From positions 256,001-320,000 of the forward strand of contig CAVXJS010000010.1 in the NCBI GenBank assembly GCA_963762145.1: a stretch of DNA of 64,000 nucleotides, in the 5' to 3' direction. Below the pieces are notes generated by a model that was not told the origin of the DNA, searched no databases, and saw nothing but the letters and a program-made list of their open reading frames with translations. The position numbers and the translations under genes are program-made. Numbering within the stretch: position 1 is the stretch's first letter; each line of letters begins with the position of its first letter. The stretch comes from an uncultured Candidatus Rokubacteria bacterium (GTDB lineage Bacteria; Methylomirabilota; Methylomirabilia; Rokubacteriales; CSP1-6). Of this stretch, positions 1-64,000 are shown in pieces.

Positions 1-920
1 TCGATGGCCACGATGCGGCCGTCGCGCTGCAGGCCGATCCGCGCCTCGTGGTCCTGGTCCCGGTCTCCGGCGGCGGTGAGGCAGTGCTCGCTGCGGGTCT
101 CGGTCCACTTCACGGGACGTCCGAGGCGACGGGCCACCACGGGCAGCAGGATCTCCTCGGGGTAGACGTGCCCTTTCACCCCGAAGCCGCCGCCCACGTC
201 GGGGACGATCACCCGGATCCGCTCCTCGGGAAGGCCCACCACCGGCGCGATCCCGCTGCGCACCGCGAAGGGCACCTGGGTCGACGTCCACACCGTCAAG
301 CCGCCGCCGATCGGATCGGTCGCGGCCAGCACGCCGCGCGTCTCGAGCGGCATCCCGGCCACGCGAGGGTAGCCCAGCCGCGCGGACACGACCACGTCCG
401 CGGTGGCCAGCGCGCGCTCGACATCGCCCTTGGCCCCCGCGCTGACCGAGACGAGGTTGTCCGGCCACGTGTCGTTGACGCGCGCGGCCCCGGGCGCGGT
501 GGCCGCGCGCGGCGACAGCGCGGCGGGCAGGGGCTCGTAGGCCACCGCGACGCGCTCGGCGCCGTCCGCCGCGACGTAGGGATCGTCCGCGACCACGATC
601 GCGACGATCTCGCCGACGTGGCGCGCCCGCTGCCCGGCCATGATCGGGTGCACGTACGCCCGGCCCTTCGGCTCCGGCACGAGCGGGGGGACGTTCGCGG
701 CGGCCAGCTCCGGCAGGTCGGCGAGCGTCCACACCGCCGCCACGCCGGTCAGCGCGCGGGCGGCGCGCCCGTCGACCGAGACCACGCGGGCGTGGGCGTG
801 CGGGCTGCGGACCAGGGCCACGTGGAGCAGGCCCGGCACGCGCAGGTCGTCGAGGTAGCGGCCCCGGCCGGCGACGAAGCGGCCGTCTTCCTTCCGCTTC
901 GGTGAGGCGCCGACAAGCAC
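1..920 (-). CDS. Xanthine dehydrogenase/CoxL-family molybdopterin-binding subunit, 5' part (runs off the window start)
   Basis: Not in the ORF track. Manual translation from GTG at 920 gives MLVGASPKRKEDGRFVAGRGRYLDDLRVPGLLHVALVRSPHAHAR..., later GGGFGVKG, typical of Mo-hydroxylase large subunits. Confidence 0.88.
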   Translation of the reverse strand, partial: MLVGASPKRKEDGRFVAGRGRYLDDLRVPGLLHVALVRSPHAHARVVSVDGRAARALTGVAAVWTLADLPELAAANVPPLVPEPKGRAYVHPIMAGQRARHVGEIVAIVVADDPYVAADGAERVAVAYEPLPAALSPRAATAPGAARVNDTWPDNLVSVSAGAKGDVERALATADVVVSARLGYPRVAGMPLETRGVLAATDPIGGGLTVWTSTQVPFAVRSGIAPVVGLPEERIRVIVPDVGGGFGVKGHVYPEEILLPVVARRLGRPVKWTETRSEHCLTAAGDRDQDHEARIGLQRDGRIVAI

Positions 921-941
921 GTGGGAGCGGGGACCGGAACG

Positions 942-1445
942 CTAGCCGCGGGAGCCCGCGGCGCGGAGGTGCTCGTCGCGGCGGGACTGCAGATCGCCGT
1001 CGGTGTAGGTCATCAGCTCGGGCTTGGCCTTGCCGAGCATCACCTGCAGGTACGCGGGCTCGAGCCCCACGTTGGTGAAGCCGTGGATGACATTGGCCGG
1101 GCACGAGACGCAGTCCCACGGACCCAGCACCGTCTCCGCGCGGTTGCCCGCGCCGTCCTCGATGAAGACCAGCACCTTGCCCTCGAGGATGAAGAAGACC
1201 TCCTCGACCTCGTGGGTGTGCGGGGCATTGCCCTGGCCGGGCGGGATGAACATCACCGAGAGCGTGAAGTGCTGGGCCGGGATGACCGCGGCGTCGGCCT
1301 TGCCGGAGGCGCCCGAGCCGATGAAGCGATGCTGCGCGCGCTTGAAGCCCTCGACGCGCGCGTCGGCGAAGGCGTCCCAGTCGGCGCGGCGGTCGGTGAA
1401 GCGGGCCACGTGGGTGCGGAGCAGCTCGTCGAGTGCGTGGGCCAT
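942..1445 (-). CDS. Cupin domain protein
   Basis: Cupin metal motifs PHTHEVEEVFFILEG and PANVIHGFTN; SD GGGAGG. Confidence 0.88.
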   Translation of the reverse strand: MAHALDELLRTHVARFTDRRADWDAFADARVEGFKRAQHRFIGSGASGKADAAVIPAQHFTLSVMFIPPGQGNAPHTHEVEEVFFILEGKVLVFIEDGAGNRAETVLGPWDCVSCPANVIHGFTNVGLEPAYLQVMLGKAKPELMTYTDGDLQSRRDEHLRAAGSRG

Positions 1446-1570
1446 GTCGGTGTCCCTCCCGGGGGCTTCAGTCTAGTCGCACCGCATCGGGGCCGCAAGA
1501 CGCGCGCGCCTTGCGTCCGATCGGCCCTTCCGCTACGATCCGCGACGGACCGCTCTCCAAGGAGGCCCGC

Positions 1571-2416
1571 ATGGGCAAGATCGTCTTCGCCGGCGCCATG
1601 TCGCACGTGCTCGATCCCGACTACTACCAGCGTGCCTGTGGCGACGAAGGCCGCCGCAAGACCGTCGAGTGCATGGCCGAGATCGCCCGCATGGGCGAGC
1701 GGCTCACCGCGAGCAGGCCGGACGCCCTGATCGTGGTGGCCGACGACCACCTGAACGCGTTCTCGTTCAACGCGGTGCCCGCGCTCTGCGTGCGCATCGG
1801 CCGCACCGTGCAGCGGATGAAGCAGGACCATGCCGAGGCCTTCGACGCGGTGCTCGAGCACATGCCGGAGGAGTATCCGCTCCACGAGGACCTCGCCAAC
1901 CAGATTCTCGAGCAGGGACTGGACGCCGGCTTCGACCTGGCCATGTCCTGGGAGGCGCCGGTGGACCACGCCTTCCTGAGCCCGGTGAACACCATGCACG
2001 GCACGCGGCCGATCCCGCCGCTGGTGCCGATCTGGGTGAACTCCTTCGTGGCGCCCCAGCCGACGCCGCGGCGCTGCTTCGACTTCGGCCGGCACATCGC
2101 GCGCGTGGTGGCCGCGGGGCCGTGGAAGGTCGGGATCATCGCCACCGGCGGGCTGTCGCACTTCCCGGAGCTCTCGCTGCCCCGGGTGGGCGAGACCGAC
2201 ACCGTGTTCGACCGCAAGCTGATCCACTGGATGGAGGCGGGCGAGCACGAGCCGCTGCGCAACCTCGGGGTGGACGAGCTGCACAAGACGGGCGAGCACG
2301 AGTTCCTGAACTGGATGGTGCTGCTGGGCGCGGTGACGCCGGCGCGCGCCCAGGTGCGCTACTTCGGCGAGCTGCCCCGGATCAACCTGGCCGCCGTCGA
2401 GTGGAGCCTGCCGTGA
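1571..2416 (+). CDS. Class III extradiol ring-cleavage dioxygenase, LigB-like catalytic subunit
   Basis: ATG 1571 after AAGGAGG. LigB motifs AMSH, VADDH, VDHA, TGGLSH, HEFLNW. Confidence 0.88.
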   Translation: MGKIVFAGAMSHVLDPDYYQRACGDEGRRKTVECMAEIARMGERLTASRPDALIVVADDHLNAFSFNAVPALCVRIGRTVQRMKQDHAEAFDAVLEHMPEEYPLHEDLANQILEQGLDAGFDLAMSWEAPVDHAFLSPVNTMHGTRPIPPLVPIWVNSFVAPQPTPRRCFDFGRHIARVVAAGPWKVGIIATGGLSHFPELSLPRVGETDTVFDRKLIHWMEAGEHEPLRNLGVDELHKTGEHEFLNWMVLLGAVTPARAQVRYFGELPRINLAAVEWSLP

Positions 2417-2628
2417 GCCGCTACGCGGTCAACAGCCTGCTCTACCGGCTCAAGAAGGACCAGGACTTCCGGGCGCGCTTCGACGCCGACGCGCCCGCGG
2501 CCCTGGCCGGCCTCGATCTCTCGGACGCCGAGCGGGCCGCCTTCGTGGCGCGCGACCGGCGGAAGATCAACGAGCTCGGCGGCTACCTGCACCTGGTGAT
2601 GTCGGTCCCCGGCCTCGCGGCCCACTGA
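2413..2628 (+). CDS. LigA-like small subunit (71 aa)
   Basis: GTG overlaps the LigB stop (GTGA). MSRYAVNSLLYRLKKDQDFRARFDADAPAALAGLDLSDAERAAFVARD... matches the LigA pattern. Confidence 0.8.
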   Translation: MSRYAVNSLLYRLKKDQDFRARFDADAPAALAGLDLSDAERAAFVARDRRKINELGGYLHLVMSVPGLAAH

Positions 2629-2636
2629 GGAGCCCC

Positions 2637-3485
2637 ATGAAGCTCGTACGCTACGGGCGCGCCGGCGCCGAGAAGCCGGGGCTGATCGACGCGGAGGGAC
2701 ACCTTCGCGATCTCTCGCGGATCGTCCGGGACATCACGCCGGAGACGCTCACGCCCGCCGGCCTGAAGCGCCTGCGCGCCGCGCCGCCCGGTCGCCTCCC
2801 GCTGGTCCGAGGCAAGCCCCGGCTCGGCTGCCCGCTGGCCGGCATCGGCAAGATCGTCTGCATCGGCCTCAACTACACCGATCACGCCGAAGAGGTGAAG
2901 ATGGCGCTGCCGAAGGAGCCCACCATCTTCATCAAGGCCAACAGCGCGATCAGCGGGCCGGCCGATCCGATCGCGCGGCCGCGCGGCGCGGTCAAGCTCG
3001 ACTACGAGGTCGAGCTGGTGGCGGTGATCGGCCGCGTCGCGCTCAACGTCGAGGAGGCGGGCGCGCTGCGCCACGTGGCCGCCTACTGCCTGATGAACGA
3101 CGTCTCCGAGCGCGAGTTCCAGATGGAGCACGGGGGCGGGACCACCAAGGGCAAGAGCTGCGACACCTTCGCGCCCATCGGGCCCTGGCTGGTCACCGCG
3201 GACGAGATCCCGGACCCGCAGGCGCTCGGGCTGTGGACCACCGTGAACGGCGAGCGGCGCCAGCACGGCAACACCCGGGACATGGTCTTCCCGGTCGGCC
3301 AGCTCGTGTCCTACCTGAGCCGCTTCATGTCGCTCCAGCCGGGCGACCTGCTCTCGACCGGCACCCCCGCCGGGGTCGGCCACGGGGCCCGGCCGCCGCG
3401 CTATCTGGACGACGGCGACGTGGTGGCCATGGGGATCGACGGCCTCGGCAGCCAGCAGCACCGGGTGGCCGCCCGCCGGTCGTGA
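2637..3485 (+). CDS. Fumarylacetoacetate hydrolase family protein
   Basis: Motifs KIVCIGLNY, LDYEVEL, NDVSER, KGKSCDTFAP, STGTPAGVG. Confidence 0.93.
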   Translation: MKLVRYGRAGAEKPGLIDAEGHLRDLSRIVRDITPETLTPAGLKRLRAAPPGRLPLVRGKPRLGCPLAGIGKIVCIGLNYTDHAEEVKMALPKEPTIFIKANSAISGPADPIARPRGAVKLDYEVELVAVIGRVALNVEEAGALRHVAAYCLMNDVSEREFQMEHGGGTTKGKSCDTFAPIGPWLVTADEIPDPQALGLWTTVNGERRQHGNTRDMVFPVGQLVSYLSRFMSLQPGDLLSTGTPAGVGHGARPPRYLDDGDVVAMGIDGLGSQQHRVAARRS

Positions 3486-4843
3486 TCCTCATCGAGCACG
3501 GCACCATCATCACGGTGGATGCCGGGCGGCGGATCCTCACCGACGGATCCGTGCTGATCGACGGGGCCGAGATCGTCCAGGTGGGGCCCGCGCGCGAGGT
3601 GCGTCCGCCGCGGGTGCCGGACCGGGTGATCGATGCGCGGCGCATGGTGGTCACGCCGGGCTTCGTGGACACCCACGTGCATCTCTCCGAGCATCTCAAC
3701 CGCGGCCTGCTCCTCGACGACATCCCGGTGGACCGGTACCTGCCCGACTGGCTGATCCCGCTCTACTCGGTCATGACCGCGGAGGACGAGGAGCACGCCG
3801 CGCTCCTGGCCGGCATCGAGATGATCCGCACCGGCACCACCACCTTCTGCGAGGCGGGCACGCTCTTCGAGCCGGCCGCGGTGGCGGGCGCGATGGAGCG
3901 CCTCGGCATGCGGGCGATCCTCGGGCGCTGGACCTGGGATCTCGAGTCGGGGCCCGAGCGCATGCGCCAGACCACCCGGGAGGCCCTGCGCGCGAACGAG
4001 GGGATGCTCGAGGAGGTGAACGGCCGGGGACGCGGGCTCGTGTCCGCGTGGCCGCTGCTGCTGGGCTTCGGCACCTGCTCGGAGGAGCTGATCCGCGGAG
4101 CCAAGGCGCTGGCCGATCGCCACGGGGTCGGATGGGGGATGATGCACCTGGCCTCGCATCCCGCGCGGAAGACGCGCGACCGCCTTCCGCTCCGCACCCT
4201 GGACGACTGGGGCGTGCTCGCGCCGAACGCGAAGCTCTCCCACATGGTGTACCTCGACGAGGCCGATATCGTGTTGCTCGCGCGGCGCGGGGTGAAGGTC
4301 AGCCACTGTCCCACCGCCGGGCTCAAGCACACCAAGGGGCTGGCCGCGCACGCGCGCGTGCCCGAGATGCTGGCGGGGGGCGTGTGCGTCTCGCTCGGCG
4401 GCGACAGCGGCAACGGATCGAATCACTTCGACATGCTGCGCATGATGTACCTCGTCGCCAACATCTACAAGGACGCGCGGCTCGACGTCACCGTGATGCC
4501 GCCCGAGACGGTGCTGGAGATGGCGACGATCCAGGGTGCTGCGTCGCTGCTGATGGAGCGCCGGATCGGCTCGATCGAGGTGGGCAAGCGGGCCGACCTC
4601 GTCTGCTACGACCGCGACCAGCCGGAGTGGCGGCCGCTCCTGAACCCGCTCAACAACCTGGTCTACGCCGCGACCGGATCGAGCGTGCGGAGCGTGCTGA
4701 TCGACGGCCGCCTCGTGCTCGACGAGGGCCGCATCACCACGGTGGACGAGCGCGCGATCTACGAGCGGGTGGAGGTGCTGGCGCGCGAGCAGGTGCGGCG
4801 CGCCGGGCTCACCGTCGAGAGCAAGTGGCCGACTACAGGATGA
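3482..4843 (+). CDS. Metal-dependent amidohydrolase (MTA/SAH deaminase, AtzA-like group)
   Basis: GTG at 3482 overlaps the FAH stop. PGFVDTHVH, EMIRTGTTT, SHCP, GSIEVGKRADL. Confidence 0.9.
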   Translation: MILIEHGTIITVDAGRRILTDGSVLIDGAEIVQVGPAREVRPPRVPDRVIDARRMVVTPGFVDTHVHLSEHLNRGLLLDDIPVDRYLPDWLIPLYSVMTAEDEEHAALLAGIEMIRTGTTTFCEAGTLFEPAAVAGAMERLGMRAILGRWTWDLESGPERMRQTTREALRANEGMLEEVNGRGRGLVSAWPLLLGFGTCSEELIRGAKALADRHGVGWGMMHLASHPARKTRDRLPLRTLDDWGVLAPNAKLSHMVYLDEADIVLLARRGVKVSHCPTAGLKHTKGLAAHARVPEMLAGGVCVSLGGDSGNGSNHFDMLRMMYLVANIYKDARLDVTVMPPETVLEMATIQGAASLLMERRIGSIEVGKRADLVCYDRDQPEWRPLLNPLNNLVYAATGSSVRSVLIDGRLVLDEGRITTVDERAIYERVEVLAREQVRRAGLTVESKWPTTG

Positions 4844-5594
4844 AGCCCTTGAACCCCTTGCGCGCCAGGGCGTCGCGGGCCGACTCGGCCTGCTCGCGCG
4901 AGGCGTAGCCGCCGACCCGCACCACGTAGGGCACCGCGGACGACTCGACGCGCCGGACGTCGGCGTGGTAGCCGTCGCGCTTCACGCGCTCGGCGAGCTG
5001 GCCCGCCTGCTTGGCGTTCTTGAAGGCCGCGATCTGGATCGTGAACGTCCGCCGGGAGGGGCTCGCGGGCGGCGCGGTGACCGCCGGCGGGGCCGGCTTC
5101 GTCTCCTTCACGACCGCGGGCGGCGGCGCCTTCGTGTCCTTCGCGCTCTCCTTCGCGACCGGCGCCTTTGGAGGCATGGCCGGCGACGCCGTGGCGGGCG
5201 GCGTCGCGACCGCCGCGACCGCCGGCGGTCCCGTCTCGACGACGGCGGCGCCCGAAGGCTTCGCGGTCACGGTGGAGATGATCGCTTCCGGGGTCCCCTC
5301 GCGCTTGGCCTGTGAAGGAGGCGGCGGGCCGATGTCGTACCAGCCGAGCCATTGCGGGATCGCGAAGACCAGCACGAAGGTGACCGCGGCGGCCGCGATC
5401 CCGATCCACATGCCGCGGAACGGCGAGTCGGACGGCTCCTCCATCTCGTCGTCCTCGTCCTCGAGCCACGCGGGCTCCTCGAGGGCGGGGAATTTCATCT
5501 GCGCGTCGTGCTCGTGGGGGCTCCGGCCCTCGAGCGGCAGCTCGCGCTCGTCGTGATCGTCGTGTTCCCGTCGCGTCTCGTGATCGGTCAGCAT
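4833..5594 (-). CDS. SPOR domain membrane protein
   Basis: Single TM segment, Pro/Ala-rich linker, C-terminal FTIQIAAFKN...YVVRVGGYASREQAE SPOR motif. Confidence 0.88.
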   Translation of the reverse strand: MLTDHETRREHDDHDERELPLEGRSPHEHDAQMKFPALEEPAWLEDEDDEMEEPSDSPFRGMWIGIAAAAVTFVLVFAIPQWLGWYDIGPPPPSQAKREGTPEAIISTVTAKPSGAAVVETGPPAVAAVATPPATASPAMPPKAPVAKESAKDTKAPPPAVVKETKPAPPAVTAPPASPSRRTFTIQIAAFKNAKQAGQLAERVKRDGYHADVRRVESSAVPYVVRVGGYASREQAESARDALARKGFKGFIL

Positions 5595-5677
5595 AGTCCC
5601 GGTTTAGCATGGCCCCCGCCACCCTCCGGCAAGAATAAAGACTGTCCCGAGTGACGCTGCGCGGCAGTGAATAATCT

Positions 5678-5712
5678 CCCTCGCCCCGGAGGGGAGAGGG
5701 CAGGGTGAGGGG
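5678..5712. repeat. REP-like palindromic repeat (CCCTCACCC-nn-CCCTCTCCC...GGGAGAGGG family), copy 1
   Basis: ccctcgccccggaggggagagggcagggtgagggg; the same unit occurs at 7.2, 12.3 and 40.7 kb. Confidence 0.8.
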
Positions 5713-5796
5713 GTCGGGGCGCGCCTTGACTCGGCGCATCGCCCGACGTAGCGTTCAGCCGTTCCCGACCGACCCCTCACCACGAAGGAGATCGCG

Positions 5797-6633
5797 ATGC
5801 GCCTCAAGGATCGAGTGGCCCTGGTGACCGGCGCCGGCTCCGGTATCGGCCGGGCCATCGCGCTGCGCTTCGCCCAGGAAGGGGCGCGGGTGATCGTCAA
5901 CGACATCACGCAGGAGACGGCCCAGGAGACGGCGGACGCGATCGCGTCGGGCAGCGAGGCGGCGCGGGGGCGCGCCCTCGCCGCCGACGTGGCCGACTCG
6001 GGGCAGGTGCGGCGGATGTTCGCGGAGGTGGAACGCGAGTTCGGCGCGCTCGACATCCTCGTCAACAACGCGGGGATCGCGGAAGCGGCGCCCGGCGACC
6101 GGGAGAAGATCCGCGCGCGGTCGGAGGCGCGCATGAGCGAGCTCATGGGGGGCGGGCCGGTGACCACGCACTGGGACCTGACCCAGGAGATGTCCGACGA
6201 GGCGTGGCGCCGGATGATGGGCGTGCACCTCGACGGGACCTTCTTCTGCACGCGCGAGGCCCTGCGCCTGATGGCTCGCAAGAACCGCGGCGCGATCATC
6301 AACATGTCGAGCGTGGCCGCGCTCATGGGCCTCGAGGCCGCGGTGCACTACAGCGCGGCCAAGGGAGGCATCCTGGCCTTCACCCGCGCGGTCGCGCGCG
6401 AGGTGGCCTCCCGCGGGATCCGGGTCAACGCGATCTGCCCGGGCTACATCGACACGCCCATGACCAGGCCCATGTCGCCGGTGTCGCAGCGGCTGATCAT
6501 CGCCCGCACCCCCCTCGGCCGCTGGGGCGAGCCCGAGGAGATCGCCGCCACCGCCGCCTTCCTGGCCTCCGACGACGCCTCCTACTTCACGGGCCAGTGG
6601 CTCTCCCCCAACGGCGGCCTCTTCATCGGCTAG
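5797..6633 (+). CDS. SDR family oxidoreductase (FabG-like)
   Basis: TGAGSGIG, NNAG, YSAAK; SD AAGGAG. Confidence 0.93.
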   Translation: MRLKDRVALVTGAGSGIGRAIALRFAQEGARVIVNDITQETAQETADAIASGSEAARGRALAADVADSGQVRRMFAEVEREFGALDILVNNAGIAEAAPGDREKIRARSEARMSELMGGGPVTTHWDLTQEMSDEAWRRMMGVHLDGTFFCTREALRLMARKNRGAIINMSSVAALMGLEAAVHYSAAKGGILAFTRAVAREVASRGIRVNAICPGYIDTPMTRPMSPVSQRLIIARTPLGRWGEPEEIAATAAFLASDDASYFTGQWLSPNGGLFIG

Positions 6634-6639
6634 CAGATA

Positions 6640-6723
6640 GGGGTCAGGTCTTGAATTACGACATTTCAGCGCGCGGTGTATCTCTGACCGCGATGAAAAT
6701 GTCGTAATTCAAGACCTGACCCC
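6640..6723. repeat. 27-bp perfect inverted repeat (MITE/REP-like hairpin) between convergent genes
   Basis: ggggtcaggtcttgaattacgacattt (6640-6666) and its exact reverse complement (6697-6723). Confidence 0.85.
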
Positions 6724-6739
6724 AGACTAAGCGCCCGGC

Positions 6740-7198
6740 CTAGCGCGCGACGCGTTGGATGGCGGAGCGCGCGAGGGCGTCGGCGCGCTCGTTGAGCGGG
6801 TCGCCGCTGTGGCCGGCGACCTTGTGCCAGGTGACGTCGTGCTGGTCGACGGCCAGCGCGATCAGCGGCTCCCAGAGGTCGCGGTTGTCCACCGGCTTCT
6901 TGCTGGAACTGATCCAGCCGTTCTTCCGCCAGCGCTCGTACCACTTGTCGCGGAAGCAGTTGATCACGTACGCGCTGTCGCTGTAGATGGCGACGCGCCG
7001 GCGGCCCGGGAGCGAGCGGAGGCCCTCGAGCGGGGCGGTCAGCTCCATGCGCTGGTTGGTGGTGGGGTTCTCACCCCCCGAGAGCTCGAGCTCCCGGCCG
7101 TCCTCCATGAGGATGGCGCCCCAGCCGCCGGGGCCGGGATTGCCCGAGCAGGCGCCGTCCGTGTACATGACGATCGGGGGTTGCGGCATCAGACCCAC
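6740..7198 (-). CDS. rnhA: Ribonuclease HI
   Basis: YTDGACSGNPGPGGWG, TTNQRMEL, SDSAY, GHSGDPLNERAD. Start may be ATG at 7189. Confidence 0.95.
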   Translation of the reverse strand: MGLMPQPPIVMYTDGACSGNPGPGGWGAILMEDGRELELSGGENPTTNQRMELTAPLEGLRSLPGRRRVAIYSDSAYVINCFRDKWYERWRKNGWISSSKKPVDNRDLWEPLIALAVDQHDVTWHKVAGHSGDPLNERADALARSAIQRVAR

Positions 7199-7280
7199 CC
7201 CTCACCCTGGCCCTCTCCCCTGGGGGGAGAGGGGAACGTCAAACCCTCGCCCCGGCAGGGGGAGAGGGAAGGGTGAGGGG
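7198..7280. repeat. Inverted doublet of the REP-like repeat
   Basis: cccctcaccctggccctctcccctggggggagagggg (7198-7234) followed by an inverted copy (7244-7280). Confidence 0.8.
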
Positions 7281-7310
7281 GATTCCCAAGAAGAGGGGGA
7301 TTGGGACTTT

Positions 7311-8018
7311 CTATGAGGGCCAGTAGATGTAGCGGCCGCAGGACTCGCAGGGGATCAGCGAGGCCTGCGCGCGGAGCTCCTGCAGGCGCTGGGGCGTGAT
7401 CTGCATGCGGCAGGCCCCGCAGAAGTTCGGCTTCGCGACCGGCGCGAGCGCCAAGCCGCCGCGGGCGCGCAGGATGCGGTCGTAGTCGGCCAGGATGGGG
7501 CCCGGCAGCTGGCCGGCCAGCTCCTTGCGCTCCGTCCGCACCCCGACCAGCTCGGACTCGACCGCGCGGAGCTGCTCCTTGGCGGTGGCCTCCTGGCTGC
7601 GGCCCTCGGCCTCGCTCTGCTTGAAGCGCGCCTCCGCCTCGCGGATGTCGCCCGTCAGCCGCTCCTGGGCCTCCATGAGGACCAGGATCTCCTCCTCCAT
7701 CTTGGCCTTCTCCTGCTTGATGTCCTCGATCTCGATCAGGACCGCGGAGTATTCCTTGTTGGTCTTGACCTCGTAGAGGCGGGCTTCGTTCTTGCTGCGC
7801 TTGCCCTGGACGACCTCGAGGTCCTTTTCCTTCGCGCGCTGGTCCTTGCGGGCGGCGTCGAGCCGGGCCTTGGCCTGCTCGACGTGCTTCTTGGCGTCCT
7901 CGACCGCGGCGTGGATGGCGGCGATCTCCCGAGGGAGCCGCGCGGCGTCCGCCTCGAGGGCGGCGATGCGCGAGTCGATCGCCTGCAGACTGATCAGTGT
8001 CTGGAGCTTCTGGTCCAA
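7311..8018 (-). CDS. Coiled-coil protein with C-terminal C4 zinc ribbon (DUF164/CdsZ-like)
   Basis: Long coiled coil, KTNKEY motif, CGAC...CESCGRYIY; TTG start. Confidence 0.9.
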
Positions 8019-8064
8019 TGACCCCCCTCTGGCATTTCTTGCGTTCCGATCCCTTCAAGCATTT

Positions 8065-8100
8065 CTTGTATTCGCTCGGCTCGCCTTCGGCTCACCTCGC
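8065..8100 (-). repeat. About 36-nt element in the tRNA 3' trailer (copy 1; copy 2 at 16744-16780)
   Basis: cttgtattcgctcggctcgccttcggctcacctcgc versus cttgtatccgctcggctcgccttcggctgcgcctcgc. Confidence 0.7.
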
Positions 8101-8136
8101 CCTGCTGCCCTGCTACTGCCCCTGTCTAACGGGTTT

Positions 8137-8212
8137 TGGTGGGCCCACTTGGACTCGAACCAAGACCGGACCGGTTATGAGCCGGGGGCTCTGCCAATTG
8201 AGCTATGGGCCC
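8137..8212 (-). tRNA. tRNA with CAT anticodon, most likely tRNA-Ile2 (lysidine)
   Basis: GGGCCCATAGCTCAATTGGCAGAGC...CTCATAA...GGTTCGAGTCC...ACCA. Paired G1-C72 (not initiator), C4:G69 and C5:G68, located after rpoD like E. coli ileX. Confidence 0.9.
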
Positions 8213-8241
8213 GGCGGTCATCATACCACCGCGTCCGGGGC

Positions 8242-10059
<1,818 letters not shown>

Positions 10060-10083
10060 GCCTCGCCGTTCTCCTGGTGGGGT

Positions 10084-12009
10084 TTAGAGTGTGTCCGCTT
10101 GACGCTGGTGGCCCCCCGGCCACTCGTTCGGCAGCGCCGGGCGCGCCAGGGCTAGCTCCCTGACCGCCTCCGCCTCCCGTTGCAGGTCACGCAGCAGCGC
10201 GCGAAGCTCTTCCTCGAGCGCGGGCAGCGCCGGGTCCCCGGTGGCCTGGGCGAGAGTGACCGCCCGCTCCACCTGACGTACCCGGTGTTTGCGATGCCGG
10301 ATATGGTACCGCCTCTTTAGCTCTGCGACGTGACTATGTGTATCGCCCCACTTGCGGTCCTCGACCAGGAGGGCCGCCAGCAGCCCCCGCTCGCGATCCC
10401 CCGGCAGGTCGGCCATCAATGCCTCGGGCTGCGCGCCGGGTGTGCGCCGCAGGGCGGTCAGCACCAGGCGCAGCCCCGGGTGCGCCACGTCCTCATCCGC
10501 GAGCACGGGAAGGAGCTCGGCCCGCGCCTCATCGACTTGCAAGAGGAGGGCCACGAGATCCCGCTCGAACGGAACGGGCGGCGGCCAGGAATCCGATTCC
10601 CCGCTTCCGTGGCCCGATTGGGAAAGCTGTTCCGGCCGGCGACCCCGCGCGCGGGAGCCCTGCAGCTGCTGCGCCTCGATCCAGAGCTGGGTGGAGTCCA
10701 CGCCGAGCCGTCGGGCAGCCTCCCGCGCCAGCTCGGTGGCCTCCTCGGCATTGGCCACCTTGGAGAGGATCAGGGCCACGCGGGCGTGGGCATTGGCCCG
10801 GCCCCGCGCGGTGGTCAGGTCCTCGTCGGCGAATGCCTTCTCCATGACGAAGGAGAGCAGGGGGCGCGCCGCGTCGAGCCGCGTGGTGAGCGCGGCGGCG
10901 CCCTCGGCGCGCAGCAGGCTGTCCGGGTCGTGGCCGGCGGGGAGGAGCGCCACGCGGATCGGCAGGTGCCCCGCCTTCTCGAAGCCGCCGGTGCGCGAGA
11001 CGGACCAGCCCAGATTCTGGAGGTCCATCACGTCGTTCATCATCTCCTCGAGGCGCGAGGAGGCCTTCTGGCCCGCCGCGTCGGCGTCGAAGAGCGCCAC
11101 CACCTCGTCGGCGTAGCGGCGCAGCAGCCCGAGCTGGGCGGTCGTGAACGCGGTGCCGAGCGCGGCCACCGTCTCCCCGAAGCCGTGCTGGTGCGCCATG
11201 AGGCAGTCGAGGTAGCCCTCGACGATGATGGCGCGGCTCCGCTCCCGCATCGCGATCCGGGCCACGTCGAGCGCGTAGAGGATCTGGCCCTTCACGTACA
11301 GCGGCGTCTCCGGGGAGTTGAGGTACTTGGGCTCCTCGCCCGAGAGCGCGCGCCCGCCGAACGCCACCACGCGGCCCTGCACGTCACGGATGGGAAAGAG
11401 CAGCCGGCCGCGGAAGCGGTCGTAGAAGCCCGGCCCGTTCTGGCGCGCGAGGATGAGCCCGGCCTGCACCAGGACGTCCTCGCCGATGCCCTGCCGGGCC
11501 ATGACGCCCAGCAGCGCGTTCCAGCTCTCGGGCGCGTAGCCGAGTCCGAAGCGCTTCGCCACTTCCGGATCCACGCCGCGCTGCTCCAGGTACGCGCGTG
11601 CCTTCTCGCCTCCCGGTTCCCAGAGCGAGCGGGTGTAGAACTCGGCCGCGAGGGCCATCGCGCGCCGCAGCGCCTCGAGCTTGCCGTCCACCTCCGGTGC
11701 CCGCTGGCCCGCGTCGGGCAGGGCGACGCCGGCGCGGTCGGCCAGCGTGCGCACCGCTTCCGGGAACGCCACGCGCTCCTGGCGCATGAGGAAGCTGAAG
11801 GCGTCGCCACCCGCGCCGCAGCCGAAGCAGTGATAGATGTTCCGCTTCGGGTTCACGGTGAAGGAAGGCGTCTTCTCGGAGTGGAAGGGACAGAGGCCCT
11901 TCCAGTTCTCCCCGGTCCGCTTGAGCTTCACGACCTGGCCGACGATCTCGAGGATGTCGGCGCGGGAGCGGATCTCGTCGAGGAGCTGCTGGGAGTATCC
12001 GCCCGGCAT
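10084..12009 (-). CDS. dnaG: DNA primase
   Basis: CPFH...CFGC zinc finger, KYLNSPET, VEGYLD, FDADAAG. Confidence 0.98.
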   Translation of the reverse strand: MPGGYSQQLLDEIRSRADILEIVGQVVKLKRTGENWKGLCPFHSEKTPSFTVNPKRNIYHCFGCGAGGDAFSFLMRQERVAFPEAVRTLADRAGVALPDAGQRAPEVDGKLEALRRAMALAAEFYTRSLWEPGGEKARAYLEQRGVDPEVAKRFGLGYAPESWNALLGVMARQGIGEDVLVQAGLILARQNGPGFYDRFRGRLLFPIRDVQGRVVAFGGRALSGEEPKYLNSPETPLYVKGQILYALDVARIAMRERSRAIIVEGYLDCLMAHQHGFGETVAALGTAFTTAQLGLLRRYADEVVALFDADAAGQKASSRLEEMMNDVMDLQNLGWSVSRTGGFEKAGHLPIRVALLPAGHDPDSLLRAEGAAALTTRLDAARPLLSFVMEKAFADEDLTTARGRANAHARVALILSKVANAEEATELAREAARRLGVDSTQLWIEAQQLQGSRARGRRPEQLSQSGHGSGESDSWPPPVPFERDLVALLLQVDEARAELLPVLADEDVAHPGLRLVLTALRRTPGAQPEALMADLPGDRERGLLAALLVEDRKWGDTHSHVAELKRRYHIRHRKHRVRQVERAVTLAQATGDPALPALEEELRALLRDLQREAEAVRELALARPALPNEWPGGHQRQADTL

Positions 12010-12020
12010 CGGAAGTGGCC

Positions 12021-14472
12021 TCAGCCCTGGGTGAGCGTCGCGACGGTGGCGCCGGCGCCGCCCTCGGAGGACGCCCCCGGGCGGTGCTCGGCCACGAGGG
12101 GGTGGGCGCTCAGCAATTCCTCGACCGCCCGACGGAGGGCACCCGTGCCCTTGCCGTGGATGATGCGAACCGACGGGAGCCCGGCCAGGAATGCATCGTC
12201 GAGGTACTTTTCTAGCAGATCCCGCGCCTCATCGGTAGTCCGTCCTATGATATTCAGCTCCCCACCCACCGCGCTCTTGTCGGGGGTGGTGATTCGCCCC
12301 TCACCGCCGGCCCCCTCACCCTGCCCTCTCCCCCTTCGGGGGCGAGGGGACGTTTCACCCTCTCCCCGCCGGGGAGGGCTGGGGTGAGAGGCCACGTGCT
12401 ACGACGCGCACCGCCTGCATCGGCACCTTCACCGTCACCGCGCCGGCCTGCACCGTCACCGTCTCACCGTCCACGCCCAGCGCGTCCCCCTTGAGGCCGA
12501 GGTGCGTGATCTCGACGCGATCGCCCACGGTGACCGGGCCCGCCCCCTCCGGCTCTGGCCCGGTGGCCCCCGCAGTGTGCTCCACCTTCTGCGCAGTTTC
12601 CACCAGCCGCTTGCGCGCGCGCTCCAGCTCCGGCCGGCTCTTCTCGGCCCGCTTGAGCCGGTCCCACTCCTCGTTCACGTGGCGCCGAACCTCGGTGACC
12701 AGGCGCTGCGCCTCGGCCTTCGCGCGGGCGATGGTCTCCCGCGCGCTCGCGCGCGCGGTCTCGAGCTCGGCCTGCGCCCGCGCGAGCAGCCCCGCGCTCT
12801 CCGCCTCGCGCCGCTCGAGCAGCGCGCCGCGCTCGGCGTCCCGCCGATCCCGGTCGTCGAGGCGGGCCAGCAGCTCCTGGAGCTGTCGCTGCTGGGTGGA
12901 GCGGTGCCCGTGCGCCCGCTCGATGAGCGCGGCGGGCAGGCCGAGGCGGGCGCCGATGGAGAGCGCATAGCTCTGCCCCGGGCGATCGTAGACGAGCCGG
13001 AAGGTGGGGGCGAGCCGCTCGGGATCGAACTCCACCGAGGCGTTGCGGGCCCTCGGGTGGGTGGAGGCGAAACCCTTCAGCGGCTCGAGGTGGGTGGAGG
13101 CCACGACCATCGCGCCCCGGTCGGCCAGGTCCTCCAGCACCGCCTGGGCCAGCGCGGCGCCGTCGTCGGGATCGGTGCCCGCGCCCAGCTCGTCCAGGAG
13201 GACGAGCGAGCGGCCGTCCACGCGCTCGAGCACCTCGCGGAGCTGCTTGACGAACGCGGAGAACGTCGAGAGGTTCTCCGCCACGCTCTGCTCGTCGCCG
13301 ACGATCGCGAAGCACTGCGAGAACACGGGTAGCCGCGCGCCGTCCCGCGCGGGCACGTGGCAGCCCGCCTGGGCCATGAGCGCGAGCAGGCCCAGGGTCT
13401 TCATCGCCACCGTCTTGCCCCCCGCGTTGGGGCCGGTGATGACGAGCAGCGGCCGCTCGGCCGGGATCTCGATGTCCATGGGGACGACCGCTCGGCCGCC
13501 GTCGGCGCCTGCCCAGCTCTGGGCGAGTAGGATCGGATTCAGCGCGCCGCGGAGGACCACGTCGCGCTCGTCGGTGATCGCGGGCTCGACCGCGCCCATG
13601 CGCTCGGCGAGCGCGCCGCGGGCGAAGATCAGGTCGAGGCCGCCGATGCCCGCGACCAGGTCGTCGAGCTCGGGCAGCGCGGCCCGCACCGCGTCGGTCA
13701 GCGCGGCCAGGACGCGGAGGATCTCGGTCTCCTCCTCGCGCACGGCCTGGACGAGATCGTTGTTGGCCTCCACGACCGCCTCCGGCTCCACGAAGAGCGT
13801 GGCCCCGCTCTGCGAGCGGTCGTGGACGATGCCGCGCAGCCGGCTCCTGGCCTCCGCGCGGATCGGCAGGACGTAGCGGCCGTGCCGGACCGTGACGTAG
13901 CGCTCCTGGAACGTGGTGTCGGCGTTGGGCGCCCCGAAGTACGCCTCGAGCCGCTTCACGAGGTCGCGCCGCAGGGCGCGGATGGACTGGCGGACGCGGC
14001 GCAGCGCGGGCGAGGCTTCGTCGCGCACCTGGCCGTCGGCGTCGAGCGAGCGCCGGAGCAGGTCGGCCAGCTCGGTCTGCCGCGGGAAGCCCGCGAGAGC
14101 CGCCGCGAGATCCGGCGCCACCGGCTGGATGGCGCGGCCGTAGGCGAGCAGGCGCCCCGCCGCCTCCAGCAGCGGGATCAGCGCGGCGAGGTCGGCGGCC
14201 TCGGCCACCGAGCCCACCACGCGCGCGGTCTCGAGCGTGGGCCGCACGTCGGGGATGCCCTCCCAGGGGGGCACGCCGGTCTGGCCCATCGCCGCCCGGG
14301 CCTGGCCGGTCTCGCCGAGCGCGCGCCGGATCGCGCCGGGATCCGTGACGGGGAGCGTGGCGGTCGCCAGCTCGCGGCCCATCGGCGTTCGCGCTTCGCG
14401 CGCGAGGAGCGCCAGCACCTGCGGCCACTCGAGGCCGCCGCTGCCCGCGGAGAGCCGGAACGCGGGGCTCAT
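12021..14472 (-). CDS. mutS2: Endonuclease MutS2; ATPase part (14472-12355) and Smr domain (12395-12021) are in different frames
   Basis: ITGPNAGGKT, LSTFSA, LLDELGAGTDP; Smr IIHGKGTGAL...EGGAGAT. The frame change falls inside an inserted repeat doublet. Confidence 0.92.
12312..12391. repeat. REP-like repeat doublet inside mutS2
   Basis: cccctcaccctgccctctcccccttcgggggcgagggg plus inverted ccctctccccgccggggagggctggggtgagagg. Confidence 0.8.
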
Positions 14473-14485
14473 GCGCGCCGGGCCC

Positions 14486-15028
14486 TCAGCGGCGCTCCAC
14501 GAGGGCGAGCGCCTCGTCGGCGGCCTCGTCGCAGGCCGCCGCGATCGTCTCCTGCTCCTCGGGAAAGAAGGGCGAGAGCACGTGGTCGGAGACGCGATCC
14601 CGGTCCTCGCCGGGCCGGCCCGGCCGCCCGATGCCGATCTTGACGCGCCGGAGGTCGTTGGTGCCGAAGGCCGCGATCAGCGAGCGGACGCCGTTGTGGC
14701 CGCCCGCGCTGCCGGTGAGGCGCACCCGGACCTTGCCGAGCGGGAGATCCAGATCGTCGAAGACGATGACCACGTCGGCGGGTCCCAGGTGGAGCTTGCG
14801 CGCGAGGCGCGCCACCGGGGCGCCGGTGACGTTCATGAAGCTGCCGGGCTTGATGAGATAGAGGGGCTCGCCCTGCCAGCGGGCGGCGGCGACCGCGTGC
14901 CCGCTGTCGCGCTCGAAGCGCGTATGAATGCGATGGGCCAGCGCGTCGACGACGCGCTGGCCCACGTTGTGCCGGGTGTTGCGATATTCCGGGCCCGGAT
15001 TCCCCAGGCCGACGATGGCCTGGGCCAC
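14486..15028 (-). CDS. pth: Peptidyl-tRNA hydrolase
   Basis: VGLGNPG..Y..TRHNVG, DDLDLP, GGHNG. Confidence 0.97.
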   Translation of the reverse strand: MAQAIVGLGNPGPEYRNTRHNVGQRVVDALAHRIHTRFERDSGHAVAAARWQGEPLYLIKPGSFMNVTGAPVARLARKLHLGPADVVIVFDDLDLPLGKVRVRLTGSAGGHNGVRSLIAAFGTNDLRRVKIGIGRPGRPGEDRDRVSDHVLSPFFPEEQETIAAACDEAADEALALVERR

Positions 15029-15727
15029 CTACTTCTTCTTCTCGCCGCCCTTGTCCTTCGCGTCCGCCTCGGCGGCTTCCCCCTCCTTCGGCTTCCGCTC
15101 GGTGAGCACTTCCGGCTCGGCCGCCGTCGCTTCCGTCGTCACCGCGGCCACCACTGCCGTCTCCTCGGCCGCCGGCGGGGCGACCGTGACCACCGCCTGG
15201 TTCGGGTCGTTGAGGACGCGCACGCCCTCGGGCACCTTCAGGTCCTTGACGGTCAGCACGTCGTGGATGGCGAGGTTCGTGATGTCGGCCTCGAGGTACT
15301 CCGGGATGTTTCCGGGCAGGCAGGAGACCCGCACCTCGCGGAGCACCATCTCGAGGATGCCCTGGGTGTCCTTGACGCCGATCGCCTCGCCGACGTGGTG
15401 CACCGCCACCGTGACCTGGATGGCGCGGTCCATCGCCACTTCCTGCAGGTCCACGTGGATGAGATTCTCCGAGACCGGATCGAACTGCATGTCCCGGATG
15501 ATCGCCATCTTGGCGTCGGTGGTCCCCTCGAAGGTCACCCGGAACAGCTGGGTGCTGCCCTCGTGGCCGTGGATGAGGCGGAGCACGTCCTTGGGGGTCA
15601 CCGCCACGTTCACCGGGCTCGCGCCGCCGTAGAGGGTCGCCGGGACCTGGCCCGCGGCGCGCAGGCGCCGGGCGGGGCCCTTGCCGGTGCCCTCGCGCTT
15701 CCGGATGGTCAACTCACGCATGTCCAT
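15029..15727 (-). CDS. rplY: 50S ribosomal protein L25/CTC
   Basis: GKGPARRLR...VPATLYG, HVDL, long CTC C-terminal domain; prs-rplY-pth synteny. Confidence 0.96.
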   Translation of the reverse strand: MDMRELTIRKREGTGKGPARRLRAAGQVPATLYGGASPVNVAVTPKDVLRLIHGHEGSTQLFRVTFEGTTDAKMAIIRDMQFDPVSENLIHVDLQEVAMDRAIQVTVAVHHVGEAIGVKDTQGILEMVLREVRVSCLPGNIPEYLEADITNLAIHDVLTVKDLKVPEGVRVLNDPNQAVVTVAPPAAEETAVVAAVTTEATAAEPEVLTERKPKEGEAAEADAKDKGGEKKK

Positions 15728-15758
15728 GACTCAGCTCCTTCAGGTGAAAGATTGGCTC

Positions 15759-16700
15759 TTACACGAAGAGGGTCGAGACGGATTCCTCGTCGTGGATGCG
15801 ACGGATCGCCTCCGCGAGCAGCGGGGCGACCGAGAGAACGCGGATCTTGGACAGCTGCCGCTCGGGCGTCAGCGGAACCGTGTTCGTGATGATGACTTCC
15901 TCGAGCACCGACTCCTTGATGCGGTCGATGGCCGGGCCGGAGAGCACGCCGTGCACCGCGCAGGCGAGGACGCGGCCGCGCGCCCTCGCGGCTGGAGCGC
16001 GTCCACCGCCTGGATCAGCGTGCCCGCGGTGTCGATCATGTCGTCGACGATCACGACGTCCTTGCCCTTGACGTCGCCGATGAGGTGCATGAACTCGGCG
16101 ACGTTGTTGCCCTCGCGCCGCTTGTCGATGATGGCGAGGCCCGCCTTGAGCCGCTTGGCGAGCGCGCGGGCGCGCTCCACGCCGCCCGCGTCCGGCGAGA
16201 CCAGCACCGGGTCGTTCAGGTCCTTCTTGGCCAGGTAGTCGATGATCACCGGGGGCGCCGCGAAGAGGTGGTCCACCGGGATGTTGAAGAAGCCCTGGAT
16301 CTGCCCGGCGTGCAGGTCGACCGCGAGCAGGCGCTGCGCGCCGGCCGCGGTGAGGAGGTCGGCCACCAGCTTGGCCGTGATCGGCATGCGCGGCTGCACC
16401 TTGCGGTCCTGGCGGCCGTAGCCGTAGTAGGGCAGCACCGCGGTGATGCGCCGGGCCGACGCGCGCTTGAGCGCGTCGATCATGACGAGCAGCTCCATCA
16501 GGTGATCGTTCACCGGGCGGGCACGTGGGCTGGATCACGAAGACGTCCTGGCCGCGGACGTTCTCGTTGATCTGCACGTAGACCTCGCCGTCGGAGAAGC
16601 GCGAGACGTCCGCGTCGCCCAGCGGGAGCTGAAGCGTCTTGGCGATCTCCTCCGCGAGCGGGCGGTTCGCGTTGCCGGAGAAGAGCTTCAGCTCGTACAT
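15759..16700 (-). CDS. prs: Ribose-phosphate pyrophosphokinase (compensating indels near 16515 and 15990)
   Basis: FSDGE...[47 protein letters not shown] across two frames. Confidence 0.95.
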
Positions 16701-16743
16701 GTCATGACCCCGTCTCCCTTGACTGACGTTCGCGCTCTTCTTG

Positions 16744-16780
16744 CTTGTATCCGCTCGGCTCGCCTTCGGCTGCGCCTCGC
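16744..16780 (-). repeat. About 36-nt element in the tRNA 3' trailer (copy 2)
   Basis: Near-identical to 8065-8100, in the same orientation and at a similar distance 3' of a tRNA. Confidence 0.7.
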
Positions 16781-16819
16781 CAGGCCACTGCGGCTCGGCG
16801 CGCCACGATCCGCGGCGTT

Positions 16820-16893
16820 TGGCTGGGGCGGGAGGAATCGAACCTCCATTGCGGGGGCCAAAGCCCCGAGTCCTGCCACTGAACGACGCCCCA
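16820..16893 (-). tRNA. tRNA-Gln(TTG)
   Basis: TGGGGCGTCGTTCAGTGGCAGGAC...CTTTGGC...GGTTCGATTCC...GCCA; ispE-tRNAGln-prs synteny. Confidence 0.95.
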
Positions 16894-16911
16894 GTGGAAA
16901 CCCGTTCAGGT

Positions 16912-17787
16912 TCATCGCGTCACCCGGATCGCGGGGCCGGAGTTGGTGCGGACCGCCCAGCAGGCCCAGCCCGCCCGGCTCACCCGCGATGCGGATCTGC
17001 CGCGCGTGGTCCAGGGACCGCGCCATCCCGAACACGGTCGGGCCGCTGCCCGACATGATCGCTCCGAGCGCGCCCGCCGCCAAGAGGGCCGCCTTCATGC
17101 GGCCGATCACGGGCAGCACCGGCTCGACCACGCGCTCCAGATTGTTCGTCAGCGCCGCCGCTACCTTGTTCACGTTCCGCGTCCTCAACGCCTCGATCAC
17201 CCGCTCCGTGCCCGTGGGCTCGGCCCGCCAGCCTGCCGGAACCCGCCCGTACACCTCTGCCGTGGACAGCGGGACGCGGGGGTTCACCAGCACGAGCGCG
17301 TAACCGCCGCCCGCCGGGCAGCACGGTCAGCTGCTCGCCGCGCCCGCGTGGCCACCGCGCGCCCCGTGCCCAGGAAGAACGGCACGTCCATGCCCAGCTC
17401 CACCGCCAGCTCCGAAAGCCGCGCCCTGGGCCAGCGAAGCCGCCACAGCCGGTTCAGCCCCCAGAGCGTCGCGGCCGCATCGCTCGATCCCCCGCCCAGC
17501 CCCGCCGCCACCGGGATGCGCTTGGTCAGCCGGATCCGAGCTCCGGCCTCGATCCCCGCCGCCTTCTGGAGCAGCCGGGCGGCGCGCATCACCAGGTTGC
17601 CATCGTCGGTGGGCAAGTCGGGATCGTCCGTGTGGAGCGAAAGGGTGTCGGCCGCTTCCAGCTTCAGGCGATCGAACAGGTCCACCGCCTGCAGCACCGT
17701 CGCGATCTCGTGATACCCGTCGCCCCGCTTGCCCAGCACCTCGAGGGCCAGGTTCACTTTGGCGGAGGTGCGAAGCACCACCTCCAT
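16912..17787 (-). CDS. ispE: 4-diphosphocytidyl-2-C-methyl-D-erythritol kinase (frameshifted)
   Basis: [44 protein letters not shown] across several frames. Confidence 0.93.
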
Positions 17788-17845
17788 GCTGCCCCGTGAC
17801 CGCTTCGACAAGGCGACGTAGGCTACCATGCGGTGCGAAAGAGTG

Positions 17846-18610
17846 TCAACGGAAGTCTTGGATTTTAACGTGTTCCGGGACAGTCGGCTTCAGCAGCGCG
17901 GGGTCGAGCCCCGTGTTCATCCGCGGGTCTCGGTAGGCCACCGTGACGCGCAGCGCCCCGTCCGGCGTCTCGAGCCTGAGGCCGGCGGGCGGGGCGTCCG
18001 GCGGCGTCGGGGTGAACGTCACCCGCGCGGGATTCTTGCCGGTCCACTCGACCTGCTTCGCCTGTCCGCTGGCGGGGTCGAACCAGATGCGCTGCTCGAC
18101 GTCGCGCCCGGCGAGCCGGAGCGACGGGCCGATCTCGTCGGGGGCGACCAGCTCCCCCGGGTCGGGTCCGGCAGCGGTCGGGCGCGCCCCGCGAGCAGCG
18201 CGACGAGATCCTCGCCGCCCAGCGCCAGGCCGAGCCACCGCCGGTTGGCGTCCGGCGAGGCGGGCGCGATGTACGCGCGGTTGTCAGCACCTCCCAGAGC
18301 GTGACGGACTGCGGGTCGCCGGCCACGATCAGACCGGCGTGCCGAACGGGGAGAGGGCCTCGAACCGGAGCGAGGCGGGCTCCCGCAGGAGCAGCATGAC
18401 GCCGGAGAGGCGCTGGGCGCGCCCGCTGCGGCGCGAGCTGAGTCGACCAGCGATGCGCAGGTCGACCAAGAGCGGCGATGCTGCTCGAGTGCGCGGCGAG
18501 CGGCCGCGCGGGCGTCCTCGGCGATGGGCGTCGGCGCGGGCGCCGGAGGGACGGTGGCGCACGCGGACAGCCCGACGGCGAGCAGGAGGCCGCCGGCCAG
18601 GCGGAGCCGG
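17846..18610 (-). CDS. LolB/DUF4292-like lipoprotein (frameshifted; start uncertain)
   Basis: Lipobox LSAC, LRFEALSPFG motif, position between TPR gene and ispE. Confidence 0.6.
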
Positions 18611-20390
18611 CTACTTCTGCTCGGCCTTGGGCGGCGCCACCCTTGGCCCGGAGCTGCTTCTCCCGCGCGTCCCGGATCTTGTTCCTCACCGCGTGGGCGA
18701 TGCGGCCGTCCTTGTCCACCTGGAGGGCCTTCTCCCACGCCTCGATCGCCTCGCTCGACCTTGTCGTTCTTCAGGTAGGCGTCGCCGAGGTGGTCGAAGA
18801 TCACCGGGTCGTCCTTGGCCCGGTCGGCCGCGCGCTGCAGCTCGCGCAGGGCCTCCGGGTAGCGGCCCTGCTGGTAGTAGACCCAGCCCAGGCTGTCGAT
18901 GAAGTAGCCGTTCTCGGGCTCGAGCGCGAGCGCGTGCTGGACCAGCTCGAGGGCCTCGGTCAGGTTCGTGCCCCGCTCCGCGTACATGTAGCCGATGTAG
19001 TTGTAGGCCTCGGCGTGCTTGGGATCGATGGCGATGCACGCGGCGGAACGAGCTGATGGCGTCGTCGGAGCGCTGCTGCTTCTCGCGCACCACCCCGAGC
19101 TGGAAGTGGAGGTCGCTGTTCTTGTCGTCCACGCGAGAGCCCTTCCTGCAGCACGTCGGCGGAGCGGTCGTACTGCTGGCGCGGTAGAGCGCGGTGCCGA
19201 GGTAGAGGAAGAGCTCGGGCGCTTGGGCTCGATGTTGACCGCCTCGCGCAGGACGCGCACCGCGTCGTCGTGGCGCTTGGCGCGGCCGTGGAGGAAGCCG
19301 AGCTGCACGCGCGCGTCCACCGAGCGGGGATCGGCGGCGATGATGCTGCTCGAGCTCGCTGCGCGCCTCGTCGTCCTTGCCCGCCTCCATCAGCGTGGTG
19401 GCCAGGAAGTAGCGGGCGCGCAGGTTGCCGGGCTCGAGCGACGACGGCCCGGCGGAACGCGGCGACCGCCTTGTCCCACTCCTTCTGCTCGTAGTGGAGC
19501 GCGCCCAGCTTCATCCACACCCGCGGGTCGCGCGGGGCGGCCTCGGTCAGCGCCTCGATCTCGCTCTGCGCCTCCTTGAGCGGCCGAGCCGGATCGAGCA
19601 GGTCGCCCAGGCGCTCGACGAAGGCGGGATTGTCCGGGTTGGCCCGAGCGCGTCCTTGTAGACCGCGACCGCCTCGTCGGGCTTGCTTCTGGTTCTCGTA
19701 GACGAAGCCGAGCGCGGTCCACGCGCCGTCGTTGTCGGGGTCGAGCTCGACGGCGCGCCGGAGGCTGCACGATGGCCTCGGCCCAGCTCTCGTTCTCGAT
19801 GCCGATGCGCCCGAGCAGGTAGTGGCCCTGCGAGAGATTCGGGCGCGCCTCGACGAGCCGGCGCAGCACCGCGCGTGCCTTGTCGTAGCTCTTCTGCTCG
19901 AAGTGGTGCTGGGCGAGGGCGAGGTAGCCGTCGGGGGTCTGCGGGTGCGAGCGCGATCGCCCGCTCCAGCTCGGCCTCCGCCTCGGGGAGCTGGCGCTGG
20001 CGCCGGTAGAGGTCGGCCAGCGTCATGTGCGCGCTCGCGGTTCTTGGGCTCGAGCGCGACGGCCTTCTGCGCGGCGGTCGAAGGCCCGGCGGTGTGCGTT
20101 GATCCGCGATCAGCCACTGCGCGAGCTGGATCTAGAGGCGGCGGTGTTCGGGATCGTACTTGATCGCCTCGCGCAGCTGGGTGATCGCCTGCGGCAGGCG
20201 GCCGCGCGCGCGCCTGGAGCTGCGCGACGCGTAGTGGTCGTAGGCCTCGGCCCTGGCCGCTCGACCGGCCGGCGCGCCCGGCGGGCCGATCGTGACGGTC
20301 TGGGACTCGGCCGGGCCCGTCTGCGCGGTGGCGCAGCCGTGCGAGCGCCCGCCGACCACGAGCAGGAGCGCCAGTGAGCCCGCACGCCCC
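18611..20390 (-). CDS. Multi-TPR lipoprotein (many frameshifts; start approximate)
   Basis: AEAYNYIGYMYAERG, PENGYFIDSLGWVYY, DPVIFDHLGDAY fragments; N-terminal GCATA lipobox. Confidence 0.8.
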
Positions 20391-20863
20391 GGCGGCGCGG
20401 ATCAGGCCCTTGGCCATGATGCGCGCGGACGGTGGAGGCGAGCGCCTCGTCGCGCATCGGGGCGGCCGCCCCTTCCACCAGCGGCCAGCTCGTCGGCGTC
20501 GAGCCGGAGCGGAGGCGCGGGCGGTGGCGCGGCGGGCGGTCGGCGGTGCAGCGCGCCGGCGCGGGCGCCGCGAGGCTGAGCGCAGCGCGGTGACGGTCGG
20601 TGCCGTAGCGGGCGCGGAGCGCCGCGAGCGACTTCCGCGGATCGCATGGACAGCTCCTGGAGCCACGGGGAATTGTCGACCCGCACCTCGAGCGTGCCGG
20701 CCCGCAGATCGCCGGGCCGGGTGCGAGGGCCAGCGCGGCGCCGACCGCGCCGCGCCAGCCCTGGCGGATGCGTCAGCTCGAGCAGGCGCTCTTCGAGCGC
20801 GGGCACCGCGGCGGTGAGCAGGTCCGCCACGCGGAGCGGGAACGAGGAGCGGCCTGAGCGCAT
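20370..20863 (-). CDS. DciA/DUF721 family protein (frameshifted; end approximate)
   Basis: LRVADLL...W......RTRP..LR.GTLEVRVDNSPWLQELS pattern of DUF721. Confidence 0.7.
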
Positions 20864-20968
20864 CGTGGGTCCATGATACTTGAGCCGGGTATGCCACTCG
20901 CCACGCTTGAACGCACGTCGGGCGGCAAATTGACTCAGATCGTACGCGACACTTATAGTGTCGCTACC

Positions 20969-22347
20969 ATGGCGCGACCGAAACGCGGCGAGATTCTGTC
21001 CATGACGATCGACGACCTCGCCTTCGGAGGCGAAGGCGTCGGCCGCGCCGACGGCTACGTCGTGTTCGTGCCGGGCGGCCTGCCCGGCGATCGCCTGCGG
21101 GTCCGGCTCGTGCAGGCGCGCGCCGCGCTTCGGCCGCGGCGTCATCGAGGCCATCGAGGAGCCCTCGCCGCAGCGCGTGCGACGCGCCGTGCCCATACTT
21201 CGGGCGCTGCGGCGGCTGCCGCCTCCAGCACATGGCCTATCCGGCCCAGCTCGCCTTCAAGGCCAAGCAGGTGGCGGACTGCGCTGGAGCGCCTCGGCGG
21301 CCTCGGCGCGTCGAGCTCCGGCCGATCATCGGCGCGCCCGCGACCTTCGGGTACCGCAACAAGATGGAGTTCACGGTGGCGCGGCGCGCGACGGAGCCGC
21401 TCGTGGTGGGGCTCCACGAGGCCGAGCGCTACGACGCGGTGCTCGACATCGAGCGCTGCCTGCTCCAGTCCGACCGCATGAACGCCCTGCTCGGCGAGGC
21501 GCGCGCGCTTCTTCGTCGAGCGCGGCGCTCACCGTCTACGACCAGGACAGCGGCGAGGGGCTGCTGCGCTTCCTGATGCTGCGCGAGGGCACCGACACCG
21601 GCGAGACTCATGGCCAACGTGGTCACCTCCGCGCCCGCGGTGTCCGAGCTGGCCCCGCTCGCCGCGCGGCTGCAGCGCGCGCGTGCCGGGGACGACCAGC
21701 GTGGTCATGAACGTGAACCCCAAGAAGGCCAGCGTGGCGGTCGGCGTCGAGGAGCACCTGCTGGGCGGCCGCGACCACATCCGCGAGGGCATCGGCGGGC
21801 TCACCTTCCAGGTCTCGGCGAGCTCGTTCTTCCAGACCAATACCCGACAGGCCGAGCGGCTCTTCGAGCTCGTGCTCGAGGCGGCCGGCCTGACCGGGAC
21901 CGAGACGGTCTGCGATCTCTACTCCGGCACGGGCGCGATCAGCCTGCTCCTGGCCCGCCGCGCCGGTGGGTCTACGGCATCGAGGTGGCGCAGGCCGCGG
22001 TGGACGACGCGCGGCGGAACGCGGCGGCCAACGGGATCACCAACTGCACGTTCGTGTGCGGGCGAGGTGCGCTTCGTGCTGCCCGCCCTGATCGCGAAGG
22101 GCGTGACCGCCGAGGTGGTGGTGGCCGATCCGCCGCGCGCGGGGTTCCATCCCAAGGCGCTCGCCGCGCTCGTCGCGCTGGCGCCCGCCGCATCGTCTAC
22201 GTGTCGTGCAACCCCACCACGCTCGCCCGCGACCTGGGCGAGCTGGTGCGCGGCGGCTACCGGCTCGAGTGGGTGCAGCCGGTCGACATGTTCCCGCACA
22301 CCCCGCACATCGAGGCGGTGGCCCGGCTGGAGCGCGTGGGCTCGTGA
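20969..22347 (+). CDS. rlmD: 23S rRNA m5U1939 methyltransferase (frameshifted)
   Basis: TRAM domain, [10 protein letters not shown] Fe-S motif, [43 protein letters not shown]. Confidence 0.93.
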
Positions 22348-23263
22348 AGTCGTACCTGCTGCGCCGCCTCTGGCAGTCGCTGCTGGTCCTCTTCGGCGTC
22401 TCGGTGGTGGTGTTCCTGATCCTGCACCTGACCGGCGATCCCGGCCGCGCTCCTGCTGCCGCCCGACGCGACCGCGGAGGACATCGCGAAGTTCCGCGAC
22501 CGCGATGGGCTTCAACGATCCGGTCGCGGTCCAGTACCTCCGCTTCCTCCGGGGCGCGGTGCGCGGGGACTTCGGCGAGTCGCTGCGCCACGGCGAGCCC
22601 GCGATGGCCCTCGTGGTCGAGCGGCTGCCCGCGACCTTCCAGCTCGCGGGAGCCGGGCTGCTCATCGCGCTGTGCCTGGCCATCCCGGCCGGCATCGTGT
22701 CGGCGGTCCGGCGCAACACCGCGGTGGACTACATCTCGACGGTGGTGGCGCTCCTCGGGCAGGCCATGCCGACCTTCTGGCTCGGGATCATGCTGATCCT
22801 GGTCTTCTCGGTGCGGCTCAACTGGCTGCCCTCCTCGGGGCGCGGCGGCCTCGAGCACCTGGTCCTGCCCGCGATCACCCTCGGCCTCTTCACCACCGCG
22901 CGCATCACGCGGCTGACGCGCTCCGGGATGCTCGAGGTGCTCGGGCAGGACTACATCCGCACCGCGCGCGCCAAGGGCGTCGGCGAGCCGCCGGTGGTGT
23001 GGAAGCACGCGCTCAAGAACGCGTCGATCCCGATCGTCACCATCGTGGGGATCGAGCTCGGCACGCTGCTCGGCGGCTCGGTGATCACCGAGACCATCTT
23101 CGCGTGGCCGGGCGTGGGGCGGCTCTCGGTGCAGGCCATCTTCAACCGCGACTATCCGGTGGTGCAGTCCGCGGTGTTCCTGCTCGCCAGCACCTTCGTG
23201 ATCGTCAACTTCCTGGTGGACGTGGTCTACACCTACCTCGACCCGCGCATCCGGTATCGCTGA
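22344..23263 (+). CDS. Peptide/nickel ABC transporter permease (DppB-like; indels near 5' end)
   Basis: GTG overlaps the rlmD stop. [22 protein letters not shown]. Confidence 0.92.
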
Positions 23264-24217
23264 TGGCCGCGGTGCCGCCCTCCACGCCGGCCCAGGACGC
23301 GCAGCTCGCCCCCCGCGACGTGGTCGCGCCGCTGGTGCGCCCGGCGCCCCTGGGCCGAGCGCGAGTGGGTGACGCCTGCTGCGGCGGCTGGTGCGGCGCC
23401 GCACCGCGCTGTTCGGCCTGCTCGTCGTGCTGGTGGTGATGCTGGCCGCGGTGGCCGCCCCGCTCGTCGCGCCGTTCGATCCCCTGGAGCAGGACATCGG
23501 CCAGCGCCTGCGGGAGCCGGGCTGGCAGGACGCGCAGGGGCGGGTGCATCCGCTCGGCACCGACCACCTCGGGCGCGACATCCTCTCGCGCATCATCTTC
23601 GGCTCGCGCATCGCGCTGCTGGTGGGCCTGGCCGCGGTCGCTGATCTCGGGCGTGCTCGGGATGATCATCGGGCTCGTGGCCGGCTACTTCGGCGGGCGC
23701 ATGGACGACTTCCTGATGCGCCTGGCCGACGTGCAGCTCGCCTTCCCGTTCATCCTGCTCGCGATCGCGGTCATCGGCGTGCTGGGGCCGAGCCTGCGCA
23801 ACATCATCATCGTCATCGGGGTGTCGTCCTGGGTGGTCTACGCGCGGGTGGTGCGGGGCGAGGTGCTCTCGATCCGCGAGCGCGAGTACGTGCACGCCGC
23901 GGTGGCGCTGGGCAGCCGCGCACTGGCGCGTGCTGGTCACCCACGTGCTGCCGAACACCTTCACGCCGTGGCTGGTGGTGGCCACCCTCGACATGGCGCG
24001 GGTGATCGTGATCGAGTCCGCGCTGTCGTTCCTGGGGCTGGGCGTGCAGCCGCCCACGCCCACCTGGGGCGGCATGCTCGCCGACGGCCGCGTCTACCTC
24101 TCGACCGCGTGGTGGCTCGCGACGTTCCCGGGCCTCGCGATCCTCATCACCGTGCTCGGCATCAACCTCTTCGGCGACGGGCTGCGCGACACGCTCGACC
24201 CGCGCCTCAAGGTCTGA
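23263..24217 (+). CDS. Peptide/nickel ABC transporter permease (DppC-like; frameshifted)
   Basis: HPLGTDHLGRD, ESALSFLGLG, WGGML, GDGLRD.LDPR. Confidence 0.92.
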
Positions 24218-24229
24218 CCTCGAGGGCCC

Positions 24230-25426
24230 ATGGACAGCTCTGACACGCTGGTGCTGAGCGGGGCGCGCATCATCGACGGGACGGGGGCCGAGCCGGTGCG
24301 CGGCCGGTCGGTGGTGGTGGAGAAGGGCGTGATCACCGCGGTGGTGGACGACGCGCGGGCGCCGCGCGGCCACGGCATCGACCTGGCCGGCCACACGCTC
24401 CTGCCCGGCCTCATCAACTGCCACGTGCACCTCTGCCTCGGAGCGGAGGCCGATCCGGTCCGGCCGATCCGCGAGGAGCCGCTGGCCCTCACCGCCATCA
24501 AGGCGCTGCTGCGGGCGCGGGAGACGGCGCGCGCCGGGGTGACCACGGTGCGGGACCTCGGGGGCCGCGAGTACGTGGAGATCGCGGCGCGGCGGGCCAT
24601 CCAGGAGGGCCTCATCGACGGGCCGCGCATCCTGGCCGCGGGCCGCCCGGTGTGCATGACCGGCGGGCACGGGCACTGGCTCGGCCGCGAGGCCGACGGG
24701 CCCGACGACGCGCGCAAGGCGGTGCGCGAGCAGCTCAAGGCGGGCGCCGACGTGATCAAGATCATCGCCACCGGCGGGGTCATGACCCCGGGGGTGGAGC
24801 CCGGCTCCCCCCAGATGACGCTCGAGGAGATGCGCGCGGCCATCGAGGAGGCGCGCAAGGCCGGCCGCCGCACCGCGGCCCACGCGATGGCCGCGACCGG
24901 GATCAGCGAGGCGATCGACGCGGGGATCACCTCGATCGAGCACGGGGTCGTTCCTCACCGAGGCGATCGTGGCCCACATGCGCCGCGACGGGACCTTCCT
25001 GGTCCCGACCCTGAACGCGCCCGCCGCCATCGCGTCGGGTGGCGTCGCGGCGGGGATTCCCGCGTTCATGGTGCGCAAGTCCGAGGAGGTCCTGTCCGCC
25101 GCACGTGGCGAGCTTCCAGCTCGCGCATCGCGCCGGCGTGCGGATCGCGGCGGGCGCCGACTCGGGCACGCCGCTCAACTTCCACGGCTCGCTGCTGCCC
25201 GAGCTCACGCTGATGGTGAAGTACGGCATGACGCCGCTCGAGGCGATCCGGTCCGCCACCGTCACCGCGGCCGAGTGCCTCGGGCTGGGCGAGGTGACCG
25301 GCCGCGTGGCCCCCGGCTACGCGGCGGATCTGATCGCGGTGGCGGGGGATCCCGGCCGAGCGGATCGAGGCCCTCGCGGATCTGAAGACCGTGCTCGTGA
25401 ACGGCCGCGTCATCCCGACCGCGTAG
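24230..25426 (+). CDS. Amidohydrolase family protein (Xaa-Pro dipeptidase-like; frameshifted)
   Basis: LPGLINCHVH, GVTTVRDLG, GGHG, KIIATGGV, SIEHG, GADSG. Confidence 0.88.
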
Positions 25427-25438
25427 GCGACGCGGCGC

Positions 25439-26908
25439 TCAGCCGCCCGGCGCGGCGAGCAGCCCGAGGCGGTCCGCCGCCGCGAGGAGGGCCAGCGCGG
25501 CGAACCCCAGCCCGCCCCCGATCACCACGATCTCGCGCCAGAGCGGCGCCCGCAGCGCCTCCGGCAGCAGCGCGCGATTGAGGCGCAGGGTGTGGAAGGA
25601 CAGCACCGCGAAGTTCAGCGCCGCGACGTTCGCGCCGATCACGATGACGGTGAGCGGGTCGCCCGCCGTCATCGCGATGCCCCCCGCAAGCACGAAGAGC
25701 GCGAGGACCGGGTAGTAGACCCAGCCCGCCCCCGCGCTCGCCGGTCGCACGCCGGCCGTCCACAGCATCTCGGTCACGTTGCGCGCGAAGCCCTCCACGA
25801 TGCCGACCTGGGTCGAGAAGAAGATCCAGAGCGTGGTCAGGAGCGCGGGGACCCAGAGCAGGGGCCAGTAGCGCCGGGCGAGCTCGCGCGCGAAGATCGC
25901 GCCCGCCCCGAAGCCGCCCGTGTCGGTGCCCGGCGGGATCGCGTCGAGGGCGAGCAGCACCGGCAGCCCCATGCCGATCAGGCAGCCGGCCGTCCACAGG
26001 TACGAGAGGTCCGCCCGGAGGTAGCGCCACCACTCGCGCCACTTGGCGAGGTTCGCCTCGCTGGGCGGGAAGATCGCTCCCTCGCGCGGCAGCAGGATCG
26101 TCCGATCCCCCACCGGGGTCGGCTGCGCCCCCACGGTGCCCGCCATGCCGAAGCCCTTGTCGCGCAGCCAGTAGGTGAGCATGGCGTTGATCGTGCCGCC
26201 CGCGCCGGAATAGGCCGCGAAGGCGGTGACGAGCGCCCAGTCGGGCGTGGCGGGAGGGAAGCTCGAGGGGATCCAGCCCGGCTCCCACAGCGGCCGGCCC
26301 GCGAAGCTCCACGCGAGCACGGTCCAGGCCCGCCCGGGCACGAACCGGACGGCCAGCCCGACGAGGAGGCCGAGCATCCACGCCATCATGATCCACTCGG
26401 TGATCTCGAGCGCCCGATGGGCGCGCCGCCCGAGGAGCAGGAAGCCGACCGCGCCGAGGAAGATCAGGTAGCCGAGGCCGACCACCACCTCGCGGTCCTC
26501 CGCGCGCGGCACGCGGCCGAGCAGGAGCGCGGCCAGCGCGGAGCCTCCCGCGAGCGCCCAGCCCGGCCAGCCCACCTGGGCCAGGTGCAGCAGCGAGTAG
26601 CCGGTGGCCCAGAATCGCGCCCCCGGCCGCTGGCGCATGAAGCCCGTGAAGACGGGCTCCCCGGTGGCGAGGGTGTAGCGGGCCATCTCCGCGTTGAGCA
26701 CGCCCTGGAAGAGGATCGACAGCGTGCAGATCCAGAGCAGGGTGGGGCCGTAGGCGGTCGCGACGGCGGGGCCGAGCAGCCAGTCGCCCGCACCCAGCGA
26801 GACCCCGAGCAGGATCGCGCCCGGCCCGATGACCCGGACCAGATTGACGAGCGTGTAGGCGGGCGCGTGCGGGAGGTCGCCCTGCCGCCACGCGGGCAGA
26901 TCGCTCAC
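25439..26908 (-). CDS. Nramp/APC-superfamily membrane transporter
   Basis: IGPGAILLGVSLGAGDWLLGP, EMARYTLATGE, many TM segments. GTG at 26908 overlaps the VanZ stop (track start 26950). Confidence 0.82.
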   Translation of the reverse strand: MSDLPAWRQGDLPHAPAYTLVNLVRVIGPGAILLGVSLGAGDWLLGPAVATAYGPTLLWICTLSILFQGVLNAEMARYTLATGEPVFTGFMRQRPGARFWATGYSLLHLAQVGWPGWALAGGSALAALLLGRVPRAEDREVVVGLGYLIFLGAVGFLLLGRRAHRALEITEWIMMAWMLGLLVGLAVRFVPGRAWTVLAWSFAGRPLWEPGWIPSSFPPATPDWALVTAFAAYSGAGGTINAMLTYWLRDKGFGMAGTVGAQPTPVGDRTILLPREGAIFPPSEANLAKWREWWRYLRADLSYLWTAGCLIGMGLPVLLALDAIPPGTDTGGFGAGAIFARELARRYWPLLWVPALLTTLWIFFSTQVGIVEGFARNVTEMLWTAGVRPASAGAGWVYYPVLALFVLAGGIAMTAGDPLTVIVIGANVAALNFAVLSFHTLRLNRALLPEALRAPLWREIVVIGGGLGFAALALLAAADRLGLLAAPGG

Positions 26909-27483
26909 GCGCGGACGCGCCTCCGCCGCCAGATCCAGAGGGCGAGCCACGCGGCGGGAACGCTCAGCCAGAGCCAGCCCGCCGGCGCGGCGGCGGCCAC
27001 GTCGATCGCGAGCATCACGGTGCCGCCGGCGGCGGCGGCCCAGAGGAGGAGCCGCGCGAGCCCGTCGGCGGCGCGGCGCGGGCCCAGCGTGGCCACCAGG
27101 AGAGCGCCGGCGGCCGCGCTGCCGTCGAGCAGCACGTCCACGAGGCGGCCCTCACGGGTGGGAGTCAGCGCCTGGCGTATCTCGTCGAGGCCGGCGGTCA
27201 ACATCGCGAGGGCGAGCGGCCATCGCCAGGGCGCGGGCCCGCCGGGGCCGGCCAGGGCGCGGCGCCAGAGCAGGGCGAGCACCGCGTACTCGACGACGTG
27301 ACCGGTCTTCCGCAGGAGCCAGTGGGCTCCCGCGATCTGCTCGAGGGTCGCCCAGGGCATCAGCGCGCGCAGCCAGGGCTCGATGAGCGGCGCCGTGGCG
27401 CCCCCGTGATAGCGGGCGCCCGAGAACCACGCGATCACCACCGACCACGCGAGCGGCGGCAGGAATCGGAGCGCCGTCGTCAC
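26905..27483 (-). CDS. VanZ family membrane protein
   Basis: RKTGHVVEYAVL, DEIRQ..P.REG...DV..D. Confidence 0.85.
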   Translation of the reverse strand: MTTALRFLPPLAWSVVIAWFSGARYHGGATAPLIEPWLRALMPWATLEQIAGAHWLLRKTGHVVEYAVLALLWRRALAGPGGPAPWRWPLALAMLTAGLDEIRQALTPTREGRLVDVLLDGSAAAGALLVATLGPRRAADGLARLLLWAAAAGGTVMLAIDVAAAAPAGWLWLSVPAAWLALWIWRRRRVRA

Positions 27484-27530
27484 GACGATCTAGCGTGGCA
27501 CAGGGGGCCCGGGATTGACAACGGGCCGGC

Positions 27531-28592
27531 TCAGAAGAACGCCCGCTCCACGAAGAGGACCGCGCCGACGACGAGAATCGCCAGCGAGGCGCTCCGGATC
27601 AGGCGGGGCTCCCATCCGGTTCTCCGGAGCAGCGCCAGCAGGGGAAGGGCCACCGCCAGGACCAGCGCCTGTCCGAGCTCGACCCCGGCGTTGAACCCGA
27701 CGAGCGACAGCACGAGGCCCCGCGTGGGCAGACCGATCTCACGGAGGACGGACGAGAACCCGAAGCCGTGCACCAGCCCGAAGACGAAGCTGACGAGCCA
27801 CCGGCGGGAGAGCACCGGATGCGGGAAGAGGTTCTCGGCCGCCACCACCGCGATCGAGAGGGCGATGACCGCTTCCACGAGGCGGTCCGGCAGCGCCACG
27901 ATGTCGAGCGCGGCGAGCGTGAGGGTGAGGCTGTGGGCCAGGGTGAAGGCGGTGATGATCTTGACGAGCGAGAGCCAGCCCCCGCCGCGCAGCATGAGCG
28001 CCAGGAGGAAGAGCAGGTGGTCCCAGCCGGTCAGGATGTGCTCGACCCCGAGCACCACGAAGCTGGCGGCGCCGGGGCGCCGCTCGTCGAGGCTCACCCG
28101 GGCCTCGCGCGCCTCGGTGCCGAACGCGAACTGGCTGGTCACGCCGGCCGCGTCGATGCGGGCCAGCGTGTGGTAATCGGCGCCCAGCGCGTCCGGAAGA
28201 TCGTCCCGGATCTGGAGGTCGCGCACCACGAGGCCGCACGCGTAGTCCACCACCAGGATCAGGCTCTCGGCGGGCGGCGCCGGATCGGCCAGCGACCCCG
28301 GGCCGGGTTCGCATCGTCGTCCCTGCGCGACGAGCGCCACCTTGTCGCGGACCACGCCGAGGAGCCGGCTGCGCTCCGGGCCGGGCGCGGCGCGCGCGAG
28401 CCCCCACGTCTCGATCATCTCGGGGGGCACGCTCGCCGGCCACAGGGTCAGCGAGTAACGGACGCGCTCGCCGTCGATCGCGATCGCGGCGTAGCCGTTG
28501 CGCCCGCCGGTGTGGGCCGAGACGCTCGCGGCGGCCGCCGCGAGGACCGCGAGGACCGCGAGGCCCGCCAGGGCCGTCCACGCGGCCCTCAT
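27531..28592 (-). CDS. HupE/UreJ family protein with periplasmic N-terminal domain
   Basis: Signal peptide ending ASVSA|HTGG, GVEHILTGWDHLLF, FTLAHSLTL, VEAVIALS, FGLVHGFGF, FNAGVELGQ. Confidence 0.9.
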   Translation of the reverse strand: MRAAWTALAGLAVLAVLAAAAASVSAHTGGRNGYAAIAIDGERVRYSLTLWPASVPPEMIETWGLARAAPGPERSRLLGVVRDKVALVAQGRRCEPGPGSLADPAPPAESLILVVDYACGLVVRDLQIRDDLPDALGADYHTLARIDAAGVTSQFAFGTEAREARVSLDERRPGAASFVVLGVEHILTGWDHLLFLLALMLRGGGWLSLVKIITAFTLAHSLTLTLAALDIVALPDRLVEAVIALSIAVVAAENLFPHPVLSRRWLVSFVFGLVHGFGFSSVLREIGLPTRGLVLSLVGFNAGVELGQALVLAVALPLLALLRRTGWEPRLIRSASLAILVVGAVLFVERAFF

Positions 28593-29204
28593 CAGCGCGG
28601 CGGCCCGGTCGCCCGCGACGGCTCCGGCGCCGCGGCCATCGTCCGGATCAGCTCCCGTAGATTGTCGATCTGATACGCGGGGATCGTCACCACCACCGGA
28701 TGCCCCACCGCGCGTCACGTAGCGGCTGACCGTGTCGGGAGCCACGTGGCCCACCGCGTACTGCACGAGCGGCTGCGCCTGCCCCGGCCGGTACACGAGG
28801 ATGACGAGCTCCGGCGAGGCGACCCCGTAAACGGCGCCGTCCTTGCCCAGCGGGAAGTCCCGCTCGGCGCGCGCCCGGTCGAGCGCGGCGAGGGCCCGCG
28901 CGATCCGCTCCGCGCGCGCCGGATCGGGATCGTGGGTGTGGGCGCTCTCGGCGGCGTCGTGGGCGCCGTGATAGAACCACGCGCCCGCTGCGTCGCGCTC
29001 GAACCGGTGGACCCGCCCGGCGTCGGCGATCTCGATCGCCCCGACCTCGCTCAGCGGGACGGGCAGCAGGCGGCGGGGGTCGGCGGGACCGGCTCCTCCC
29101 GACGTCGCGCGGAGATGGTCCGCCCATTCCAGCGCCCCGATTCCCACCGTCAGGGCCCCCAGTAGCAGCCAGACGACGGTGAGCCCGCGGCGCCGCGGGC
29201 TCAA
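28592..29204 (-). CDS. DUF4340-like membrane-anchored protein with His-rich loop (frameshift near 28710)
   Basis: N-terminal TM, YHGAHDAAESAHTHD, YGVASP, VGHVAPD..SRYV; follows the GldG-like gene. Confidence 0.65.
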
Positions 29205-30790
29205 TGCTGCTTCCACCACACCGCGGTGCCGACCATCGCGAGCAGGGCGGGCACGAGCAGCACCGCGACGAAGAACGTGGCCTTCATCTGTCGGTTGGTG
29301 AGGTTGATGCGCGGCAGGTCCGCGCTCCGGGGCTGCAGGCCGATCAGGTTTTCCTGCGCGCCCAGGAAGTTGACCGCGTTCAGGAACAGCGCGCCGTTGC
29401 CCATGATGTGGAAGAAGGAGTTGGTGGCGAAGTCCGAGTCGCCCACCACCGCGATCCGGGAGCGCGGGCCCTCGGGCGCGGGCCCATCGCCGGTGGCGAC
29501 CGGCCGGCGCAGCGCGACCGCCATCAGCGTGTTCGGGCCCGGCACGTCGCGGCCCTTGACGAAGCCCACGCGATCCGGGCTGGCTTGCCCCCAGCTGTTC
29601 TTCGACGAGTTCAGTAGCGGGACCACCGAGGTGCCGGGGACGCGCTGCGGGGTGGGGGAGACCGAGCGCGCGCCCGGGAAGAAGGTGAGCGGCAGGTCGC
29701 GGGTGATCTGGTGCCGGTTGTAGTCGCTGACCGCCGGGGAGGAAACGTCGGCCCAGAAGTGGCTCGCCTCGTCGATGACGATGTCGTCGTCAACCACGAT
29801 GCCGTATTCGCGGATCACCGGCTCGAGACCGGTGGAGACGAACGGGTCGAGCAGGAAGAGGGCGTTGCCACCCGCGACGAGGTAGGCCCGGATCGCCTCC
29901 ACCTCCGCCGGAAGCAGCGGCACCTTGGGCCCCGCCACCACCAGCACCCCGCACCCGGCCAGCCCGTTCGCCTGCTGCAACAGCGAGACCTTCTCCGCCT
30001 TGTAGTTCAGGGTCTCCAGCGCGTGGCGCGCCTTGCCGAGGCCGTGACGCTCGTGCAGCACGTACTTGGCGCCCAGCCCGTGCGAGTGGCCGGGCGCGCC
30101 CTCGAGATGGTCGTGGGCCTCGAGACTGAAGGGATCCGCCTCCCGGTGGCCGTCGAGGAAGCACACCCGCTGGGTCGCGCTCTGGGACACGCGCAGGATC
30201 CCGTTGGCGATGTCGGTCTCGCTGCCGCCGTTGACCTGGAGCGTGCGCCCCTCGCTCTCCATGACCGCGGTGCCCGCGAAGTTGACGCCGAGCATGCGCG
30301 CCTGGGCCGGGTTGATCATCGGATCGTAGAACTCGACCGCGATCCGCGGACTCTGCGCGGCGATCAGCTGATAGAGCTCGACGGTGTCGCGCATCATCGG
30401 ATCGTGGAAGAACACGATGCGCACCGGCCGATCGAGCCGCTTGAGCATGGTGGCGGTGGGTTCGGAGAGCGAGTACGCCCCGGTGGTGGAGAGGTCGAAC
30501 CGGAACGGATAGCGTACCGAAAGATAGGCGATCGCGACCAGGATACCGACGATCCCCAGCGCGAAGAGCGCGATCTCGGCCCGTCGGCGATGGGCGAGGG
30601 CGGCGAGCCGGTGCCTCAGCCCGAACGCGCCGATCGCCGCGAGCAGGGCCCCGGCGCCCGCGAGGACCCACGTGGCGGTGACGGTCTCGAGGAGGATCGC
30701 GTGCACCACGAGGGCGGCCGCGAGCAGCGCGATCCCCGCGAGGAGGATCAGCCCCGAGCGGATCGAGCGGTCCCGCCCTAGCGTCGCCAC
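29201..30790 (-). CDS. GldG-like ABC transporter auxiliary protein with His-rich insert
   Basis: RFDLS...YSLSE.T, CFLDGHRE, VVGDSDF, N..LFLNAVN, C-terminal TM; insert EAHDHLEGAPGHSHG. Confidence 0.85.
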   Translation of the reverse strand: MATLGRDRSIRSGLILLAGIALLAAALVVHAILLETVTATWVLAGAGALLAAIGAFGLRHRLAALAHRRRAEIALFALGIVGILVAIAYLSVRYPFRFDLSTTGAYSLSEPTATMLKRLDRPVRIVFFHDPMMRDTVELYQLIAAQSPRIAVEFYDPMINPAQARMLGVNFAGTAVMESEGRTLQVNGGSETDIANGILRVSQSATQRVCFLDGHREADPFSLEAHDHLEGAPGHSHGLGAKYVLHERHGLGKARHALETLNYKAEKVSLLQQANGLAGCGVLVVAGPKVPLLPAEVEAIRAYLVAGGNALFLLDPFVSTGLEPVIREYGIVVDDDIVIDEASHFWADVSSPAVSDYNRHQITRDLPLTFFPGARSVSPTPQRVPGTSVVPLLNSSKNSWGQASPDRVGFVKGRDVPGPNTLMAVALRRPVATGDGPAPEGPRSRIAVVGDSDFATNSFFHIMGNGALFLNAVNFLGAQENLIGLQPRSADLPRINLTNRQMKATFFVAVLLVPALLAMVGTAVWWKQH

Positions 30791-31485
30791 TGGAGATACG
30801 CCACGCTGAGAGTCAGCGCGATCGCGGAGACGATCATGTAGAACACCACCGCCTCGGTGCGCACGAGGCCCTGGATGAACTCGGTGAAGTGGCGGGAGAA
30901 CGACAGGTAACCGACGAGCGCGCGCATGCCCGGCGAGGCCTGAAAGGACTGGAGGTGTCCCACGAACCAGAAGGCGAGGAGCACCGCGGCGGAGAGCAGG
31001 GCGGCCACGATCTGGTTGTGGGTCACGGTCGAGAAGAGCTGGCCGACGGCGAGGCACGCCAGGCCGAGCAGCACGAACCCGAGGTAGCCGGACAGGATCG
31101 TGGTGGTCTCGGGCGTGCCGAAGAGGTAGAGCGGGATCAGGTCGACCGTGGTGCCCGCGGTGATCAGCAGGAGGATGGTGGCCGCGCCCAGGAACTTCCC
31201 GACGACGATCTGCCACGGGGAGAGCGGCAGCGTGAAGAGCAGCTCCGCGGTGCCCGCGTTGTACTCGGCGGCGAGCAGCCGCATCGAGATCACCGGGGCC
31301 AGGGTCGTCAGGAGGATGCCCATGTTCTGGAACGTCCCCGCCATCGCGGTCTCGCCGCTCAGGAAGATGTTGTAGAGGAAGAAGTAGCCGCTGCCGAGCA
31401 GGAATACCGCGACCACGTAGTAGGCGATCGGCGACCGGAAGTAGGTCGCCATCTCCTTGCGGTAGACCGCCAGGGTTCCGCTCAC
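30778..31485 (-). CDS. ABC-2 type permease (GldF-like)
   Basis: KEMATYFRSPIAY, SMRLLAAE...GT.ELL.T.P, GKFLG, NQIVA. Confidence 0.9.
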   Translation of the reverse strand: MSGTLAVYRKEMATYFRSPIAYYVVAVFLLGSGYFFLYNIFLSGETAMAGTFQNMGILLTTLAPVISMRLLAAEYNAGTAELLFTLPLSPWQIVVGKFLGAATILLLITAGTTVDLIPLYLFGTPETTTILSGYLGFVLLGLACLAVGQLFSTVTHNQIVAALLSAAVLLAFWFVGHLQSFQASPGMRALVGYLSFSRHFTEFIQGLVRTEAVVFYMIVSAIALTLSVAYLQWRR

Positions 31486-32456
31486 GCCGCCTCCCCGCTC
31501 GCGGGCGAGTCCTGGACGTACCGCAGGAAGATGTTCTCGAGGGTGGGCTGGCTCCGCTCGAGGCGATGCAGATCGAAGTGGCCGGCGACCGCGCGGGCGA
31601 TCGCCGCCTCCACGCCATCGCGGGCGTCCACCTGGCAGTCGACGGTGAGCACGCCGGGCTCGGCCGCCTCCGCGCGCAGGTCGACCGCCCGGACCCCGTC
31701 CACCGCCAGTAGCGCGTCTCGCAGGGCGGGCGCAGCCCCGGTGACCCGCAGCGAGACCCGGTTGGTCTGCTCCATCGCGCGCTGGAGGCCGGATGGGGAG
31801 TCGATGGCGAGCAGCCGGCCGTGGTTGATGATGGCCACCCGGCGGCAGATCAGGGTGGCCTCCGCGAGGATGTGGGTGCTGAGCAGGACCGCGTGCTCGG
31901 CTCCGAAGGCCCGGATCACCTCGCGCGTCTCCTGGATCTGGCCGGGATCGAGACCGGCGGTGGGCTCGTCGAGCAGTAGCACCTCGGGCGATCCCAGGAG
32001 GGCCTGCGCCAGGCCCAGCCGCTGCCGGTAGCCCTTGGAGAGCTTGTAGATCTCGTGATGGAGCACCGCCTCCAGACGGCACGCGACGGTGACCCGCTCG
32101 AGCTCCGCGGGGATCGCGGTCCGGGCCACGCCCTTGGCCCGGGCCACGAACCGGAGATACGCGGAAACGCCGAGCGCGTCGTAGAGCGGCGGGCGCTCCG
32201 GAAGATAGCCGATGCGCCGGGCCGCCTCGACGTTCTGGGTCGCCATGTCGTACCCGGCCACCGTCACCCGTCCCGAGGTGGCCGCGGTGAAGCCGGCGAT
32301 CATGCGCATGGTGGTGGTCTTGCCCGCCCCGTTGGGTCCGAGGAAGCCGACGATCTCCCCCCGGCCGACCGTGAAGGAGAGGTCGTGAATGATCGAGGCG
32401 GAGCCGTAGCGCTTCGACACCGATTCGAGGGTGATGACCGGGGCGGATGTACGCAT
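31482..32456 (-). CDS. ABC transporter ATP-binding protein (GldA-like)
   Basis: GPNGAGKTT, LSKGYRQR, LLLDEPT. Confidence 0.95.
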   Translation of the reverse strand: MRTSAPVITLESVSKRYGSASIIHDLSFTVGRGEIVGFLGPNGAGKTTTMRMIAGFTAATSGRVTVAGYDMATQNVEAARRIGYLPERPPLYDALGVSAYLRFVARAKGVARTAIPAELERVTVACRLEAVLHHEIYKLSKGYRQRLGLAQALLGSPEVLLLDEPTAGLDPGQIQETREVIRAFGAEHAVLLSTHILAEATLICRRVAIINHGRLLAIDSPSGLQRAMEQTNRVSLRVTGAAPALRDALLAVDGVRAVDLRAEAAEPGVLTVDCQVDARDGVEAAIARAVAGHFDLHRLERSQPTLENIFLRYVQDSPASGEAA

Positions 32457-32466
32457 GGCAGAAACA

Positions 32467-32495
32467 AGAAAGCCCCCCGCGCCGGGGGGCTTTCT
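32467..32495 (-). terminator. Intrinsic terminator after the lactonase-like gene
   Basis: 12-bp inverted repeat agaaagcccccc / ggggggctttct, ending in a U-rich tract on the minus strand. Confidence 0.75.
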
Positions 32496-32517
32496 CAGGC
32501 CTTCGCTCGTGGAGCGG

Positions 32518-33381
32518 CTACTTATACCACTTGTTGCCGCCGGCCTTCCACTGATCCTGATCGTGGCCGAAGTAGATGTCCGCGTTCTCGAGATCGCGGA
32601 TCATCTTCAGGCGGTTCACCGAGTTGTTGTAGTCCTTGACGCTGTAGTTGAGCCCGGCCGGATGACCTTCCATGTTCTCCTTCATCCAGATGGCGTCCTG
32701 GGCCAGGACCATCGTCTTGCCGCCCGCGAGCTTGATCCGCACCGACTGGTGGCCGAGGGTGTGGCCCGGGGTGCTGAGGATCGTGACCGAGCCGTCGCCG
32801 AACAGGTCGTAGTCGCCGTCGAGCTCCAGGTAGTTGAACTCGCGGGCCGGCCCATCGAAGTCCGCCATCACGAAGGCCCCGCCGTCCCGCTGGAACTTCT
32901 CCGGCCACCACGCCTGATACAGCTCCTTCTTCTGGAGGACGTGGACCGCCTTCGGGAACATCTTGATGTTCCCGATGTGGTCCAGGTGGGAGTGCGAGGT
33001 GATCACCGCCTTGACCTGGTCGGTCGAATACCCGAGCTTCTTGAGCTGCGAATCGATGGTGTCTTCACGCTTCTGGCTGGGCTTGAGGAAGTCGCAGTTG
33101 CCCGCCGCCCAGTGGCTCTTGCACTTGCCGTCGATGATCGCGTTGTTGTTGCCGGTGTCGAAGACGACCAGGCCCTTCGGATGGTCGATGACCCACATGC
33201 TGACCGGGATCGTGATGTCGCGCGCCTGCTCCTTGGGGATGCTGGGGATCAGCCCCTGGATGTTGAACGGGCCGAAGAGCCCGCTGCTCGCCCAGTAGAC
33301 GCCCTTGACCTGCGCGTCGGCGGCGAGCGGGAGCACGAACGAGCAGCTGAGCAGCACCGCGAGGATTCCGAACTTCTTCAT
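32518..33381 (-). CDS. Secreted metallo-beta-lactamase-fold protein, N-acyl homoserine lactonase family
   Basis: Signal peptide MKKFGILAVLL...ADA, FDTG, SHSHLDHIG, DLFGDG, TPGHTLGH, FGHD; SD GGGAG. Confidence 0.88.
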   Translation of the reverse strand: MKKFGILAVLLSCSFVLPLAADAQVKGVYWASSGLFGPFNIQGLIPSIPKEQARDITIPVSMWVIDHPKGLVVFDTGNNNAIIDGKCKSHWAAGNCDFLKPSQKREDTIDSQLKKLGYSTDQVKAVITSHSHLDHIGNIKMFPKAVHVLQKKELYQAWWPEKFQRDGGAFVMADFDGPAREFNYLELDGDYDLFGDGSVTILSTPGHTLGHQSVRIKLAGGKTMVLAQDAIWMKENMEGHPAGLNYSVKDYNNSVNRLKMIRDLENADIYFGHDQDQWKAGGNKWYK

Positions 33382-33551
33382 GGCGGGATCTCCCTTGACC
33401 CTTCTCCGATCAGAGCACCGCACGACTGCTGACCCGGCGCGACCATAGCGCGAGGGTTCGCCGGATGTCAAGGTGGCGCGCAGCAGGAGCCCCGGGGGGT
33501 CCTTCCCTGCAAAGTTGACAACTTGCACCCACTAAACATAGGCTGAGCCCC

Positions 33552-35903
33552 ATGCAGATCCGGGAGCTGCTCGACGAGCTCTTGACCTCGCTGGAGACGG
33601 GGCCCCTCATCACCGCGGTCCGGCACTTCGACGCCAAGCCCCCGGTGTTCGCCCCGTTCCCGTCGTCCCTGGATCCCAGGATCGTCGAGGCCCTCAAGGC
33701 GCGCGGGGTGCAGCAGCTCTACTCGCACCAGGCCAAGGCATTCGACACGGTGGCCAAGGGCGAGCACCTCGTGGTGGTCACGCCGACCGCGTCCGGCAAG
33801 ACGCTCTGCTACAACCTGCCGGTGCTGCAGGCGCTGGTGCAGCAGCCCGAGGCGCGGGTGCTCTATCTGTTCCCCACCAAGGCACTCGCCCAGGACCAGC
33901 TCGCCGAGCTGATGGAGCTGTCGAAGTCGCTGCCCGACATGCGGATGTTCACCTACGACGGCGACACCCCGCAGGACGCGCGCCGCTCGGTGCGGGCGCG
34001 GGCCAACCTGGTGCTGACCAATCCCGACATGCTGCACTCCGGGATCCTGCCGCACCACACCAAGTGGGTGAACCTCTTCCAGAACCTCAAGTACGTGGTG
34101 ATCGACGAGCTGCACGCCTACCGCGGCGTCTTCGGCAGCCACCTGGCCAACGTGCTGCGGCGGCTCAAGCGCATCTGCCGGCACTACGGGGCCACGCCGC
34201 AGTTCATCATGGCCTCCGCCACCATCGCCAACCCGGGGGATCTGGCCCAGCGGCTCACCGGCGAGACGGTGGTCGAGCTCAACGAGAGCGGCGCGCCCAC
34301 CGGCGAGAAGACCTTCATGGTCTACAACCCGCCGGTGGTGAATCCGGAGCTCGGCATCCGCGCGCCCTATCTCGGCGAGGCGTCCAAGCTCGCCACCCGC
34401 TTCCTGAAGCAGAAGGTCGCCACCATCGTGTTCTGCCAGAGCCGGCTCTCCACCGAGGTGGTGCTGGCCTCGATCAAGAAGGGAGTCGAGGACAAGACCG
34501 GCGATTCCGGCATCGTGCGCGGCTACCGCGGCGGATACCTGCCGCTCCGGCGGCGCGAGGTGGAGCAGGGGCTGCGCTCGGGCGACGTGCTGGGGGTGGT
34601 GTCGACGAGCGCGCTCGAGCTGGGGATCGACATCGGGCACCTCGACGTCGCGGTGCTCGCGGGCTATCCCGGCACCATCGCCTCGATGTGGCAGCAGGCG
34701 GGCCGCGCGGGCCGGCGCACCGGGGAGTCCGCCGCGGTGATGGTGGCCACCAGCTCGCCGATGGACCAGTACCTGGCCGCACATCCCGACTACCTCTTCG
34801 GAGCGTCGCCCGAGCACGCGCGGATCAATCCGGAGAATCCGTTCATCCTGATCAATCACGTCAAGTGCGCGGCCTTCGAGCTGCCGATCGGAGCGGAGGA
34901 GGCCTTCGGCGGCGACGTGTCGGCGCACCTGGCCGCGCTCGAGGACGAGGGCGTGCTCCACCGGGCGGGCGAGCACTTCCACTGGAGCTCGGAGACCTAC
35001 CCGGCCGACCACATCTCGCTCCGCACCGTCACCTCCGATAACTTCCTGGTCATCGACACCACCGCGCGCGACGCGGCTCAGGTGAAGCGTCGGCAGATCA
35101 TCGCGGAGGTGGACTGGAAGAGCGCCTTCTCCATGATCTATCCGAAGGCGATCTACATGCTGGAGGGCGACCCTTTCGAGGTGCAGGAGCTCCACTATCG
35201 CGAGGACGAGGAGAAGGTGGCCTACGTCAAGCGGGTGGCGGTGGACTACTTCACCGACGCGATCAGCGCCAAGGGCGTGTGGATCCTCCAGCGCTTGAGC
35301 CGGCAGGAGACCCCCGGTCTGCTCGCGGAGCAGGGCGAGGTGCTGGTGGCGGAGAAGGTCGTCGGGTTCAAGAAGATCAAGATGGGCACGCTGGAGAACG
35401 TGGGCTCGGGCGAGGTCGAGCTGCCGCAGCAGGAGATGCAGACCACCAGCGTGTGGCTCACGCTGCATCCCGGGCTGCTCGCCGAGATCTCTCCGCGGCG
35501 CGACGACCTGGTGGACGGGCTCCGCGCCCTGACCCATCTCCTCCACAGCCTGGCCCCGATCTTCCTGCTGTGCGACATCCGCGACGTGGGGGCGTGGCTC
35601 GGGGACGGCTCGCCGTCCCAGGCCGGGCAGGTGGTGACGCGCGAGACGATGCGGGCCCAGCTCCTCCAGGGCGAGACCTTCACACCGACGATCTACCTCT
35701 ACGACAACCAGCCCGGCGGCATCGGCCTCGCGGAGCGCATCTTCGAGGTGCTGCCGGATCTGCTCGCGCGCGGGCTCGAGACGCTCGGGGCCTGCGGCTG
35801 CCGGAGCGGCTGTCCCTCGTGCGTGGGGCCCGTGAACGAGGTCGGACGCCAGGCCAAGCCGATCGCGCTCGCGATCCTCAAGCGCCTCGTGGCCCGGCGC
35901 TGA
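33552..35903 (+). CDS. DEAH-box helicase with DUF1998 (MrfA/YprA/Hrq1 family)
   Basis: TPTASGKT, PTKALAQDQ, IDELH, ALELGIDIG, QQAGRAGR, C-terminal CGCRSGCPSC. Confidence 0.93.
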   Translation: MQIRELLDELLTSLETGPLITAVRHFDAKPPVFAPFPSSLDPRIVEALKARGVQQLYSHQAKAFDTVAKGEHLVVVTPTASGKTLCYNLPVLQALVQQPEARVLYLFPTKALAQDQLAELMELSKSLPDMRMFTYDGDTPQDARRSVRARANLVLTNPDMLHSGILPHHTKWVNLFQNLKYVVIDELHAYRGVFGSHLANVLRRLKRICRHYGATPQFIMASATIANPGDLAQRLTGETVVELNESGAPTGEKTFMVYNPPVVNPELGIRAPYLGEASKLATRFLKQKVATIVFCQSRLSTEVVLASIKKGVEDKTGDSGIVRGYRGGYLPLRRREVEQGLRSGDVLGVVSTSALELGIDIGHLDVAVLAGYPGTIASMWQQAGRAGRRTGESAAVMVATSSPMDQYLAAHPDYLFGASPEHARINPENPFILINHVKCAAFELPIGAEEAFGGDVSAHLAALEDEGVLHRAGEHFHWSSETYPADHISLRTVTSDNFLVIDTTARDAAQVKRRQIIAEVDWKSAFSMIYPKAIYMLEGDPFEVQELHYREDEEKVAYVKRVAVDYFTDAISAKGVWILQRLSRQETPGLLAEQGEVLVAEKVVGFKKIKMGTLENVGSGEVELPQQEMQTTSVWLTLHPGLLAEISPRRDDLVDGLRALTHLLHSLAPIFLLCDIRDVGAWLGDGSPSQAGQVVTRETMRAQLLQGETFTPTIYLYDNQPGGIGLAERIFEVLPDLLARGLETLGACGCRSGCPSCVGPVNEVGRQAKPIALAILKRLVARR

Positions 35904-35916
35904 CCCGACCGCTCCC

Positions 35917-37140
35917 GTGGCGCGTGATCTCACCGAGCTGACCCGCATCATCCGCCGTATCGAGGCGAAGAGCCGCGAGCGCCCGGCCGCGGGCTCTCCT
36001 CGATCGCTCGAGACGCTCCTCGACGGCGCCGTCGAGGAGAACGAGCGGGGCAAGCTCCTGGTGGTCCGCCGCCGGTTCCCGGTGGGCCACCGGCACGGCG
36101 CACAGCCGCTGCTGGCCGCGCGCGACGCCACGCCGGCCGCGCTGGCCTTGCTGAGCCGCGGCGGCGAGACGGTCACCGACGGGCGCCGCCTGCTCTACCT
36201 CGACACCGAGACCACCGGGCTCGCGGGCGGCACCGGCACCTACGCGTTCCTGGTCGGCGTCGGCTTCTTCGACGGCGACGAGTTCGAGGTGCGCCAGTTC
36301 TTCATGCGCGATCTCGACGAGGAGCCCGCGCTGCTCACCATGCTCGAGGAGACGTTCCGGAAGTTCGACGGCTTCGTCACGTACAACGGGGCCGGCTTCG
36401 ACCTGCCGCTGCTCGAGACGCGCTTCGTGCTCGGCCGGCGACGGTTTCCCGGCGAGGTCTTCCACGTGGACCTGCTCGGCCCCGCCCGGCGGCTCTGGAG
36501 CGCGCGACTGGTCGACTGCCGCCTCGGAACCGTCGAGCAGGACGTGCTGGGCTTTCTCAGGGACGACGACCTGCCGGGCGCGTTGATCCCCACGGTGTAC
36601 TTCGAATACCTGCGCCGGAAGCGGCCCGACGAGCTGCCGCGCGTGTTCGAGCACAACCGGCACGACATCCTCTCGCTCGTCGCCCTCACCGGCTGGGTCG
36701 CGGACGCGGTGGCGCGCGCGCCGCATCCCGAGCTCGATCCGGAAGCGCTCGCCGGTCTCGGCCGGATGCTCGAGGTCGCGGACCCGGAGCGGAGCCAGGC
36801 CTGCTATCGGCTGTCGCTCGACAGCGGACTGCCGACGCCCTCGCGCGAGCGCCTGCTGCTCCGGCTCGCGCACCGCGAGAAGCGCCTGGCGCGCTGGGAC
36901 GAGGCGCGCGCGCTCTGGGAGGCGGCGGCCCGCGCGCCGCGCGAGTTCGACCCGCGGCCCTGGGAGGAGATCGCCAAGGTCCACGAGCACCGCCGGCGTG
37001 ATCTCGCGGCCGCCGTCGAGGTGGTGGAGCAGGCCCTCGCGCTCGCCCGGCGGCACCGGGCCTCCGCGCGGGTGCTCGCCGCGTTCGAGCACCGGCTGGA
37101 TCGGCTGGGCCGCCGCATCCAGATGGGTGCCCGAGTAGCT
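35917..37140 (+). CDS. RNase H-like (DEDD) exonuclease with TPRs (MrfB/YprB family); frame stays open to 37458, true end unclear
   Basis: YLDTETTGL, TYNGAGFDLP, HVDLL, HNRHD, EIAKVHEH. Confidence 0.85.
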
Positions 37141-37149
37141 TTTGTTCGA

Positions 37150-37217
37150 GCGCCGGCTTTGCCGGCGCAACCCGTTTCGGGGGAGGTTCGGAGGGGGCCG
37201 TCGAGGCCCCCTCCGAG
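37150..37217. repeat. Composite double-hairpin element
   Basis: gcgccggc-ttt-gccggcgc and tcggagggggcc-gtcga-ggccccctccga between convergent genes. Confidence 0.7.
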
Positions 37218-37223
37218 CAGATC

Positions 37224-37862
37224 TTACCGACGCTCGGCAGCCAGCCTGATCCCGAGGGCGATCAGCACCGCCCCGCTCGCACCCTCGAGCCGGGCGCGCC
37301 AGAGCCGGCTCTCCACCAGCGGGCGGATGCGTACGAGCGAGAGCGAGAGCAGCGAGAGCCACACGACGCCGATGCCGATGTGCAGCCCGGCCAGCAGCAG
37401 CGACCGCGCGAGCACCGGGTCATCCGGGCGGATGAACTGGGGCAGGAAGGCCAGATAGAAGAGCCCCACCTTCGGGTTCAGCACGTTGGTGAGCAACCCT
37501 TCCAGGAAGGACCGGAGCCGTCGGGACCCGGTCGGCACGGGATCCGCCGCCGCGGCCTTCGGCGCCGCGGCGTCCACCCGCCACCAGCCCCGGATCGACT
37601 GGACGCCCAGGATGATGAGATAGGCCGCGCCGCCCCACTTGAGCGCCTGGAATGCCTCCGCCGAGCGCACCAGGATGAGCGAGACGCCGACCGCGGAGAG
37701 CCCGGCATGGACGACGCAGCCGGCGGCGATGCCCGCGATGGTCGCGAGCCCGGCGGTCCGGCCCCGCCCGAGAACATTGCGGGCCACCAGCAGGGTGTCC
37801 GCCCCCGGGGTCACCGCGAGCAGGGTCGCCACCAGCAGGAAGGCCCAGAGCTGCGGGTCCAT
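37224..37862 (-). CDS. LysE family translocator
   Basis: TPGADT, LKWGGAAYL, GLLTNVLNPK...FLPQF. Confidence 0.93.
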   Translation of the reverse strand: MDPQLWAFLLVATLLAVTPGADTLLVARNVLGRGRTAGLATIAGIAAGCVVHAGLSAVGVSLILVRSAEAFQALKWGGAAYLIILGVQSIRGWWRVDAAAPKAAAADPVPTGSRRLRSFLEGLLTNVLNPKVGLFYLAFLPQFIRPDDPVLARSLLLAGLHIGIGVVWLSLLSLSLVRIRPLVESRLWRARLEGASGAVLIALGIRLAAERR

Positions 37863-37912
37863 GGCCGCATTCTAGCCGGTGCGCCCGGGGAGGCCCACCC
37901 GACCCTTTAGGT

Positions 37913-37948
37913 TTGACACACTTTGATGATTAGGGTAGCCTCACCTTC
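37913..37948 (+). promoter_or_regulatory. Sigma70 promoter with overlapping DtxR/IdeR-type operator
   Basis: TTGACA (37913)-17 nt-TAGCCT (37936). TTAGGGTAGCCTCACCTTC (37930-37948) versus consensus TTAGGTTAGCCTAACCTAA. Confidence 0.75.
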
Positions 37949-37984
37949 CGCTTCACCCACCACGGCAGGCGAGGGGAGACGACC

Positions 37985-39007
37985 ATGGCGGCACGAGGGA
38001 CGAGACGAGGCGGGGCCCGGATCCTGGCGGTGGCGCTCGGACTGGCCGCCGGGAGCGTGGCCTCCGCGGGCGAGAGCGCGGAGGTGATGGTCTACTCGGC
38101 GCGCGCCCACTACGGGCAGGAGCCGGCGATGGAAGCCTTCACCAAGAAGACCGGCATCGTGGTCAAGAGCTTCGGCGGCGAGTCCGGTCCGCTCTTCGAG
38201 CGCCTGAAGGCGGAGGGCGACAAGACGCCGGCCGACGTACTGATCAGCGTGGACGCGGGCAACCTCTGGAACGCGGCGCGCGCGGGGCTGCTCGGCAAGG
38301 TCGACTCGCCCGAGATCCAGGCCAATATCCCGGCCCACCTGCGCGATCCCGAGAGCCGGTGGGTCGGGCTCACGGTGCGCGCCCGCACCATCATGTACAA
38401 CACCACCAAGGTCAAGCCGGAGGAGCTCTCCACCTACGAGGCGCTCGGCGACCCCAAGTGGAAGGGCCGGCTCTGCCTGCGGAGCTCGACCCACATCTAC
38501 AACCAGTCGCTGCTCGCCACCATGATCAAGCGCTACGGCGAGCCGAAGACCGAGAGCATCGTGAAGGGCTGGGTCGCGAACAATCCCACCCTCATCCAGG
38601 GCGACACCAAGGTCCTGGAGGCGGTCGCGGCCGGGCAGTGCGACGTGGCCCTGACCAACACCTACTACCTCGGGCGCATCCTCGCCAAGGACGCGACGTT
38701 CCCGGTGGCGGCCTTCTGGGCCAACCAGCAGACGACCGGGACGCACGTGAACATCTCGGGCGCGGGTGTCACCACCCACGCGAAGAACCGGGCCGAGGCG
38801 ATCAAGCTGATCGAGTTCCTCACCAGCCCCGAAGCCCAGCAGATGTTCGCCGACGCCAACTTCGAGTATCCGGCGAATCCGCAGGCGGGCGTGAATCCGG
38901 TCATCGCCAAGTGGGGCAAGTTCAAGCAGGACGACACCAACGTCGCGGCGGCCGGCGAGTTCCAGGCGGCCGCGACCAAGCTGGCGGATCGGGCCGGCTA
39001 CAAGTAA
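37985..39007 (+). CDS. Fe(III) ABC transporter substrate-binding protein (FbpA/FutA family)
   Basis: VYSARAHY, EGDKTPADV, RSS.HIYNQSL, NTYY, GTHVNISG. Confidence 0.93.
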   Translation: MAARGTRRGGARILAVALGLAAGSVASAGESAEVMVYSARAHYGQEPAMEAFTKKTGIVVKSFGGESGPLFERLKAEGDKTPADVLISVDAGNLWNAARAGLLGKVDSPEIQANIPAHLRDPESRWVGLTVRARTIMYNTTKVKPEELSTYEALGDPKWKGRLCLRSSTHIYNQSLLATMIKRYGEPKTESIVKGWVANNPTLIQGDTKVLEAVAAGQCDVALTNTYYLGRILAKDATFPVAAFWANQQTTGTHVNISGAGVTTHAKNRAEAIKLIEFLTSPEAQQMFADANFEYPANPQAGVNPVIAKWGKFKQDDTNVAAAGEFQAAATKLADRAGYK

Positions 39008-39014
39008 GTCCGCG

Positions 39015-40670
39015 GTGTCGGTAGGGTCCGCCGTCCGCGCGCTCGCGCGGCGGCCGGTGGGGCCGTTCCTCTGGACCTGGCTCGCGGTGGGCATCGCGAC
39101 GGTGCTCGCGGTGCCCATCGCGGCCGTCGTCTCCTCCCTCGCGGCTCCCGCGGGCGACGTGTGGCTGCACCTCTGGCGCACCCAGCTCCTCGAGCTCGTG
39201 AGCCAGACCCTCCTGCTGCTGGTCTCGGTCGGCGTCGGGACGCTGGTGGTCGGGGGCGGGCTCGCCTGGCTCGTGGTGCACCACCGCTTCCCCGGGCGCG
39301 GCGTGCTCGAATGGGCGCTGATCCTGCCCCTGGCCGTACCGGCCTACGTGATCGGCTTCGCGTTCATCGGCCTCTTCGAGTACGCGGGGCCGCTGCAGAG
39401 CGGGCTGCGCGGCTGGCTCGGCCCCGGCGTGCGGCTGCCCGAGATCCGCTCCTACGGGGGCGTCGTGGTCATGATGACGCTGGTCTTCTATCCCTACGTG
39501 TACCTGCTGGCCCGCGTGGCGTTCCGCGAGCAGGGCGCCGCCTCCGTGGAAACGGCCCGGATGCTGGGCCGCTCCCGGACCGGCGCGTTCCTGCGCGTCA
39601 CGGTGCCGATCGCGCGCCCGGCGCTGGTGGCCGGCGTGGCCCTCGCGATGATGGAGGCGCTCGCCGACTTCGGCACCGTGGCCAGCTTCGGCTACCGCAC
39701 GCTCACCGAGGCGATCTACCGCGTCTGGTACGGGATGTTCGATCGAATCGCGGCGACCCAGCTCGCCAGCGTGCTGCTCCTCTTCGCGGCGGGCCTGCTC
39801 CTGCTCGAGCGCCATTCGCGCGGTCGCGCCCGCTTCACCCAGAGCGGCCGGCGCGGGCCGGTGGTGGAGCCGGTGCCCCTCGGCGGGTGGCGGGCCGTCG
39901 CCGCGACCGGCGCGTGCGTGGGCGTGCTCACGCTCGCGTTCCTGCTCCCGGTGGGCCAGCTCGCGTGGTGGGCGCTCGGCGCGATCCGGGCGAGGCAGGT
40001 GGCGCCCGACTTCGGCCCGCTGCTCTGGCACACCTGCGCGCTCGCCGGCGCGGCCGCGGCGGTGGCGTCCCTGCTCGCGGTGCTGCTGGCCTACGCGGGG
40101 CGGCTGCACGGCACCGCCACGGTGCGCGTGGCGGCCCAGCTCGCCTCGATGGGGTACGCGCTGCCGGGCGCGGTGATCGCGGTGGGGGTGCTGCTCCCGC
40201 TCGCCTGGGCCGATCACGCCCTGGTGCCCTCGCTCGAGCGCGCGCTCGGCCGGCCGCTCGGGCTGCTGCTCACCGGCTCCGCGGCGGGCCTCATCCTCGC
40301 CTACGTGGTGCGCTTCCTCGCGGTGGGCCTGCAGACGGTGGACGCGAGCCTCGGCAAGATCCCGTCGAGCCTCGACGACGCGGCGCGGGTCCTCGGCGCC
40401 GGGGCGGGGTCGGCGCTCCGTCGCGTGCACCTGCCGCTCATCCGGGGGGGCCTGCTCACCGCGATCGTGCTCGTCTTCGTCGAGACCATGAAGGAGATGC
40501 CGGCCACCCTGCTGCTGCGTCCGTTCGGGCTCAACACCCTTGCCGTGGAGATCTGGGAGCGGACCGCGGAGTCGCAGTGGCAGGAGGCGGCCGTGCCCGC
40601 GCTGACCCTGGTGGCGGTCGGGCTGCTTCCGGTGGTGCTGCTGATCCGCCTGACGTCGTCGCGGCGGTAG
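39015..40670 (+). CDS. Fe(III) ABC transporter permease (FbpB/FutB)
   Basis: PLAVPAYV, YPYVYL, MEALADFG, GYALPG, KEMPAT. Confidence 0.93.
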   Translation: MSVGSAVRALARRPVGPFLWTWLAVGIATVLAVPIAAVVSSLAAPAGDVWLHLWRTQLLELVSQTLLLLVSVGVGTLVVGGGLAWLVVHHRFPGRGVLEWALILPLAVPAYVIGFAFIGLFEYAGPLQSGLRGWLGPGVRLPEIRSYGGVVVMMTLVFYPYVYLLARVAFREQGAASVETARMLGRSRTGAFLRVTVPIARPALVAGVALAMMEALADFGTVASFGYRTLTEAIYRVWYGMFDRIAATQLASVLLLFAAGLLLLERHSRGRARFTQSGRRGPVVEPVPLGGWRAVAATGACVGVLTLAFLLPVGQLAWWALGAIRARQVAPDFGPLLWHTCALAGAAAAVASLLAVLLAYAGRLHGTATVRVAAQLASMGYALPGAVIAVGVLLPLAWADHALVPSLERALGRPLGLLLTGSAAGLILAYVVRFLAVGLQTVDASLGKIPSSLDDAARVLGAGAGSALRRVHLPLIRGGLLTAIVLVFVETMKEMPATLLLRPFGLNTLAVEIWERTAESQWQEAAVPALTLVAVGLLPVVLLIRLTSSRR

Positions 40671-40680
40671 CCCGCGACCG

Positions 40681-40716
40681 CCCCTCACCCTGCCCTCTCC
40701 CCTGAGGGGAGAGGGA
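40681..40716. repeat. REP-like palindromic repeat between convergent genes
   Basis: cccctcaccctgccctctcccctgagggggagaggg, same family as 5.7, 7.2 and 12.3 kb. Confidence 0.8.
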
Positions 40717-40729
40717 CATGAGGTGGGGA

Positions 40730-41758
<1,029 letters not shown>

Positions 41759-41760
41759 GG

Positions 41761-42756
41761 CTAGGCGCGCTTCAGGGCCTCGGGATTCACCGGGGACGGC
41801 GGCGTCTTGCCCTCCAGGACCGCCAGGCAGTTCTCCACCGCGAGCGTGGCCATCTGAAGCCGCGTCTCGTGCGAGGCGCTCGCGATGTGGGGCGCCAGCA
41901 CGACGTTGGACAGGTCGATCAGCCCCGGGTGCACCGTCGGCTCCTCCTCGAACACGTCGAGGCCCGCGCCCGCGATCCGGCCCTCGGTGAGGGCGGCCAC
42001 CAGCGCCGCCTCGTCCACCACCGGGCCGCGCGCCGCGTTGATCAGGTACGCGGTCTTCTTCATGGTCCGCAGGGACTCGGCGTTGATCAGGTGGCGCGTC
42101 TCGGGGATGAGCGGGGTGTGCAGGGTCACGAAGTCGGACTCCCGCAGCAGGGTGGCCAGGTCGACGCGGGTGGCGTTGAGCTGGCGCTCGGTGGCGGGGT
42201 CCGCGGCCACCGCGTCCTGGTAGAGCACGCGCATGCCGAAGCCCAGGGCGCGCCGGGCCATGGCCCGCCCGATGCGGCCGAAGCCGACCACGCCGAGCGT
42301 CTTGCCGTGGACGTCGCCGCCCTGCAGCAGCATGTACTCCCACTGGCGGAAACGGCCCTCGCGCGTGTAGCGATCGGCCTCCACCAGGCGTCGGGCCGTC
42401 GCCATGAGCAGGGTCCAGGCGAAGTCGGCGGTGGTATCGGTCAGGACGTCGGGGGTGTTGGTGACCACGACGCCGCGCCGGGTGCAGGCCGCCACGTCCA
42501 CGTTGTTGTAGCCCACCGCGACGTTGGAGACCACGCGGAGGCCCGGCCGCGCCGCGAGCAGCGCCTCGTCGATGACCTCGCTGATCACGCAGATCAGGCC
42601 CTGCTTGCCGGCCAGGCGCTCGAGCAGCTCCGCCCGAGGCATGGGCGCGTCCTTGGCGTACGCGTCCACCTCCGCGCGGCTCCGGGCGAACTGGACCGCT
42701 GGCTCGGGGAGCTGACGCGAGATCAAGACCGCGGGTCTACCGGCGCCAGTGGCCAT
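41761..42756 (-). CDS. D-2-hydroxyacid dehydrogenase (glyoxylate/hydroxypyruvate reductase)
   Basis: AVGYNN, TNTPDVL, GFGRIG, NAARG, LDVFE.EP, PHIAS. Confidence 0.93.
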   Translation of the reverse strand: MATGAGRPAVLISRQLPEPAVQFARSRAEVDAYAKDAPMPRAELLERLAGKQGLICVISEVIDEALLAARPGLRVVSNVAVGYNNVDVAACTRRGVVVTNTPDVLTDTTADFAWTLLMATARRLVEADRYTREGRFRQWEYMLLQGGDVHGKTLGVVGFGRIGRAMARRALGFGMRVLYQDAVAADPATERQLNATRVDLATLLRESDFVTLHTPLIPETRHLINAESLRTMKKTAYLINAARGPVVDEAALVAALTEGRIAGAGLDVFEEEPTVHPGLIDLSNVVLAPHIASASHETRLQMATLAVENCLAVLEGKTPPSPVNPEALKRA

Positions 42757-42800
42757 GGATTTACCTTTCCAAGGTGCTTATTTTCAAGGCTATTTTGAAA

Positions 42801-42853
42801 TTGACATCGTCGGAAGCGCTGCTATATTAGCACTCGGCTTGGTTGAGTGCTAA
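42801..42853 (+). promoter_or_regulatory. Sigma70 promoter and CIRCE (HrcA operator)
   Basis: TTGACA 42801, TATATT 42823. TTAGCACTC-N9-GAGTGCTAA at 42827-42853 is a perfect CIRCE. Confidence 0.97.
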
Positions 42854-42912
42854 GCTCTGCAGCGGGACAACCCGCAAGGCCCAACATCTTACTATCTGGA
42901 GGCGCGTTGACT

Positions 42913-43200
42913 ATGAAGATTCGTCCGTTGCATGACCGAATTCTCGTGAAGCGGGAGGAGGAGAAAGAGGTCAAGAAGGGCGGGATCATCATCCCGGACA
43001 CCGCGAAGGAAAAGCCCCAGGAGGGGAAGGTCGTCGCGGTGGGGGGCGGGAAGGTGAACGAGGACGGCAAGAAGATCCCCCTCGACGTGAAGGCCGGCGA
43101 CAAGATCCTCTTCGGCAAGTACTCGGGCTCCGAGGTGAAGCTGGACGACGAGGAGTACCTGATCCTGCGCGAGGAGGACGTGCTCGCCATCATCGAATAG
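42913..43200 (+). CDS. groES: Co-chaperonin GroES
   Basis: [12 protein letters not shown]...[16 protein letters not shown]. Confidence 0.99.
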
Positions 43201-43322
43201 CCCCCGGAAGGGGAATAGCTCTCCGGAAGAGCGGCGAGGGGATCGAAGCGCGCAACCCAAACGAACCCGGTCGGGCCCGGTAGCGGGCGCGGCCAATTCC
43301 ATCGAATCGGAGGAGACTCAGC

Positions 43323-44942
<1,620 letters not shown>

Positions 44943-44973
44943 GCCCGGCGAGCACCGCCGGATCCGCGGAGCG

Positions 44974-45012
44974 CGGCCCTTGCCGGCGACGGCAAGGGCC
45001 GTACTCTTTCTT
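44974..45012 (+). terminator. groEL terminator
   Basis: cggcccttgccg-gcga-cggcaagggccg followed by tactctttctt. Confidence 0.7.
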
Positions 45013-45107
45013 GCACTCTTGACCGAGGTTGTCTTTCGCGGCAGCCTCTGGTAACGTTAAGCGCTTCAAATAGCGAGACTTAGCGAAATTGGCGAGGAGG
45101 TGAGTGC

Positions 45108-45452
45108 TTGTACCCGTACGAGACCCTAATGATCCTGGATCCCAGGCTGAACGAGGAAGAAGTCGCCGCGCTCCTCACGAAGGTGCAGGACACGCTCAAG
45201 ACGCTCGGCGGTGAGATCGGCAAGGCGGAGAGCTGGGGCAAGCGACGGCTGGCCTACGACATGCGCAAGCAGCGCGAGGGCACCTACGCGGTCCTCGAGT
45301 CCAAGGCGGAGCCCGCGACCATCAAGGAGTTCGAGCGCCAGCTGAAGCTCAACGAGCAGGTCCTCCGGTATTTCACGACCCGCGTCCCGGCCCCCAAGCG
45401 GGTCCGGACGGCGCCGAAGCCGCCGGCTCCGGCAGTGGAGGAGGTCGTCTGA
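45108..45452 (+). CDS. rpsF: 30S ribosomal protein S6
   Basis: YETLMILDP, WGKRRLAY; TTG start with GAGGAGG SD. Confidence 0.97.
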   Translation: MYPYETLMILDPRLNEEEVAALLTKVQDTLKTLGGEIGKAESWGKRRLAYDMRKQREGTYAVLESKAEPATIKEFERQLKLNEQVLRYFTTRVPAPKRVRTAPKPPAPAVEEVV

Positions 45453-45868
45453 TGGCGAACCTGAACCGAGTGTTCCTGATCGGCAATCTGACGCGGACTC
45501 CGGAGCTGCGATACACGCCGAGCGGCACCGCGGTGGCCGACCTCCGGCTGGCCGTCAACCGGAACTACACCACCCAGGGTGGGGAGAAGCGCGAAGAGAC
45601 CTGCTTCCTCACGGTGGTCGTGTGGGGCAAGCAGGCCGAGAGCTGCGGCGAGTACCTCGACAAGGGCAGCCCGATCATGGTCGAGGGGCGGCTGCAGACT
45701 CGCGACTGGGAAACCAAGGACGGTCAGAAGCGCAGCGTCGTCGAGGTCGTGGCGGAGCGGGTCCAGTTCATGGGACGTAGCAAGTCCGCCGCGGCCGCCG
45801 CACCGGGAAGCGTGCCCGAGCCGGTCGAGGCGGGCGCCGGCGAGGCCGACGACGAGGTACCGTTCTAG
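45452..45868 (+). CDS. ssb: Single-stranded DNA-binding protein
   Basis: NRVFLIGNL, VEGRLQ, C-terminal DDEVPF. Confidence 0.98.
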   Translation: MANLNRVFLIGNLTRTPELRYTPSGTAVADLRLAVNRNYTTQGGEKREETCFLTVVVWGKQAESCGEYLDKGSPIMVEGRLQTRDWETKDGQKRSVVEVVAERVQFMGRSKSAAAAAPGSVPEPVEAGAGEADDEVPF

Positions 45869-45913
45869 CTAGCCCGTTCAGATTAGGTCCCGTTCCAAGA
45901 GGAGGAACAAGCC

Positions 45914-46159
45914 ATTCCGCCAGGTGGAAAGCCCGTCAAGCGGCGCCGGTTCGGTCGCCGCAAGGTTTGCAAGTTCTGCGTCGACCGGGTCAGCCTCGTC
46001 GACTACAAGGATATTCGCCGGCTCCGCAACTTCGTCTCGGAGCGCGGCAAGATCACCCCGCGCCGCATCTCGGGGAGCTGCGCCCGCCATCAGCGGCAGC
46101 TCACCCGCGCCGTCCGTCGCGCGCGGACGGTGGCCCTGCTCGCCCAGACCGCCGAGTGA
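45914..46159 (+). CDS. rpsR: 30S ribosomal protein S18 (Zn-binding type), apparent ATT start
   Basis: Not in the ORF track. [33 protein letters not shown]...[30 protein letters not shown]; SD GGAGG at 45901. Confidence 0.95.
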
Positions 46160-46163
46160 CGCC

Positions 46164-46607
46164 ATGAAGATCATCTTGATGGACGACGTGCCGACCCTGG
46201 GCCGCCGCGGCGAGGTCCGCGATGTCTCCGACGGCTACGCCCGCAACTTCCTGCTGCCCCAGAAGCTCGCCCTGCACGCCACCCCGGCGAACCTCAAGAA
46301 CATCGAGCAGATCAAGGCGCGCCAGAGCGCGCAGGCGGCCAAGCTCCACGCGGACGCGCAGAGCCAGGCCCAGGCCATCGAGGCCCTGCACTTCGCTCAG
46401 CGCCGGCAGGCGTCCGACGAGGGCCGGCTCTTCGGCTCGGTGGGCCGCGCCGACCTCGCGAGCTTCCTCTCGCAGCACGGCATCGAGATCGAGCGGCGCC
46501 GTATCGGGCTCGACGAGCCGATCAAGACGCTCGGCGAGTTCTCGGTGCCGGTGCGCCTGCATCACGACGTCACCGCCCAGCTGAAGGTGTCCGTGACCCG
46601 GGAGTAG
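46164..46607 (+). CDS. rplI: 50S ribosomal protein L9
   Basis: MKIIL...LG..G...V..GYARNFL, GRLFGSV, IKTLG. Confidence 0.98.
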   Translation: MKIILMDDVPTLGRRGEVRDVSDGYARNFLLPQKLALHATPANLKNIEQIKARQSAQAAKLHADAQSQAQAIEALHFAQRRQASDEGRLFGSVGRADLASFLSQHGIEIERRRIGLDEPIKTLGEFSVPVRLHHDVTAQLKVSVTRE

Positions 46608-47971
46608 TGGTGGCGACGCTCACCGACCTGCTCACCTCCAAGATCCCGCCCCACAGCCTGGAGGCGGAGCGGGCCGTGCTGGGGGCGATTCTGCTGGAGC
46701 GGGAGAGCCTGCCCAAGGCCATCGAGCTCCTCAAGCCCGCCGACTTCTACAAGGAAGGGCACCGCAAGATCTTCGACGCCACCCTCGCGCTCTTCGAGCG
46801 CAACGAGCCGGTGGACCTGCTCACGGTGTCGGAGGAGCTGAAGCGGCGCGCGAGCCTGGAAGAGGTGGGGGGCGCCGCCGCCCTCGCGAGCCTGGTCGAG
46901 GAAGCCGCGACCGCGGCCCACCTGCTCTCCTACGGAGCGATCGTGCGGGAGAAGGCCCTCCTGCGCGACCTCATCCGCATCGCCACCGAGATCATCGGGC
47001 AGAGCTACGAGGCCCGCGACGACGTCGACAAGCTGCTCGACGACGCGGAGCGGCTGATCTTCCAGATCTCCGAGCGGCGGATGCAGGGCTCGGCCTTCCC
47101 GGTGCGGGCCATCCTGAAGGACACCTTCGAGCACATCGAGAAGCTGTACGACCGCAAGGAGCACATCACCGGGCTCGCCACCGGCTTCGACGATCTCGAC
47201 CGCATGACCTCGGGCTTCCAGCCCAGCGACTTCATCATCATCGCGGGCCGGCCCTCCATGGGGAAGACCGCCTTCGCGCTGAACATCGCCAAGTTCGCGG
47301 GGGTCGAGGATCACAAGCGGGTGCTGGTGCTGAGCCTCGAGATGTCCAAGGAGCAGCTCGTGCAGCGGCTCCTGTGCGCGGAGGCCAAGGTGGACTCCCA
47401 CAAGGTGCGCACCGGCTACCTCGACCCGCGGGACTGGACGCGGCTCACCAACGCGGCGGGGCGGCTCGCGGAGGCGCCGATCTACATCGACGACTCGCCC
47501 GCGCTCACCGTGCTCGAGGCGCGCGCCAAGGCGCGGCGCATGAAGGCCGAGCACGGGCTCGACCTGATCGTCATCGACTATCTCCAGCTGATGCGCGGCC
47601 GCCATCAGCAGGAGAATCGCCAGCAGGAGATCTCGGAGATCTCGCGGTCCCTCAAGGCCCTGGCCAAGGAGCTGTACGTGCCGGTGGTGGCGCTGTCCCA
47701 GCTCTCCCGCGCGGTGGAGACCCGCGAGCGCAAGGAGCCCCAGCTCTCGGACCTGCGCGAGTCGGGCGCGCTCGAGCAGGACGCCGACGTGATCCTCTTC
47801 CTCTACCGGCCCGAGCGATACGGCCTGCAATCGGAAGACGGGGACCGCGTCGCCGACGTGATCATCGGCAAGCAGCGCAACGGGCCCACCGGCAAGGTCC
47901 AGGTCACCTTCATCCCCGAGTACGCCTCCTTCGAGCGCCTGGCCAAGCGCCCGGAGGCCCAGCCCTTCTAG
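46607..47971 (+). CDS. dnaB: Replicative DNA helicase
   Basis: PPHSLEAE, GRPSMGKT, SLEM, DYLQL, SQLSR, DLRESG..EQDAD, KQRNGPTG; no intein. Confidence 0.99.
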   Translation: MVATLTDLLTSKIPPHSLEAERAVLGAILLERESLPKAIELLKPADFYKEGHRKIFDATLALFERNEPVDLLTVSEELKRRASLEEVGGAAALASLVEEAATAAHLLSYGAIVREKALLRDLIRIATEIIGQSYEARDDVDKLLDDAERLIFQISERRMQGSAFPVRAILKDTFEHIEKLYDRKEHITGLATGFDDLDRMTSGFQPSDFIIIAGRPSMGKTAFALNIAKFAGVEDHKRVLVLSLEMSKEQLVQRLLCAEAKVDSHKVRTGYLDPRDWTRLTNAAGRLAEAPIYIDDSPALTVLEARAKARRMKAEHGLDLIVIDYLQLMRGRHQQENRQQEISEISRSLKALAKELYVPVVALSQLSRAVETRERKEPQLSDLRESGALEQDADVILFLYRPERYGLQSEDGDRVADVIIGKQRNGPTGKVQVTFIPEYASFERLAKRPEAQPF

Positions 47972-47979
47972 CCGGGCAG

Positions 47980-49332
47980 GTGACCAGGGTCGTCATCGTC
48001 GGGGCGGGCAAGGGCGGGCGCGCCCTGCTCGAGATGTTCAGCGGGGACCCCACCGTCACCATCATCGGGGTCGCCGACGTCAACTCCTGGGCCCCGGGGC
48101 TCGAGCTGGCCCGGCGCCTCAACATCGCGGTGAGCACCGACCTGCGGGAGGTCGTCGCGGATCCGCGGGTCGACCTCATCATCGACGTCACCGGCAATGC
48201 CCAGGTACAGGAAGCCATCCAGCGGGTCAAGCCGCCCGGTGCCGAGGTGATGGGGGGCGCCAGCGCCAAGTTCATGTGGGATCTCCTGGCCGAGCGGCAG
48301 CGCAGCGAGGAGCTGGAGGACCGGTACTCGCTCATGCTCCGCGAGCTGCAGGCCAAGGACGAGGGCGAGCTCATCATCGGGCAGAACCCGAAGATGCGGG
48401 AGCTGGCCGAGCAGGTCATCCGGGTGGCCCAGACCCCGACCACGGTGCTGATCCGCGGGGAGTCCGGCACCGGCAAGGAGCTGGTGGCCCGGGCGATCCA
48501 CCGCTACTCGAACCTCCGCGACAAGCCGCTCGTCACCGTCAACTGCACCGCGCTGACGCCGACCCTGATGGAGTCGGAGCTCTTCGGACACAAGCGCGGA
48601 TCGTTCACCGGCGCGGTGGCCGACAAGGTGGGCCTCTTCGAGAAGGCGGACGGCGCGACCATCTTCCTCGACGAGGTCGGGGACATGCCGCTCGAGATGC
48701 AGGGCAAGCTCCTCCGGGTGCTCCAGGCGGGGGAGGTGAAGCCGGTCGGCGACGTGGTCACCCGGAAGGTGCGGGTGCGGGTGATCGCGGCCACGAACCG
48801 GGACCTCGAGAAGGCCCTGGCCGGCGCCGAGTTCCGCGAGGACCTGTTCTACCGGTTCAATGCGTTCACGGTCGTCCTCCCTCCGCTCCGCGAGCGCAGC
48901 GAGGACATCCCGGTGCTTGCCTACCACTTCCTCCGCAAGGCGGAGGCCAAGGTGAACAAGAAGGTGGATCGCTTCTCCCAGGACGCGCTGGACATGCTCA
49001 AGAGCTACGGCTGGCCCGGCAACCTGCGCGAGCTGGAGAACATCATCGAGCGAGCCGTGGTGCTCTCCTCGAGCCAGCAGATCGACGTCGCGCACCTGCC
49101 GCTCTATCTCCGCGAGTCGGGGCCGATCCGGGTGACGACGCAGGAGGGCTTCGTCCAGGCCAAGGAGCGGGTGGTGTCCATGTTCGAGAAAGAGGCCATC
49201 GATCGGTTCCTGTCCGAAGCCCGGGGTAACATCTCGGTCGCCGCCCAGAAGGCCGGCATCACCCGCCGGAACTTCCATCGGCTTCTGTCCAAGTACTCGA
49301 TAAATACGAAGAGGTTCAAGGGTGAGTCGTAG
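47980..49332 (+). CDS. Sigma54-dependent activator (bEBP) with N-terminal Rossmann-like domain
   Basis: GTG at 47980. VIVGAGKGG, GESGTGKE, ELFGHKRGSFTGA, FLDEVG, WPGNLREL, Fis-type HTH. Confidence 0.92.
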   Translation: MTRVVIVGAGKGGRALLEMFSGDPTVTIIGVADVNSWAPGLELARRLNIAVSTDLREVVADPRVDLIIDVTGNAQVQEAIQRVKPPGAEVMGGASAKFMWDLLAERQRSEELEDRYSLMLRELQAKDEGELIIGQNPKMRELAEQVIRVAQTPTTVLIRGESGTGKELVARAIHRYSNLRDKPLVTVNCTALTPTLMESELFGHKRGSFTGAVADKVGLFEKADGATIFLDEVGDMPLEMQGKLLRVLQAGEVKPVGDVVTRKVRVRVIAATNRDLEKALAGAEFREDLFYRFNAFTVVLPPLRERSEDIPVLAYHFLRKAEAKVNKKVDRFSQDALDMLKSYGWPGNLRELENIIERAVVLSSSQQIDVAHLPLYLRESGPIRVTTQEGFVQAKERVVSMFEKEAIDRFLSEARGNISVAAQKAGITRRNFHRLLSKYSINTKRFKGES

Positions 49333-49531
49333 TCAGCCCATATATGAGTCGCTAGAGACTCATGGGTTGCCTTCCGGTTAGCGCCAGTAATTCAGCTAGT
49401 TCTGACCAGCCACGCAGGAATATGTCCCCCCGAGGTGAGTCGTAGGTGTCTCTATTTCTGTGTCGTCGATTTGCACAGAGGTAGACCAATCAACTACTTC
49501 CGCTCGCTCTGAGTCCTGGAACGCTTCTTGA
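49321..49531 (+). promoter_or_regulatory. Putative sigma54 promoter: enhancer sites, IHF site and -24/-12
   Basis: ATGAGTC-N6-GACTCAT palindrome 49344-49363; GGTGAGTCGTAG direct repeat at 49321 and 49434; AATCAACTACTT 49488; TGGAAC-N5-TTGA 49517-49531. Confidence 0.65.
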
Positions 49532-49568
49532 CTCTATCCGAGAGCATCTCGCACTCGAGGAGGGGCAA

Positions 49569-49742
49569 ATGGGGGCTCAGTGCCGCTGTGGAACCGACAT
49601 CCAGTTCTCGTTCAATCACCTAGGCTGCATCGCCTGCGGGGCCGCCTGCTGTCCCGCGTGCTCGTACGAGCTCGAGTCCGCCAGCTACTGCTCGGCCTGC
49701 GCCGAGACTCTGCTGGAGCTGCCCTGGGCCGCGAAGGCCTGA
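49569..49742 (+). CDS. 57-aa Cys-rich microprotein (9 Cys, zinc-finger-like)
   Basis: Below the track cutoff. SD GAGGAGG; MGAQCRCGTDIQFSFNHLGCIACGAACCPACSYELESASYCSACAETLLELPWAAKA; GC3-rich codons. Confidence 0.75.
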   Translation: MGAQCRCGTDIQFSFNHLGCIACGAACCPACSYELESASYCSACAETLLELPWAAKA

Positions 49743-49815
49743 TCGTTCCTTTACCTATCGCCGCCGGCGCGCGCTCGCCAGGGCGCCGGCGCTGTCGCTC
49801 CGAGGGAGGGTCACG

Positions 49816-50787
49816 ATGGAGTCCAAGGGGAAAACGTTCCGCCGCCTGCTGCAGGATGAGCCCTATCTCTTCACCGGCGGCATCTATTCACCGCTCGACG
49901 CCCAGATCGCCGAGCAGGCCGGCATGAAGTCCATCTACCTGAGCGGCTACTCGCTGGCCATGCTCAACGGCTGGCCCGACATGGGCTTCCTCACCATGAC
50001 CGAGGTGACGAAGGCGGCGTCGATGGTGGCGAGCGCGGTGGAGGTGCCCATCATCGCGGACGCCGACGACGGCTACGGCAACGCGCTCTCGACCATGCGC
50101 ACGGTGCAGGAGTTCGTGAAGACCGGAGTGGCGGGCATCCACCTCGAGGACCAGCGCTTCCCGAAGCGCTGCGGCCACATCGCGGGGAAGACGATCGTGT
50201 CGCGCGAGGAGGCGCTCGGCAAGTACCGGTCCGCCCTCGCGGAGCGCGACCGGCTCGACCGGGACTTCGTGATCATCGCGCGCACCGACGCCTTCGGGGC
50301 GGTGGGCGGGAGCATGGACGAGGCGATCTGGCGCGGCCGGGCCTACGCCGACGCGGGCGTGGATCTCGTCTGGGCCGAGCTGTCGAGCTCGGACCGGGGG
50401 CCCGCGATCGAGTTCGCGCGGGCCATGAAGGAGACGCACCCGAACCTGCCCCTGGCCTTCAACTACTCGTCCTCGTTCCGCTGGCACAAGGACGACAACC
50501 CGCTCACCTTCCGGGAGCTCGGCGAGCTCGGCTACCGCTTCATCTTCATCACACTCTTCGGAGCCCACGCCGCGATGCACTCGGTGTGGAACTTCATGCA
50601 GGAGCTGGTCAAGAACGAGGAGCAGGCCCAGTGGACGCTCGAGCGCCTGAAGGTGGGCCATCCGACCGAGAGCCACCACGTGATGGCCCGCGTCTCGCAC
50701 TTCCAGGAGCTGGAGCGCCGGTTCATCCCGGGCACCGCGGAGCGCCTGCAGGGATCCGACGGTTTCGGGGAGGCCAAGGGGCACTGA
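49816..50787 (+). CDS. Isocitrate lyase/PEP mutase family enzyme, probably a short isocitrate lyase
   Basis: YLSG, DADDGYG, HLEDQ, KRCGH, ARTDA, plus ICL-type LAFNYSSSFRW and LGYRFIFITL. Confidence 0.85.
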   Translation: MESKGKTFRRLLQDEPYLFTGGIYSPLDAQIAEQAGMKSIYLSGYSLAMLNGWPDMGFLTMTEVTKAASMVASAVEVPIIADADDGYGNALSTMRTVQEFVKTGVAGIHLEDQRFPKRCGHIAGKTIVSREEALGKYRSALAERDRLDRDFVIIARTDAFGAVGGSMDEAIWRGRAYADAGVDLVWAELSSSDRGPAIEFARAMKETHPNLPLAFNYSSSFRWHKDDNPLTFRELGELGYRFIFITLFGAHAAMHSVWNFMQELVKNEEQAQWTLERLKVGHPTESHHVMARVSHFQELERRFIPGTAERLQGSDGFGEAKGH

Positions 50788-50837
50788 GCCGTGGCCGCGG
50801 GCACCGGACGCGGCGTGCGTCCGGTCCCCGCGGCGAT

Positions 50838-51455
50838 TCAGGCCTCGTCGCGACGGCGCATCGCCTGCACGATGCGCACCGCCACCAGGACCAGAATGCC
50901 GACCAGCACGACGACCAGCACGACCCGCTCGACCTCCCCCACCACGTAGCGCAGGCGCTCCACGTAGCTCCCGAAGCCGTAGCCCACCGCGTAACCCGCG
51001 CCGACCACCACCGGCACGTAGACGACGGCGCCCGCCACGTTGGCGATGAAGAAGGACGAGAACCGCATCCCGAGGGCCCCCGCGAGGGGCCCCGCGGTGA
51101 AGCGGACGCCGGGGACGAACCGGGCGACGAATACCGCGAGCGGCCCGCGGCGGCCCACGAAGGCCTTCATGGTCTCGAGGCGCTCGGGGTGGCCGAGCAC
51201 CCAGCGCGCGTAGCGAGGCATCGCGGTCTGCCCGTAGCGGCGCCCGAGCCAGTAGCCGACGTTGTCGCCCACCACCGCGCTGACGATGCCGACCGCGAGC
51301 ACCAGGGAGAGGCGGAGCTTGCCGCGCCAGACCAGGTAGCCGGCCAGCGCCAGGATCGTCTCCTCCGGCACCGGGAGGCCCACGTTGCCGAGCACCACCA
51401 CCACGAAGATGGCGAGGTAGCCCCAGTGCCCGACGAACCCCTGGAGGTCGCTCAC
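50838..51455 (-). CDS. DedA family membrane protein
   Basis: GLPVPEE, GDNVGYWLGR, ARFVPGVR. Confidence 0.92.
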   Translation of the reverse strand: MSDLQGFVGHWGYLAIFVVVVLGNVGLPVPEETILALAGYLVWRGKLRLSLVLAVGIVSAVVGDNVGYWLGRRYGQTAMPRYARWVLGHPERLETMKAFVGRRGPLAVFVARFVPGVRFTAGPLAGALGMRFSSFFIANVAGAVVYVPVVVGAGYAVGYGFGSYVERLRYVVGEVERVVLVVVLVGILVLVAVRIVQAMRRRDEA

Positions 51456-51477
51456 GAATCCTCGCGGGCGGAGGAGA

Positions 51478-51960
51478 TCACTCGCCGGCGGGCCGGCGGG
51501 TGACGACGCTCACGCGGCCGTCCTCCTCCAGGAAGGCGTAGCGGATGTCCCGCAGCGAGATGACGCCGTGATGGCGCAGGGCCGCACGCAGATCCCGGGG
51601 GCCGAGCCGCTCCCGCCGCAGGTTGTCGCGGATGATGCGGCCGTGGCGGACGAGCACGGTGGGGGAGTGCTCAACCACGCGGTCCAAGCGCTTGAAGCGG
51701 AAGGTCACGTAGGCCACCGCTGAGTTGAGAGCCAGGATGGTGACCGCGCCGATGATCCCGCCCCCGAGCGAGTTGTCGTTGCCGATCATCGCGTTCTGCA
51801 GCACGTTGCTGATCAGGAGCAGGACGACGAGGTCGAAGGCGGTGAGCTGGCCGAGCTGCCGCTTGCCGCAGAGGCGGAAGGCCAGCAGCAGGAATGCGTA
51901 CACCGCCCCCGCGCGCAGCACCTTCTCCGCGACGCTGATGTCGGGTACCAGGATGTCCAT
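51478..51960 (-). CDS. DUF421/YetF family membrane protein
   Basis: ATG at 51960. GKRQLGQLTAFDLV, P.VLVRHG, LEEDGRVSV. Confidence 0.9.
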   Translation of the reverse strand: MDILVPDISVAEKVLRAGAVYAFLLLAFRLCGKRQLGQLTAFDLVVLLLISNVLQNAMIGNDNSLGGGIIGAVTILALNSAVAYVTFRFKRLDRVVEHSPTVLVRHGRIIRDNLRRERLGPRDLRAALRHHGVISLRDIRYAFLEEDGRVSVVTRRPAGE

Positions 51961-52010
51961 GAGGCTCCGGCCCTCAGCATCGCACCCGTCCCGACGGATC
52001 GGGGCCGAAA

Positions 52011-52039
52011 TTGACACGCGGGCATCGCGGCCGTAGGCT
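52011..52039 (+). promoter_or_regulatory. Sigma70 promoter for a leaderless uORF-tatA transcript
   Basis: TTGACA (52011)-17 nt-TAGGCT (52034-52039); ATG 52046 lies at the expected +1 and has no SD. Confidence 0.72.
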
Positions 52040-52045
52040 CGCGGC

Positions 52046-52330
52046 ATGTGGCGGCGGACGCTCGTGGTGCTGGGACTGGCGCTGCTGCACCTCCTCCTCG
52101 CCGCGACGGTGACCCTGGAGACCGCCGACGTCGCGTGGGCCCCGAGCTACATCGACGGCGACGACCGCGACGCGACGCGATTCTCCGAGCGGCTGTGCGC
52201 GCTGGCCGGCGCGCCCGCCGGCCTGATCCCGCTCCTGGCCGCGCTCGCGATGGTCGTGGCGCGCCCGCCCGCGGCCGCGCGCCGGGTCGCGCCCGCCCGC
52301 CTCCGCGTCCGCGCTCCACCTCGCGCCTAG
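52046..52330 (+). CDS. 94-aa leader protein with N-terminal RR plus hydrophobic segment and C-terminal RAPP motif (candidate translation-arrest peptide)
   Basis: MWRRTLVVLGLALLHLLLAA...WAPSYIDGDDRD...RLRVRAPPRA*; promoter directly upstream. Confidence 0.7.
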   Translation: MWRRTLVVLGLALLHLLLAATVTLETADVAWAPSYIDGDDRDATRFSERLCALAGAPAGLIPLLAALAMVVARPPAAARRVAPARLRVRAPPRA

Positions 52331-52406
52331 TCCTCTCTCCGCGCGGTTCTCGGGCGGGACTCCCGCCCGCGTCGTGATCCAAATTCCACCGTCGAGGAGG
52401 ACGCGC

Positions 52407-52601
52407 ATGTTCGGTCTCGGTGCTCAGGAGCTGATCTTGATCCTGCTGATCGCGCTGGTGCTGTTCGGTGGCTCGAAGATTCCGGAGGTCGGCCGCTCTC
52501 TCGGGCAGGCGATCCGCGAGTTCAAGCGGGGTGTGGAGACCGCGGACGCGCCCGCCGGGCCCCCGAACCGCCCCGGGCCGGACGGACCGAAGTCGACGTG
52601 A
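52407..52601 (+). CDS. tatA: Twin-arginine translocase TatA/TatE subunit
   Basis: MFGLGAQELILILLIALVLFGGSKIPEVGRSLGQAIREFKRG; SD GAGGAGG. Confidence 0.95.
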   Translation: MFGLGAQELILILLIALVLFGGSKIPEVGRSLGQAIREFKRGVETADAPAGPPNRPGPDGPKST

Positions 52602-52671
52602 CGCGGGCGGGCGCGGGGGACGCGAATGCTTGACACCCGGGCGCCCCCACCTCTAGCGTAGGTGCTTCAGG

Positions 52672-54490
52672 ATGAAGATCAGCGCCGTAAAGAAGCTGTT
52701 CGTGGGATCACCGCTCGCTACGGCGCAGGCCCGGCACGAGCGGCTCTCGAAGACGTCCGCGCTCGCGGTCTTCTCGTCCGACGCGCTCTCCTCGGTGGCG
52801 TACGCCACCGAGGAGATCCTGCTGGTCCTGGTGGTCGCGGGCACCGCCGCGCTCGTCTACTCGATTCCGATCGGGCTCGCGATCGCGGTGCTGATCGCGG
52901 TCGTGGTCAGCTCGTACCGGCAGACCATCCTGGCCTATCCCCAGGGCGGCGGCTCCTACATCGTCACCAAGGACAACCTGGGCCAGGTGCCCGGGCTCGT
53001 CTCCGGGGCCGCGCTGCTCATCGACTACGTGCTGACGGTCGCGGTGAGCGTGGCCGCGGGCGTGGCCGCCATCACCTCCGCGTTCCCCGTCCTCTACGAC
53101 TATCGCGTCCCGCTCGGCGTGCTCTTCGTCGCCGGGATCGCGACCATGAACCTTCGGGGCCTGCGGGAGTCGAGCAATCTCTTCGCGGTCCCGACCTACC
53201 TCTTCGTGATGAGCTTCGGGGGCATGCTCGCCTACGGCTTCATCCGGTGGGTGGCGGGATGGGAGACTCCGCCGCCTCCGACCGCCGATCTCGCGGTGAC
53301 CCAGGACCTGTCCCTCTTCCTGGTGCTGCGCGCGTTCTCCTCCGGCTGCGCCGCGCTCACCGGCGTCGAGGCGGTGTCCGACGGCGTGCCCGCCTTCCGG
53401 CCGCCGGAGGCGCGCAACGCCCGCGTCGTGCTCGCCTGGCTCGGGTTCGATCCTGATCACGCTGTTCGTCGGCATCACGTTCCTGGCCCGTCACCTGCAC
53501 ATCGTGCCGCGGGAGGACGAGACGGTGGTCTCGCAGCTCGCCCGCCTCATCTTCGGAGACGGGCTCCTGTACTACGAGATCCAGGTCGTCACCATGTTCA
53601 TCCTGGTCTTCGCGGCCAACACCGCCTTCGCCGACTTCCCGCGGCTGGCCTACTTCCTGGCCCGCGACGGCTTCATCCCCCGCCAGTTCGCCACCCGCGG
53701 CGATCGGCTCGTCTTCTCCAACGGGATCCTGATCCTGGGCGGCCTCGCCGCCCTCCTCATCGTGCTGTTCGGCGGGGCCACCCACGCCCTCATCCCGCTC
53801 TACGCGGTGGGGGTGTTCCTCTCCTTCACGCTCTCGCAGGCGAGCATGGTGCGGCGCTGGCTCACTCGCCGCGAGCCGGGCTGGCGGTGGCGGTGGGGCC
53901 TCAACGCGGTGGGAGCGGCCACCACCGGCCTCGTGATGCTGGTCATCGCGATCACCAAGTTCAGTCACGGGGCCTGGATGGTCGTGCTGCTGATCCCGCT
54001 GCTGGTGGCGGTCTTCATGATGATCCATCGCCACTACGCCGACGTGGCGGGCCAGCTCTCGCTCGACGAGTACGGAGGGCCGCCCCCGATCGACCACACC
54101 GTGCTCGTGCTGGTGGGCGACCTGCACCGCGGGGTGGCCTCCGCGCTGCGCTACGCGCAGAGCCTCTCGGCGTCGGTGAAGGCGGTCTACGTCGAGATGG
54201 ATCCGGAGCGGACGCAGAAGCTCGAGGAGAAGTGGGGCAAGTGGGGGCTCGGGGTTCCCCTCGTGGTGCTGACGTCGCCCTACCGGTCGCTGCTCACCCC
54301 GTTCCTCGACTACGTCAACCACCTCCTCGCGCTGAGCGAGCGCCAGGTGGTCACGATCGTGATCCCGGAGTTCGTTCCGGCCCGGTGGTGGCAGCATCTC
54401 CTCCACAACCAGACCGCCCTGCTCATCAAGGGCGCGCTGCTGTTCCGCAAGGGCGTCGTGGTCGTGGACGTCCCCTTCCACCTCCGATGA
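52672..54490 (+). CDS. KimA/YdaO-like APC transporter, copy 1 (frameshift near 53450)
   Basis: FSSDALSSVAYATEEIL, AYPQGGGSY, TGVEAVSDG, ANTAFADFPRL, LHNQTAL; own TTGACA/TAGCGT promoter at 52630-52659. Confidence 0.88.
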
Positions 54491-56311
54491 ATCTCTCCAA
54501 GCTCAAACGATGGTTCGTGGGCACGCCGATCGCGACGGCCCAGGCGCACCACGAGCGGCTCGGCCCGGTCACCGGTCTCGCCGTCTTCGCTTCCGACAAC
54601 CTCTCCTCGGTGGCGTACGCCACCGAGGAGATTCTGCGTGTGCTCCTCCTCGCCGGGGTGGGGGCGCTCGCGTTCTCGGTGCCCATCGGCTTCTGCATCG
54701 CCGCGGTGATCGGGATCGTGATCATGTCGTACCGTCAGAACATCGCGGCGTACCCGCAGGGCGCCAGCGACTACATCGTGGCCAAGGACAACCTGGGGGT
54801 CTTCCCGGGCCTGACCGCGGGCGCCGCCCTCCTCATCGACTACACCCTGACGGTGGCGGTGAGCGTCTCCGCCGGAGTCGCCGCGCTCACCTCCGCCTTC
54901 CCGGTGCTCTACCCGTACCGGGTCGTGCTCGGCGTGGGCCTGGTGGTGCTCGTCGCGGTGGCGAACCTGCGGGGCATTCGCGAGTCCGGCCGGGTGTTCG
55001 CGGTGTGGAGCTACCTGTTCATCGCCGGGTATGCGCTGCTGATGGTCTACGGCTTCGCGGCGCTCGCGATCTGGGGCCGCCCCCCGGTGGAGTCGGTCGC
55101 GCCCCCTCCACCGCCTCTCGCCGAGCTCGGCGTGTTCCTGCTCCTGCGTGCCTTCGCCTCCGGCGCGGTCGCCCTCACCGGGATCGAGGCGGTCTCGGAC
55201 GGCACCCCGGCGTTCCGGCCGCCGGAGGTGCGCAACGCGCAGACCGTGCTCGCGGTCCTCGGCGTGATCATGATCACGCTGTTCCTCGGCATCACGGTGC
55301 TGGCGGCCAGCTACGAGATCGTGCCGCACGACCAGGAGACCGTGGTCTCCCAGCTCGCCCGCGAGGTCTTCGGGGGCGGCCTGCTCTACTACTTCATCCA
55401 GGGCGTCTCGATGGTCATCCTGGCCCTCGCGGCCAACACCGCGTTCGCCGACTTCCCCCGGCTGGCGTCGTTCATGGCGCGCGACGGGTTCCTGCCCCGG
55501 CAGTTCGCGAGCCGGGGCGACCGGCTGGTGTTCTCGAACGGGGTCATCATCCTGGCGGTGGCCGCGTCGGCGCTGATCGCGCTCTTCGACGGGAGCACGC
55601 ACTCCCTGATCCCGCTCTACGCCCTCGGGGTCTTCACGTCGTTCACGCTGTCGCAGGTGGGCATGGTGCGCCGCTGGCTCACGCAGCCGCCCCGCGGGAT
55701 GGCGGCCGAAGGCGCTGATCAGCGGGCTGGGCGCGGCGACCACCGGGCTCGTGATGGTGGTCACCGCGCTCGCCAAGTTCTCGGACGGGGCGTGGATCGT
55801 GGTGGTGATCGCGGGCGCCCTCATCGCGGGCTTCGTGAGCATCAACCGCCACTATCGCGAGGTGGCGGGCCAGCTCTCGCTCGACGGCTACGCGGGGCCG
55901 CCGCCCATGCAGCACACCGTGCTCGTCCTGGTCGGCGATCTCCACAAGGGGGTCGTGCAGGCGCTGCAGTACGCGCGCACCCTCTCGCCGTCGGCCAAGG
56001 CGGTCTACGTGGAGATGGATCCGGAGAAGACGCGCCGGCTCGAGGAGAAGTGGGGCAAGTGGGGCTTCGGCGTGCCGCTGGTGGTGCTGACGTCACCCTA
56101 CCGGCTGCTGCTGTCGCCGCTGCTCGACTACGTGGACCATCTCCTCGCGCTCGGCGAGAACCACATGGTGACCATCGTCATCCCCGAGTTCATTCCGGCC
56201 AAGTGGTGGCAGCAGCTCCTCCACAACCAGACCGCGCTGGTGATCAAGGGCGCGCTGCTCTTCCGGCGAAATGTGGTGGTCACGGACGTCCCGTACCACC
56301 TGCGGAGGTAG
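54487..56311 (+). CDS. KimA/YdaO-like APC transporter, copy 2 (frameshift near 55690)
   Basis: ATGA overlap with copy 1. FASDNLSSVAYATEEIL, TGIEAVSDG, LHNQTAL. Confidence 0.88.
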
Positions 56312-56369
56312 TGAACGGTAATGAACCGGGGCTTGCCGAGGGACTCCAGATGAGTATTCTTGGGCAGAG

Positions 56370-57341
56370 ATGAGCTCGTTCCCGACCCTGCAGGCACCGC
56401 TCGTCACGATCCGGTCGGCGACGGCAGCCGATCATGACGCGTTGCAGGCCCTCGAGGGTGCCGCCCCGGACTCGCGGGCGAGCCTGCTCCAGGCCCGGCG
56501 GAACTTCTTCTCCCGGATGGCCGCCTACGACCGTACCCATGTCCTGGTCGCCGAGCAGGAGGGCCGGGTGGTCGGGGTCCAGTGCCTGGCCCTGACTCCC
56601 GTGCGGGTGGCGGGTCAGCCCTGCGCGGCCGGGTACTCGTTCAATACCCGCGTCGCGCCCGCCCACCAGACCCGGGGCCTCGGCACCCGGCTCATGAAGG
56701 CCGGAGCCGAGTGGCTCGAGCGCCAGGGCTGTCGCTATGTCACGGGCCTCATCGGCATCTCCAACACCGCGTCAATGAAGATGGTTGGGGCGCTGGGCTG
56801 GGAGACCGCGGGGCGCTTCGACTATCTGATCCTGGATCTGGCCCGGTTCGAGCCCGACCCGGCCGTGCGCATCCGGAAGGTGGATGCGCTCGGGGATCCG
56901 GCCCATGCCGCGTGGCGGTTCGGGGAGGTCTCGCTCCACCACTTCGTACCGCGGTACCTGGTCTCGGAGCTCTTCACGCCGTACCCCAAGGGCGCCTACA
57001 TGGGGAGCTTGACCGCGTTCGGACCCGGGGGTAGCGCCTGGGTCTCCCTCTGGGACGACCGGGTCCGGCGTGGCCTGGATCCGGAGGTGGTCCGGGCGGT
57101 CAAGGCCTATGACGTGACCCTCAAGGGGGTGGGGGGCTTCCGCGCCTTCTCGGGCATCGCCAATACCCTCCGGGAGGCGGGTCTCGATCATGTCCTGATG
57201 CCGCTCCCGCACGATCCCGCGATGCGGGAGGTCCTGGAGCCCTACGCGGCGGAGATCCTGGAGTTCAATTTCGTCATCAAGCGACTGAACGGCGCGGGGC
57301 CCCTCCCCCCGGGCCCCATCTACTTCGACATCCGGCACTGA
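56370..57341 (+). CDS. GNAT family N-acetyltransferase
   Basis: RVAPAHQTRGLGTRL motif A; N..S motif B. Confidence 0.8.
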   Translation: MSSFPTLQAPLVTIRSATAADHDALQALEGAAPDSRASLLQARRNFFSRMAAYDRTHVLVAEQEGRVVGVQCLALTPVRVAGQPCAAGYSFNTRVAPAHQTRGLGTRLMKAGAEWLERQGCRYVTGLIGISNTASMKMVGALGWETAGRFDYLILDLARFEPDPAVRIRKVDALGDPAHAAWRFGEVSLHHFVPRYLVSELFTPYPKGAYMGSLTAFGPGGSAWVSLWDDRVRRGLDPEVVRAVKAYDVTLKGVGGFRAFSGIANTLREAGLDHVLMPLPHDPAMREVLEPYAAEILEFNFVIKRLNGAGPLPPGPIYFDIRH

Positions 57342-57407
57342 GCCGGTCGCCGGTTGCCGGCGCTGCGTTCCGCTGCCCGGACGCCTCTGGTACACTGAAG
57401 CGCCGTC

Positions 57408-57520
57408 ATGGAGGCAAGCTTCGTCGTCCCGGGCCCCCTGGACGTGGCCGGGACGCTCTCCCGGTTCCACCTCTGGGTCGGAGACCCGGCCAACCGATTC
57501 GCCGACCCTGTCGCCCTCCC
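57408..57520 (+). pseudogene. Possible 5' remnant of an AlkA-like glycosylase
   Basis: MEASFVVPGPLDVAGTLSRFHLWVGDPANRF resembles N-termini of HhH-GPD glycosylases, then degenerates; TACACT upstream. Confidence 0.3.
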
Positions 57521-57619
57521 GGCGCCGGGACGCCCAGTGGTTTCCGGTCCGTCGTGTGGACCGGGGCGTGCGATGAGTGAGCCGGCGGTGCGCCGCCGCG
57601 CTGCTGCAGGAGGTGGGGC

Positions 57620-57952
57620 GTGACGCCGCTCGGGAAGTTCCTCCCCATCGTCGGCCAGCCCGATCCGGCCAAGCCGAAGGACGTGCACCTGGTCGGCCGG
57701 TACGCGCTCGGCGTCACCTGGGCGGACGATCACGGCAGCATCTATCCATTCGATCGGCTCCGGCTGGACGATCCCGCGGGCGGCGAGGTCGACCAAGCGG
57801 CCGCGCTCACCCAGGAGATGACGTGGCCGAAGGAGATCAAGAAGCTCCCGGATACGCTGCGGGTGCTGTGGCTGGACGGCCGCGAGAGCCTCTACCCGTA
57901 CTCCACGCTCCGCGCGCTCTGCCGGTGCGCGGGCTGCACGGGTGGCCACTGA
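57620..57952 (+). CDS. DUF971 (GBBH-like N-terminal) protein
   Basis: VGRYALGVTWADDHGSIYPF..LR and LWLDGRESLYPYSTLRALCRCAGC; SD GGAGG, GTG start. Confidence 0.8.
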   Translation: MTPLGKFLPIVGQPDPAKPKDVHLVGRYALGVTWADDHGSIYPFDRLRLDDPAGGEVDQAAALTQEMTWPKEIKKLPDTLRVLWLDGRESLYPYSTLRALCRCAGCTGGH

Positions 57953-59403
57953 TGAGCGGGGAGCTGGACGTGGCGACGCGCCGAGGGCTGGTGCTGAGCG
58001 GCGTGATGGCCGCCGTGTTCCTGGCCGCGATGGAATCCACCGTGGTGGCCACCGCGATGCCCACCGTGATCGCCAGCCTGGGTGGCATCCGGATCTACTC
58101 GTGGACGTTCTCCGCGTTTCTCCTGACCTCCACCGTGACGATGCCGATCTGGGGCCGGCTCGCCGATCAGATCGGCCGGCGGCCCGCGTACCTGGCCGGG
58201 CTCGCGCTCTTCCTCCTCGGCTCGGCCCTCGCGGGGCTGTCACGCAGCATGGAGCAGCTCATCGCGTTCCGCGCGCTGCAGGGACTGGGGGCGGGGTCCC
58301 TGATCTCGATCGGCATGACCATCGTCGGCGACCTCTACGGGGTCGAGCGGCGGGCGAAGATGCAGGGCTACTTCTCGAGCGTCTGGGGCGTCGCGTCCCT
58401 GGTCGGGCCGCTCGTGGGCGGTCTGCTCACGGATCGCGTGTCCTGGCGCTGGGTCTTCTACATCAACATTCCGTTCGGCCTGCTCGCCGCGGTGGCCATC
58501 GCGATCGGGCCTGCGCGATGAGCGCCGGGATCGGCCGCGCGGGTCATTCGACCTGCTCGGCATGAGCGTGTTCGCGGCCGCGATCTCGGCCCTGCTGGTG
58601 GGCCTGGTCGAGATCGGGGCGGGCGATCCCCGTCGGACGACCGGGACTCGCGCTGCTCGTGCTCTCCGCGGTGCTGCTCGTGCTGTTCGTTCTCTTCGAG
58701 CGCCAGGTGGCCGATCCGGTGATCCCGCTCCGTCTCTTCGCCAATCCGGTCCTGCGCGCGGCCGCGGTCACCGGCTTGCTCTCCGGGATGGCCATGTTCG
58801 GCGCGCTCACCTACGTGCCGCTCTACCTGCAGGCCGTCACCGGCAGCACTGCGACCCAGGCCGGCTGGGTGCTGATGCCGTTCGTGCTGGGCTGGGTGGT
58901 CTTCTCGGTGGTGGGCGCCCGGCTCGTGATGCGCGTGGGCTACCGGCGCGTCGTCCTGGCCGGGATGACCGCGCTCGTGCTCGCCTTCGTCTTGCTCGCG
59001 GGCTGGGACGAATCGCTCACGCGGCTCACCGCGGCCCGTGACATCACGCTCGCGGGCGTCGGCATGGGGCTGGTCTTCGTGCCGATGCTGATCGCGGTGC
59101 AGAACTCGGTGCCGCGATCCCTGCTGGGGTCGGCCACCTCGCTGACCGGATTCTTCCGGACGGTGGGCGGCGCGCTGGGGGTCACGGTGATGGGGGCGGC
59201 GATGACCCACCGGCTCGAGCGGGCCCTCGATGGGGTCGTGGCGACCGCGCCGGTCGAGCTGCAGGAGCCCCTGCGCTGGCTGGCCGCCCATCCGGATCTC
59301 GCGGTCAACCCGATCACCCGGGCGACACTCGGCGAGGCCCTGCTGGGCCAGATGCGCCCGGTGCTGGCTCACGCGATCGGCGGGGTGTTCGTGGTCGGCC
59401 TGT
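57952..59403 (+). CDS. DHA2-type MFS drug efflux transporter (frameshifts; 3' end cut at junction)
   Basis: ESTVVATAMP, WGRLADQIGRR, RALQGLG, WRWVFYINIP; breaks in the last TM segment. Confidence 0.88.
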
Positions 59404-59404
59404 C

Positions 59405-59734
59405 CAGAAGAACAAGTACGGGCTGCCGGCGGTCACGCTCCGGGTCTTCAACGTCCTGAACGTGGACGCCTACCGGCTGCTCGACCACGCGGAAATGCTG
59501 GCGTTCCTGGGCGAGGCGGGGCTCGAATCGGTGCCCCAGCTCGGGACGCTGGTGCTGAACCACACGGTGGACGAGCTGGTGGCCTTCTCCGAAGGGACGA
59601 GCGTGCTCAACCCGAAGGTCCAGCGGGAAGGCGTGGTGCTTCGCCCGCTCGCGGAGGAGTATGACGAGGACATCGGCGGCCGGCTGAGCTTCAAGGCGAT
59701 CAATCCGAAGTTCCTGCTGAAGTACGACGAGTAG
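59405..59734 (+). CDS. RNA ligase (Rnl2/DRB0094-like), C-terminal fragment lacking the 5' end
   Basis: QKNKYGL...LRVFNV (motif IIIa), REGVVLR (IV), SFKAINPKFLLK (V); KxDG motif I absent. Confidence 0.8.
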   Translation, partial: QKNKYGLPAVTLRVFNVLNVDAYRLLDHAEMLAFLGEAGLESVPQLGTLVLNHTVDELVAFSEGTSVLNPKVQREGVVLRPLAEEYDEDIGGRLSFKAINPKFLLKYDE

Positions 59735-59812
59735 GCGGGCGGCTGCGTGGCGAGGGTCAGGTCCTCGCCACCGCCCGAACCACGAAGATCGGCAACGCGA
59801 TATCGGGTCCCC

Positions 59813-60715
59813 ATGAGCACCCTGCAACGCCTGACAGACCGTGGCCTGATCCGGCCGCCGCGATGGCTGCCCGGGAACGTCCAGTACGAGACGATCATGG
59901 GCTCGGTGGCCTACGGGGTGTCCTCGGATACGAGCGACGTCGACGTCTACGGCTGGGCGATCCCGCCGAAGGAGGACATCTTCCCCCACCTCCGGGGCGA
60001 GGTCCCCGGCTTCGGGCGCCAGGCGAAGCGGTTCGAGCAGTTCCAGGAGCACCATATCCAGGACCGGGACGCCCTCGCCGGGCACGGCCGGAGCTACGAC
60101 CTGGCGATCTTCGGCATCGTCAAGTTCTTCGCCCTGGCGATGGAGAACAACCCGAACATCATCGACTCCCTCTTCACGCCCACGACCTGCGTCCTGCACA
60201 GCACTCGGGTGGGCAACCTCGTGCGGGAGAACCGGCGGCTGTTCCTGCACAAGGGGGCCTGGCCGAAGTTCAAGGGGTACGCCTACAGCCAGCTGCACAA
60301 GCTGGCGATCAAGGAGCCGCAGGGCAAGCGGGCCGAGCTGGTCGCCGAGCACGGCTTCGACACCAAGTTCGGCTACCACGTCGTCCGGCTCATCGGCGAG
60401 GTGGAGCAGATCCTGATGGAAGGCGACATCGACCTCCAGCGCAATAACGAGCAGCTCAAGGCGATCCGCCGGGGTGAATGGACCGAGGAGCGTCTGCGTC
60501 AGTGGTTCGCGGACAAGGAGGCGGACCTCGAGCGCGTGTTCGCCGAGAGCACGCTCCGGGCCGTGCCGGACGAGGCGGGGCTGCGAGCCCTGCTCCTGAA
60601 CTGCCTGGAGGAGCATTACGGCAGCCTCGAGGGATGCGTCGTGGACCCCGATCGGGCGGTCGTCGCCCTGCGGAACATCCAGGCCGAGCTGGAACGGGTG
60701 AAGGACCTGCTATGA
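59813..60715 (+). CDS. Pol-beta superfamily nucleotidyltransferase (RlaP/YcgL-like), copy A
   Basis: GSVAYG...SDVDVYG, NNPNIIDSL, GYAYSQ, FDTKFGYHVVRL. Confidence 0.85.
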   Translation: MSTLQRLTDRGLIRPPRWLPGNVQYETIMGSVAYGVSSDTSDVDVYGWAIPPKEDIFPHLRGEVPGFGRQAKRFEQFQEHHIQDRDALAGHGRSYDLAIFGIVKFFALAMENNPNIIDSLFTPTTCVLHSTRVGNLVRENRRLFLHKGAWPKFKGYAYSQLHKLAIKEPQGKRAELVAEHGFDTKFGYHVVRLIGEVEQILMEGDIDLQRNNEQLKAIRRGEWTEERLRQWFADKEADLERVFAESTLRAVPDEAGLRALLLNCLEEHYGSLEGCVVDPDRAVVALRNIQAELERVKDLL

Positions 60716-61489
60716 GCGAGGACCGGACCGTGGACGTCGATGAACGGCTCAGGCAGGAGGTCGCCCGCCACCCGTACCCGCTGGTCTTCGCCACGATCAG
60801 CGGGGCGCACCTCTACGGCTTCCCGTCGCCCGACTCGGACTACGACCTGCGGGGCTGCCACGTCCTGCCGGCGCGGGAGGTGGTCGGCCTCGACGTCGGG
60901 CCGGAGACGATCGAGTCCTCGAAGGACGAGGACGGGCTCGAGCTCGACCTGGTCACGCACGACGCCCGGAAGTTCTTCGGCCTGATGCTGAGGAAGAACG
61001 GCTACGTGCTGGAGCAGCTGTACTCGCCGCTCGTGGTCCACACCACGCCCGAGCACGAGGAGCTGAAGGCGATCGCCCGCGGGCTGCGTCACGAGGTACC
61101 AAGCCCACCACTACTTCGGGTTCGCCGAGACGCAGTGGAGGCTGTTCGACAAGGAGCGGCCCCGGCGGGTCAAGCCGCTGCTCTACGTCTACCGGGTTCT
61201 CCTCACGGGCATCCACCTGATGCGAACGGGCGAGGTCGAGGCGAACCTCGTGCGGCTCAACGTGGAGGCCCGGCTCTCGCACGTCGATGACCTCATCGCC
61301 CGGAAGATCGCCGGGCCCGAGAAGTCGGCCCTCGACGATGCCGACGTGGCGTTCCACCGACGGGAGTACGAGCGGCTCAGGGCCGAGCTGGAGGCGGCCC
61401 ATCAGTCCAGTTTGCTGCCCGAGACGCCGACCGCCCGGCCGGCCCTGAATGACCTGCTCGTGCGGATGCGGATGCGAACGGCGGGGTGA
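60712..61489 (+). CDS. Nucleotidyltransferase (RlaP/YcgL-like), copy B (frameshift near 61080)
   Basis: SGAHLYGFPSPDSDYDLRG, KNGYVLEQL, KPLLYVYRVLLTGIHL. Confidence 0.88.
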
Positions 61490-61596
61490 GCGGCTTCGCC
61501 CGCCGCCAGGTCTGCGGCCATCGGTTGTTATCCGGCCCCCAATCGGTCACGATGATCGCTCCACTTACAGTTGTCGAAGGCGCGAGATCGTGACCG

Positions 61597-62571
61597 ATGA
61601 AGAACGTGGGTTGGCTCTTCCTGGCGGTCCTCATCGCGTATGGCTGCGCCGTGGTCGCGCCGCTCCTGCGATACCGGCTTCGGGGTGGGGTCGGCGCCTT
61701 CGTCGGCTGGTGCTTCGTGCCGATGATCCTCGCCTGCCCATTGCTCATCCCGTCCGCGAACGTCGGGCTGCGGGCCGCGTCCGCCTTCGCATCGGGCGAC
61801 ATCACCTTCAAGATGGTCGACTACTTTCGCCATTGGGGCCACGTGGACCGGAGCATCGTCCTTCGCGAGTACTACCGCTTCCTGATCCCGTTCCCGGTCC
61901 TCTCCGCCGTCTATCCCGATCACAAGCGCCGGTTGCTGCGTCCGGAGAGCCCCTGGCCGCAGGTCCTGCGCCTCTTCGGTGGGATCGTCGGTGTCACCAT
62001 GGCCCTCCTGGCGGTGAGGACTCTCTCCGGCATCGCCCAGGTCCGATCGAGCTTCGCGTTGAACCATGCCGTGATGTTGCCGACCTTCGTGCTCGCGATC
62101 GAATCGCTCTCGCGGGCGCTCTGCGGGCTCGAACGCCTGGCGGGATTCGACACGACTCCGATCATCCGAAACGCCTACCTGTCGCGGACCGTCTCCGAGT
62201 TCTGGCGACGGTACAACGACCGGATCCATGACTGGCTCTACCGCAACGTCTTCCAGGCGACCGGAGGCCGACGCGCCCCGGTCCGTTCCGTGCTGCTGGT
62301 GTTCCTGGTCAGCGGCCTGTTTCACGAGGTGATGTTCGCGCTGGCGACCTCGCGACTGACCGGCTATCAGCTCGCGTTCTTCGCGATCCAGGGCCCGGCG
62401 GCGCTGGCCTCGGGACGCCTCGAGCGCCTGGCCAGGCGAGGCGGGATCGCGGGCAAGATCGCGGCCCACGGGGCCACGATCCTCTTCGTCGCCGTCACGT
62501 CCGTCCTCTTCTTCGACGGGGTCGGCAAGATCTTCCCCTTCATCTATGCCAGCCAGTCGCCGCTGCCGTAG
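61597..62571 (+). CDS. MBOAT/wax synthase family O-acyltransferase
   Basis: SRTVSEFWRRYN, FLVSGLFHE (catalytic His), multiple TM segments. Confidence 0.85.
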   Translation: MKNVGWLFLAVLIAYGCAVVAPLLRYRLRGGVGAFVGWCFVPMILACPLLIPSANVGLRAASAFASGDITFKMVDYFRHWGHVDRSIVLREYYRFLIPFPVLSAVYPDHKRRLLRPESPWPQVLRLFGGIVGVTMALLAVRTLSGIAQVRSSFALNHAVMLPTFVLAIESLSRALCGLERLAGFDTTPIIRNAYLSRTVSEFWRRYNDRIHDWLYRNVFQATGGRRAPVRSVLLVFLVSGLFHEVMFALATSRLTGYQLAFFAIQGPAALASGRLERLARRGGIAGKIAAHGATILFVAVTSVLFFDGVGKIFPFIYASQSPLP

Positions 62572-62742
62572 GACGCGTTCCCCAGGTGTCCGTTCAGTGA
62601 CACCACGTCGCTCGTGAGTGTCCTTCGCCAAACGGATAGCGATTGGTGCTTGCGTGCAAAAGTTGGTGGGGTGGCTGCTACAGGAAGGCGAACCGTGAAG
62701 CAGGGCCCACCAGGGCGAATAGCCGGATGAGTCCGATAGCGG

Positions 62743-63335
62743 CTAACCACGGATGGCCTGGATCGCTCGTCCGCTTGCCAGCCGGACCACCACGTCCTTG
62801 TCCTCGAGCGCCGCGGTGAGGGCCGGGACGGCTCCCTGGCGTCCGGGCCAATCCGGCCCAGCGCCCCGCGCTGGCGCAGCGGACATTCCCTGCTCGTCCT
62901 TGAGCGCCGCGGTGAGGGCCGGCACGGCCTCCCTGGCATCCGGGCCGATCCGGCCCAGCGCCTCCGGCTCTCGCCAGCGTCCCAAGCGCCTCGGTGAGGG
63001 CCGGCACGGCCTCCTTGGCCTCCGGGCCAGATCTCTGTCCGCGCCCGAGGCATCGAGCCCGACGACCGGCATCGCGGCATCCGGCCTACCGCGTCCCTGA
63101 GCGGTGCGATGAGGGCCGGCACGGCCTCCCTGGCATCCGGGCCGATCCTGCCCAGCGCCTCAGCGGACTACCCGGACCTCGTCCTTGAGCGCCGCGATGA
63201 GGGCCGGCACGGCCTCCCTGGCAGCCGGGCCGATCCGAGCCCAGCGCGTGCGCGGCATTGCCTGCAGCGGACACTCGAATCCCCGTCCTTGAGGCCCGCG
63301 ATGAGGCCTTCGACTCGTTCCTGCAAATCGGACAT
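62743..63335 (-). pseudogene. Degenerate HEAT-repeat (PBS-lyase-like) gene
   Basis: Repeated ALGRIGPDAREAVPALTAALKD units in shifting frames; ATG at 63335. Confidence 0.75.
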
Positions 63336-64000
63336 GACAACTCCCAGATTAAATACCCGGGGCGGTGGGGGAGAACACCTCCCTCGGCACCGCCTCCGCC
63401 GCGGGCGGTCGATGGACCGCCGGCGACGGAAGCGACGCCGTGAAAACCCTTGCCTCGCGTAGCAGCGCAGCCCGGGCCGGGGCCCCGGGGGGCCTCCGCG
63501 AGGGCAGCGCATCATCTATATATAGAAATCAGACCCGAGATTGAGAGGGCAAAGAGCGGGGTCTCGAAGAGACTGGAACGGTGGAGAGTGAAATCTAGTG
63601 AAATTATTGCGACATGTCAATATCGCCGGAATTTGGCTGCTTCAGGACGGACGTGCGGGAGCAGGGACCCGGCCAGGGGAACAATTGCATCCTCCGGTCC
63701 GGGCGAAGACGGGTGACGACCCGGAAGAATCCCCGACCGGGATCGGCCCGAGGCCCTTCCGGAACAAGTCTCGAATCGGCGCGAACATCTTCGGCGACTC
63801 CTGCGTCTACAGTGGCATGCAAGGCAAGGCGATGGCCCATGTGAGCGGCCTCGCCGAAGCGGCTCGAGGCACCGAAACGACCGAGGTCACGATGTTTGCC
63901 GTGTGGACCAGTCACCCCTGTAAGCGATCCGGAGCGGGTCGTCTCGCCGGTCAACCGGCGTATTCGCTGCCCGTCCCTCCGCTGCGCCTGTGACGCCCCG

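Follow-up and report, generated by a model that had tools for sequence, protein, structure and literature searches.

Within the 64,000-nucleotide stretch of DNA analyzed here (the window), we identified a leader ORF of 94 codons plus a stop (52046–52330, + strand) ahead of a tatA paralogue. Sequence comparison supports its conservation as a leader that carries an export signal at its N terminus and, at its C terminus, a strictly conserved Arg-Ala-Pro-Pro (RAPP) motif. We consider it probable, though well short of certain, that this is a Sec-type exported arrest leader whose RAPP stall responds to force or to a ligand, and that it is made from a leaderless mRNA shared with the tatA paralogue, the translation of which it tunes.

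The leader ORF, its promoter and the RAPP motif

The leader ORF is a genuine gene. Its GC content by codon position (0.82/0.59/0.95) resembles that of the neighboring genes, it has 46 homologous proteins, and matches to a profile of the leader occur in 98 of the 183 genomes of the order, with up to 12 per genome. The ORF is preceded by the −35 hexamer TTGACA (52011–52016, + strand), a 17-nt spacer, the −10 hexamer TAGGCT (52034–52039, + strand) and a further 6 nt to the ATG at 52046. An earlier note on this DNA had described a near-consensus promoter for a leaderless 94-residue ORF. That description holds for the −35 hexamer, which is kept in loci of the genus g1, and for the ORF itself, with its 94 codons, its third-position GC of 0.95 and an ATG 6 nt after the −10 hexamer, but not for the −10 hexamer, which agrees with TATAAT at three of six positions; a stricter scan of 51700–52900 returned 0 promoters and 0 terminators. 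The interval between the −10 hexamer and the ATG has no room for a Shine–Dalgarno (SD) sequence, so that a leaderless mRNA, or one with a 1-nt leader, is the natural reading.

The word TTGACA-N17-TAGNNT occurs three times in the 64-kb window against 0.01 expected. The same promoter word is kept before the ATG in the 10 listed related loci of genus g1, with TAGTCT in one of the ten, and in other genera TAGAAT, TAGCAT or TATACT equivalents stand 5–7 nt ahead of the leader start codon. In the genus g30, the leader is absent and the same promoter lies directly before tatA. Downstream of the leader promoter, no second promoter for tatA was recognizable in the scan of 51700–52900. The scan also misses the leader's own promoter, which weakens the earlier remark that no separate promoter for tatA is evident; the position given for the gene proved correct, with its ATG at 52407, 76 nt past the leader stop and on the same strand. 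In contigs from four metatranscriptome runs, short pieces from relatives extend over tatA and the downstream gene, and the leader has no usable cover.

The putative arrest motif RAPP (R89 A90 P91 P92; 52310–52321, + strand) is present as originally described, two codons (R93 and A94) ahead of the TAG stop codon (52328–52330, + strand). It is invariant in all 20 aligned leaders, which share 23–79% identity, and a further 38 leaders carry RAPP in 35 cases and RSPP in three. All four third codon positions of the motif vary while the amino acids stay the same. In genus g1 the motif is retained at 12 of 12 loci, followed by two residues in 11 and by seven in one; at the g1 orthologue L010 the leader stop is lost and the reading frame extends by 5 codons. 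Of 19 tatA-linked leaders, 18 have two residues after RAPP. Among the best 147 short database representatives, 109 have RAPP, RSPP or RGPP within the final 12 residues, and in 87 of these exactly two residues come after the motif.

Over 3,661 high-GC3 ORFs crudely collected from this genome, RAPP occurs 16 times against ~46 expected from composition, and AAPP occurs 103 times against ~67. Together with the invariance in 20 of 20 leaders, this depletion disposes of the objection that RAPP is a chance product of GC-rich frames. Five of the 16 genomic occurrences fall within the final 12 residues of ORFs that are 94–176 aa long and have a hydrophobic N terminus, and behind each of these five small ORFs, within 57–85 nt, comes a gene whose SD is strong. 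Small secreted or membrane ORFs bearing RAPP or RGPP upstream of diverse genes beyond Sec/YidC, and a depletion of RAPP from proteomes, are described by Fujiwara et al. 2025 (PMC12992588); the present genome resembles that account in both the depletion and the C-terminal placement of the motif in small signal-bearing ORFs. With the stall geometry for RAPP taken from PMC10951233, the predicted stall places the P91 and P92 codons in the P and A sites of the ribosome, respectively.

Linkage to tatA and the wider leader family

The gene downstream encodes a TatA paralogue of 64 aa (52407–52601, + strand) that matches PF02416 with an E value of 1.2e-17 and 63.3 bits against a cut-off of 21. The genome holds three genes of the TatA/B family, the leader-linked tatA included, and a strong TatC match (E 7e-71) on another contig, which also holds a second, weak PF00902 match.

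The unit of leader and tatA is found in many related soil bacteria, where it precedes an extra copy of tatA. The strict pattern RAPP-xx-stop-N40-120-MFGLG has 27 occurrences, spread over 25 of the 183 genomes of the order, nine genera and two families; a reversed control pattern has 0 matches in the same 183 genomes, and the forward pattern is absent from 68 genomes of the phylum's other orders (0/68). In genus g1 tatA lies directly downstream of the leader at 12 of 12 loci, and 10 genomes have both the leader and the tatA paralogue and 10 have neither. In other genera the leader stands upstream in 13 of 20 tatA loci, 10 of them adjacent and three with an intervening small ORF. Four weak protein matches (G007, G014, G049 and G059; E 0.001–0.008) were dropped, as there is no tatA at their loci. 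On the family tree, two changes suffice to account for linkage to tatA, a number as low as which was reached in 0 of 500 label shuffles, and the tatA-linked leaders share a second common motif, [WS][DE].xPA[LV]. Within the leader family they form a single subfamily that is old and stable.

That family is far larger than its tatA-linked branch. It is an unannotated family of 1,697 clusters at 50% identity, and the leader matches no Pfam or NCBIfam family (0 Pfam matches at E up to 0.01). Annotation pipelines give its members as "hypothetical". We inspected 40 non-tatA and about 33 tatA-linked leader loci of the 300-plus in the order. The same family also precedes genes for AsnB-type amidotransferases, nucleotidyl-transferases, secreted beta-propeller-like proteins and small secreted proteins. 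The recurrence of one leader design before many unrelated genes of the order suggests that the signal is general envelope or export status.

A search with a degenerate DNA word for PDP[TS]WI gave mostly chance matches: among the matches listed, six of 80 examined loci were true members, five of them ending in RAPP or RGPP and one without the motif. The record titles of these six name Candidatus Methylomirabilota, Methylomirabilia, Gemmatimonadetes, Nitrosotalea, Deferrimicrobiaceae and an uncultured organism, which is a taxonomic hint only. In language-model features, the nearest Pfam-named clusters are DUF6769 (0.89) and then DUF2946 (0.88), a lead only.

The export signal and the acidic motif

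The leader N terminus reads MWRRTLVVLGLALLHLLLAA, as the earlier note stated. After MWRR, a hydrophobic signal or anchor segment spans residues 5–22 (52058–52111, + strand), with a best 12-residue Kyte–Doolittle mean of 2.77 at residues 6–17. A hydrophobic N terminus is conserved in 57 of 57 leaders compared (mean 2.8–3.0), its signal status being judged by hydropathy only, and with a mean of 2.8 the h-region of this leader is, by that measure, Sec/SRP-like. The twin arginine that was reported beside it does not share this conservation: RR is found in 10 of the 19 leaders linked to tatA and in 20 of 38 others, and orthologues read MLGARTLV, MVGWRPLL or MVGARAGL, the GARTL and GWRPL forms being those of genus g1. 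Tat signals carry their twin arginine in an S/T-R-R-x-F-L-K context, and this consensus was not found in the leader.

These observations bear on the original proposal that the leader monitors Tat, in which the leader is a Tat substrate or a TatBC ligand and its engagement by Tat frees the arrest and so feeds back on TatA. By the strict pattern, 25 of 183 genomes have tatA as the gene downstream, the window's copy and 10 of the 19 tatA-linked leaders do carry RR, and those leaders form a subfamily with a second motif of its own. We nevertheless regard the proposal as very unlikely. Nine of the 19 tatA-linked leaders lack RR, which is equally frequent before non-Tat genes; the Tat consensus is missing; the h-region is very hydrophobic (Kyte–Doolittle 2.8–3.0); and unrelated genes are preceded by leaders of the same architecture. 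Tat, moreover, transports folded proteins, after translation, and only ~55 leader residues would be outside the tunnel at the stall. A monitoring substrate is a leader that is itself a substrate of the machinery encoded downstream, and the sequence proxies do not mark this leader as one. The signal read is most likely a general one (Sec export, the membrane potential or an ion in the periplasm) rather than Tat throughput, and the leader probably reports general export or envelope conditions, not Tat activity itself.

Between the hydrophobic segment and RAPP lies an acidic motif, D28...D37-x-x-D40-x-D42 (ADVAWAPSYIDGDDRD; 52127–52171, + strand), with the family form PDPtWi.G.YD..D.D. Besides RAPP, its four Asp residues (D28, D37, D40 and D42) are the only invariant columns in 20 leaders, which bears out the attention the earlier note had drawn to it. 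The last Asp precedes the RAPP arginine by 47–50 residues in 56 of 57 leaders and in 105 of 106 database representatives; the linker between them is constant in length and not conserved in sequence.

The resemblance of the acidic motif to the F-x-D-x-DGD-x-L of bacterial cadherin-like repeats could point to a stable small membrane or periplasmic protein that has a function of its own, for instance as a TatA partner, and in which RAPP is an ordinary C-terminal sequence or is kept as RNA for its CCUCC anti-SD. In the g1 clade, moreover, a second segment is hydrophobic (Kyte–Doolittle 2.8) and could form a helical hairpin. We give this explanation very little credence, since the second segment is not a family-wide feature, the linker is fixed in length and unconserved in sequence, RAPP is kept as amino acids through variation at all its third codon positions and is depleted elsewhere in the proteome, and the same leader precedes unrelated genes.

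An arrest leader would give the fixed distance a role. Nascent chains reach the translocon and membrane ~45 residues from the peptidyl-transferase center (PMC7886326), and SecM arrest can be released by acidic stretches through the membrane potential (PMC6028853). Held 47–50 residues from RAPP, the Asp cluster would, at the very moment of the stall, be within the SecYEG channel or barely beyond it. We raise, as a tentative idea that we hold to be rather less likely than otherwise, that the family is a "ruler" sensor in which the arrest is timed by the pull on this negative patch, exerted by the membrane potential or by capture of a periplasmic divalent cation, as the likeness to cadherin-like repeats might suggest, one signal thus serving many dispersed genes.

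A Cys-type motif is typical of the exported part of DUF2946 proteins. CutF of Rhodobacter capsulatus and CruR of Bordetella pertussis (DUF2946/PF11162) are described as exported, periplasmic copper sensors that stall at a C-terminal Pro-rich or RAPP motif (bioRxiv 10.1101/2025.02.05.636593, PMC12992588). The present leader resembles them, as they are described there, in its predicted export, in having a conserved motif that would face the periplasm and a putative C-terminal stall of the RAPP type, in the shielding of the downstream ribosome-binding site by mRNA structure (here a possible, predicted pairing), and in preceding a gene that is not the leader's exporter. It differs from them in that the conserved Cys/His motif is absent and the invariant residues are four Asp (D-x-x-D-x-D). 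It has no PF11162 match among Pfam hits at E up to 0.01, DUF2946 being a neighbor in feature space only.

The tatA ribosome-binding site and known arrest peptides

Directly 3′ of the leader stop is a pyrimidine-rich anti-SD, UCCUCUCUCC (52331–52340, + strand), conserved as (C/U)CUCCUC(U/C)CC in eight of 10 g1 intergenic sequences. The tatA SD, GAGGAGGA (52394–52401, + strand), contains a GGAGG that is invariant in the g1 alignment. Pairing of the two is predicted both in the minimum-free-energy fold and in the consensus fold of the 10 g1 sequences. Between them, a G+C-rich inner hairpin (52351–52369, + strand) appears in both folds, and three pairs in the consensus fold are preserved through changes on both sides. 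Pairing of the tatA SD with the anti-SD is thus possible on these models. Masking of the SD does not rise above background: over 21 loci with 40 shuffles each, the mean energy for opening the SD and start is 7.85 kcal/mol with native and 7.49 kcal/mol with shuffled spacers, and the fold of the 126-nt region has a z-score of only −0.77. A ribosome modeled at RAPP lowers the opening energy to 5.63 kcal/mol, a fall of just ~2.2 kcal/mol, and one modeled at the stop to 5.29 kcal/mol. Masking may also be dispensable, since Sakiyama et al. describe ApcA, ApdA and ApdP as lacking SD-sequestering hairpins (PMC7897499), which implies that the RAPP class need not act in this way.

In the mechanism that we propose, the hydrophobic signal would bring the nascent chain co-translationally onto the Sec (SRP/YidC) route. 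At the stall, the last two codons and the stop would lie inside the ribosome, the 3′ edge of which (~+15 nt from the P-site codon, ~52331) would abut the anti-SD at 52331–52340 that otherwise may pair with the tatA SD. The acidic motif would then be ~50–65 residues from the peptidyl-transferase center, the distance at which a nascent chain encounters SecYEG and the membrane. Its translocation, driven by the export machinery, by the membrane potential acting on the negative charges or by the binding of a cation in the periplasm, would exert a pull that releases the arrest, and the duration of the stall would set how long the tatA ribosome-binding site stays open.

The direction of the effect is the more tentative part of this scheme, because the anti-SD starts ~15–18 nt 3′ of the codon in the P site, where the stalled ribosome only just ends, and would be better covered by a ribosome that has reached the stop codon. 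The polarity might then be reversed, such that a RAPP stall leaves tatA masked and ribosomes released by export reach the stop, cover 52331–52340 and open the SD, making TatA proportional to export. The modeled footprints and opening energies agree with this, as does the constant distance of RAPP, two codons and stop in 18 of 19 tatA-linked leaders. The energy difference of 0.3 kcal/mol is, however, within noise; at the g1 loci L003 and L004 the best anti-SD is formed by the A-P-P-L codons, which a stalled ribosome would cover; and the stop of one orthologue is shifted 5 codons downstream. As described, SecM (PMC7897499) and CutF (bioRxiv 10.1101/2025.02.05.636593) are switched on by stalling. 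A reversed polarity therefore seems unlikely to us.

Another way for a stalled ribosome to act is known from tnaC, where a parked ribosome shields a Rho loading site from premature termination. The 20 nt past the leader stop are indeed C-rich and G-poor, and the scan of 51700–52900 found no intrinsic terminator, so that a stall could hide a Rho site and prevent termination before tatA. A spacer of just 76 nt with a stable G+C hairpin is nonetheless poor for Rho loading, and we judge this kind of attenuation highly improbable.

A RAPP arrest leader acting on translation recalls two groups of known systems. SecM, upstream of secA, is described as having a signal sequence, a C-terminal RAGP arrest motif only a few codons from its end and a stem between the two genes in which the SD is sequestered (PMC7897499). 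The leader shares the signal sequence, the placement of its motif and, as a possible pairing by prediction, the intergenic stem with the SD; it differs in reading RAPP in place of RAGP, and whereas SecM is a substrate of the pathway that it regulates, sequence does not support this for the leader. ApdA, ApdP and ApcA are R-A-P-P/G arrest peptides upstream of genes of the Sec/YidC pathway (PMC7897499, PMC10951233). Like them, as they are described there, the leader is a small upstream ORF with an N-terminal localization signal, R-A-P-P near its 3′ end and a co-directional export-component gene behind it. Unlike them, it precedes tatA, and a link to that pathway as its substrate is not supported; it shows no similarity to them outside RAPP and has the invariant acidic motif at a set distance; and its mRNA is probably leaderless, and it is one of a family present in several copies, up to 12 matches per genome.

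Arrest-peptide control is established for Sec/YidC components and, recently, for metal-homeostasis genes. No Tat component is named in the literature searched on such control, and the main text of PMC12992588, the downstream gene classes of which stand in its figures, appendix and source data, does not mention Tat or twin arginine. A tatA paralogue under a RAPP leader in at least nine genera would extend arrest-peptide control to a third general export route. If the acidic motif and RAPP do act as a ruler, one physical signal sets the translation of dispersed genes, including that for an extra TatA, and a Tat component would for the first time be seen under the control of an arrest peptide. 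The leader family, in which a linker of fixed length and variable sequence connects two invariant elements, the acidic patch and RAPP, offers a clean natural experiment in force sensing.

The leader, its promoter and its reading frame

In the window (70% G+C), a 94-codon open reading frame (MWRRTLVVLGLALLHLLLAA...RLRVRAPPRA) starts with the ATG at 52046 (+), encodes the tetrapeptide RAPP at 52310-52321 (+) and terminates two residues later at the stop codon at 52328-52330 (+). After a 76-nt spacer, the ATG of tatA follows at 52407 (+), and the 64-residue product matches TatA_B_E (PF02416) at 63.3 bits, against a cut-off of 21. Upstream of the leader we observe a -35 element, TTGACA (52011-52016, +), a 17-nt spacer and the -10 element TAGGCT (52034-52039, +); because the latter matches TATAAT at only three of six positions, a rule-based scan of 51700-52900 returned no promoter. 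The word TTGACA-N17-TAGNNT nevertheless has three occurrences in the window, where chance would give 0.01, and its other exact matches, at 37913-37941 (+) and 63592-63620 (-), probably mark similar promoters. At the leader locus, all six frames are open, as is usual for G+C this high; we take the leader frame as the coding one because its GC at codon positions 1, 2 and 3 (0.82, 0.59 and 0.95) follows the same pattern as in the adjacent genes.

A DUF421/YetF-like gene and a VTT/DedA gene lie divergently upstream of the leader, and an APC-type permease gene lies downstream of tatA. A separate TTGACA-N18-TAGCGT element precedes the permease gene, ending ~12 nt short of its ATG (window ~52625-52660); in another frame this conserved stretch reads MLDTRAPPPLA, a chance RAPP present in several loci. 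Window 52672-56373 holds a tandem pair of paralogous APC/AA_permease_2-type genes, whose products begin MKISAVKKLFVG... and MNLSKLKRWFVG..., and a single 1233-codon frame spans both because each appears to switch frame once, at different relative positions (near 53480 and near 55700). Such switches may reflect true frameshifts, or else misassembly between the two paralogues.

Conservation of the leader and its linkage to tatA

Of 303 candidates from a protein search with the leader, 46 reached E ≤0.01; all of these lack Pfam domains and informative names. Of the 29 that were aligned, 20 end in RAPP plus two residues, one each carries RPPP and RGPP at the same place, and seven are truncated or C-terminally divergent, as after a frame change, including P0042, in which RAPP is internal. 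Among 61 related genomes searched, convincing matches (E up to 6e-10) were confined to g1, the genus of the window, where the leader is present in 10 of 20 other genomes as well as in the window's own. Identity falls as low as 40% (for example MLGARTLV...SYFDDDDGDFLPLLLSEQMPAL...ARVRFRAPPCL), and RAPP is retained, with tatA as the next gene, at every one of the 12 g1 loci; two residues follow it in 11, and in L010 the stop is lost and the frame extends by five codons. The 10 g1 genomes with the leader are exactly those whose best match to the window TatA is at E ≤1e-21, and the 10 others lack both.

Matches to TatA occur in 179 of the 183 genomes of the order, and we examined the 20 best tatA loci outside g1. 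Ten have a frame of 91-104 codons located 46-145 nt upstream, with a signal-like N terminus, the motif PDP(T/S)W..G.YDG.DGDE and an end in RAPP plus one or two residues. In three more (L041, L042 and L045, from genera g31 and g39), the leader lies ~275-355 nt upstream of tatA with a ~63-codon frame between, and ends in RAPP in two cases and RSPP in one; the intervening frame has its own strong Shine-Dalgarno sequence (SD) and reads MENSATYNGDGGEVYRLVWVP... in L041 and L042. Four have neither a leader nor a TTGACA-N17-TAGGCT promoter. The remaining three (L027, L029 and L030, genus g30) place TTGACA-N17-TAGGCT directly before tatA with no leader frame, and look like a natural leader-less comparison set; their tatA orthologues show 75-78% identity, keep the divergent neighbour and have a 5' UTR of ~55 nt.

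A strict DNA pattern (CGN GCN CCN CCN, two codons, a stop, 40-120 nt and the first five tatA codons) was found at 27 places in the order, spanning nine genera and two families, with no match for the reversed pattern in the same 183 genomes and none for the pattern itself in 68 genomes of other orders of the phylum. Three unpublished genomes (G067, G175 and G029) contributed no locus and support no positive claim; they are counted only in the totals of 183 and 251 genomes and in the tallies drawn from them. The earlier note's observation of a RAPP leader before tatA is borne out and strengthened; the strict pattern's 25 of 183 genomes is a lower bound because the pattern misses loci with a frame between leader and tatA. 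At the level of sequence, the leader is confirmed as a conserved, leaderless RAPP leader, predicted to be exported, that precedes a tatA paralogue.

The same note had proposed that the leader monitors Tat, with arrest at RAPP raising TatA in a SecM-like feedback. This reading is unsupported, as twin arginines precede the h-region equally commonly in tatA-linked (10/19) and other leaders (20/38), and are here the background of Arg-rich n-regions rather than a Tat mark. The window's genome has three TatA/B-family genes, namely that of the window, one on contig 9 for a 62-residue TatA, which follows a selB-like gene, and one on contig 19 for a 159-residue TatB-like protein, together with a strong TatC match on contig 14 (E 7e-71) and a second, weak PF00902 match on the same contig (E 9e-6). 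No two of these genes are adjacent. The gene behind the leader is thus an additional TatA copy under separate control, which only part of the order carries.

A leader family upstream of diverse genes

An alignment of 20 leaders, with 23-79% identity to that of the window, has only eight invariant columns: D28, D37, D40, D42 and R89-A90-P91-P92. Its profile matches 98 of the 183 genomes of the order and 27 of 58 genera, at up to 12 places per genome (150 listed and 164 unlisted places), and 1,697 cluster representatives in a library of 1.84 billion proteins at E up to 0.001 (123 at E up to 1e-10). Among the 147 of the top 150 library matches that are ≤260 residues long, 109 have a motif within the last 12 residues (RAPP in 99, RSPP in 6 and RGPP in 4), followed by exactly two residues in 87; the rest of the 147 look mostly like truncated or read-through calls. 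No model for the family was found in Pfam or NCBIfam. In the ESM Atlas, its neighbours are clusters without names from Methylomirabilota/Rokuibacteriota, and the nearest Pfam-named clusters, DUF6769 (0.89) and DUF2946 (0.88), serve as leads only.

Just upstream of a TatA match lie 33 of the 40 best profile matches (contig coordinates matched by hand), a linkage to be expected because the profile was built mostly from tatA-linked leaders. From a further 40 matches without a tatA link, 38 were recognised by motif (RAPP in 35, RSPP in three), and 37 of these stop 2-8 residues past it; one has 31 residues after the motif, and one with no near stop was cut away. A downstream gene could be called for 30 of the 38. 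Pfam assigned these genes to AsnB-type amidotransferases (five), nucleotidyl transferases (two) and, once each, UPF0047, LPG_synthase_TM, HlyD and HTH/response regulator; by eye, some 11 encode secreted proteins of 404-497 residues with a common FDISWVD...YYLADRSN motif and only weak beta-propeller matches, and seven encode secreted proteins of 140-149 residues without a family. In a maximum-likelihood tree computed quickly from 57 leaders (100 columns, many forks unresolved), the 19 tatA-linked leaders form two adjacent groups, with two label changes and none of 500 shuffles as low, although the hand-chosen rows, with tatA leaders from high-scoring and others from lower-scoring matches, favour some separation. 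Leaders also cluster there by downstream-gene class. Leader-family genes can lie within a few kilobases of one another, some divergent (G019:C57 20569-30404, G062:C261 2170-10641 and G085:C36 24916-25613), and at least one such cluster (L082) includes AsnB-type genes.

Across 3,661 frames of the window's genome with a coding GC pattern, a crude set of 1.16 million residues, RAPP is found 16 times and AAPP 103 times, where residue frequencies predict ~46 and ~67, respectively. Five of the 16 fall within the last 12 residues of 94-176-residue frames with a hydrophobic N terminus, and in each case a gene on the same strand, with a strong SD, follows within 57-85 nt. These trends match those of Fujiwara et al. 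2025 (PMC12992588), who report RAPP as depleted in bacteria generally and the remainder as enriched at the C termini of small secreted proteins encoded 5' of diverse genes. The four RAPP-terminal frames outside the window, all with signal-like N termini (L022:314-598, +; L023:282-812, +; L024:4992-5312, -; L025:235-537, +), precede genes for a TonB_C protein, for a secreted protein followed by ZnuA and a membrane (permease-like) protein, and for two small secreted proteins. One of the four is a paralogue of the window leader, 5' of a 149-residue secreted-protein gene and 3' of a Metal_resist (PF13801) gene; the small secreted protein after another has 84 residues.

Leader architecture and putative control of tatA

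The window leader begins with the n-region MWRR and a hydrophobic stretch (Kyte-Doolittle 2.77), followed by the Asp-motif segment (net charge -4), a second hydrophobic stretch at residues 58-72 (2.8), a feature of g1 and g38 rather than of the whole family, and an Arg/Pro/Ala tail of charge +6 with RAPP at its end. Between the last invariant Asp and the RAPP arginine, all 19 tatA-linked leaders have 47-49 residues, 37 of the 38 other leaders have 48-50 (one unscored) and 105 of 106 scorable database representatives have 47-50 (69 in one). This spacing varies less than the N-terminal length or the tail after RAPP, and the linker itself has no invariant column among the 20 aligned leaders. With RAP in the P site, the stall geometry reported in PMC10951233, the Asp cluster would sit ~50-65 residues from the peptidyl-transferase centre. 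Force profiles indicate that a nascent segment enters the SecYEG/membrane environment at ~45 residues (PMC7886326), and membrane potential acting on acidic stretches is reviewed as releasing SecM arrest (PMC6028853). The geometry therefore fits translocation of the Asp motif just as the ribosome would stall.

The profile also matched two giant proteins, P0050 and P0079, at many stretches. Both contain cadherin-like/Big_9 repeats bearing (S)YF(T)D.DGD.L, close to SYFDDDDGDFL, the g1 form of the acidic core. Cadherin-like/Big_9-type repeats bind calcium, and by this analogy a cation-binding role for the Asp motif is a lead.

In the minimum free energy fold of 52300-52425, GCGCC-UAG-UCCUCUCUC pairs with GAGGAGGACGCGC, enclosing a G+C hairpin, with a z-score of only -0.77. 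CCUCCUC after the stop is conserved in g1, and in a consensus fold of 10 g1 sequences the five nucleotides lying 4-8 nt past the leader stop pair with GGAGG; three pairs, one in the outer stem, are kept by double changes (covariation term +0.43). Over 21 loci, opening the SD and start of tatA costs a mean of 7.85 kcal/mol with native and 7.49 kcal/mol with shuffled spacers, falling to 5.63 kcal/mol when mRNA is covered to +15 from the P91 codon, or to 5.29 kcal/mol when a ribosome sits at the stop. Modelled SD masking is only plausible, since native energies resemble shuffled ones and exceed at least 34 of 40 shuffles at only four of 21 loci (L002, L004, L009 and L016). The folding results would fit stalling that turns tatA either on or off.

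CutF, a DUF2946 leader, is described in bioRxiv 10.1101/2025.02.05.636593 as Cu-dependent and exported co-translationally, its stall melting a stem-loop over the cutO ribosome-binding site; CruR, another DUF2946 leader, is cited in PMC12992588. A literature search returned no paper tying an arrest peptide to a Tat gene, and neither Tat nor twin-arginine occurs in the main texts of PMC7897499, PMC10987492 and PMC12992588, a TatA listing in the figures or appendices of the last being possible.

Stalling, export dependence and regulatory polarity are predictions. What is new is tatA as the target of a RAPP leader, a very large leader family without annotation, and two invariant elements, the Asp motif and RAPP, held at a fixed distance; the best reading is a Sec-type exported arrest leader, predicted to stall, that would tune translation of a tatA paralogue.
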